Shown: one piece after another, positions 1-64,000 of the stretch
How positions within the stretch are numbered: position 1 is the stretch's first letter
How the letters are laid out: every line of letters begins with the position of its first letter
Assembly (NCBI GenBank): GCA_951406725.2
Contig: OX597817.1
Location: 62,744,001 to 62,808,000, forward strand
DNA from: Octopus vulgaris
Taxonomy: Eukaryota
DNA length: 64,000 nucleotides
Direction: 5' to 3'
Program-made: the position numbers and the translations under genes
Notes under the pieces: model-generated
Database searches by the model: none
What the model was told of the DNA's origin: nothing
What the model saw: only the letters and a program-made list of their open reading frames with translations

Positions 1-144
1 ATAAACCCATGCACAGATACACCTACACTCACATACACACACACACTCACACATAGTCATAGATATATAGATATAGATTTTTATATGTATCAGTGAATAT
101 ATACGTACATGCATACATAGGTACATACATACATATATACATAT

Positions 145-176
<32 letters not shown>

Positions 177-177
177 G

Positions 178-434
178 CTGAGACCCCCTTCGGTCATGAC
201 TGACCATGGGATTGCACCTAGAAAGTTACCCTCCCAGGCACAAGTCCGGTCAAGGTTGTTTATGGAAGACCAGCATTTGTCGTTGTATACCGGCCTCCCC
301 TCTCCAAGCCACCAGTGTTATCCAAGGGAAAGGCAAAGGCCGATACAGCTTGGCACCTATGACATCGCAACTCATTTCTACAGCTGAGTGAACTGAAGCA
401 ACGTGAAATAATGTGTCTTGCTCAAGAATACAAT
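178..434 (-). mobile_element. SINE family D (CORE-like), 5'-truncated copy
   Basis: Reverse complement of the body and tail of the SINE at 14378-14684 (catgaccgaagggggtctc tail, ttcttgagcaagacac core). Confidence 0.8.
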
Positions 435-517
435 AAGAGGTGTCACCTTAGTTTACTGGTAGTGAACAGCTGACACCGTAGTACATCTCCAGCGTTTGAA
501 GTTGTGCAAAAACAATA

Positions 518-545
518 AAATAATAATAATAATAATAATAATAAT

Positions 546-632
<87 letters not shown>
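518..632. repeat. (AAT)n microsatellite
   Basis: Direct reading; forms the 5' flank of the Dong/R4-like fragment. Confidence 0.95.
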
Positions 633-1177
633 TGCCAACACTATGGAATAACAACAGAAAGAAGACGGTATAGGCACACCCCACAAAAAGTATTAGAAAA
701 TGACAAGGCAACCATACTCTGAGATAAGCCAATACATACAGGTAGTGAAATCAATACTAACAGACCCGATATAGTTATCAGATATGACCAAGAAAAATCT
801 GTGATCTATTCAATGTATCTATCCCAACAGATGACAATGTATCTCTAAAGGAAACGGAGAAACTCTCAAAATACAAAGATATGGAGATAGAGATAACCCT
901 ATTTTGGAGCCTAAAAACAGAAACAGTTCCAATAATAATAGGTGCATTAGGTATGATTAGAAAGCATTCAGACAAATACATAACCAAAACATCAGGACTA
1001 ACAAATATATATAACAAATGGAAAATAGCATTACTATCCAGCGCACACATCCTACGTAAAGCACTTTGGAAACATTGAAAATAACAGCACCAAAAACAAA
1101 CTGCAGCACATACCTAAAGCAAACAGAGCTGCGCTCGGCAGTGCGGTGGAAGCACGTGATAAAAATAAGACTACTGA
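633..1177 (+). mobile_element. 3' end of a Dong/R4-clade non-LTR retrotransposon (restriction-like endonuclease), frameshifted
   Basis: Translates to NRPDIVI...PTDDNVSLKETEKLSKYKDMEIEI...VPIIIGALG...AHILRKAL, the PD-(D/E)xK RLE C-terminus. Flanked by (AAT)n on the left and (AAC/AAT)n on the right, matching the known Dong target. Confidence 0.85.
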
Positions 1178-1215
1178 ATAATGATAATAACAACAACAAC
1201 AACAACAACAACAAC

Positions 1216-1246
<31 letters not shown>

Positions 1247-1649
1247 GGACTTCCGTTATAATTATTCAGAGCTTAGGGATTTATACTTCCGTTTTTGTTA
1301 TTTATTTTCCTTTAATTTCCGTTATTGCAACACGGAAGCATGATTTTCACATATATGTAAATACGAAAAAATTAATCCTATGTGTGAGTTTCGTCTCAAA
1401 ATATAATTACGTGTCATTAAAAAAAATTATATATTATTTGTGCTCTAACGCCTAGGAACGGTATAACAGTAATTTAAACCTTTAACGTAATCCGGTCATT
1501 GCAACTATTGAATTTCCATATCAGGTCACGAATGAGTACAGCGGAAGTGACAGTCGATTGTAAAGATCTGCACCAATTTTATCAAACCTTATATACAGAA
1601 ATTTCTTGTTTTTTAAACCAGGCCTGCAGTCTTAATAACAATAACAATA

Positions 1650-2300
1650 CTTTTTTATACTATAGGCACTAAGCCTTGGTTATTTTAGTGTGTGTAGATG
1701 GAGAGTCGATCACGTTGATACCAGTCTTTATTTTATTGGCTGCAAAATGATGAAAGGCAAAGTCGACATCGGCTGAATTTGAACGCGGAACGTACGGCTG
1801 GAGAAATACTGCTGAGCATTTTCTCCAGCGTGCTAGCGGTTCCGCCAGCTAACCGCCTAAATAACAATGGCTTCAAATTTTGGCACATAGCCAGCAATTT
1901 TAGTGGGAGAAGATTAGTCGATTACCTCAGTCCCATTTCTCATCTGTTATTTATTTTGTAGACCCTGAAACGATGGAGAGGAAAGTCAACCTCAATGGTA
2001 TTTGAACTCAGACCATAAAGAGCCGGAAGAAATGCCGCTAAGTATTTTGTCCAACACACTATCGAGTTTTCCAGCTCTCCCCTTTAAATAATAGTCCCAA
2101 ATTTTTGGCACAATGCCAGGAATTCTTAGCAGGAAAAAGTAGTAAATTACATCGACCTCAGTGCTAAACTGGCACTTATTTTATTGGCCCCGAAAGGATG
2201 AAAATGTAAGTCGACCTTGACCGCATTTGAACTTAGACCATAAAGAGGTGAAAGAAGTAACACCAAGCATTTTGTCCGTCACTTTAACGAACCTGTCAAC
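1650..2300 (-). mobile_element. Cluster of degenerate SINE family B copies
   Basis: At least three copies of gatgaaaggcaaagtcgac...atttgaactcag variants. Confidence 0.7.
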
Positions 2301-2924
2301 TTAATATTCACTGCAAAGCATTTTCTTTTTCATTTTCTGATTTACAAGTCCCAAATAAGATCATCAATTCTAAAGAGTGGATATTTATGATATGTATTTT
2401 ATTGTATCGAAAAATTTGAAAACAAAGTTGGTGTCGGTCGTATATAAACCCGGAATGAAAACAGATGGATCAAATTATTCAAAGTATTTTTCCAACGCTA
2501 TAACTAGCCATTTCTATCTCGGAATGAATAACAAGACCACGCGCCCTGGCTGAATAACATGAATAATATCTCATAATATCTCCAATCTCAAACCAATATT
2601 AGTTAAAATAAAAGCAAAAATGAAAAGACCCTTATCAAAGAGCTCAGTATATGCAAATATGATTATTATACATTATTACACGAAATATAGCAATAAACTG
2701 GTAACATCGCTTGCACGTCGGACAAAGACTTAAGAGGATTTCAGATTTCCCTGAGATCGACACTGCCATTCATCCTTTGGAGCTCGATAAAATAAGTACC
2801 AGCTGAGCAATAGTCTCCATGTAATCGACTTTCCTCACATCCATCTAAATTGCTGGCTTTGCGCTAATATTTGAAACCATAGAGCGTTGAGTTGCCAGAA
2901 ACATTAGTGCATCGCACAAAATTA

Positions 2925-4460
2925 CACTATGTAACAAATTTTAGACTTTTGCTTGTTTTTCGTTATCAAGTGTTATTTCCAAATTGCTTTGTTCTTGAAA
3001 GAGAAAGAATATTATTATTAGTTCCTTCAAACTTTGGTTCAGTGGCCAGAACATTTATGTATTAAAAATATTTATATATGAAGCTTTAATCTGAATTAAT
3101 GATTTTAAAGTAATTATATTATTTAATGTTTATATAAATATATATATAATACAGGGAGATGAACCGCGTTTGGACAACAACGCAGCATGTAAACGTATAT
3201 CTATACTTATTTCTAGAACATTCTGGCAACACTGAATGCACTATATAAATAAAAGGATTCAGGAAATATAGACTCTTTAGTTCAGTTTACTTCTAGCTGT
3301 CAAAGTTATTGATAGCTGCATTCGTCACAGATGGCATCAAGAGGTTGTAAGAATCCGGCAGATGGATTTTGTTATATCTGTGATTAATTCATGTAGAGAA
3401 CAAGAAAGTAGTCTGTAACAGCTGCTAAAACGTGTGAGGTCTACAAGGTATATTTCGGTATTCCTGTCGGGGATCAGGATAAACCCTGAGCACCTCATTT
3501 CACCTGCGAACTCTGCAAAAGAACTCTAGAAGGTATGATGGAAAATTTTGCTTATTTGATAGTGGACTTTTTAAGTGTAAAATTTTGGATTTTTTTTCTA
3601 TTTTTTTCCTTTTTTTTTAACCTGTGGTATAGGAAATATGTATACAAAATATACAAAATGAAAATATACAAAATCAAGTATCATAGTAAATATTTCTTAA
3701 TGAGTGGACGATGATGAATGATTGGGAAAGCAAGTATTTTTATACTCATATTTTTATTTTGCTCTTTTGCAGGATGGTACAGAGGGGAAAAGAGCCATGA
3801 AATTCACAATCCCACGAATTTGGAGAGAACGAGCTGACCACTCAAACTACTGCTTCTTCTGCATGACTGACCCTTCCAAATTTCGAGCTGGCAAGAATGC
3901 ACTTGATATCATATATGCAGACTTGCTGTCATCAATCGCCCCAGTGAAACACTGCTCTGAGCTCCCAGTACCCACTCCTCCCAAGAACGAGCAGCCACCT
4001 TCAGAAGAGAGCAACACGCAAGAAGAGGTTGAAATAGTTGATCCAGATTTTAGAGATACAGCTAAAGGGAGAAACCCATACTGCCCCAACCAAAAAGACC
4101 TCAACGATCTTATCAGAGATCTTGGTCTCACAAAGTCTAATGCTGAACTTCTGACATCGAGACTGCGTCAGTGGAATTTGTTACACGAAGGTGTGCAAGT
4201 CACAAGATAGAGGAAGCGCAACCTGTATTTTTCAAATTTTTTTCACCAGTCAGGATAGGCGTTACTCCTGCCACAATCTTACTGGTCTGTTTGAGGCTAT
4301 TGGAATCGCTTGTAACCCCAGCGAGTGGCGCTTCTTCCTTAACAGCTCATCCAAGAGCCTCAAAGCCGTGATACTTCACAACGGGAATATATATCAGTCT
4401 CTTTCCTTGGATCACTCAGTGCAGCTCAAAGAGTAATACTGCAGCGTGAAGATCTTGCCG
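2925..4460 (+). mobile_element. Chapaev3-like (CMC superfamily) DNA transposon, 3'-truncated, with a transposase pseudogene
   Basis: Starts CACTATGTAACAA. ATG at 3331 gives MASRGCKNPADGFCYIC; then YFGIPVGDQDKP*APHFTCELCK; GT-AG intron 3533-3772; then PRIWRE..HSNYCFFC, LNDLIRDLGLTKSNAELLTSRLRQWNLL and EWRFFLNSSSKSLKAVILHNGN. Contains stops and frameshifts. Confidence 0.75.
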
Positions 4461-4644
4461 TTATTTACATACTGAGATAAAATCTCTCCTTGGTCAACTC
4501 CGCCGTCTATATCTACGTGATGGATAAACTATCAGTCCAGTAAATATATCGATGTAATTTATCTTTCCTCTCCACTCAAAATTGCTGGCCTTGTGCCAAA
4601 ACTTAGAAGGAATTATCATACAGGAAATATATTTTTCTTTTTCA

Positions 4645-4872
4645 TTTACTTCCTACATTCATTTGGCTCTGGCCATGCTGGGGAACCACATTGAAGAATT
4701 TTTAGTCAAATTGTATCGACCGTAGTTGTTCTTTTAAGTTTGGTACTCATTCTATCAGTTTCTTTTGCCGAACCGCTAACTTTCGAAAACGTAAACGCAC
4801 CAAAACCGGGTACCAAGCTGTGGTGGGAACAAACATGTGCACGCACGCGCACACACACACACTCACACACAT

Positions 4873-4951
<79 letters not shown>

Positions 4952-5113
4952 CGACTGGTTTCTTTCAGTTTCTGTCTACCAAATCCACTCACAACGCTTT
5001 GGTCGCCCCGAGGCTATATTGGAAGAAACTTGTTAAATGTGCCGCAGAGTGGTACCGAACCCGGTACCATGTGGTTGGGAAGCAAGCTTCTAACCACACA
5101 TCCACGCCCGCGC
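4645..5113 (-). mobile_element. SINE family A (tRNA head, internal microsatellite, CR1-like tail)
   Basis: Matches the family consensus seen at 36495-36868, reverse strand. Confidence 0.85.
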
Positions 5114-7177
5114 TTATATTGTTGAGTTAAAATTGATGTACGCAAATGAAGAAGCATACCAGAAAACAATTCAGCGGAAAGAAATATTATACACCAACAA
5201 AACAAAGTCAACAGAATCTGTATATTTTAAATTGAAATTATGTTATAAGTATATAATATAATTGGCGAAATTTTCTCCGACGTTCTGAGTTAATATTCAG
5301 AATGGATGGGATCAAATTTGGCTTTCTTCCCTCAGGCGTCAATAGAATTTTCTCCTCCCCACTCATCTAAAATGTTAGCAGAGTACCAAAATTTGAAACC
5401 ACCATATTATACCTATCACATGTGATTATTAGATTCAAAATGTATTTTTCAATTTAGACACAAACATACATAAAAATAAACAAATGAACACAGTGTGGAG
5501 AAGCAAGACAAAATTCTTGAATACAAAATAACTGAAGTAAAAAGAAAAAAAACTTTTCCGTACAAACATGGGAAATTGAAACGAACTTATAATGTAGCTA
5601 ATACAAAGAAGGAAAAAATTAAATATATTCATTGAAAAGTCAATCAGCTCCAAAGACACGACAGGCCGAGAGTTTATTGCCATCACAATAGCACAGTAAT
5701 GTAACACATGGTTCTAGATATGTTGTCGTCTCAAAAGGTGAGCTGTAAACAAAAAGGTCAGTATCTTCCCGCTACCCACCAGAAAAAAAAATGTGTTATT
5801 AGAAGAGATCTTCAGGTCAATGACCATCATATTGAGCTGTTTTATTCCCATTATACATCAACAGTATACGCAACATACACGATCTGTTACATAAAGACAT
5901 ATGAGTTGAACAGGAAATAGTTATACAACTCAAACGACTATACGGAAAAAGCATTGCACACCACAAAGCAACGAAAGTATCATAACAGAAGCCACCACAT
6001 ATAAAATATATAAGATTCTGCACAAGAAAGAGAATTACATAACAGAGACGATCACACATGCAATAAATGAACACCAAAAATTCTATAGAATCCATCACAC
6101 AAGAAAAACCTAAACAAAATATTATAGTAAACAACAAAAGACAAGAAGGAAAAGAAACGTAACTAAATAGAAAATATTCTGAAGCTTATAGAAGTTTCCA
6201 TGAAATATTCAGACACTCGGTTAAATACACGACCACGACAAAAGTATACGCTCGATCTACAAATATGATACGCAGATAATTTACTCTCGGACCACAAATA
6301 ACTACAGAGAAAGAACAATCACAACAAATGAACTAGAGTAATCGCTGAGAGCTTGACAGAAACCACAAGGAACACAGAAGAAAGATTTACAAAATGGATC
6401 AATAAGGATCAACGTAAATCTCAGCTCAAACAGAACATTGAACATGTTGTTCAACAAATAAATAGATATACGAATGAGGGTTCGTCAGTGAAATTCTACC
6501 CGTGGGAAACAAGCTACAGGAATTTCAAGTGATCCACTGATCTTATTTATTTAGTAGTAGTGTCACTATCAAAGGAGACTGGTCTTGATAACTGAACGGG
6601 ATGTTCCATACTCTCCTACATAGAAGAAAGGAAAGAACATATAGTGTATAAAATTTGAAAAGGACTATCCTTATTTACTGAACTAAAATGTCAAGCATCT
6701 GTACAAGGAAGAAAAAAATTCAGACGATGAAATAATATATATTACCAATTGAAAAGATAGAAAACAAGAAACTACAACGAGATGAAGGTTTAAACAAATC
6801 ACATCGATAAAAGATACGACATGAATCTTCGAAAAGTGTGATTGGTTCTTCTAGTGAAACCATCCTGCGATTCTTATGATAAGCCCGTTTCTCTCTCTTC
6901 TCTCTCTCTCTCTCTCTCCCTTTCTCTTCCTCTCTCTGCCTCTCTCTCCCTCCCTCTCCCTCTCTCTCCCTCTCTCTCTCTATCTATCTATCTCTATCTC
7001 TCTTTCTCAGCTTTTGTAACGGCTATTATTATATAGAATATAATATTGTATCTATCTTTTTCCTTCTGTCTCTTTCTTTCCTTTCTTTCTCTCTCTCTCT
7101 CTCTCTCTCTCTCCCTCTCTGTAAGTGTGTGTGAGTGGCGTATATGTATGTATCTTACACGGCATGCTGACGATTTT

Positions 7178-7390
7178 ACAAGCAGCGAGTTAGCAGAATC
7201 GTTAGCACGCCGGGAAAAATGCCTAGCAGCTTTTCATCCGCCATTACATTCCGAGGCCAAATTCCACCTAGGTCGACTTTGCCTTTTATCATCTCGGAGG
7301 CGATAAAATAAGTACCAGTTGAACACTGGAGTTGATGTAATCGACTTAACTCTTTCTCCCGAATTTGCGCCAAAGTTTGAAACCAATATT
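7178..7390 (+). mobile_element. SINE family B
   Basis: gcgagttagcagaatcgttagcacgccgg head and gtcgactttgccttt central domain. Confidence 0.75.
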
Positions 7391-7859
7391 CATATTTTCT
7401 TTATATATTCACGAATAAATAAATTTCTCTGTAGCTCATAATAAGTAATACTATTCAATGTAGAAGTTACTTAACAACAATATAGAAAGCAAACTGGAAG
7501 ATGATAATCTACGTTAAAACTCTAGATCTATCGTACATCTATTTGTAAACACATTTTCCGCTATATTTACGTTCATTTATATATTCGTGGTTTATTCAAA
7601 AGAAGAATAGCAAGTCCAATGACCCTGCTTATGTCTTTCGAGATTGATGAGTGACGCTAATGCTCGCAACAAAATAGACTTTGCTAAAAAGAAAAAAATT
7701 TTAAATGTGCTACATAACAATTTTAAAGGACAACAATTTTCTTACAACCATCCAAGAATATGAGTAGTTCCTTACGAAGGATTGTATAAATATACAGTTT
7801 CTGCCGACTACGACCCATTCACAGGATTGCAATTGACCTAAGATTATAGTAGAAAATGA

Positions 7860-8280
7860 TACGGCGAGTTGGCAGAAACGTTAGCACGCCGGCGAAATGC
7901 TTTGCGGTATTTCGTCTGCCGCTACGTTCTGAGTTCAAATTCCGCCGAGGTCGACTTTGCCTTTCATCCTTTCGGGGTCTATTAAATAAATACCAGTTAC
8001 GCACTGGGGTCGATATAATCGACTTAATCCCTTTGTCTGTCCGTTTGTCTGTCCTTGTTTGTCCTCTCTGTACCCTTGTGGGTTGTAAAGAAATAGTCAT
8101 TTCGTCTGTCGTTACGTTCTCAGTTCAAATTCCGCCGAGGTCGACTTTGCCTTTCATCCTTTCTGTGTCGATAAATAAAGTACCAGTTTTGCACTGGGGT
8201 CGATGTAATCGACTTAATCTCTTTGTCTGTTTTTGTCTGTCCCCTCTATATTTAGCCCCTTGTGGGCAATAAAGAAATAT
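7860..8280 (+). mobile_element. SINE family B with internal tandem duplication
   Basis: One head followed by two copies of the atttcgtctg...aaagaaata body. Confidence 0.85.
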
Positions 8281-9182
8281 ATAGTAGAAAATAATTGTCC
8301 TAGAGACCTCTCATTGTGACGGAGCCCAAAACCGTTCAGTTGCGAAGACGAGCTTTTGAAAACATATCAAAAGACAAAGACCACAGATATCTTCTGTTCA
8401 ATAAAGAGTATGCATGAATAAATGGCTGAGTTTCTTGTTTATAAACAAGTCGCTGCGCAACGTATATCGTAAAAACACAGCAATGCCTGTCTTTATATAT
8501 TGTCAGAGCAGTATTGTCGATTGAAGTTGTTGCAGTTCATAAATGGAAAGCTAGGTTTTAAGCTCGATAGAATTTGAGCTGGGTTTCAAATCGGAATGTT
8601 TCAAATCGGAAGGTGAATATCATTTCATAATATATTAACCTACATAATATATTAACCTACAGCTTCTCTCTTTCTAACTCTCCACACCTACTCTCACTCT
8701 CACACTCACTCCATTCAATCCCTCCTTCTCCCTCTCAACCGTTTTCTTTTTTCGCTTGACTGATAAAGACAGAAATTAAGAGGTAGTAAAGAGACACAAA
8801 AATAAGTAACAAAAAAAAGGAGGCGGTAAAAAAAGACAGAAAGATGTAAATAAAGACAGATAAAAAGGTGAAACAAAGGACAAAACAGAAACAGCTTCCG
8901 GGTAAACTGGAGCTGTGAGAGTGAGTTAGCGACAATGTTACCGAGCATGGGCGAAGAGAAAGGAAGGCCTAGGGGCAACAGTTTATTGGTTTATTGCTTG
9001 AAGTTTCTTTTGAAATAATTGACATAACGCTAAAGTAATTTATAAGAGATTCCGCTTTAGATGGTCGTTTGAAGCTGCACACATGGAATATGAAATCTAT
9101 GGTAATGAAAGAACAATAAAACGCAGCAATAACAACTGCAACAAGGACAGTATAAAGAACTACAATAACATTAATAAGAATG

Positions 9183-9199
9183 GTAATTATTATTATTAC

Positions 9200-9271
<72 letters not shown>

Positions 9272-9329
9272 CATTATTATTATTACTATCATCATCATCA
9301 TCATTATTATTATTACTATCATCATCAAA

Positions 9330-9384
<55 letters not shown>
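9183..9384. repeat. (ATT)n/(ATC)n microsatellite
   Basis: Direct reading. Confidence 0.95.
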
Positions 9385-9385
<1 letters not shown>

Positions 9386-9386
9386 C

Positions 9387-9700
9387 TGGAGTGGGTGTGT
9401 GGTAAGTAGCTTGCTTACCAACCACATGGTTCCGGGTTCAGTCCCACTGCGTGGCACCTTGGGCAAGTGTCTTCTACTATACCCTCGGTCCGACCAAAGC
9501 CTTGTTAGTGGATTTCGTTGACGGAAACTGAAAGAAGCCTGTCGTATATATATATACATGTGTGTGTGTATGTGTATGTGTGTGTGTGTGTGTGCGTGCG
9601 TGTTTGTGTGTCTGTAGTTCTTCCCCCAACATCGCTTGACAACCGGTGCTAGTGTGTTTACGTCCCCGTAACATAACGGTTCGGCAAAAGAGACCGATAG
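9387..9700 (+). mobile_element. SINE family A, 3'-truncated at a (GAA)n tract
   Basis: gtgtggtaagtagcttgc A-box region, ggttcagtccc B-box, ccttgggcaagtgtc core; (GAA)n at 9700-9791. Confidence 0.85.
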
Positions 9701-10724
9701 AAGAAGAAGAAGAAGAAGAAGAAGAAGAAGAAGAAGAAGAAGAAGAAGAAGAAGAAGAAAAAGAAGAAGAAGAAGAAGAAGAAGAAGAAGAATTGTTTCT
9801 GACTTAGGCACAAGACTAGCAATTTTGATAGGAGAGAGTTGATACTATCGTCCTGGAATCGAGCAGCGTTTTAAGCAGAAGGTTAAGGGTCGTTCTAAGA
9901 ACGGCGACAATCGGTCTTTATTTGTCACAAAGACGACAAATACTAGACAATAACAATGCTAACAGATCTCGGTGGTAGTAGCAAATATTTATCAGCTCCG
10001 GAGGAAGGAAAGGTAGTGTTGATCGCAGTTGGAATCTGAACTCAGATGGTAAGGAATCAAAATAAATATTGCAAACGACGCCCTAAGGATTCAGTCTGCT
10101 CGACGACCATAAATAAAAGTGAAATTTGTAAGACAGGATGTTTTGTTGTGTCGCGAATAGTATTTAAGAAGAAAAGAAAATCGGGCAAGAAATATAAGAT
10201 ACAAAAATTTGGAGAAAAATTTTAGCTTGACGGACAAATATCGTTTCTGTTGTAATAGATGGATTGTTCTTTATTAAACGGAGACATTGAAATTGAGACT
10301 TAGCAAGCGAACTGGCACTACCACAACAAGAATCCTTTGCTGGTTCTACACAGCTGGGGAGAGTAGCAATCATTAAAGGTCAAACTGAAGTTTTGGAAAA
10401 TAAAATTTGTTAGCATAACATTCCTTATGATATAATAATATTCATTGCTAACTGGAACAAATATATGAATAAACTATATACTGCTTTTGTCATTTCAGAA
10501 TGACCGCTATTGTGATTTTAGGTTACTACCGTCCTTATACTAGAATATTTCGCTTATTTTAATATTTTTATTACAGAATTAAGCAAGAATCTTCATATAA
10601 AAATACGAAACACAAACTTTGAGAATGTCTGTATCCAGTGAGAAAATCCATTTTTCATTTCAATTCTATTTATATAATTTTTACTGTAATTTTACCGTTT
10701 TACAACTAAACTAAAATGATGATA

Positions 10725-10938
10725 ATCGTTTCTGCTAAAAGGACAAGGCCTGGAATTTTGAGGGAGGGGACTTGTCGATTATATCGACCCCAGTGTTTCA
10801 CTGGTACTTAATTTATCGACCCCTAAAGGATGCAACACAGAGTTGACCTCGGTGGAATTTGAACTCAGAACGCAAAGGAGAGCGAAATGCCGCTAAGCAT
10901 TTTGTCCGATGAGTTAACGGTTCTGCCAACTCGAAGCC

Positions 10939-10942
<4 letters not shown>
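10725..10942 (-). mobile_element. SINE family B
   Basis: Homology to the other family B copies. Confidence 0.75.
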
Positions 10943-10990
<48 letters not shown>

Positions 10991-11511
10991 GTACCCTAAT
11001 GCAGTACGAGGTACTGGGTCCTATGGCTTATGATCTTAGCTGATTGAAAGTACTATCATGTACATGTTTAGTCTTGGTGTAAAAGATGGGCGACAGCAAA
11101 TATTCTGCTCAATACCACAGATTTACTTGTCAGTTGCTTAACCGTAACCAGTTGAGCATGCTCTTTAGTGGCTAATCACGAGCAGAAGTACTGGAGGAGC
11201 TTCATTGCCATGTGTTGAGAGAGGCTCTCTGGGGTTTGAATAGTACAACGTTTGAAACATGGGTGTTTCATTCATTATCCTTAAACAGCCCTTATTCAGG
11301 GACCTTTAGAGAGGGATGTGCTAGTCGACCTGAAGATAATTCTAACTGGATCTCTCCTGCAAGGTCATCGGCTGTTTACCTTGATATTAGATCATCATGT
11401 CACGCACATGTGGTTGTGATTCATGTGCCTGGTGTACCGTTATCAGACGGATAGTCATGATGGGTATATACGTACCCAGTGTCACTTTGATTGCATGCAC
11501 TGCTCTCACTC
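10991..11511 (+). repeat. ~520-bp insert embedded in (AAT)n; probable 3' UTR of an AAT-targeting retroelement
   Basis: GC-richer block with (AAT)n on both sides, the same context as the Dong/R4 fragments. No recognisable coding motif. Confidence 0.45.
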
Positions 11512-11547
11512 AGTAATAACAACAATAATAACAACAACAACAACAAC

Positions 11548-11601
<54 letters not shown>

Positions 11602-12014
11602 GATTTCAAATTTTGGCGCAAGTCTAAGTTTTGAGGAATGGGGTTTAATTGATTTTATCGATCATAGCGAGTCCACTGCTTAACTAATATATTATTTTAT
11701 CAACCCCGAAAGGGTAAATTTTAAAGTTACCCTCTGAAATAAGTATGTTAAGTACCGGAAAAATATCTCTAACGATTCTATAACTTTCATATGTGTTTCA
11801 AATGTTGACACATAACCCAGCAATATGGAGGGAAAGTGTTTATGTATACCATTGACACCAGTACTTGACGCGAACACTACTTTATGGATCCCGATTTGGT
11901 GAAAAGCAAAATTCACCTCAACGTGTTTCGAACCCAGAACGTAAGGAACCATAACAAATACAGCAAAGCATCTCTTTCGATGCCCTCATGGTTCTGTCAG
12001 CTCTCAATATAATA

Positions 12015-12210
12015 TTATTTCTTTATTGCCCACAAGGGGCTAAACACAGAGAGGACAAACAAGGACAGACAAGCGGATTAAGTCGATTATATCGACCCCA
12101 GTTCGTAATTGGTATTTACTTAATCGACCCCGAAAGGATGAAAGGCAAAATCTACCTCGGCGGAATTTGAACTCAGAACGCCCGGCGCGCTAACGTTTCT
12201 GCCAGCTCCT
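12015..12210 (-). mobile_element. SINE family B with internal deletion
   Basis: Tail tttctttattgcccacaagggg and central domain are present. Confidence 0.8.
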
Positions 12211-14377
12211 CATTATATATACTCAGTTTTCATATTATGGATTTCTACCTCAGTTCTGAAAAATGATAATAAACGATCGATAAGAATTATAGCTACTATC
12301 ACACAACGTATAAATTCAGATATTCTAAATAAAGAAGCCTATTAAAAGGCGAAAAGAAGTATTTTGTATTGAATTTTTGCAAATTAAATACACATGATGC
12401 AGTCAGTATCATAGGAACTCACTCCAACGTGATATACACGGCCAATATGTCACGTTCATTTTCATTTAGGTGTAACAACTATAATGGTTGTTGTTTATAT
12501 CGTATAACGTTATATGCACCGATAGAAATATTCTCCTAAACCTATCAATAGATATAAACGTAGAACGAAATCAATACTTTCTGTGAAAAGCTATCGTTAA
12601 TATCTAGGTTTTATTTTCTGAGTAATTCATGATACTTTAGTCAGGTGAATACGGGACATAGCGTTCTTTTATAGAAAATCAAAATGTATTTTATATATGC
12701 GCAACTTTGTCTACGTGTGGATAGGTCCATATGATAACTGACGCCAATGACGGTGATATTATGTTGTCGATCAACTGACATCAACAGTTTCAAATTTAAG
12801 TGCAAGTTCAGCAATTTTAAGAGAAGGAGTAAGCTATACCATAGACTTCAGCACTTGTCTAGCATTTTATACAGGCTGCAATAGAAAAATGACATCTATT
12901 TGACGTGATGATTGGTGCAGCTCAACTGAAGCCAGGCAGGTGCTAAGAGCGTCTTCATAAAGCTAATGTCATCGCTTTTTCTAATTTTTTTTTTAGTTAC
13001 CGTCATTGTTTAGACTGACACACACCGAGCGTTTGGTGTTGAAACTCTTAGCAAAAAATGGAACATCTGGTGGGCTATTTTCCTATGCTTTTATCATCGA
13101 CATTGGCGGCTGGTGAAATGAAATTAAACTTGGCAGGATTTGAACACAGAAGCACATAGGGATTATGAGAAAGACTAACGATTTTGTCAATCCGCACACC
13201 CTAACACTTTTAAAAAGAGGAAAGGGTGCATCGAGTAACGAAAATACTTAAAATATAAATATGGCTGATTTTGATCTTGATAATCCTTTCCCCTATAGGC
13301 ACAATATCTGAAATTTTGGTAGAGAGAAGTAGATGATTAAATTGAGTATACTGCTCAACAGAAACTTACTTTGTCGATATCGAAAGGGATAAAAAGCAAA
13401 GTCGACCTCTGTGGCATTTTAATTCAGAATGTAAAGAGCCGGAAGAAATGTTGATAAGTAATTTTCCGGCGTGCTAACGATTCTACCAGCTAGTTCGCGA
13501 CTTTGATCTTGACTTTCATGATAACAATATTTAATATCTAATATATGTCCGAGGAAATGTGGTATACGTTTCGCTTCTGGGGAGCTTCGGTGACTTAACA
13601 AAAATGTTCTTGGCTTGACTGTCTTCCCAAATTCTAATACATCTACCACTTAATTCTTAATTCGTTGTTGGAAATCACTCGATGAAATTCATTGCATGAA
13701 TAGAAAATGTTGTTATATAAACCACCTTTACACAGTGTGGCTTTCGAGCTTGAAAATTCAATTTTCTGTTAATTTAATGACTGCTTCCTAGAAATTATCT
13801 CCCCTATATTTTGAGAGCCGTTGACGATTGCTGCAAAGTTGAAATATTCTTTCTCCAAAATGTCGCTATCAAAATTTCTATATACCAGAATGTATACACT
13901 GAGTAGTCTTTAAGTTCAGCTGTCTGAAAGTTAGCTGTCTTTTAATTTATTAATTGCTTCCTAGAAGGTATCACGCCTACATTTTGAGAGCCGCTAACAA
14001 TATATATAAGGTTTAAGTTCCCCTTATCCAACCAAGACACAAATTCTAATTCGTTTAGAATGCTTTGCGTACATCAGTACCTGCTTCATATTTATATAGT
14101 TTCTCCTCACGTCTTTTAAGTTCAATTGATTTAACAACTCGCTGTAAAATAATTTAAATCTAATACAAATTGTGTATGCAGATTTCAAATTATCTTGATA
14201 ACAATTTCGTTGAAAGAAAATCAACTTTCATGTCATTTGATATAATAAAATATTAAAAGAAAATTGCAAATATGATTTATACGAAAATGACGATGATGAA
14301 AGAGGTGATTAAGCAAATATATTAACAGTAATTTTATGAAATTATCAGAAATATGTGTGTGTGTGTGTGTGTGTGTG

Positions 14378-14684
14378 TGAAGGCGCATGGCTTAGTGGTT
14401 AGAGCGTAGAGCTTGCGATCGTGAGGTTGTGAGTTCGATTCCCGGACCGGGCTGCGCGTTGTGTTCTTGAGCAAGACACTTTATTTCACATTAACTTAGT
14501 TGTAGAAATGAGGTGCTGTATATGCCTTTGCCATTCCCTTGGATAACATCAGTGGCGTGGAGAGGGGAGGATGGTATTCATGGGTGACTGCTAGCCTTCC
14601 ACAAACAATCTTGCCCTGACTTGTGCCTGGGAGGGTAACTTTCTACGTGCAATCCCATGGTCAATCATGACCGAAGGGGGTCTC
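14378..14684 (+). mobile_element. SINE family D (tRNA-derived head, CORE-like domain), full length
   Basis: A box tggcttagtggttag, B box gagttcgattccc, core ttcttgagcaagacacttta. Confidence 0.85.
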
Positions 14685-14699
14685 CTCCCCATGTATGTA

Positions 14700-14915
14700 T
14701 ATATAACGGGAAGGTTTACGAAAATAAACAAAAGACGAAGGCAGGTGGAGTACAAACAAACAAATGTATTTGTATGGCGCTTAGGAATAGAAATAGAACA
14801 AGTCTCTTACGTTTCGAGCCTACGCTCTTCGACAGAAAGATGCACAGAAAAGAAACAAGGAGATAAAAAAGGAGAGAAAAAATGCGTGTAGGAGCTAACG
14901 GTCTATCATGGCGTT
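14700..14915 (-). mobile_element. Short pLTR-like element (family H) with minimal hammerhead-like motif at 14803-14840
   Basis: Minus strand reads tcttt CTGTCGAA gagc-gtag-gctc GAAA cg TA agaga. Homologous to 15695-15870, 32120-32320 and 56110-56290. Confidence 0.65.
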
Positions 14916-15150
14916 CTGACTTCAGGCAGAGGTCAGAGGTCAGACGTTAGACGCTAGAGGGATAGTAGGGAAGATAACAGGGTCAAGTGACTTCCAAAAC
15001 GAAGGTGCGTGTGTGTATAAGAGAGTATGTATGTGCGTGTGAAAGAGGGCTGGTGGTCTGGACGTGTGTATGTATGTGTGGGTGTGGAGATATTGGGATG
15101 GGTGTGTGGGTGGTGTGTTGAGATATATATATATATATACATAGATATAT

Positions 15151-15312
15151 AGCCGCAGGCGTGACTGTGTGATAAGAAGCTTGTTCCCAAACGCAGGTTT
15201 CCCAGTTCGGTCCCACTGCATAGCACCTTGGGCAGGTGCTTTCTATTATAGCCTCGGACCGACCAAAGCATTGTGTGTGTATTTGGTAGACGGAAACTGA
15301 AAGACGCCCGTG

Positions 15313-15372
<60 letters not shown>

Positions 15373-15585
15373 TTATGTGCCTGAGCCTTTGTGCCTGTAT
15401 TTATTCCCCCACCATCATTTGACAACCGATGTTCGTTTGTTTATGACACCGTAACCTAGAGGTGTGAGATAGAATAAGTACTAGGCTTACGAAGAATAAG
15501 CTCTGGGGTCGATTTCTTCGAATAGAAAACCCTTTAGGCGGTGCTCTAAAATGGGCGAAATCAAATGACTCCAACAAGTAAAAGA
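15151..15585 (+). mobile_element. SINE family A
   Basis: Family consensus with internal (GT)n, followed by (GATA)n. Confidence 0.85.
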
Positions 15586-15950
<365 letters not shown>

Positions 15951-16140
15951 TAAGTAATTAAGGGTTTAGCAACGAATTGCCTCACCAACACACCGAATTT
16001 AGAAATAGCAGTCAAAGAGATATAGCTATTCCTTCTACTAAAGGGGGATCTCAGTAAAAACACAGCACTTAAAAGGCAAACACAGACAGGTAAGAAAGAA
16101 AGAATGAAATGACGGCAATCCATCATGCAATTTTAAGTTA

Positions 16141-16232
16141 CCTACGGACGTACGTTTCGAGATCAAGTTTTAGGATATCATAAGAATAAGAAAATTCTAC
16201 TATACCCAGACTTCTTCTCTCATCGGCGCAGG
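16141..16232 (-). ncRNA. Type I hammerhead ribozyme (U4C core variant)
   Basis: cctgcg CCGATGA gaga...tctc GAAA cgtacg TC cgtagg: 6-bp helix I, 4-bp base of helix II, palindromic helix III, GUC cleavage triplet. Confidence 0.8.
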
Positions 16233-16904
16233 ATACTACAATTGTGAATAATTGTATATTAAATTTTGAGATACTAGAATGCGTCATCTCAACTCAGTGT
16301 CAGAGCGAGCCAAAGCATGACCAGTACCACGAAATTCAAAGTTTGAATGAAAGTTTGTGTCACCAGCCCCTTCCACCCGCGTGTAGCCAAGACAAAATGC
16401 TGTGGTCATTTACTGGGATAAAATATGGTTATCAGTAATAATAAAAGGGTGTAATTAATTAATTAGGGATAATTATCAATTACACCAAGTAGATTTCGGT
16501 ATGTAAAAGCCCCATTCGAGGAAATTTAAGTAATACTACTGCTATTTCTAAATTCGGTGTGTTGGTGAGGCAATTCGTTGCTAAACCCTTAATTACTTAG
16601 TATTACTTAAATTTTCCTCGAATGGGGCTTTTACATACCGAAATCTACTTGGTGTAATTGATAATTATCCTAATTAATTAATTACACCCTTTTATTATTA
16701 CTGATAACCATATTTTATCCCAGTAAATGACCACAGCATTTTGTCTTGGCTACACGCGGGTGGAAGGGGGCTGGTGACACAAACTTTCATTCAAACTTTG
16801 AATTTCGTGGTACTGGTCATGCTTTGGCTCGCTCTGACACTGAGTTGAGATGACGCATTCTAGTATCTCAAAATTTAATATACAATTATTCACAATTGTA
16901 GTAT

Positions 16905-16995
16905 CCTGCGCCGATGAGAGAAGAAGTCTGGGTATAGTAGAATTTTCTTATTCTTATGATATCCTAAAACTTGATCTCAAACGTACGTCCGTAGG
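16905..16995 (+). ncRNA. Second hammerhead copy, lacking G12 of GAAA
   Basis: Identical to 16141-16232 except tctc-AAA instead of tctc-GAAA. Confidence 0.6.
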
Positions 16996-17098
16996 TAACT
17001 TAAAATTGCATATATCCGTCATTTCATTCTTCTTTCTTATAATATATCCCCCTTTTAGTAGAAGGAATATATATATATTTCTAAATAGGCAATCCTTA

Positions 17099-17170
<72 letters not shown>

Positions 17171-17497
17171 CCTTCTTCTTCCCTCTCCCTTCCCCTCTTT
17201 CTCTTTAGCCTCAGATACAAACGCGCACACACACACACATACACATACACACATGTTCTCTCTCTCACTTCCTCCTCATCCACTTCACCCTCTTGTGCTG
17301 TCTTGTTCCTCCTCACCAATACGAAACTCTATAAAATGATTAAAATTCCCCACAAAGGAATTATTTTGATTTGAAAACCCCACTAGAATGGGAGAAAGCG
17401 CTAATGATCTAAATGATATGATATATATGTAAAAAATGTAATATATAAATAAATATCTTTAAATATAAACCATCCGATCTTCTGATTACTTGATTCC

Positions 17498-18502
<1,005 letters not shown>

Positions 18503-18782
18503 CAAGTAAAAGAATATATATATATATGATATGCGCAAGCGTAGCTGTGTGGTAAGAAGCATGCTTGTCAAGCGATGACAAGGTTGCGAAATCCAGGAAA
18601 ATTTTGGGAAGACAAGGAAACGAAGGAGATAATAAATGAGTGGAAATTGAACCGGTGAGTGTGTTTGATATTCGGGCAGTATGACTCTTCCTAAACAAAG
18701 AAAAGTTTGTTTCAACAGAGGAAGTCGCATAAAGATTCTTGCAAACCAGATATAAAAACGAAATATGTATGTGTGTGTGTTT

Positions 18783-19193
18783 TATTCTTTTACTTGTTTC
18801 AGTCATTTGACTGCGGCCTTGCTGGAGCCCCCTTAAGTGGTTTCAGTCGACGAGCAAATCGCATCCCAGAATTTATTGTTTGTAAGCCTAGTAATTATTC
18901 TTTCGATCTCTTTGCGAACCGCTTGGACGCAAACACACCAACATCGATTGTCAAGTAATGGTGGGGGGTGGGCACAAACACAGACATCAAAAACACACGA
19001 ATACACATACACAGACACACACACGAATGCACACACACACATTTATATGACAGGCTTCTTTCAGTATTCGTCTTCCGAGGTTTTCTTCGGGTCGAAGTTA
19101 TTGTAGAAGACACTTGCCCAAGGTGCCACGCAGTGGGAATGAACCTGGAACTATGTAGTTGGGAAGCAAGCTTCTTACCGCACAGCCACGCCT
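18783..19193 (-). mobile_element. SINE family A
   Basis: Family consensus, reverse strand. A second 5' half lies on + at 19383-19548. Confidence 0.85.
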
Positions 19194-19574
19194 GTGTTAT
19201 ACAAAGAAGCGGTGCACACTACCAGCATTTTCGACTCAAGTCAGATGTAACGAACTACTGCAAGTTGTCAGAGTATCCGCAATGCTTTCATTGTATGTCT
19301 TCCGTATTATATATTACGCAAAACTGAAACGCGTATTAAATTTCAAGATCTTACTATTTGGTTTGATTTCATTATTACAGCTAGGCGCGGTTGTGTGGTA
19401 AGAAGCTTGCTTCCCAGCCATATGATTCCGGGTTTGAGTCCCACTGCGTGGCACCTTGGCCTGGTGTCTTCTACTACAGCCTCGGGCCAAACAAAGTTTT
19501 GTGAGTGGATTTGGTAGGTAGAAACTGAAGGAAGCTCTTTACGGCGCATATATATTCATATATATATATATATT

Positions 19575-19788
19575 CTTCTTTCGCCCATTTCAAGCCTATC
19601 TAGGCTCATGGGCCCGGTTTCCCGAGTGAGAGAAAGAGTACAACGGGATCGCCACCGTCCCCTGCTGGAGGCTCGTGGAGCTTTTAGGTGTTTTCGCTCA
19701 ATAAACACGCACAACACCCGGTCTGGGAATCGAATCCGCGATCCTCCGACCGCGAGTCCACTACCCTAACCACTGGGCCATTGCACCT

Positions 19789-19792
<4 letters not shown>
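19575..19792 (-). mobile_element. SINE family C, internally deleted
   Basis: Reverse complement of the head and tail of 46561-46880. Confidence 0.8.
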
Positions 19793-19857
<65 letters not shown>

Positions 19858-20059
19858 GACATATACTTATGAACATGTGTGGGGGTGCGCGTGGGGGTGC
19901 GTGCAAGTTACATAGTAGACATGCCACTGGGCAAATCAAGCTAGTATTGCATATATCGAAAAAATGTTGACAAACTTTATTAGATTCTTGGTCGTCATCA
20001 GAAGTGTTTACATCAATGACCTATCCGAGAAAACCAATTAGACAATATACTTATAAACA

Positions 20060-20695
20060 AAGGCGGCGAACTGGCAGAAACGTTAGCAAGCCGGGTGAAA
20101 TACCTAGCGGTATTTCATCTGTCTTTATGTTCTGAGTTCAAATTCCGCCGTGGTTGACTTTGCCTTTCATCCTGTCGGGGTCGATAAATTAGGTACCAGT
20201 TACGCACTGGGGTCGATGTAATCGACTTAATCCGTTTGTCTGTCCTTGTTTGTCCCCTCTATGTTTAGCCCGTTGCGAGTAGTAAAGAAATATATATTTA
20301 TAAGCAAAGGCGGCGAACTGGCAGAAACGTTAGCACGCCGAGCGAAATGTTTAGCAGTATTTCGTTTGCCGTTACGTTGTGAGCTCAAATTCCGCCGAGG
20401 TGGACTTTGCCTTTCATCCTTCAGGGGTCGATAAATGAAGTACCAGTTACGCACTGGGGTCGATGTAATCGACTTAATCCCTTTCTCTGTCCTTGTTTGT
20501 CCCCTCTATGTTTAGCCCTTTGTGGGCAGTAAAGAAATAGGTATTTCGTCTGTCTTTACGTTCTGAGTTCAAATTCTTTACATTTCATCCTTTCGGGGTC
20601 GATAAAGTAAGCACCAGTTGCGTATTGGGGTTGATCTAATCGAATTTCCCCTTCCCCCAAAATTTTGTGCCTTGTACCTAGAGAAGAAAAGAATA
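20060..20695 (+). mobile_element. Tandem array of SINE family B (two full copies plus one headless)
   Basis: aaggcggcgaactggcagaaacgttagc heads at ~20060 and ~20307; a third body from ~20540 has the alternative tail. Confidence 0.85.
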
Positions 20696-20947
20696 TATTT
20701 ATAAACATGTTGGTATGTGTGTATGTTTGTATGTGTGTGTGAGTATGTTTGTCTGCATGTGTGTGTGTGTGTGTTCTTTTTATATGTAAAAGAACAAAGA
20801 TGAAGTGAATATAGAAATCAGAGCGTTAAGCATGAGGAAACATTTATTTTCGTAGGAAAACGTGCTGTACACTGATACCAAGTTGTACACATTTTCACTA
20901 ACATATATTTCAGCATGTATGTGTATGTATAGTCTTTAATTTTATTT

Positions 20948-21374
20948 TTTGACTTGTTTCAGCCATATGAGTGAGGCCATGCTGGAGCACCACCTTGAAG
21001 TGTTTAAGTCGAACAAATCGACCGCCGGACTTATTCTATCGGCTCTATTTCTGAACCGCTATATTTCGGGGGCATAAACACACCAACACTGGTTGTCAAG
21101 CGGTGATGGGGTGATAAACAGAGACACAAAGACACACACAGATATATACATACATACGCACACACACACACACATAAATATATATATATGTGTGTGTATA
21201 TATGTACATATATTGATATATACACTTTCACTGTCCGTCTACCAAATCCATTTACGAGGCTTTGGTTGGCCCGATATTATAGTAGAAGACACTTGCCCAA
21301 GGTGTCACGCAGTTGGGCTGTTCACGGAATCATGTGAAAGGAAAGCAAGCTTCCTAACACACACACACGCCTGC
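20948..21374 (-). mobile_element. SINE family A
   Basis: Family consensus, reverse strand. Confidence 0.8.
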
Positions 21375-22164
21375 GTGTTCCCTACTTATATTTCACAAAG
21401 GACATTTGATCTCTGATAATCTTTTGTACATCAGCATCCACTGGCGCATGGATCTACAAACAATTGACTATTCTTACGTGATTGTTTCACTGTATTCGTT
21501 TTATAAGAATGTCTATGGAATAATATCAAGTCAAAGAATAGATTTTATTAGTTAAGCTCAAGTGCTTGATACCGTGAAATCACGAAGCTGCTACGCTGCA
21601 TGATAGGAACGTATGGAGTCAATGTTAAATCTGTTTACACGCATGTGTAGGTTTTCATCCTTAACAAATATGCCGATAGTTCATACGTTCTTCTGTTGAT
21701 CTTTGGACATCCGAGTTTGTTGTAAGATCCATACATGATTTAACACTATATTGCTGTTTTTCCGAAGGAATTATAGAAAGCCTCAAAAATAGACACGCTA
21801 GTTGATTAAATATAATCCTCCACGTTGCATAGGTAAGCAAGTAAATTTGATCGGTTTATAGCATATTCTGGTCAATAGCTTTTGCAGGCAGAGTTTCACT
21901 GTATATGAATGGAATATCATGTAGGTCATTCCCCGGTGTTAAATTTTGGTGGTATCACGCTTAACACATACAACAGAATACACAGATATTAGTGTGTGTA
22001 TGTACGAGTATGTGTGCACGAATATAGAAATACATGCGTATATGTGTGTTCGACTGTATGCATATTCATGACTTGCTTCGGAGTAGCAAGACGCTGACTT
22101 GGCTAAAACAAAATTTAGTTATGTTTTTAACCCTTACTATGATACTCGGCACTTCTTTGTCGTG

Positions 22165-22211
<47 letters not shown>

Positions 22212-22345
22212 GTATGTATGCATATAATTAAGAGAAATAACATCTGTCAAGTAATTCAATATTGAAAGACATCATCCATATCTTTCAATTTAAGCAGAAG
22301 AAGAAGAAGAAGAAGAAGAAGAAGAAGAAGAAGAAGAAGAAGAAG

Positions 22346-22379
<34 letters not shown>

Positions 22380-22481
22380 TCAATAACAACAATAACAGCA
22401 ACAACAAATATGCTTGAGGGCAGAAAAAATTTAAATATACTAGAATAAATATTATTTAAAAAATCGCTAAATTAAACAAAC

Positions 22482-22527
<46 letters not shown>

Positions 22528-22810
22528 CAACAATTGAGGGTAAAATTAATTAATTATTAATTAATTTCACCAAGTGTTCAGTATGCAAAGGGACCATTTA
22601 AGGCGAATTCAAATTATTACAATATATAAAAGGGCTTAGTAAAATAAATTACTTTGCCGCATACTGAACTCATTAGAAATAGCAGCTAAAAAACTTTTTA
22701 AAAAACCATTTCTAATACTTAAAGAAAATCTCTCTCATATAGTGCTTGCTCAACTCAACTCACGAAAGTTTGGGGGTAAATACATCAAAAAATCAAATGC
22801 AAAGGTTATT

Positions 22811-22862
22811 TGAGAACGTACGTTTCAAGATTAGTCAACACGACATTTCTATCATCAGCTCA
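22811..22862 (-). ncRNA. Hammerhead-like motif of element 2 (inverted copy)
   Basis: Reverse complement of 23469-23520. Confidence 0.6.
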
Positions 22863-23468
22863 GAAACTCCATTGGTTTGGATTTGAAAACACTGAAAGTG
22901 AGAGCATACTCCTTCGGCCTCTCATCTCTTTCGAAGATCCGCTCGTAACTAACAGTGCCAACAAACTCAAACATGCAAGCGAAGAATTTCTGTTCTCCCC
23001 TTTCCACCAGCGTGGGTTAAAATCAGCAAACACTCTGCTTATTTCGGTAAAATCCGAAGCATTAATTAGAGGGAGATTAATTATAATTTCAACAATTGAG
23101 GGTAAAATTAATTAATTATTTATTTTACTAAGCCCTTTTTTATATATTGTAATAATTTGAATTCGCCTTAAATGGTCCCTTTGCATACTGAACACTTGGT
23201 GAAATTAATTAATAATTAATTAATTTTACCCTCAATTGTTGAAATTATAATTAATCTCCCTCTAATTAATGCTTCGGATTTTACCGAAATAAGCAGAGTG
23301 TTTGCTGATTTTAACCCACGCTGGTGGAAAGGGGAGAACAGAAATTCTTCGCTTGCATGTTTGAGTTTGTTGGCACTGTTAGTTACGAGCGGATCTTCGA
23401 AAGAGATGAGAGGCCGAAGGAGTATGCTCTCACTTTCAGTGTTTTCAAATCCAAACCAATGGAGTTTC

Positions 23469-23520
23469 TGAGCTGATGATAGAAATGTCGTGTTGACTAA
23501 TCTTGAAACGTACGTTCTCA
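23469..23520 (+). ncRNA. Hammerhead-like motif of element 2
   Basis: tgag CTGATGA t-aga..gtc-gtgtt-gac..tct-t GAAA cgtacg TT ctca. Canonical core boxes, weak helix II with a U-U first pair, GUU triplet. Confidence 0.6.
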
Positions 23521-24032
23521 AATAACCTTTGCATTTGATTTTTTGATGTATTTACCCCCAAACTTTCCTGAGTTGAGTTGAGCAAGCACTATATGAGAGA
23601 GATTTTTCTTTAAGTATTAAAAATGGTTTTTTAAAAAAGTTTTTTAGCTGCTATTTCTAATGAGTTCAGTATGCGGCAAAGTAATTTATTTTACTAAGCC
23701 CTTTTATATATTGTAATAATTTGAATTCGCCTTAAATGGTCCCTTTGCATACTGAACACTTGGTGAAATTAATTAATAATTAATTAATTTTAGCCTCAAT
23801 TGTTGAAATTATAATTAATCTCCCTCTAATTAATGCTTCGGATTTTACCGAAATAAGCAGAGTGTTTGCTGATTTTAACCCACGCTGGTGGAAAGGGGAG
23901 AACAGAAATTCTTCGCTTGCATGTTTGAGTTTGTTGGCACTGTTAGTTACGAGCGGATCTTCGAAAGAGATGAGAGGCCGAAGGAGTATGCTCTCACTTT
24001 CAGTGTTTTCAAATCCAAACCAATGGAGTTTC

Positions 24033-24084
24033 TGAGCTGATGATAGAAATGTCGTGTTGACTAATCTTGAAACGTACGTTCTCA
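24033..24084 (+). ncRNA. Hammerhead-like motif of element 2 (second tandem copy)
   Basis: Identical to 23469-23520, 564 bp downstream. Confidence 0.6.
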
Positions 24085-24272
24085 AATAACCTTTGCATTT
24101 GATTTTTTGATGTATTTACCCCCAAACTTTCCTGAGTTGAGTTGAGCAAGCACTATATGAGAGAGATTTTCTTTAAGTATTAGAAATGGTTTTTTAAAAA
24201 AGTTTTTTAGCTGCTATTTCTAATGAGTTCAGTATGCGGCAAAGTAATTTATTTTACTAAGCCCTTTTATAT

Positions 24273-24315
<43 letters not shown>

Positions 24316-24324
24316 GATTACATA

Positions 24325-24525
24325 TTTCTTTACTACCCACAAGGGGCTAAACATAGAGCGGACAAACAAGGACAGACAAACGGATTAAGTCGATTACATC
24401 GACCGTAGTGCATAACTGGTACCTAATTTATCGACTCCGAAAGGATGAAAGGCAATGTCGACGTCGGCGGAATTTGAACTCAGAACGTAACGGCGTGCTA
24501 ACGTTTCTGCCAGCTCGCCGCCTTA
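24325..24525 (-). mobile_element. SINE family B
   Basis: Family consensus with internal deletion. Confidence 0.8.
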
Positions 24526-24850
24526 ATATATACACATTATTAGTGTTGACTGTCCGACAAAGGAGTGCCGAGTATCATAGTAGGGGTTAAAAACATAAAT
24601 AAATGTTTATTTAATTATTCAATTTAGTGGTTTTTTGAATAATATTTATTACAGTATATTTAATTTTTTTCTATATGATATGGATAATGTCTTTCACTAT
24701 TGAATTACTTAATAGAGGTTATTTCTCTTAATTATATACATATATTATATATTGTGAAATTTGATTTAGAATTGCTAAGTGAAATTTTGGAATTATATTC
24801 CCTACTGTTATTATATTTATATATATATATATATACATATTATAAGAGCG

Positions 24851-25605
24851 CGCAAGGCGCCTACCTGCTAGAAAAAAGAGTTAGAACCCTTTTTCAAACC
24901 AGCAATAATACTGATAAATACGACAGAAAATCAACAGTAGTTGGGCGAACGGGTTAAAGACTTTTTAACATACCTATATAGCTCAATGTTATATATTTTT
25001 GTATTTGGATATACTTGGATCGTGATTTCTGGTTCTGGCTAAAAAGCTTACCTTCATCAGCAAGTATTACCGATTGAAAAAATTTTCAACACATCACGTT
25101 GAAGTCTACCGGCGTTCTGGATTGCTTTGCGCCAAAATTGGAACAGCATCAGTGTAAAAATATTAATAAAGAGTAAATATTCAGAGGTGAATATTTATAT
25201 AGATATTATTGTTGTTATTATTATCTGCGGTAAATATAGATAGTTGATAATAACAACAATAATAATATGGATCGTTGCAAGCCTAAAATAGAATTAGATA
25301 GCTATAGGATAAAAATTTATATCAATCATAATGGCACACAAGGCCCCTAAGCACTAGAAAGAAGAGTTAGAACATTCATTCAAACTGCCAATAACACTGA
25401 AAAATATGACAGAAAATTAGAAAGTCAGGTGAAAAGGAAAAATAATTTTTAACATACCTATATAGCCCAAGGCTATATATTTTGGTACTTGGATATACTT
25501 AGATCATGATTTCTGGTTCTGGCAAAAACGCCGACAGACTTCAACGTGGCGTGTTGAAAATTCTTCAATCGATAAAACTTGCTGATGAAGATAAGGTTTT
25601 TCGCC
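24851..25605. repeat. Two diverged ~265-bp direct repeats whose last ~70 bp are mutually inverted
   Basis: 24851-25045 resembles 25338-25527 directly; 25046-25116 resembles the reverse complement of 25527-25597. Confidence 0.8.
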
Positions 25606-26135
25606 AACTTACAACCCTTTGGTCAGCCCGAGGCTATGGAAGAAGACACTTTCCCAAGGTGCCACGAAGTGGAAATTGTACCTAGAGTCATGTTGTTAGG
25701 AAGTTCTAACCTCACACACGCGTGTGTATATCAATATAGACAGGAAATATGACAGAAAAGAAAGAAAAAAAAACAGGAAGGAAATATGATAGAATAGGAA
25801 GAAAAAAAGAAAGAAGGCCAGAAAAGAAAAAATGGAGAAATTAACCTGAAAAAAAAATCCTCATGTTTCTATCCTGGTGTTGCAAAGGCTGACAGTCTAT
25901 CGCTAATGGCTGTTTGCCACAGGCAGAAATAAACTCGGAAATACAAGCGAATTTAATTAGCTCTCGTTTTCCTCTGTGTTTAGTTTTTTAATGAGGAATC
26001 GTTTCTTCTTCCGATTAAATATAGGATAAGAATATCTTTGCAGTAATTCGTCAATCCGTATAAAGTTAAATCCATGTCAACAGCAAGTTTTCTGCCCTCA
26101 AGCATATTTGTTGTTGCTGTTATTGTTGTTATTGA

Positions 26136-26166
<31 letters not shown>

Positions 26167-26256
26167 CTTCTTCTTCTTCTTCTTCTTCTTCTTCTTCTTC
26201 TTCTGCTTCTTCTTCTGCTTCTTCTGCTTCTTCATATCATTATTATTGACTTTGCC

Positions 26257-26780
26257 AAGGCGGCGAGCTGGCAGAAACGTTAGCACGCCGGGCGAAATGC
26301 TTAGCGGTATTTCGTCTGCCGCTACGTTCTCAGTTCAAATTCTGCCGAGGTCGACTTTGCCTTTCATCCTTTCGGGGTCGATTAAATAAGTACCAGTTAC
26401 GCACTGGGGTCGATATAATCGACTTAATCCGTTTGTCTGTCCTTGTTTGTCCTTTCCGTGTTTAGCCCCTTGTGGGTAGTAAGGAAATAGGTATTTCGTC
26501 CGTCGCTACGTTCTGAGTTCAAATTCCGCCGAGGTCGACTTTGCCTTTCCTCCTTTCGGCGTTGATAAATTAAGTACAAGTTGAGAACTGGGGTCAATGT
26601 AATTGACTAGACCCATCCGCCAAATTTCAGGCCTTGTGCCTTTAGTAGAAACGATTACTATTGATTTTGCCTTTGATCCTGTCGGGGTCAATAAAATAAG
26701 TACCATCTGAACACTGGAGTCGATGCAATCAGCTTACCTCATCTCTCGAAATATTTGGCCTTTGAAATTTGAAACCATTA
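26257..26780 (+). mobile_element. SINE family B compound array
   Basis: One full copy followed by two headless bodies carrying the alternative tail. Confidence 0.85.
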
Positions 26781-26804
26781 TTCTTATTATTATTATTAGT
26801 ATTA

Positions 26805-26842
<38 letters not shown>

Positions 26843-27104
26843 GTTAATTGTTAAGAAGAGAATGAGGCGCACGAGGGGTGGGCAGGACGAGGAGCGCTAG
26901 GAGGAGGTGGAAGGCGGTAAGGTTGAGGAACAGTAGTAGCAGTTGCAGCAGCAGAAAGAGGAGGAGCAGGAGCAGAAAAGATGGAGTGGAGGAGGATGTG
27001 AACGAGGAAATGAGAGAGAAATGGGTGGAAGAAGCAAAAATGGAACGGTCAAGAGGAGGGGCGATGATGTGGGGTACGAAGAGGGTCCGGGAGGCGGAGT
27101 AATG

Positions 27105-27470
<366 letters not shown>

Positions 27471-27625
27471 CTTTTTCAGACTCAAATTAAGCATATGGGA
27501 CCGATCTCAGTTCAAGCAATTTCCTTTTGTTTTGCTTTGTTTTGTTTTTTGTCTTCGTTTATCAGTGTTTAGTTCATCAAAAACTACACTATGCTACAGG
27601 TGTCACTTTTCTTTCAAGCATAACG

Positions 27626-27824
27626 TGTAGTTAGAGGAATCTGGCCGCTATTTCTACAAGATCGAGGTGTCCATGCAGAGTCCTCTTCATTTAGTCAAGT
27701 AGAATTGAAATGGTAGCATTTTAATGTAGTTAGAGGAATCTGGCCGCTATTTCTACAAGATCGAGGAGTCCATGCAGAGTCCTCTTCATTTAGTCAAGTA
27801 GAATTGAAATGGTAGCATTTTAAT
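27626..27824. repeat. 99-bp tandem duplication
   Basis: tgtagttagaggaatctggcc...gcattttaa occurs twice, with one mismatch. Confidence 0.9.
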
Positions 27825-28025
27825 CTCAAGGCTAGTAACGAAGAAATGGAAATTAAATTATTGAATTTCTGATGAAACAAGTTTAGTTTGCATTTGTTCT
27901 CGAACATACGACAGACGCCCAACAGATACAGAAATAGCAAGGAAATTACACATTTGAAACACACACATACAGGCATATATGCATGCATAAATGCATGCCT
28001 AGTACATACATTGAGGCATATATGG

Positions 28026-28089
<64 letters not shown>

Positions 28090-29029
28090 AATACAGAATT
28101 AAATGTAGGGAAAGCAAATTAGAACAATATATAAAGTATATTAAATACAAGACACAGAAAATATATATGTATACATATATAAAAAGGTCCGAATTACACA
28201 GAATACTAATGATATAGAAAATTAAAAGGGGTGTTTCTCATTCAAACATGTATACATTCAAACATATGTATACACATGGAAACATAGATACATACATGCA
28301 TACATTCATCCAGGCCTACATGAATACTTGCCTACATACAAGTTTATATGCAACCATCTTTGCATGCACCCATACATATATAAAACATATATTCATACAT
28401 ACACGTACCATATTCACATACATACACACGAGCATAAATACGCTCATACATAAAACACATGCACGTGTTTGTACACATATATACGCATAGACATATATGC
28501 ATACGTGCATAATTACATGCACACATACATGCATATATACACATGCATGCATGCATATATACAAAGAAGTGCAAGCACACACAAACACAACAGAGTTTGT
28601 AGCTAAGTCGGATCCCCAAGCAATAAACCTGGTGCCACAATTCGGCTACCTACTCTATATGTGAGCGCATATGCGTATATGTCAAATTAATTTGATTTTA
28701 TAAAATTTATATCTGATATTGTAGAGTCAACTTACATCTTGGTAAGCCTAGTACTTATTTTATAGATTTCTTAACCGAACCGCTAAGTTAGGGGACGTAA
28801 ACAAACGGACGACGGTTGTCAAAGAACTGTCAGGTACAGACACCTTAACTCAGTATTAATCAACAACCTACCGCAATCGTCACCTTTACAAAATAGTTTG
28901 AACAGTCTGTCATCAAATTAATTTGATTTTATAAAATTTGTATCTGATATCGTAGAGTCAACTTCTATGAACGCCTTTTGGGGCTAAATTTTATCATGTC
29001 TAGGTTAGACATGATTTGAGACAACAATC

Positions 29030-29420
29030 TTTTCTTATTTCTTTATTGCCCACAAGGAGCTAAACAAAGATGGGACAAACAAGGACAGACAACGGATTAA
29101 GTCGATTATATCGACTCCAGTGCGTAACTGGTACTTAATTTATCGACCCCGGAAGGATGAAAGGTAAACTCGACCTCGGCGGAATTTGAACTCAGAACGT
29201 AACAGCAGACGAAATACTGCTAAGAATTTCGCCCAGTGCGCTAACGTTTCTGCCAACTAACCGCCTTTTAACAAACTGTTCTATTATAGGTACTAGGCCT
29301 GAAATTTTGGAGCAAGGAGCTGGCCGATTTCTTGGACCCCAATGTTCAACAGTTCTTATTTCATCGACCCCGAAAGGAAGAAAGGCAAAGTCGACCTCGT
29401 AGCATTTGAATTCTGAACGA
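29030..29420 (-). mobile_element. SINE family B (one full and one partial copy)
   Basis: Family consensus, reverse strand. Confidence 0.8.
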
Positions 29421-29867
29421 TCTGAGCCAATAACGGCTAAACCCTACCTAAGTTATTAAGTTACCTACGATTTCTACAGAGAACATGAGGTATGTGAGAG
29501 GCAATTAATTTTACTCTGGATACGAATCTTATACTTCTATGAAACATGGAAGTAGCACACTAAAAACTTAATCAAACAGGTTTATTTCCATCGTTCAAAT
29601 ACTTCTTTACTTCAATACGAAAAATAGGTTCTCTGTAGGTCTTTCAGTTAAGTTTCTTACAAATAAGTTCATCAAAATATATCTAGTTCAGCACCAAAGA
29701 AACTGACTTGTGAGGAACTAGGTTTGATTGTAAATAGCTGTCGATTGTAGCTTTAAGCGATTTGATTTGGAAGCTTCGTATTTTGTAAAAGTTGACTTTC
29801 AATACTTTAAAACATCTTATCTTACCTTCTGATTATAATAACTCTTCATAGAAAAATTATATTTGAT

Positions 29868-30014
29868 CGTGGCTGTGTAGTTGCTTCCCAATCATATGGT
29901 TCCGGTTTCAGTCCCATTGCGTGATATCTAGGGCAAGTGTATTCTACTATAACCTCGGCCAAACCAAAGCCTTGTGAGTGTATTTGGTAGACGGAAGCTG
30001 AAAGAAACCCGTCG

Positions 30015-30095
<81 letters not shown>

Positions 30096-30260
30096 GTGTG
30101 TGTGTGTGTGTGACTTTGTCCCCCTACCTTCGCTTGGTAGTTTGTTTATGCCTCTGTAACTTAGTAGATCGGCAGAATACAGGATAGAATAAGTACTAAA
30201 CTTAAATAATAAGTCCTGGGGTCGATTTCAGATGACTGAAACAAATAAAAGAATAAAGGA
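29868..30260 (+). mobile_element. SINE family A with internal (GATA)n(GT)n
   Basis: Family consensus. Confidence 0.8.
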
Positions 30261-31089
30261 ATTAATAAATCAGTTCAAAAAAGTTCATCACTAGTATAAG
30301 TCAGCCAATAAAAATTACTTCGTAAGTTCTTCACCATATTCTTGAGTTACCTTTTCTAGCAACATGTATTATTTCAGACACCATGTAACTAGACCTCAAC
30401 GTTTTTCATTTTGATTCATTCACATTCTTAAAAATCATACAAATGTTTGAATAAAACTTTAGCGATGTGAGCATGAAAGTAGGCAATATAAGTAAAGTGA
30501 TGTCAATAAAAGAAAATAAAAAACGCAAACAGGTTGTTTAATGACCCTATGATACTGTTGTATTATTAAGCAACTTATATAAAGTAACACACCATCTTTT
30601 CTCTTTATTTTCATTTATTGACATCACAACATATATTTTGCCCTGTATTACTCTAACGATTTGTCTTTTCAAACATCGATGTCATTTACACATATTACAA
30701 TACTCTTTAAAATGTATTTAAAAAACATTGGCAGCATAGAATTTTGTTGTGTTCGGTTTTTGCTTTTTATTTTTTTTTTAAATACTATTTAATGACAATG
30801 AATATTTTGCTTGTTACAATAAATTGTTAATTTATCTTTTTTTTCGTAGAATCTGCTGTTAGAGATGTACGACGCTCAATTCAAATTTGCCAGCTGCCAA
30901 ATAAAATGTCATCGTTTTTTTTTTTTCAATATTTTTGGAAAGAAAGAACCATTAATTTTAAAAGCTTTTACTCGCATTTTTTTTCAAACTTTTCAGCTGC
31001 TGGTATATTAATATGCCAGCTCCAGTTCTCGATCCTCAAAAGAGGGGAGGTTGCTTTAAAAAGCCAACTTTGCTATTTTCAGTGTGGTT

Positions 31090-31525
31090 TTTCTCCCTAT
31101 CCTCACCCAAGGTCATGAATGTTGGGTAATGACAATAAAGAATGAGATCGCGAATACAAGCAGCCAAACTAGGATTCTTCCGAAGGATCTTTAGACTGGG
31201 TGCGTAGCTCAGAGATCAGAGTGTCTCTCTAGATCGGGCCACTAATTCTCCGCATTGAGAAGTTACAGCTAAGGTACAAATAATGCGTAATTAGTATATC
31301 ACGGGAAAGGATCGCAAGATAGATTATTGAAGCCGAGTCAACCAGCAGGAGACCTAGGAGTAGATAGCTGGGTAATATCCATAGTCTTGGTCACGTTTGA
31401 AAATCCAGCCGGAAAGTGTTATGACGGTTGCTTAGGATAAAACTCAACAGAGGAGGTACCCTGAGGATTCTACAGCCACGACCATCCCAGGAACAGTGGA
31501 CAGTGAAGATGGATGGATGGATGGA
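31090..31525 (+). mobile_element. RTE-clade (Rex3/Expander-like) LINE 3' end, decayed
   Basis: GHECWVMT..MRSRIQAAKLGFFRRI..WVRSSEIR..PLILRIEKLQLR..TSRRPRSR, ending in a (GATG)n tail typical of Rex3. Confidence 0.75.
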
Positions 31526-32073
31526 CGATACTCTCTAAAGTACATGAAATACAGACTCTACTTATTGCATGAGAATGCAAATAGATCCTATAAAGTCGCA
31601 CAAAAACAGTTTCATAGTAATTGTTCTCACTCTCACAGAACAACGAAACTACTCTCAAATATTTGCCTAAACTGATGGTGTGTGGAGGTTAGAGTATATT
31701 TATTTATACCGTAATAGAAGAAAAATTAATGTTTCTAGATCATTGAACCACCATAAAACTCAAACTAAGTTTTTTTATATTCTTGCATAATGAAACTCAC
31801 CACGAACTAGAAAACTTTGATGTGGAGCAAAGTATGCATGTGTGCACGTAGGTATGCATGGGTGTGTCTGGAGTGGAGGTTTATATCTTTGTGAGCATAT
31901 ATACTTATGTGTTTGCATGTTTGTATGGGAGTGTATAACAGTGACATATCTGATGTGGTGATGAAGAGAATGGTTCAAAGCAATTAAATTTTAAAGGATT
32001 ATAAAACCTTCACTTTTGTTCTGTTTTGTTTCAGTGAGTCCTAAACATTTATAATGTGGTGTAAAAGAATGCA

Positions 32074-32113
<40 letters not shown>

Positions 32114-32119
32114 ATATAT

Positions 32120-32320
32120 AAAGTTAATCCAAACATGAACAAAGAGAAAACACAACAACGCGGGGAGGTGGAACAAGTATAGTGTTATTGGACGCTCAGG
32201 AAAGGAAAGAAGGAGGATGAAACGTTTCGAGCGGAGCTCTTCCTCGGAAACATAGAAAAAGGAAAGGTCCAAGGAAGGGAAGACGGAGAAAAAAAATCGC
32301 CAATGATACAAACGTGGTCA
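32120..32320 (-). mobile_element. Family H pLTR-like element with hammerhead-like motif at 32219-32251
   Basis: Minus strand reads CCGAGGA-A-gagc-tcc-gctc-GAAA-cg-TT. The 3' end abuts (TA)n; helix I is decayed. Confidence 0.6.
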
Positions 32321-33340
32321 CGACTGTGCTATGCCACCACGATAAAATAGTGCTTTCATGACTCGCTACACATGTACGGATGTATGTCGGTATCAAAGTG
32401 TAGTTATATATAGATATATATGTGTGTGTCTGTGTGTGTGTGTGTGTGTGTGTGTCTGTCTGTCTGTGTATGTATGTATGTATACTTATACAAAGGTAGA
32501 TATATAGATAGATATGGTGAGTTGTTTATCGTTTTACTGCGTACGTTTGTCTGTGTAAAGCATGTATATAGTGTGTGTGTGTCTGTCTGTGTGTCTGTGT
32601 GTCTCTGTGTGTGTGTCTGTGTATGCATGTGTGCGTGCGCCCGCGCATAAACGCGAGGAAAAGTTTGCAGAAACTTATCAGAAAGCAAGTGAACCAATTT
32701 AGAGTTTAAGCGAGAGAACAAACCAGAAGGAGACTGACAGAAAGAATAGCAGAGAAAATGAAACGGAGAAAGAAGCAATTTATTTTCTGGATTTCCATTT
32801 GAATTCATTTACTCTTAATAGACGCCTATAATTCAGTGAGATTTTGGGTGGTAGTCGTGGGGTGGGGAGGTTGACTGATATTAATTTATATGCGTACGTT
32901 TGTGGTATAAGAACGTGTCTGCGACTAAGCAAATTGTAGGAAATAAAATGTTTATATGTATACATAATAGATTTTAGTCTCCAACCTTTCAATGCTTTTA
33001 ATTCTCACAGAGCAAAACAGAAACGAAAAAAACAGTGAGAAATTTGTATTCGGTTATTCTAAGTGCATTAATAATATTGAACATGAATATATGAATATTT
33101 CTGTAACTTCTACTGAAAGTAAAACCACATATATATGTATTGAGGTGATGCGCACTTGTTATTGCGTTTTGTAATTGACAGTAAAAGATCATGAGCATAA
33201 TCTATGTAAATGATAAAATCATCATCGATTTTATCAGCTTATTTGAACGGGTGTGCGAGTTGTTAATGCATTTTGTAATGTGCAGCATTGAAATAACGGA
33301 TCATTGGAATAATAGTATTTCTGGGGAAATAAATCATAGC

Positions 33341-33504
33341 CGAGCGCAGGAGTGGCTGTGTGGTAAGTAGCTTGCTGACCAAACACATGGTTCCCAGTTC
33401 AGTCCCTTGGGAAAGTGTCTTCTACTATAGCCCCGGGCCAACCAAAGCCTTGAGAGTGGATTTGGTAGACGGAAACTGAAAGAAGCCCGTCGTATATATG
33501 TATC

Positions 33505-33539
<35 letters not shown>

Positions 33540-33732
33540 TTTCCCCCAACATCGCTTGACAACAGATGCTGGTGTGTTTACGTCGCCGTAACTTGGCGGT
33601 TCAGCAAAAGAGACCGATATAATAAGTACTAGGCTTAGAAAAGAATAAGTCCTGGGGTCGATTTGCTCGAATAAAGGCAGTGCTCCAGCATGGTCACAGT
33701 CAAATGGCTGAAACAAGTAAAAGAGTAAAGGA
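33341..33732 (+). mobile_element. SINE family A, full length
   Basis: Family consensus. Confidence 0.9.
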
Positions 33733-34796
33733 GATACACTCCTGTTAATTTTCATAGTTTATTTTCGCTCTGCTGCATCTATAAGCTGATCCTTGTTCTG
33801 TGCTTTCCTATTTCTCTAACTTATATATTATTTATACCACTGTTCTTTCTCCGGAGCTCTGTATGAGACGGCCACAGTCTAATGACTGAGATAAGAAAAA
33901 TATAAGTAAAAGATAATATTTTTCCCATTAATTCTGTTTCGTATTCTGCATTACAATTTGACACAATGGTTCCTTGTTGTAAATGCATGGGCAATCGACT
34001 TCAAAAGAGTTGTACTTGTAAGTCTGAAATAAATATCTGAGTCGTGAAGTTTACGATTTTCATCTCTGTATTGAAATTCAAATATTTACACCAGTCGCCT
34101 AAAGTAATGTCTATGGTTTGGGTATTTGAGTTTTCATGTTGATATGATTGCTTTTTATTATACATTTTTATAATGTATTTTAATTGTCTGGCAGAAGTTA
34201 AGTTTGATGCATGATATCCCTGTGTCCTCACGTACTATGTGAGTGAATTTGGTTCATGGAGTATAAGAATTTTTACTGTCTTTTTACTAGGTGTTTCGTG
34301 TGCTATCTATTGTATCTGTGTGGATGGATTGGGTTTTTTTTTCGTTTCGTTTTCCATTATTTTTCTACAGCTCTGCCTACTAACATATTTGAGCATCTAT
34401 TATTGATTAAAATTTGTTTAGCTCTTCAAATATCTTCATTTAAAACTGTCACCATTTCATAGAAACCTGCATGAAACCGCCTCTAGTTCTATGATACAAA
34501 TTCCCAGTAATACGATGATCTTAATTAATTAAATCTTTTCATAAACATTTCTTGTTAATCAACGTTTCAAATGTGAACTTAATAGTAGCAAATATAGTTT
34601 TTAAAACTCTTTAATATTTTCCAAATTAATTGAAACAAATTAAATGTATTTCAACATAAGCATGATAAAGAACGCGTTAATGGAGGAAACCATTAAAATG
34701 ATTGGGCAATAAGTGTCTTAAATATGGATGCATAAACTATCCTCGATCACGGAAAGACATTTATTGGTGTCCTGGGTTCCAAAATTCTTCATTTAT

Positions 34797-34995
34797 GCTT
34801 ACTCTTTTACTCTTTCACTTGTTTCAGTCATTTGACTGCGGCCATGATAGAGCACCACCTTTAGTCGAGCAAATCGACCCCAGGACTTATTCTTTGTAAG
34901 CCTATCGGTGCCTTTTGCCGAACCGCTAAGTTACGGGGACGTAAACACACTAGTATCGGTTGTCAAGCGATATTGGGGTACAAACGCAGACACTG

Positions 34996-35067
<72 letters not shown>

Positions 35068-35234
35068 GTACGACGGGCTTCTTTCAGTTTCCGTCTACCA
35101 AATCCACTCACAAGGCTTTGGTCGGCTCAAGGTTATAGGAGAAGACACTTGCACTAGGTGCCACGCAGTGGGACTGAACCCGGGAACATGTGGGTTGGTA
35201 AGCAAGCTACTTACCACACAGCCACTCTTGCGCC
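34797..35234 (-). mobile_element. SINE family A, full length
   Basis: Family consensus. Confidence 0.9.
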
Positions 35235-35296
35235 TTACTTAAGTATATTCATTATTTTCAAAACATTTAAAATCTTTTCGCCTATTCGTATGTGAC

Positions 35297-35332
<36 letters not shown>

Positions 35333-36494
35333 CCTTCAGGACTTCAGGAGAGTTGTATCGCTGTGTTCATCATGTAATAATAATTTCAGTGTATAAAAAG
35401 ATTACTTTACATGTCCACACCAATACGCATCCTACGCATCATACAATACGAATGTACGTTTACAAATCAATGCTGTTCAAGAAGGCTAGGTCATCCGTTC
35501 ACTGGAACATGAGGGTTACACCAATACTTCAACTCTGCATATACATCCAAAATTCCCTTTTTATATGCGATGTATGGAAAACCGATGCTAGATAAATTTA
35601 GGGATCTAGTCTTTCTCATTCTCAATGAACCTTGAACCTTCCTCCACCACCACCACACATTTTAATTTTGCTCAGATTGCTTTCGATTTTGGCGTATCGA
35701 TGCAATTCTAAATTCTGATTACGACCAACTAATTACTTTATCTCGTAACTTAAAGAATCTAATGTTATTTGGGATTAAAGATAGGAACTTTGGGTAATTT
35801 TAGCCAATCAACGGGCAGTGTGGCATTAGAAGCTTGTTACCATGACAACCACACGCTGTGTTGTGGTTCACTTCACTGTCGTCTGCGATTTTGTGGTTCA
35901 CTTCCTTGTCATTTGTGACGCACGTTGTTCTATGTTGATTTTACACATTTGATTCTTCACACCACGTGATTCATTTCATGCCCGTGTTTTGTTTTAATTT
36001 TTCTGTGTGTTAGCATATTACATATTTTTTCTCTGCTTCTGTGTGTTAGTATTTTTCTGTGCTTTTTGTGTGTTTGTATTTTTACATATTGTTCATTTCA
36101 TATATGTTATTCTTATCGTAGTTTACAAATCCAAGCATGGAAAAAGACACCCCTTTCACACACACACACACATGACTGCATAAATTTACATATAAACATA
36201 AATGAATACATACATCCACAGGCACTTATATATTAATGATGTACACAAATACATGACAGGTATACATAATATTGAAATATGCATAAAGTAAACATATGCA
36301 GACAAATATATTAATATAACAAATTAAAAACATAGTAAAAACATACAATCAGCGAAGAGACAAAAGAAACAGTAAGATGATACATGTTAATTTTATTGGG
36401 CATTTTTGTTTGTTTAAAAACCTACAATTAACAGGTCATGTCAGCGACGCTAGACTTGTAAGTTTTAAAATGCATATACAAAATGAAATTAATA

Positions 36495-36868
36495 GGCGCA
36501 GGAGTGGCTTTGTGGTAAGTAGCTTGCTTACCAACCACATGGTTACGGGTTCAGTCCCACTGCGTGACACCTTGGGCAAGTGTCTTCTACTATGGCCTCG
36601 GGCTAACCAAAGTCTTGTGAGTGAATTTGGTCGACGGAAACTGAAAGAATCCCGTCGTATATATGTATATATATTTGTATGTTTGTGTGTCTGTGTTTGC
36701 CCCGCCCCCCCCCTCATCGTCTCCGTGACTTAGCGGTTCGGCAAAAGAAACTGATAGAATAAGTACTAGGCTTACAAAGAATAAGTCCTGGGGTCGACAT
36801 GCTCGACTAAAGACGGTGCTCCAGCATGGCCGCAGTCAAATGACTGAAACAAGTAAAAGAGTAAAGAG
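36495..36868 (+). mobile_element. SINE family A, full length
   Basis: ggcgcaggagtggc head through ...cagtcaaatgactgaaacaagtaaaagagtaaagag tail. Confidence 0.9.
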
Positions 36869-37095
36869 GATATATATTGTATTGAAATGTTATAGCTCGA
36901 CGTGTAAGAATTAGTTTACGAATAGCAGAATTTCTAGATATGGTGTACAGCATTATGGTGTAAAGCATTATCTATTATTAAGGTAAAACCAAATTATGGT
37001 TAACTGAATTAAGGAATTAAACGTTTATATTGATCACGGTTAAATTTCATCAGTGTATTTCAGTTTAATAAGCAAGTAAAATATAGTTAATATAC

Positions 37096-37528
37096 AGGCA
37101 CAAGCGTGTCCCTGTCATAGGAAGTTTGATTCCCAACCACATGTTTCCGGGTTCAGTCCTGCCACGTGGCACCCTGGGAATGTGCTTTCTACTATAACCT
37201 CGGGCCGAACAAAACCGTGTGAGTGGATTTTGTAGACGAAAACTGAAAGAAGCCCGTCGTATGTGCACGCGTGTGTATGTTTGCGCGTGTGCTTGTCTGT
37301 TTCTGTGTGTGTGCGTGTGTGTGCGCACACATGTATGTGTATGTGTGCTTTTTTTCTGTGTTCCACACCACAGCTTGACAGCCGATGTTAATGTGTTTAT
37401 GTCCCCGTACATCAGCGGTACGTTAAAAGAGGCCAATACACTAAGTACTAGACTTAAAGAATAAGTCCTGGGATCTATTTGTTCAAGTAAAGCCCTGGCT
37501 GCAGTCAAATGACTGATACAAGTAACAG
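37096..37528 (+). mobile_element. SINE family A, older copy
   Basis: Diverged family consensus. Confidence 0.8.
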
Positions 37529-37989
37529 AAATAGGAACTATTTATACTTAAGGAGCTAGTATCAATGAGAAATAAGTATTTTGGAGTAGTAGAGTGCTTG
37601 AATATGGTATAATTCATTATCTATCTCTGTGTTAAAAGCAAATTATGGTTAGCAAGATAGGGAATTATTAAATTGTATTGGTGTAGGCTGTAGAAAGTCT
37701 GGGTATTGTTTAATATATTATCAACTATGTAAGACTAAATGACCAATGTAGGTAATTAGCTAGCATAAATGAACGATGTACATTTAGGTGCTGGCTCTAA
37801 TGGTTAATAAGTATTCTTACAAATAGCAGAATGTCTGAATATGTTCCAATACTTTTTCTATTACTAAGATAGGGCAACATAATGGCTGACCAAGGTATCC
37901 AATTTATTCAAAGCATTCATCTAAGCAATAAACTCTATTAGATATGATTATTAAGTGTAAGGTTATGTATAGTTTGAATGTAAGAATGA

Positions 37990-38740
37990 ATTATATCTAA
38001 GGTGCTGGCATCTTACAATCAATGCATCAAGCTGATTAATAATATTCGATTTAATTTTGTTAATCTAAATGCCTCAGATACACAGATCTCACACCGGCCT
38101 TTGCCACCTGTATATGGTTGTGCACTACATACGATACATCAAGCAATTTTAATCTCAGTTGTAAATTTTTAATTCAGTCAGTGAAAGAATAAATAAATTT
38201 AGCTAGAGATGTACTATTAGCATTTTCTCTGTGCCTAAATGTAGAGTTACAATGAATTTTGAATGAGGAAGAGGACAAACGAATGTAAACATGTTCTTTA
38301 CCAGAAGCAGTAATAGAGTATTTATACACTATATTTTTCCTAAAGCATTGGTTATTAATGGGACATTGCATAATTTACATAGAGCAAAGTTAGCTTGAAT
38401 ATTAGTAGGTATAATTGGTTTAGCTTCACTATAATAAATAGTACTATTATTGGAATCGGGAACATCAGTATGTCGATTATCTGTAATAGATATTGTATTG
38501 TGACTGTTTAGGTGGCTAGAAGTTGCAATATTAGATGTAATGTCATTTCCTGTAGTATTATGAGCTACACAGTTTAATTTACTACTGCTAAATCTTGCTA
38601 TATAGTCAGCAATATTAGGTATAGTAGATTTCAACAGTCTTTTGAACATTTTATGACAGCGGTTAGATTTAGAGAAGCGTTTATGCAAAGCTTGAAAATA
38701 TTTTCTAGCCACATTAAAAGCAAAATTTAATCACAAAATA
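37990..38740 (-). mobile_element. Penelope-like element remnant: RT C-terminus plus GIY-YIG endonuclease
   Basis: RKNIL*LN..NVARKYFQALHKRFSKSNRCHKMF..STIPNIADYI; CPINNQCFRKNIVYK..VYIRLSSSSFK..TFRHRENANSTSLAKFI; AQPYTGGKGRCEICVSEA..IINQLDALIVRCQH. Confidence 0.8.
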
Positions 38741-39104
38741 TTCTTACGCAAATCATTTTTGTTTTCATTCTTATAGTTAACTTTATGCTGATTAGATGTT
38801 GTAGAGCCTAAAGTAGTTTGATCATTATAAATAACGGCAATCATATTACTCGATTTAAATGTCCTTATTATTGCTATTATTATTTTCATATACATTCAAC
38901 AGATTAGACTGTTGCAAAAGAAAAAACATTACATCGGACTACAAGTAACCTTAGATGCCAAGAACCGTCCTAACGGGCTACAACAAGTAACCTTAGATGC
39001 TAAGGACCCTCCCAAGTATTCTACCTGCTCCTAATAGTACTGTTTTCTGGAACTGAACAGATGGATAGAGAAAATAGACATGAAAATATTTACATAATCT
39101 ACAT

Positions 39105-39260
39105 CGCTACGTTCTGAGTACAAATTCCACCGATGTCGACTTTGCCTTTCATCCTTTCGGGGTCGATAGAAATAAGTACCAGTTGAAAACTGGGGTCGAT
39201 GTAATCAACTCATCCCCTCCCCCAAAACTGCCCTTGTGGTAAAATTTGAAACTAAATTTG
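39105..39260 (+). mobile_element. SINE family B, headless
   Basis: Central domain and alternative tail. Confidence 0.75.
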
Positions 39261-39276
39261 TAGCAAAAATTTGAAA

Positions 39277-43382
<4,106 letters not shown>

Positions 43383-43899
43383 TTCACACGTGGATTCTGG
43401 CTTCGAATCATCGCTGGTGAGTTTTCTCTAATTTTGTTTGTCTTTAGCCGTTTTCGGTCGCTGAAATTGTAATTATTGTTTGACCGATGTATCGAAGTAT
43501 CTTCTGAAAGAAGAAAACTTTCCTGAAAACTTTATCGGACATATTTTTTTCCATTTATCCCTTTTCACAGCATGGTCAGCACTTGCCTAAACAGAGGAGT
43601 AGGTGTAGGAGAAAAAGTATCTGCTTCCTCGGTTTCAATCGACCTGAGGCATAGTAGTCAAACAAGCGTATCAGTCACCACTCCTTTGTCTTTTGCAAAG
43701 AACCTACAGGCACACCACTATCAACACCACCACTACCATCACCACTAACATCAACAACAACATCGCCAACACCCAAAACAAGACCACTAGCACCAGCATG
43801 ACTTGTGACAACTCTAACAACAACAATAACGACATCAGCAAGAACAACACCAACACCAATAATAGTAGTAACGAAACCAGTAGCAATAAAAACAATATC

Positions 43900-44131
43900 T
43901 ATTTCTTTACTACCCACAAGGGGCTAAACACAGAAAGGACAAACAAGGACAGACAAACGGATTAAGTCGATTACATCGACACCAGTGCGTAACTGGTACT
44001 TAATTTATCGACCCCGAAAGGATGAAAGGCAAAGTCGACCTCGGCGGAATTTGAACTCAGAACGCAGCGGCGGACGAAGTCCCACAATGCATATCGCCCG
44101 GTGTGCTAACGTTGCTGCCAGCTCGCCGCCT
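43900..44131 (-). mobile_element. SINE family B
   Basis: Family consensus. Confidence 0.85.
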
Positions 44132-44371
44132 TAATACCTTTACTATAGATAGTAGTGGTATTGGCATCAAAAAAAGCGCTGTATCAATAGTAATGCTATT
44201 TACGAAGACAGTTACGAGAATACACACCGAAGGAAAAAATTTCCTTCCAAATATAATAAATACATGGCCCACTTATTTCTTTCAAGGGAAAACGGAGGCA
44301 ATTAAAAACTATCAGAGATATATCATTCAACCCGGCGTCATGGTTCTCCGAGAAGAAGAAAATATTTCCTC

Positions 44372-44785
44372 TTTCTTTATTGCTCACAAGGGGCTAAATA
44401 TAGAGGGGACAAACAAAGACAGACAAACGGATTAAGTCGACTATATCGACCCCAGTGCGCAACTGGTACTTATTTAATCGACCCCGAAAGGATGAAAGGC
44501 AAAGTCGACCCTGGCGGAAATTGAACTCAGAACGTAGCGGTAGACGAAATACCTATTTCTTTACTACCCACAAGGGGCTAAACACAGAGAGGACAAACAA
44601 GGACAGACAAACGGATTAAGTCGATTATATCGACCTCAGAGCGTAACAGGTACTTAATTTATCGACCCCGAAAGGATGAAAGGCAAAGTCGACCTCGGCG
44701 GAATTTGAACTCAGAACGTACCGGCAGACGAAATACAGCTACGCATTTCGCCCGTCGTGCTTAACGTTTCTGCCAGCTCGCCGCC
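44372..44785 (-). mobile_element. SINE family B with duplicated body
   Basis: Two bodies and one head; flanked by a ~90-bp diverged direct repeat. Confidence 0.85.
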
Positions 44786-44789
44786 AATT

Positions 44790-45590
44790 TTCTTGCAAGG
44801 GAAAGCGGAGGCAATTAAAAAATATCAGAAAGATATCATTCGACCCGACGTCATAGTTCTCCGAGAAGAGGAAAGGATTTTCACCAAAAAGAGAACAGTA
44901 ATTTATAAGCACGTTTATCGCAGGGAGAGAAAGCCGCTACACCCTTCTCCAGCCGAAATAGAAAAATGCCTCGAGGAGGTGTAGCCTTCTGTACTTTATG
45001 TCTGTTGTGGAAAACAATATGGGAACGTGGTAGCTGTTTCTAGCAACGAAGAGGAAGCGTGTAGGATGGCTACAATGACCTGCACATCCGACCAGTACGT
45101 GATGCTCTTTTTATACATGGTACATCCTGTGACCAAAGTCGGGGTCTCAGACGTACCTCCTCATAGAGACTAGGCCAGAAGCACAGGGACTAGAAGAGCA
45201 CGGGGTGGTGATACGCTTACAATCAAGCCCCTAACAAAACAGAACAGGAGTGTCCATGAAATTCCAGGTTTTGGTTTGCTCGGTAGTTCATGCTAACCCA
45301 GACTTTTTCTGTTTCGGCGAGTGCGAGCAGATGCGGGTGGTCGCGGAGGGTAGGAAAACTAGGTATTACATCTGTGGAGAAATAGGCCACTTAAAAGCTT
45401 TCTGTCCCACTATGGAGAAGGCGAGAGAGGTATCTCATGCTGCTCCAATATTCCCAACCCCAAATCCGTTGCAATCCCAAAGAGGAAGGCAGCGGCAACC
45501 ACAACATCAAACACTGGAACAGAGAGGCAATAAGGCCACAAGAAATCCTGCTGTTCCATTGGATAAACAAGGGGATCCAGATGAGATAAA
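44790..45590 (+). mobile_element. Decayed gag-like ORF1 with a zinc knuckle (Tx1/L1-like LINE)
   Basis: MRVVAEGRKTRYYICGEIGHLKAFCP is a degenerate CX2CX4HX4C preceded by a VVxEGR motif. Confidence 0.5.
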
Positions 45591-45628
45591 AATATTATTA
45601 TCATTATTATTATTATTATTATTATTAC

Positions 45629-45726
<98 letters not shown>

Positions 45727-46560
45727 GCAGCAGCATTGATACTATTATTAGTGTTATCAATATCATAATTATCCTTGCTGAGTGTTTTCCCTTACAATTT
45801 ACAGTTTTTCCATTCTTCCTTGGATTATGCCATTTATGTAAGCAAGTTTTATGGCTGTTCACAGATTGGGTGTATCACGGGAGCAACTCCTGTTAATTTT
45901 ATTGCTTTCCGACGGCATATGATTGTAATTGCCATCATTATATTTAGGGCGATATGTTATTTTCTCTTTGCAATCAGCCCTAGCTAGAACTTCATTATAG
46001 TAATTAGCGTTTTGCTCCAAAGTCTCTTGGCTAGCGGAGTGCAGTGTTATGTGGGAGGATATACTATTTACTGTAGAACGTATGAGGGCTTTTGGAGGAT
46101 TTGAGAAGCGATTAACATTATTCAGATGCTGATTTGGTTTACGGAAAGTTTAAAGGGCCTTCACTAATATATAAAGTAACGTTTAAGAATGTTACTATTT
46201 TAAAGTTTACTATTTAAAAACATTTGTGTAACCATAATATTCCAGTGTATTGAAGAGTTATCATTCGTGTTATCTGCATTGATTTATAAATGCGCGATCG
46301 TATTGTACAATGCACAGCATGCATATTGGTACAGACGTGTAAAATAATTTATTATACACTGAAATTCTTGTGGCATGTTTCTGAAGGCAGAGAAACGGCC
46401 GTAAGCCTAAGGATATCACATTGTTAAATAAATATATTCATTTCTCATACCGCCTGACTTTTATGGTTTTTATACTCCTCACGAAATAATTTCATCAACT
46501 GGATCTCTTGGGTTTCAGCTGTATAGAGCTTTACATTATACTCCTTTATATTGGATTAAT

Positions 46561-46880
46561 GTGGAGGCGCAATGGCCCAGTGGTTAGGGCAGCGGACTCG
46601 CGGTCGGGGGATCGCGGTTTCGATTCCCAGACTGGGCGTTGTGTGTGTTTATTGAGCGAAAGCACATAAAAGCTCCACGAGGCTCCGGCAGAGGGTGGTG
46701 GCGACCCCTGTTGTACTCTTTCGCCACAACTTTCTCTCACACTCTCTTCCTGTTTCTTGAGAAACGCTGCGATGGACTGGCGTCCCATCCAGCTAGAGAG
46801 AACACATACACCACAGAAACCAGGAAACCGTGCCTATGAGCCTGGCTAGGCTTGAAAAGGGCGACGTTTAACGTTTATCG
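46561..46880 (+). mobile_element. SINE family C (tRNA head, V-SINE-like domain), full length with a 16-bp TSD
   Basis: A box tggcccagtggttag, B box ggtttcgattccc, V-like ctgcgatggactggcgtcccatccag. TSD tttatattggattaat at 46545-46560 and 46881-46896. Confidence 0.9.
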
Positions 46881-47042
46881 TTTATATTGGATTAATATAT
46901 AGTATGGTAGCTGGGTACACTATCGCAGCTTTCTGTGACAGCCGCAAGAATCTGAGAAACCATGTATTGCACAAATTTATAGACAGGCAGGCAGGTAGAC
47001 AAACAGACAGACAGGCAGACAGACAGACAGACAGACAGATAT

Positions 47043-47096
<54 letters not shown>

Positions 47097-47678
47097 TTAA
47101 TTTCGCCTGAAGAATTTTAACAATAGATTTCAATTAAAAGAAATACAAATGAGGATATGGAAGATATCATACAAGCAAATTTGAATAAAATTAGTACGAA
47201 AATATATTGGTTAGTGGAATAAAAGAGAAAATCAATGACGTGTAATATTCAGTTATTTTTTTTATTTTCTAATTTTCATTTTTTTTATCCTTAATAATTA
47301 TGGCTTTGGAAGATTGTTTTGACGACTTTGATGCAGTGTGTTATTAAACTGAATCGATCATTGCTATAAATAATGAGCAGTGAATAAATAAATAAATAGA
47401 TAAATAAATAAACGAGCAGAATATGTTGTTTAAGATGTATTTTTTTTTTTTATGAGAACGTGGGATTAAAAAAGTTTTATAGGTTGTCTGCCTCTCTGTT
47501 CACACTTTGATAGAATTACGAGGCGTATATATATATATAAAAAAGATACAAAGTTCTAATATAAATTTTGAAAAACGTTAAGTCATAGCAAAGAAAAACT
47601 CAAGATATATAATAATACAAAATATAAGGCATACACATGCATCTACACACACATATTAATGCTTGTTTTTATGTCATG

Positions 47679-47724
<46 letters not shown>

Positions 47725-48179
47725 AGTTGAATGTTAAAATGAAGCGTTATTCAATATTCTCTAGTTGAGTACATGTTTATTTAAATTATGCATACCCAAA
47801 CATGAGCATAATTTAATATACACAGGATTTAAATGCGGACATTTAGTTTCATGCAGTGAAACCACGATAATTTGAAAAGCTTGTACAGCGTGCTTTGTGT
47901 TTCCGAGTAATCGTTCATACTCAAATATACGACATGGCTGATCGTTTTAGAAAAAAAAACGTGAAAGGACGTCTTTCTCTAAGACCAATGTCCATTCTCT
48001 TGTTTATTTTTATTTATTTTTTTAGATATTTATCTGTCACTGGATGAAGGATATTTTTGTTGATTCCCCCAATAACAGAACTGTTATACATACATACATT
48101 TACACAAATATATTTACACCCCCACAAACATATATTTATAGATATATATATGTGTGTGTGTATGTGTGTGTGTGTGTGT

Positions 48180-48392
48180 GTGTGTGTACGTTTCTGCGTC
48201 TGTTTTTGTCCCCCAACATCGCCTGACAACCGATGCTGGTGTGTTTACGTCCCCGTAACTTAATGGTTCGGCAAAAAGCATGATAGAATAAGTACTAGGC
48301 TTACAAAGAATAAGTCCTGGGGTCGACATGCTCGACTAAAGGCGGTGCTCCAGCATGGCCAAAGTCAAATTACTGAGACAATTAAAAAGAGA
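48180..48392 (+). mobile_element. SINE family A, 3' half
   Basis: Family consensus from the internal microsatellite to the tail. Confidence 0.8.
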
Positions 48393-48574
48393 AGAAAAAA
48401 TAGATTATATATACATACATATATGTGTAAGTGTGTGTATATATATACACACATACACACACACACAGACACACACACACATATAGATAGATACATACAT
48501 ACAAACGTAATACACACACACACACATGTACATGAACAAGTTGCAGATTGTGTGCAAGAAAATAAAACAAAGAC

Positions 48575-48848
48575 AGAATTCGGTTAGAAATTGTTCTATT
48601 TGTTCAGATGGTTTCTCTCCTCTCAATCTGCAAGAACGCCTCACAGCACCAACACTGATTGAATCTTCATCTGTGATAGAGGGCACAGATAATCTTTTGG
48701 AAGCCATTCGTGTCCACTGTGCTTTGCGTTTAATTGGTTTGTGAACCACTTGAAGTTTTTCCAGAGAATGACGGATTCCCAGCTCAGGCAAAACCCTCCG
48801 ATTGTCGGCGAGATTTTTCAGACGAAGGTTTTCGTATTCACTGCACAT
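48575..48848 (-). pseudogene. Host-gene-like N-terminal fragment (SEYE..LKNLADNRRVL.ELGI ... RRSCRLRG motif)
   Basis: The motif pair is typical of the N-termini of WDR76/Cmr1-, CDCA7- and SRA-domain-type chromatin proteins. Open ATG-initiated frame with no clear splice donor, running into a microsatellite. Confidence 0.5.
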
Positions 48849-49202
48849 TTTTCTTTTTTAGAAAAGAGACTAAAACCGATTTAATCTTTAACAGGAAAAT
48901 ATATCAGAGAAATCTCATGCATTTCAATTAAAAGAGTCTTCTTTTCGACTCTTTACTTAAATTAGATATCTTTACCGAGATTAGATATCAATATTTCCTG
49001 TTATTTCTATCAATTTATTTTTAAACACTGTTCGGATACCATAGCTCATAATTATCAAGTTCCTCACCACCACAAATATATTTCGCCGAAATGCTATATA
49101 GTTTATAAAAGAATTATGTATGGGCTGCATGGTAATAAGCGGGAGCATGAGAAACTCGGAGTGACTATCTTTCACTCGTAACCCCTTATACTATCTTACT
49201 GT

Positions 49203-49406
49203 TAACTCTTTTGCATGTTTCAGTCAGAGGAATGCAGTCATGCTGGAGCACAGCCTTGTTAGGGTTAATCAAACAAATCCACCACAAAGCTCATTTTACA
49301 TCTGCTAGTTATTCTATTGGGTTCTTCTACCAAATTTCTATGCTAAGAGAACGTAAACAAACGAGCATTGGTTTTCAAGTCGTAGAGAACAAAGAAAAAT
49401 ACAGAG

Positions 49407-49471
<65 letters not shown>

Positions 49472-50185
49472 TCTTTCTTTCTTACGCTTGCTGATTTATA
49501 TGTATGTATTTCCAACGTAGACATATACACACGAGTATGTATATGTAGTCGTACTCATTTGCACTTGTATATGTATTTTTTTCGTGTATGTGTGGCTATA
49601 GTGTTATGTTTGCGTGTATTTATATACACGTATCTATATGTACATGTAAGTAAATATGCCCATCGGGACAACTGATGAAGGGAATGTTCTTTATGTTGCC
49701 TGTTTCGTTTCACTATTTGTTTCTTTCGTTGTTCGAAATAAAGTTCGTTTTCCATGCTTTTGATTTTTATATTCTCGTTTCTCATTTTGTACACATGTTT
49801 TTAATGTCCTGTTCGCATATATGCATGTATGTATACATATATATGTAGGCATGTACATGTATGTGTGTAGATATGCATATATATATATATATATATTACT
49901 TATATTATTATATATATATACACACACATACATACAAACACACGCAAACCGACATATATATACACACACAAGCTTGCATATACATATGCACATACATTCA
50001 AATATATATGTGTATATATGTGTGTGTGTGTGTGTGTGACGGGTTTTCCATACAGTTTCCCTCAATCCGCTTCACTTACATTGCATTGGTCGGTCCAGGA
50101 TAACAGTAGGAGCCACTTGCCCAAGGTATCGCGCAATTGGGATTGAACCAGATTCCATGTTGTTCACAACAATCATGCCTGTATC
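49203..50185 (-). mobile_element. Old SINE family A split by ~640 bp of extra sequence in its internal microsatellite
   Basis: Tail at 49203-49395 and head at 50036-50185. The insert includes CTGATGAA..GAAA at 49672-49739. Confidence 0.6.
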
Positions 50186-51207
50186 TGTATTATGTTCTAA
50201 TTTAGTGTTCGTATTCATTTTATGTCAACTATGCTGCTTTATTGTCCTTTTCTCGTCGATACATAAATTACCTCCTTTATAAATTTCACTTTGATTCAAA
50301 CGATATTTCTTATTTTACAATGCAGGATATGTAAAGTAAAGTCGAAAGGTTAATAGATAAGTTCCACTTCAACGAGAACCCGGGCACGATCCCACTGCGT
50401 TGCATCTTGGGCGATTGTCATGTTTTGTGGACTCGGGCAGACGCATACTTTCAGAGAAAACGTCAGGTTGCTGCATTCACCATTTGTCAGTATTTGCTCG
50501 GGTTGTCCATAGCAACTCTCCGAGCAGTGTACCAGTTAGTTCTCGTCTCTGCGAGATACTTCTTCATCTGCTATGACCATGAGGCACAAGCCGACACCTC
50601 AGCTGGATTCCTAGAGAAGGTAACAGGATACCAAGGATTCAACTCGGAAAATCGATGAACATGACCAAGCATGTCTGAGTTGGCACTCCCGAATCATACA
50701 AGTAAGTGGTCGCATCCCTGTTTCCAAGTATAGTCATTGGTAAGATACGAAATTCGACAAATAGTAAAATATAATCCTGCGAAGGGTCCAGATACCGAAG
50801 GTCCCAGACAGTGTCCAAGTCATGCAACTATTGAGAAAGGCTGAGAGATCTAGAGATCTGAAGATCTGAATGACTTTTAAATAATGAACAATAGCGTATC
50901 GATCTCAATAGATTTAAGTATTTAATTTGATATTGTGAGTCGTTATTATACTAAAGTGGATCTTTAAATAGTTTCAATGAGAATTCGATTGTGTGTCTAA
51001 TAACGTAAACTATACTGAATAAGAAATGATTCGTTTTAAACGCTAGACTCTAGGTAGAAAAAGCTATAAATAATAGTGTGTAAATATTGGGTTCTAAAAA
51101 TATTTTGGTTACAAAATGTCAAAGGCTGCTGATAAGATAATATTTTAAACTTTAACTACTTCGATTTTCACTGTTAAAAATGATATATTTCACGTTCACT
51201 CGAGGTA

Positions 51208-51600
51208 TACTCTTTTACTTGTTTCAGTCATTTGACTGTGGCCATGCTGGAGCATCGCCTTTAGTCGAGCAAATCGACCCCGGGACTTATTCTTTGTAAG
51301 CCCAGTACTTATTCTATCGGTCTCTTGGCCCAACCGCTAAGTGACGGGGACGTAAACACACCAGAATCGGTTGTCAAGCAATGCTAGGGGACAAACACAG
51401 ACACACAAACACATACACACATACATATATATATACATATATACGACAGGCTTCTTTCAGTTTCCGTCTACCAATTCCACTCACAAGGCATTGGTCGGTC
51501 CGGGGCTATAGCAGAAGACACTTGCCCAAGATGCCACGCAGTGGGACTGAACCCGCAACCATGTGGTTAGTTAGCAAGCTACTTACCACACAGCCACTCC
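51208..51600 (-). mobile_element. SINE family A, full length
   Basis: Family consensus. Confidence 0.9.
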
Positions 51601-52407
51601 TGGTAGCTACATTCTTATGACGTAAATAACATACGGAATAAGGTTTTCCGGCAGAGATGGCAATCCTATAACGCAGTTAGTAAAGTTTTATGTAAATTTG
51701 TTTGTCTGTTTTTACCTTTTGGTATTTTCTTTTGGCTTTTTTGTTTTACGTTTTTCCCGACACTCTGATCCAATCTTCCTCGTAACATCGATTTTATTGA
51801 TTTATTTTTAAGCTAATAATTCCTCATAATGAGAAGCTTTCAAGTGATCTAATGTCTTAATTGAATTCCAACGAAAACGTTCAGGATATATAAACAGATA
51901 TATTATTATACCTTGTAACTTTCTGTCTCAAGTTAGACATTCTCCCAAACAGCAGACATAATGTCTGAAAGGTGGTATGAAATGTTACTCGTGAATGAAC
52001 CGAGAAGTGAGATTTTTATTAGCTACAAGGATTACTGAGAAAGCAGACAGTTAGTAACACGGGCAGTAACGGGGTCAAAATAAACAGCGCATCAACTATT
52101 TTTGCTTGTCACTGAAAATATCGATCTTGTGAAAGAAAATCAGTTGAAAGTATGGGAATCGATAAACGATAGAAGACAATTAAAACCGCTTGGCAAACAT
52201 TGCATCAAACCGCGAAGAGATAAAATGCGACGCTGTTATGAATTCAGTTCCACACAAATGTGTATATTTATCTTCACTTAGAACAATTGCTACAGATTTT
52301 AATACTGTGAAGTATGAAGTTCTGTTTCATTAGAACGATCAAAGCTGAAGCAAACTGAAAATTATGCTATTACTGACAAATACACTTACATATCCCCACA
52401 TACACAT

Positions 52408-52479
<72 letters not shown>

Positions 52480-52572
52480 ATAAAATCTGTGTGTGTGTGT
52501 GTAGGTGTGGGGATATGTAACTGGCAATGCAATTAGGCTCGGCGCACACACACATATACATGTAAATATGTA

Positions 52573-52604
<32 letters not shown>

Positions 52605-52607
<3 letters not shown>

Positions 52608-54316
52608 CATAGAGCAAAAATACAGAATACTAAGAAGAAAATACATTTTTTAATAGCTGTTCATAATTTGCCAATGGAGTCGGCAAAATGTCCTGGGTAC
52701 TCAACCAGTAAACAGATTCCCTTCATCAAGAAAAGGTTGGCAGAAGCACTTCATGTAGCAGTGCCTGAGATTGAAACTAGATATAGGGAATATTCTGGGA
52801 CGTGAGGTGGTGTGTGATGGTAGAGAGTATAGAGGTTCCATTTGAGAATGAATTCAAGTGAACCCGCTAGCGACGCTTGAAATCACCAGCAGCGCCATTA
52901 TAAACCCTAGCCTGGTGGGAACGTGGACTTATTACTCAGTATTTATTACTCGAGGTTAGAACTCGGTATTATTACTCGACATTATAGCGTAAACAAACTC
53001 CATCCAACTGGTGTAGTTGGGAGACCCTACAATTAGAGTATTATCCGCTGGAGGTGGGCTGAGGATCAATCTCTATTCTAAGTGATTCATGTGGTAAGTT
53101 ATTCTCGGAGGAGCCATCGTTACTAGCATGAGGCTGTGAGAGGCCGTCACCGCTGTCACATGTGTTAGGGTTACTAGTACTAGGGGTGATTGCACCAGGG
53201 TTGTTATTAATGAAGTGCGTAGCATTCCCGAAGCTCATAGTATTAGTATCTGGTGGGTTAGTGTGGGGTCCACATGAATGGTTCGTAGGGCCGACAGTAA
53301 GGCGACTAAGTTTGCGCCTATTGGAAGAGGCAATTATAGATCCCAAGTTTGGCGTTGTAGAGTACAAGATTTTAATCGAAGATTTATTGAAGATGGGGTA
53401 GTATTTATGGTGTAGTGGGAAATTGGAGCTTAGGATGATGTAGTGGGAAATTTGAGCCTAAGATTTAACCTGGAGGGAGAATGGCGGCTCAAACCATAAG
53501 ACCTCTAGTGTTCCACCCTTGTAGGGCCTAGTACGTGATCTAGTGATGGACAGGTTTCCCTGGGAAGGATGAAGGCTGGAGATAACTCAGCCTCCAAGAC
53601 GACTGGAAAACTGGGCGACTACTGGCCGTAACAATTCAGTTGCAGAGTGATGGAATGTGGATGAGTGGAGGCAAACCTAATGGGCTTAGATTCTGCACTA
53701 AGAAAGAGAAGTGCGAATTTCGCTTTTAGTCTAGTATTAGGAATATATGAGATCTTCTTGTGGAAACTGTTCTTCCGGAACGCCTGGTTATAGAACAGTC
53801 CATGACTATAACAGAATCATCATTAGCTGATAGGTTAGAAATCCTGATAAAAACATCAATGACAATACTATGAAAGGCAGATCCAGAGTAATTAATCATG
53901 ACATTGATAAATTGTAAGGACTTATCCGGTTTATGATAAGAGTAATATAGATTCGTATTTACGTTGTCATACGCAAGAAGTTAGTTTCTTTAGTGCTATT
54001 TTTGAATGACAGAAAGATTATAATTCTTAAAGAATGTATGCAAAACTTCGGTGGACAGTCGAGACATGGCTGTGAGAAGAGCGTATGGATCTCCGGGTAG
54101 GCTTGGGACGTTCTGAATTACATAAAAGAGGAGAGAAAAACCAATCGGGACGGTAACCTGAGCAGAGTCCGAATATCTCATGGTTGTATCGGAGAGATCT
54201 ATAGAGTAATTACGGGACCAATAATTATAATCAAAAGAAAAAAAGTGCTATCCTAGACCGTCGGTTTCCTGAAACACCTGTCAAGTTTTAAAAAATTGTA
54301 TTTTCTTCTTAGTATT
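52605..54316 (-). mobile_element. Penelope-like element, 5'-truncated, with decayed RT plus GIY-YIG and an inverted terminal piece
   Basis: DTTMRYSDSAQVT (cf. DVTMGSxDGAEVC); YYSYHKPDKSLQFINV..IRISNLSAND..FYNQAF; VLWFEPPFSLQVKS; YSTTPNLGSIIASSNRRKL; QLDGVCLRYNV..RVYNGAAGDFKRR*RVHLNSF. The 3' end abuts (TA)n, and 52626-52653 is inverted at 54288-54316. Confidence 0.8.
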
Positions 54317-54552
54317 ACACACACAAGCACACACACACATATATACATATACATATATACGATGGGCTTCTTTCAGTTTTCGTCTACCAAATCTAATCAC
54401 AAGGCTTTGGTTTGCCCGAGACTACAGTAGAAGACACTTGCCCAAGGTTCCACGCAGCGGGACTGAACCCGAAACCATGTAAACAAGCTACTTGCAACAC
54501 AGCCACTCCTGCGCCTATAAAGCTACTTACCACACAGCCACTCCTGCGCCTA
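54317..54552 (-). mobile_element. SINE family A, 5' half, with a ~34-bp head duplication
   Basis: agctactt..cacagccactcctgcgcctat occurs twice. Confidence 0.8.
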
Positions 54553-56001
54553 TTATTTATATATGGGCCTCAGTTTAGTTTTTAGACAGAGTATCTGCAG
54601 CTTGTGAGAGCTGACATTCTCTGAACGTAAAGAGAAGGGCCAGTGTTTGACGTGCGGTTCTAGGTATGTTCAGGATGTGCTTTCACAAGTAGATGTCTTC
54701 GGTGATAGGGAGGTCCTGCATTTAGAACAACTGAGGGGAGGAATTCGTCTGAGTACTGCCTATGTTTAAAGGAATGGTGCGGTAGAATTTTTCTTCATAT
54801 GTGTGGCGGTTTTATTTATTTATTTATTTAATTTGGAAGGGATGCTATCAAAAGAGATATGGTTGGTAGAGCTCCAAAGGAATGATTTATAGATTCAATG
54901 CAGGTTTGATGAATGGTACTTTACTTGTGTGGGGATGATGCGTCTCGACCACAGAAACAACGTAGTTAATACCTCCAAATCCTATTCTATTTGCCTAACG
55001 AAAGCTAGATAATTGAACAGTTTGTTACAACCGACAGAATTTCAATTCCCGGCCGAATGGGAAAGAAATTAATAAAAATAAAACACTCGATAATACAATA
55101 TATTTAATTCAGGAGCTTACTTGCCAGGTCCATACATACAATAATATAAAGAAGATTATGTGATCGATAAATTAATTCGCTTCACTCTGTACAAATATGT
55201 CTTGCATGTGTACATTCTCTATGTAGACATATTCTTTTATCTTCTCTCGTTCATAATGTGGATTAGTTTTAACAATATTTGAATGAATATTATTTGATAT
55301 TTTTTTTTATAAAACAAACTTATTTTTAATAATATTGAAATATCTTAAAACATATATTTAATGCAAGCTTGCAGCGCAATTTACTTAAACAGCAAGTAGA
55401 ATTAATTAATTTTCCGAAGAACTCGGTAGAAAATCTAAGTTTAATTCACGTTAAGATATTGTTTTTTTATGTAGCACATCACCTTTCTCTGAGACATGTT
55501 TGTTCGTTCTTGTTATATCAGCTTCATTTCGTTTGCATATATTTTGAATAAAGATGAAGGGATACACAAATATACAACATTTTGATTGAAAAGTAGTATA
55601 TAATTGGTGACCAGGATTATCTATGAGTGTTGGTGTATGGGTGTGCATGTGTGTGCGTGTGTGTGTCTAACTCTGTGTGTGTGTGTACGCACGCACGCAT
55701 AATGTTCCCCGCTTGCCCCCGAAAAACATATCTGAATACCAAGCCACAGAGGAAAACTTATCTCGACAATGCACATACATATGTATGCACTCCACGAAAC
55801 GAATTATTGATCCACACTTTACACTTGTTCAACATTTAACTAATATCACTGTAGAGAAAGGGAAGATATTCAAAACACCTTTTGTACAACAATACTGAAA
55901 TTAATGAGGCTTTAGAAGCGCAAGACATTTTAGATCACAAGATGTTTTACTATAAAATATAGAGTCATCCCACAATCACACACACACATACACATATACA
56001 T

Positions 56002-56050
<49 letters not shown>

Positions 56051-56053
56051 TAT

Positions 56054-56109
<56 letters not shown>

Positions 56110-56112
<3 letters not shown>

Positions 56113-56290
56113 TCGGTAGCCACTACACATTTTTTTCTCTCCTTGTTTCTTTCTGTGTTCCTTTCTGTGGAAGAGCGTAGGCTCGAAACGTAGAAGACTT
56201 TTTTTCAATTCCTGAGTGTTATACTAATACACCTCTTTGTTTTCTACAACACCTGTCTTCGTCTTTTGTTTTTTTCATGAATTCTCCCTA
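56110..56290 (+). mobile_element. Family H pLTR-like element with hammerhead-like motif at 56161-56196
   Basis: cttt CTGTGGAA gagc-gtag-gctc GAAA cg TA gaag; (TA)n on both sides. Confidence 0.7.
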
Positions 56291-56297
56291 TATACAT

Positions 56298-56381
<84 letters not shown>

Positions 56382-57034
56382 TTTAAAAACTTTGTATTAT
56401 TGGAAAACATATACAGTCTGCTTGGAATATTACTTCAAATTCATGGAACTCACCCCTATAACTTCATAAGGATATTTACTCTCTCTAAGGTGTTTGGAAA
56501 ACCTATATGAATTTTAGCTGAAGAATACTTGACATTATATTTGCTGTAATATTTGCAGCCTTAAATAAAATGTTTATAGTATGAAATAATTGTACTAAAC
56601 TACCGATCCATTCTTGTTGCTTTTTTCTTGGTTATAATCACCCCACGTAATTTTATGGTTAATACCACAAAAAATTCTGGTGCATCTTAGTTAAGTACCA
56701 TATTCTTTTGAATCTCTCTCTCTCTATATATATATATATATTCCTTTATTCTTTTACTTGTTTCAGTCATTTCACTGCGGCCATGCTGGATCAGTGCTTT
56801 TATGTATAATTCTTTATACTATAGGCGCAATTTGTGGAGAGGATGCAAGTCGATTACATCGATCCTAGTACTCAACTGATCCTTAACTTAGCGACGCCGA
56901 AATGATGCAAGATAAAGTCGACTATCAGAAGAATATGAACGCAGACCGTAAAGACGGACGAAGTGCGGTTAAGCATTTTATCTCTCTTCACGATCGATTC
57001 TGCCACACTCATACACGCGCACGCACCTATACGT

Positions 57035-57143
<109 letters not shown>

Positions 57144-57330
57144 AGTTAAACACATTTGAGATCTGATGATTATACTACGTATCAAAGCGGTACTTTAACT
57201 TCATGAGCATTATAAAATATTTTTTTTAGTGTTAAAATACCATAATAAAAAACGTGAAAACTAGACCATGTTTTAACTTTATTCAATTGATATATTATTC
57301 TATACACATTCACACATATTCGAAACTATA

Positions 57331-57397
<67 letters not shown>

Positions 57398-57539
57398 GTT
57401 GTATTTTATGACGAGTTTTAAAAACTGCAAAATTAAACTGAATTCTCAATGTTTTTTTTTTTGAAGAAATTGTCAGAAAGAGGCCAACTCATGGGTGCTT
57501 CAACAATTCATGCAGCGGATCACAAATTCGACTACCGAG

Positions 57540-58417
57540 ATACATTGCGTCTGAACAGCTTAGAAATAAGTCAACAATCAATAAGGTAAACGACGTGCAG
57601 ACTGGATACACTGGCCCAGAAAGAACAGCTATCCCTGAGTCAAAATCAGTGCGTGACCTGGGCATTGACATGAGCAATGATGCATCTTTCTAAGTGCATA
57701 TTACTAATCTGGTGATAAAATGCAGACGGCTAGCTGGATGGATTCTCCGAACTTTCAGAACAAGAGAGGAGACACTGATGGTCCTCTGAAAAACATTCGT
57801 CCGCAGCCGCTTGGACTACTGCTCCCAACTATGGTCACCACACAATATAAAACTAACAGCAGAACTCGAAGCAATTCAGAGAAGCTACACAAAGAAGATC
57901 GTCTCAATGCAAAATATCAGCTACTGGGAAAGACTGAAAGTATTAAACCTCTTCTCCCTAGAGCGGAGGCGGGAGAGAATTGCGGTGATATACATCTGGA
58001 AAATCCTGGAGGGTCTTGTCCCAAACTTTGGCATTCAAAGTTACCCCAATCGCAGAACGGGGCGCCACTGCATGGTGCCAAAGATTCCAACATCACCATC
58101 AAAATACAGGTCCAGATACTGCAACAGCTTGGGTTTCAGAGGACCACAGCTCTTTAACATCCTCCCTAAATGCCTGAGAGACTTACATGCTGTGGATGTG
58201 GGTTTCTTTAAAACTAAACTGGATCTCTTCTTGTCGGGAGTCCCAGATGAACCTACCTCACGACAGGAGACGCAGATGCGGGCAGCAGCATCGAACTCCC
58301 TTGTTGATCAAGTGCCATGTATCAGAGGTGGATTCACATATTAGTGTAGCTCATTCAGCGGTGGTGCCCCAGCATGGCCGCGGCCTTCGGGCTAAAACAT
58401 TTTTAAGGATTTAAGGA
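57540..58417 (+). mobile_element. CR1-group LINE 3' end (RT C-terminus plus 3' UTR)
   Basis: SVRDLGIDMSNDASF*VHI..GWILRTF..TFVRSRLDYCSQLWSPH..LEAIQR..SYWERLKVLNLFSLERRRER..GPQLFNILP..FKTKLD; short (ttaagga) tail repeats. Confidence 0.88.
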
Positions 58418-58562
58418 ACCAAGAAAAATATAACGTGAAAGAATGGTGATAAGTAATCCCACAACCCAAAAGAAATCGACCACCTAAAAAATCTGTGAAA
58501 AGGGAACATAGTAACAGTTGTGCCCCAGCATGAATGTAAAACAATAAAGAATATATGTATAT

Positions 58563-58696
<134 letters not shown>

Positions 58697-60169
58697 CGTC
58701 CAATGCAAAAAATTACTCTCAAATATGCGTAAGGAAACCTGAGAAACGTTAATTTCCGAGTGTCTATCGAAGTAGACGATAGTTTAGCAACGACAGAATT
58801 TTGTACTAGTTTTGTATAAATTTATCAACGTGATTACATCCAATAAATATTTCATATTTCATTTTTAGGCATTTCCTATGGGTTATTAATATTTGCAAAA
58901 CTACTAAGATATATAAATAACAACGTCACCATGATAACTGAGCTTAAAGCAATGAACTAGCAGTAACACGTTTATCTGTTGGCTCAAAGCCAGAATTAAG
59001 GCTAGAGCTCCAATGACAGAAGTCGATGTTGCGTACTTCTCCTTACCGATATCTAAATATCTACAGATTACGTTCATAAAATTTCTTAGTATTCATTGTC
59101 AGTATTCATGATGTTGAGATTGTGTTAATCACGCATGCGCATGAAACCTAACCTGAATCAGAAAATCTAAATCTGTGGATCTGTTTGATGACTTGATGTG
59201 TATTAAGATAACGCTGACTTATGCGATCTAGTTGGCCGGTATATTCTGAATCACTTAAAACTAATTTCGCTAATTCCAGCATCAACTTGCACTGAGATGA
59301 TGGATTGACCGTATCATACATTTGCGTTGATCACTGTCAACACGTCCTTAGTAAAAGTCTCATGGACATTTTCAAAGGGCAAGGAATGAGTATTAATGTA
59401 GTTACCAACGTAAGTAGATTCTCTCACTGAGTGTAAAATTAGGTGCTTACAAAATCTACCATGCGTCAAATGTAAAAGATATATTCATGAACGCTCACCC
59501 TGTACACAATTTATTTAGAGACGTTTTCTCTAATATCATTCAGAAAATGGTAAACACTCGTCTAATTTTGTCAGAGCGCTAGCAAATATAGGATGCATGA
59601 AGAAAATTTACGACATAGTTTACAATTAGCCACCTTTCAAATACAAGAATACACTTTGAAACGTTACCTGGTTCTCCTCTTTCCAACTGATAACACTTTC
59701 TTATATATCACGTGATCACGTGACTGAGCAGACTGTCAGAGGTTCTTGCAAATCACAGGTCACAATGTGCTTTGCATCGTTTTAACTGTCGAATGACACT
59801 ACACGCTAGTTAGGTGAGCAGGTCAACATTCCCCATTGATCAAAAGGAGGCCTAGCAGCAATGTGAAATGAAATGTCTTCTTCACAAAAAAAACGTGCTA
59901 CCCGTGATGGTAATGAAAACCACAAAGAAAAATACTAATAAGCAGCACTTACGCTGCATTCAATAGATTAATACAACATAATGAACCAATGCATATAAAG
60001 CAGCTCAAAAAATTAAATCTTTTACTGTCTGTCAAATCATAGACACCGTGAGAATCGAAGTCAACCGATTTCTTATAAGTATAAATTTTATATTCTACCT
60101 AATGATAAGCAGTAATGCTTCAGTTAATACTTGTCTGCATGTGTAACTATACTGAAATACGCATATACT

Positions 60170-60291
<122 letters not shown>

Positions 60292-60298
60292 TATACAT

Positions 60299-60329
<31 letters not shown>

Positions 60330-60338
<9 letters not shown>

Positions 60339-60577
60339 TAAAGATCCTGGGTAAGTCCAAAACAATGCGAAGTAAATGCAAGGTAAATCACGAGAAAACA
60401 AATATGTGAATTAATGTAGACTTACCTTGTATTCAATATTTCGGGCTTATGACCCCATCCTCAAGAAATTGACGAATGTTGCTGATGTGAGTGTAATCCA
60501 CATATTTGGTTTCTTGTGATTTACCTTGCATTTACTTCGCATTGTTTTGGCCTTACCCATGATCTTTTATACAATAT
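60330..60577. mobile_element. Fold-back element: ~80-bp inverted arms around a hammerhead-like spacer, next to (TA)n
   Basis: 60332-60413 resembles the reverse complement of 60494-60575. The spacer on the minus strand reads ttc TTGAGGA t ggg-gtcataag-ccc GAAA ta TT gaa. Confidence 0.7.
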
Positions 60578-60602
60578 ATTCTACACAATGCTTCTCAGTA
60601 AT

Positions 60603-60650
<48 letters not shown>

Positions 60651-61499
60651 AATATATACGACTCTGTAACATATAAACCGATAGGAAAAGTACCAGATTT
60701 TAAAAATGTGATGGGGACGATTCGTTCGACTTAAATTCTTCAAGGTGGTGCCCCAGCATGGCCGCAGTCCAAAGCCTGAAAAAATCAAAGAATAGAAGAA
60801 TATATATATTTATATATACTTCCATGTATGTATGTATGTGTGTGTGTGTGTGTGTGTGTACACGTATACAATTGAACTGTTTTAGATGTAAATATCTGGC
60901 GTTTTCCTTTCCCCTTGCATTTCGTTGTTACGTACATTGTTAGTCTTATTTATGTAACGCCTATAAACTCAGTGATACGAAATTTTATTGGCGCAGTCTG
61001 AGGAATAGTTCCATAGAATGCAAAGACTTCAGAATTTATATGTGCCGAGATCGTGCAGATTCTGGTCTCCATGGCTGACCATATCTAATTCGTCCTTTGC
61101 CGTTTATTGTTTCCATGCACCATTTCGAATTTTACACGCGCGTGCGTTCGAGTACCCTGCTTCCAATACACGGTGGCAAAAGTGACTAAAGAACACTACA
61201 AAATTAAAGTACCGAAGTGTAAAGTAAAATTGTCAAATGATGGCTAGGCTTTGAAAACTTACACTTTTAATTTTTGAAAAACCCTACTTGTTAAAACGGT
61301 AGTAACGTCGAACAGCCATATTGATGTGGCGATAAGCATCATTTCTCAGTATAGTTACTACTTTCCTCTCTTATTGAGATTTTCTAACTAGTTACTTTGT
61401 TGTATGAGAACTGATATAAATACGAACGCAAATAATGGATTGGATAAAGTTTTGAGCTTTTTAGTATTATTAAAGACATGCGGAAAACGTTGTTCAAGT

Positions 61500-62130
61500 A
61501 CTATAAAAGCGATGTTTGCTTTGAAGTTTGTTATTGATCTTCCCCTTTATGCATGACCCATTGCAGTAGAAAGTATTTCTTCTTTCTTTCCAAACTTCTA
61601 TAACTCCTTCTCAGCAAATTGGATCAGCCTTCGTTATAATTTGCTTTGCATTTTGTAACATTTTAGAATTATTGCCTTCAGTTCTTTAATTGGATATCCT
61701 TTGGCTCGCGTCTCAAGTTTTCTCTGATCCCTTTTTGCCATCATCTTTACAATATGCCCTTCGCTGCTCTTAATTTAAAACGTCTTTATCATTTACATCC
61801 ACATCATGCAACTCCACTTATTCATTAGTCCTTTCCAACCTCGGTTTCAATGTTCTTTCCTACGCCATATCACTTGTATTGATGAATCGTTTCCCTAATA
61901 ACCCTGTTTTGTCAATATCACATAACAACATGCTTTAATATTTATTTAAAACTTCAGTACAATATCTAATTGCAACAGTATCGTCCGCACTTACATTTTC
62001 ATCTACTATCCCTAACAGTATAGATTCCAAAATTGTTTTTAACAGCATTAAAGTATACAGAATTTATGTTTTTTGTTTGCTCTGGTTTATTTCCCCTTTA
62101 ATTGAACTGCTGAAAGCATGCTGGTAGCCC
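61500..62130 (-). mobile_element. Possible highly decayed RTE-like RT fragment
   Basis: The minus strand has SADDTVAI (YADD-like) and a downstream RGR motif; otherwise heavily disrupted. Confidence 0.3.
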
Positions 62131-62311
62131 TTGATTTGAAGATGATCGGTCTTTGAATCTGTTACAGGCATGCAATTTATCTCTATAGGTAAATATAAAG
62201 TACTAATACTCCCTGTTGATATTCCACGGTTTAATGAGAAACAGCAACCAAGTATTAAAGATCAAATTGACATTTTAATGTTCTGCTTTCAAATTTTATA
62301 TATATATATTC

Positions 62312-62348
<37 letters not shown>

Positions 62349-63596
62349 CATGTGTGTGCATGGGTGTATGTGTGTGTGTGCATTAAATAGATTTTGCAAA
62401 TGACTGGAACAACATCTAGCCGCATTACTTTAATAATACTATCTAACAACGCTAATAGCGTTTATCTGACATGTGTGCACATACCAATATCGTTCGTTTC
62501 AATCTCTCTCTTTCTCTATCTCTATCTCTATCTATCTATCTTTCCCATTTACTCACTCTCTCTTTCACACACACACTCTCTCTATCACTCACGCTCTCTT
62601 TGTATCACAGTCTTTCTCTTTCTATTGCACAAATACGCTTACCATCTCCTTCCTACAGATTTGATACACCACAGGAAACTATCGTTAGTATTTTAATACA
62701 ATAGAAGGCTGAATATTCTGCCTTATAAAAAACAATAAAAACTACGACATAATTGCATTATTTCTCAGCACTTACCTCGATATATCTTCAAGTAATCATT
62801 ACAAACCCTATGTAAGAAATTGAACATCACGGTCTTGGATTTTCTAAATTTGTGAGTGCTTCATCTTTTAATCTTTCTGTATTGAGAATAAGAAGCTGCA
62901 CAAATGTTGCAATAAATATTTTATTGCAATCTTCGATCTATGTTAACAAAAGATCTTCATCTTCAATCATGACATCACTCCGATTTCTTGTTTAGAAATT
63001 CAAATGTGGTGTAACACTCTGTCCCTGTCCTTTATAAACTTTCCTGTTACGAATAATATTGCACACTTGATTCACCGATATTGTAGGCTTTCTAGGACTA
63101 ATTCAGCTTTTGATAACACTACTTTTAAGCTTGATAATTATTGCTAATTTCTATTCCAATCCTATAAATTTTTGAAATTTTCTTCTTCATTAGATATTGC
63201 ACTACATGTACGTAATAGCAGAATTCACTCGTTTACACTTCATGATAATAGGTAGAGTGTTTGAAAAAATACAGTAAACTTATGTTTAACACGACATTCA
63301 ATAGTACAGTCCGAAATGTAACACGGTTTATGATATAACAGCAAGTCAATGCACTTTGTATGAAAGAATATCTTAATAAATATTTGATGTCTAAATGAAA
63401 GTGATGCATTCGACAGCCGCTAAAAAAACATGAGACAAAACTGAAACAGGAAATTATACTGCATTATGTCTTTGTAAAGAAACAGTATAAATAAACTGCT
63501 TTTCACGCAGTATTCGAATTTTGATGCCTAATGGCTAGACGCCTAACAAAAGAACAATGGCCTGCCGCAGTACTCGAACATTTAATAACCAGGACT

Positions 63597-63690
<94 letters not shown>

Positions 63691-63693
<3 letters not shown>

Positions 63694-64000
63694 AGTGGCT
63701 GTGTGGTAAGTAGCTTGCTAACCAACCACATGGTTCCGGGTTCAGTCCACTGCGTGGCATCTTGGGCAAGTGTCTTCTGCTATAGCCCCGGGCCGACCAA
63801 TGCCTTGTGAGTGGATTTGGTAGACGGAAACTGAAAGAAGCCTGTCGTATATATGTATATATATGTGTGTGTTTGTGTGTGTGTGTTTGTGCGTCTGTGT
63901 TTGTCCCCCTAGCATTGCTTGACAGCCGATGCTGGTGTGTTTACGCCCCCGTCACCTAGCGGTTCGGCAAAAGAGACCGATAGAATAAGTACTGGGCTTA
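63691..64000 (+). mobile_element. SINE family A (runs off the window)
   Basis: Family consensus. Confidence 0.9.

Follow-up and report, generated by a model that had tools for sequence, protein, structure and literature searches.

A recent three-copy insertion of a non-coding, hammerhead-bearing repeat in a TA microsatellite of Octopus vulgaris

Layout of the insertion and its target

The window, a microsatellite-rich stretch of 64,000 nt from Octopus vulgaris, contains three copies of a 564-nt unit and no further copy (self-BLAST; best period 564). Positions in the unit are given here on a circular coordinate whose position 1 is 23517. The left arm of the insertion (22520–23120, minus strand) runs from circle 259 to circle 297 and measures 601 nt, that is, one unit plus about 38 nt; its inner end lies at circle 259 (23120), or at 255 if one mismatch is allowed. 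The right arm (23118–24278, plus strand) runs from circle 168 to circle 199 and measures 1161 nt, which is two units plus about 33 nt. In the self-BLAST, the two units of the right arm appeared as a direct repeat of 23118–23715 and 23684–24278 (598 columns, 99.2% identity), and 22520–23124 appeared as an inverted match to this arm. Self-BLAST and circular mapping bore out the arm lengths and breakpoints given in a first-pass annotation of this DNA. The arms are arranged head-to-head: both ribozyme-sense 3' ends point outward into (TA)n, 98 nt apart on the circle, and the 5' ends meet centrally. The first-pass annotation had not stressed this orientation. The centre of the insertion is an unpaired spacer of 80–90 nt rather than a perfect hairpin.

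The stretch between two predicted ribozyme cleavage sites (23517–24080, plus strand) would be a 564-nt monomer; its GC content is 34%, and no conserved ORF was found in it. A 111-aa antisense ORF was considered as a gene and rejected, with no Pfam match and no longer homologue (only longer proteins were searched); base 24024 inside it is absent from most of the depth of the repeat family, so that the frame is shifted. Each unit carries a 33-nt palindrome with a 15-bp stem and a 3-nt loop (23198–23230, plus strand, circle 246–278; further copies at 23762–23794 and 22539–22571). The unit folds better than its shuffled versions, none of which was as good (0 of 100 as linear and 0 of 40 as circular molecules), partly because of this palindrome.

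The insertion is flanked by a (TA)20 microsatellite on the left (22484–22523), which has 4 nt in common with the end of the left arm, and by (TA)n followed by (CA)n on the right (24277–24314), which has 2 nt in common with the end of the right arm. The first-pass annotation had claimed TA microhomology at both outer ends. This holds for the left end, where only 7 of the 564 unit positions offer as much as 4 nt, but it is weak at the right end, where 94 of 564 positions offer as much as the 2 nt seen. A target-site duplication would be indistinguishable inside (TA)n. At the head-to-head junction (23118–23124), the arms are joined by a microhomology of 3 nt if exact or 6 of 7 nt if imperfect, and the inner end of the left arm (circle 259–262) overlaps the palindrome loop (circle 261–263). 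We conclude that the insertion is a recent one, comprising three copies of a non-coding, ribozyme-bearing mobile repeat in a TA microsatellite. Its youth, claimed from copies that differ by few bases, is upheld by the count of three substitutions and three homopolymer indels, to which one mismatch at the central junction is added.

An assembly artefact, in the form of a spurious tandem duplication or of an inversion by chimerism, is very improbable as the source of this layout. Tandem and inverted structures of Penelope-like elements (PLEs) are described as troublesome for assemblies (PMC8557442), three of the six differences among the copies are homopolymer indels, and the whole stretch occurred in none of the four sequencing runs examined in detail (best word share, 0.58). 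These points are countered by private substitutions in the three copies, by a junction with microhomology and a spacer, by unmirrored flanks and by the match of the layout to a known biological pattern. A palindromic read chimera or missing-adapter palindrome was rejected because the flanks show no colinear mirror image.

Three inverted block pairs straddle the insertion (22104–22162 and 24613–24555, 22214–22282 and 24745–24677, 22340–22427 and 26175–26088). Their identities are about 90%, about 90% and 98.9%, they occur nowhere else in the window and they are not colinear; perhaps they reflect an older local rearrangement. The right end is adjoined by a SINE-like repeat (24316–24530), of which the window has about 15 copies, partial or full; some of them are in tandem (20045–20546, 44368–44736). 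Elsewhere in the window lie a near-perfect 99-bp tandem duplication (27626–27824), a weak zinc-knuckle match (45235–45600, plus strand, E 0.023, below the cut-off) that is possibly a retrotransposon ORF1 remnant, and a 3.8-kb tract of almost pure (ATT)n (39552–43381). The ORF end adjoining this tract presumably belongs, in antisense, to an R4/Dong-type element with TAA repeats as its target, and similar ORF ends occur near 800–1250.

Hammerhead motifs and the repeat family

Each unit contains a type I hammerhead motif. The first-pass annotation had placed hammerheads at 23516 and 24080, and both were recovered in the right arm: in unit 1 (23469–23520, plus strand), the core is at 23473 and GUU ends at 23516, and in unit 2 (24033–24084, plus strand), the core is at 24037, 564 nt further on, and GUU ends at 24080. 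A third motif, which that annotation did not list, lies on the minus strand of the left arm (22811–22862; core 22858), with predicted cleavage after 22815. All three have the CUGAUGA and GAAA boxes, an inner helix I of 4 bp that can be extended past an internal loop, and a long helix II, at whose base U-U stands in place of the G10.1-C11.1 pair. Helix III consists of 2 bp inside a self-complementary 8-mer and is followed by GUU.

The hammerhead pattern was found in 3 of 3000 shuffled units and at four sites across the window. These are the three motifs of the locus and a site at 25060 (minus strand), which is probably a chance match to a loose pattern. The word CTGATGA occurs at 25060 (minus strand) and 25582 (plus strand), in two related stretches. 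Rfam gave 6 matches with an E limit of 10 and 28 with a limit of 1, and no hammerhead family was among either set. A match to Rfam MIR7533 was rejected, being below the gathering score and reflecting a long hairpin. A 23-nt ribozyme pattern had no match in metagenome contigs and none in viral contigs.

Folding predictions place the active hammerhead above the local minimum (−5.2 versus −12.4 kcal/mol). A double hammerhead, which the palindrome of helix III favors, is predicted at −153.5 kcal/mol, about 15 kcal/mol worse than the free fold (−168.4 kcal/mol) and about 10 kcal/mol better than two monomers. In a transcript reading through the whole insertion, 601 of 605 left-arm bases would pair with the right arm in a hairpin of about 600 bp, and the first ribozyme would be buried. 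The 23517–24080 monomer is thus predicted only if transcription begins inside the right arm, and the earlier suggestion that transcription of the tandem pair would release a unit-length RNA is retained with this restriction.

The unit belongs to a large, diverged, dispersed multicopy family. Parts of it occurred in 20 of 24 listed sequencing runs, from nine studies and four organisms, with a best word share of 0.58; four of these 20 runs were examined in detail, and the other 16, with small shares, were left out. In the four runs, 3941, 8972, 44 and 520 contigs matched the unit (contig counts are not copy numbers), coverage extended to all 30 bins of the unit in every run, and joints continued across the linearization point. 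Loose ends ran into unrelated flanks (24 of 233 loose ends listed). The first-pass annotation had reasoned that fixed termini shared by all other copies would contradict it, and among these few listed ends the termini differ from copy to copy. Single contigs of run X6, guessed to be RNA, illustrate this: one ends at 23806 (circle 290) before (TA)n, one follows TA-rich letters and begins with the palindrome's first base (23762), one begins at 24080, the predicted cleavage site, after unrelated letters, and one leaves the unit at 24113. Copy termini vary, with a hint of preferred sites. Among the joints listed for the four examined runs, no strand-changing joint was present. No substitution fell in the ribozyme core among the 40 of 76 substitution rows listed.

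The contigs of run X6 span the cleavage site and, taken together, all 30 bins; as contigs, they reveal neither ends nor strand nor circularity. None of the runs with parts of the unit is recorded as RNA, a blank that says nothing about expression. The deepest contigs of this run, on 23617–24180 (depth 67–73 versus 2–9 for the other listed pieces), represent a member of the family with a likeness of about 85%, whose sequence extends across the cleavage site. This member is a candidate for an expressed source copy, provided that the run is RNA.

Relation to retrozymes and Penelope-like elements

The locus is very probably a non-LTR retrozyme, a putative non-autonomous PLE; it adds another family to a known class with a published layout and target. 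Animal non-LTR retrozymes, as described by Cervera and de la Pena (2020; PMC7229834) and in a 2026 preprint (Li, Clavereau and Pollet; bioRxiv 10.64898/2026.07.22.740005), are likewise non-coding tandem repeats of low GC content, in a dimer arrangement and with one type I hammerhead per unit, and mobilization by PLEs and rolling reverse transcription are proposed there too. At our locus, the motif is present in two consecutive units, the sequence is non-coding with 34% GC (below 50%), and the repeat is multicopy and dispersed; a match to a curated hammerhead model and the canonical G10.1-C11.1 pair are lacking. U-U at the base of helix II (HHR_Amex2) and a short helix III are reported for axolotl motifs (PMC7229834). 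The unit length of 564 nt exceeds the 170–400 nt of characterized retrozyme circles and the 150–450 bp of PMC7229834 but falls within the 51–972 bp of units in the preprint, which ties retrozymes to the pLTRs of PLEs and in which only one of nine Xenopus retrozyme dimers was cleaved in vitro. An inverted arm is a further difference: inverted arms gave no hit in PMC7229834.

The inverted arm has its counterpart in PLEs. In published descriptions, PLE insertions form partial tandems next to which lies an inverted, 5'-truncated copy; they are biased to (TA)n and have a tail of 30–40 bp, and there are non-autonomous head-to-tail derivatives (PMC8557442). They are also reported as two direct pLTRs and one inverted pLTR, mostly head-to-head and with palindromes at the junction (PMC3846280). 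Two direct copies and one inverted 5'-truncated copy, the head-to-head order, the junction palindrome, (TA)n and internal starts are all features that our locus has in common with PLE insertions and their pLTRs. Its opposite-strand hammerheads are 615 bp apart, and those of PLEs are 100–700 bp apart (PMC4209133). An autonomous PLE differs in having an ORF for reverse transcriptase and endonuclease between the direct copies, whereas no reverse transcriptase or GIY-YIG ORF was found in the locus. The classical PLE tail places the 3' ends at two fixed sites 30–40 nt apart, whereas the ends here are 98 nt apart; among the loose ends listed (24 of 233), circle 290 is the end of one other copy. Non-autonomous Chlamys elements such as MRC1, also among the closest relatives in kind, are green-algal, and Chlamys generally lack canonical hammerheads (PMC8557442). 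L1 twin priming and the dual priming by two RNAs, which is only postulated for L1 (PMC2837659), resemble our layout in that both target strands prime cDNA and an inverted 5' segment is joined internally; in contrast to L1, our insertion has no poly(A), and its arms overlap by whole units instead of representing separate parts of one RNA.

The window also holds a decayed PLE at about 52783–54244 (minus strand), which includes a reverse transcriptase and, at the C terminus, an endonuclease region; in tblastn it matched an 806-aa relative (E 7.7e-27). A word search gave no longer homologue of this remnant and a full scan gave 61 matches, one of these relatives having a weak GIY-YIG match (E 0.002). 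A second remnant lies at about 38177–38730 (minus strand), and the motifs of both are of a type that we take to be Hydra-clade. The unit showed no sequence match to the PLE remnants of the window, and none of the 61 relative proteins, which were chosen by likeness to one remnant, matched the locus. The presence of a decayed PLE with a C-terminal endonuclease in the same window was counted in favor of a PLE-type explanation.

That the locus arose as one insertion by retroposition of the retrozyme/PLE type is highly probable. Our literature searches, which covered hammerhead or retrozyme families in cephalopods, twin priming in PLEs and permuted retrozyme copies, gave no paper on the present family and none on arm ends that are in register; most subscription papers lay outside these searches, and supplements or repeat libraries may hold the family.

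Copy variants, priming and template

Variants among the copies bear on how the two arms were made. At 12 of the 14 positions checked at which the majority of run X1 differs, the window letter is common to all three copies, so that the three belong to one lineage; a fifteenth row, 23817, at which the copies show no difference, was left out of this comparison. The exceptions are 23793, which is private to unit 2, and circle 52. At circle 52, the left arm has the family-type G (22763, minus strand), and both right units have a derived C (23568 and 24132, plus strand). The depth of G in the four examined runs is 110832/112302, 64923/76927, 74.7/74.7 and 11906/11906 (99%, 84%, 100% and 100%). The first-pass annotation had attributed the inversion to a template switch; this is weakened by the left arm, which does not carry the derived C common to both right units, although the argument comes from one base.

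The overall explanation we propose, to which we assign a probability of roughly 0.55, is a non-LTR retrozyme moved in trans by a PLE enzyme, with double priming and a seamless template. A Penelope-like reverse transcriptase with a GIY-YIG endonuclease would cut both strands in the (TA)n tract, and each 3'-OH would prime reverse transcription at an internal site of the retrozyme RNA (circle 297 and circle 199). Both cDNAs would run on through the ribozyme cleavage site, end, one of them at the palindrome of the unit, and be joined head-to-head by short microhomology. As the two templates differ at one base, two RNA molecules of one source lineage, or else two distinct units of it, were probably copied. 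Internal starts and the use of both strands accord with work on a purified PLE protein, which cleaves or nicks both strands, extends them and initiates within the RNA without homology; ribozyme cleavage is not required (PMC11167929). Counted against the explanation are the lack of a hammerhead family in Rfam, of the G10.1-C11.1 pair and of a sequence match to an autonomous PLE, the unfavored active fold, the single active dimer among nine from Xenopus, the 98-nt distance between the outer ends and the absence of a strand-changing joint among those listed.

Priming from both break ends is moderately favored over fold-back; the sense 3' ends facing outward into (TA)n, with the 5' ends meeting, count in favor of the overall explanation. 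The fold-back alternative holds that one cDNA of slightly more than two units annealed with its 3' end to its own palindrome loop, copied about 600 nt and was joined to the left (TA)n. The overlap of the left arm's inner end with the palindrome loop fits this and the published reading of palindromes at inverted PLE junctions as marks of self-priming (PMC3846280). A fold-back from 23211 would, however, cross 23568 and carry C into the left arm, which has the family G; one would have to assume that the right units later underwent gene conversion with each other or that the base reverted exactly. Two templates primed from the break ends, or a doubling of the right arm after insertion, account for this base in a simpler way. 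The centre, moreover, is a spacer rather than a perfect hairpin, and a right cDNA of one unit could not have templated an arm running to circle 297. We regard fold-back as unlikely.

The case for double priming against fold-back turns on the single base at circle 52, and the C in both right units could also be explained by gene conversion between them or by a later duplication. In the latter case, the right arm first comprised one unit plus about 33 nt and was doubled, after the change at circle 52, by unequal exchange between the 33-nt repeats at its ends or by slippage from one to the other; the tandem would then record no second turn of reverse transcription. Such doubling would account in one step for the shared C, the similar overshoots and the near-equal lengths of the original arms (about 596 and 601 nt). 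On the other hand, a 33-bp repeat is a short substrate, tandems are described as normal for the retrozyme class, and each right unit has 2–4 changes compared with 1 in the left arm, a difference that is not significant at such counts. Later doubling appears doubtful, somewhat more so than fold-back.

The template in our preferred reading of double priming would have been seamless at the ribozyme cleavage site, because both cDNAs cross it. Simple run-off from a cleaved monomer is thereby excluded, whereas an uncleaved multimer still fits. The first-pass annotation had called for a circular or multimeric RNA, although its title named the circle alone; an RNA-templated insertion is supported, and the choice of a circle over an uncleaved multimer is not established. 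Rolling reverse transcription of a circle is a published hypothesis (PMC4209133, PMC7229834, PMC7761336) that the locus fits without proving. Circles were proposed as templates for reverse transcription exceeding a single unit in PLEs (PMC4209133), a circle-template model was put forward for retrozymes, and circles themselves are shown in coral, mussel and axolotl (PMC7229834, PMC7761336).

We tentatively put a circular template at slightly below even odds. Both arms end less than 45 nt past whole units, with a chance of 0.006 (one-sided) or 0.025 (two-sided) calculated post hoc, and such in-register overshoots might be a consequence of a circle. The overshoot of the left arm, however, may follow from the anatomy of the unit alone, since its inner end coincides with the palindrome loop. 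A linear template is tentatively put only slightly lower. It would be a multimeric transcript of a tandem source array, left uncleaved, or else monomers linked through template jumps; it would be primed twice, and the ribozyme may be idle. Multimeric retrozyme RNAs exist in axolotl, the active hammerhead fold is disfavored in prediction, and the pattern at circle 52 would arise from a source array that contains both G units and C units. Yet a linear template gives no reason for arms that end just past whole numbers of units, it presupposes that at least three units of the same lineage stand in a source array, and the predicted advantage of the double hammerhead over two monomers speaks against it.

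Circle copying of retrozymes and PLEs and the origin of inverted heads are still open questions in the literature. A single locus, which with one base and two overshoots cannot settle them, points to priming from both ends in a manner compatible with circles. Because the family is young and large and has a short unit, it allows a genomic test by two measures: the length of the arms modulo 564, and the extent to which private variants are shared inside an arm and from one arm to the other. A bolder and rather improbable generalization is that each head-to-head insertion of the family represents two RNA circles that a PLE dimer copied simultaneously, starting from both ends of a single break, the cDNAs ending 30–40 nt past whole turns. 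If this were true across the family, with its likely thousands of copies, the insertions would be traces, left in the genome, of a reverse transcription that is circle-templated and dual-primed, two steps that have so far only been proposed.
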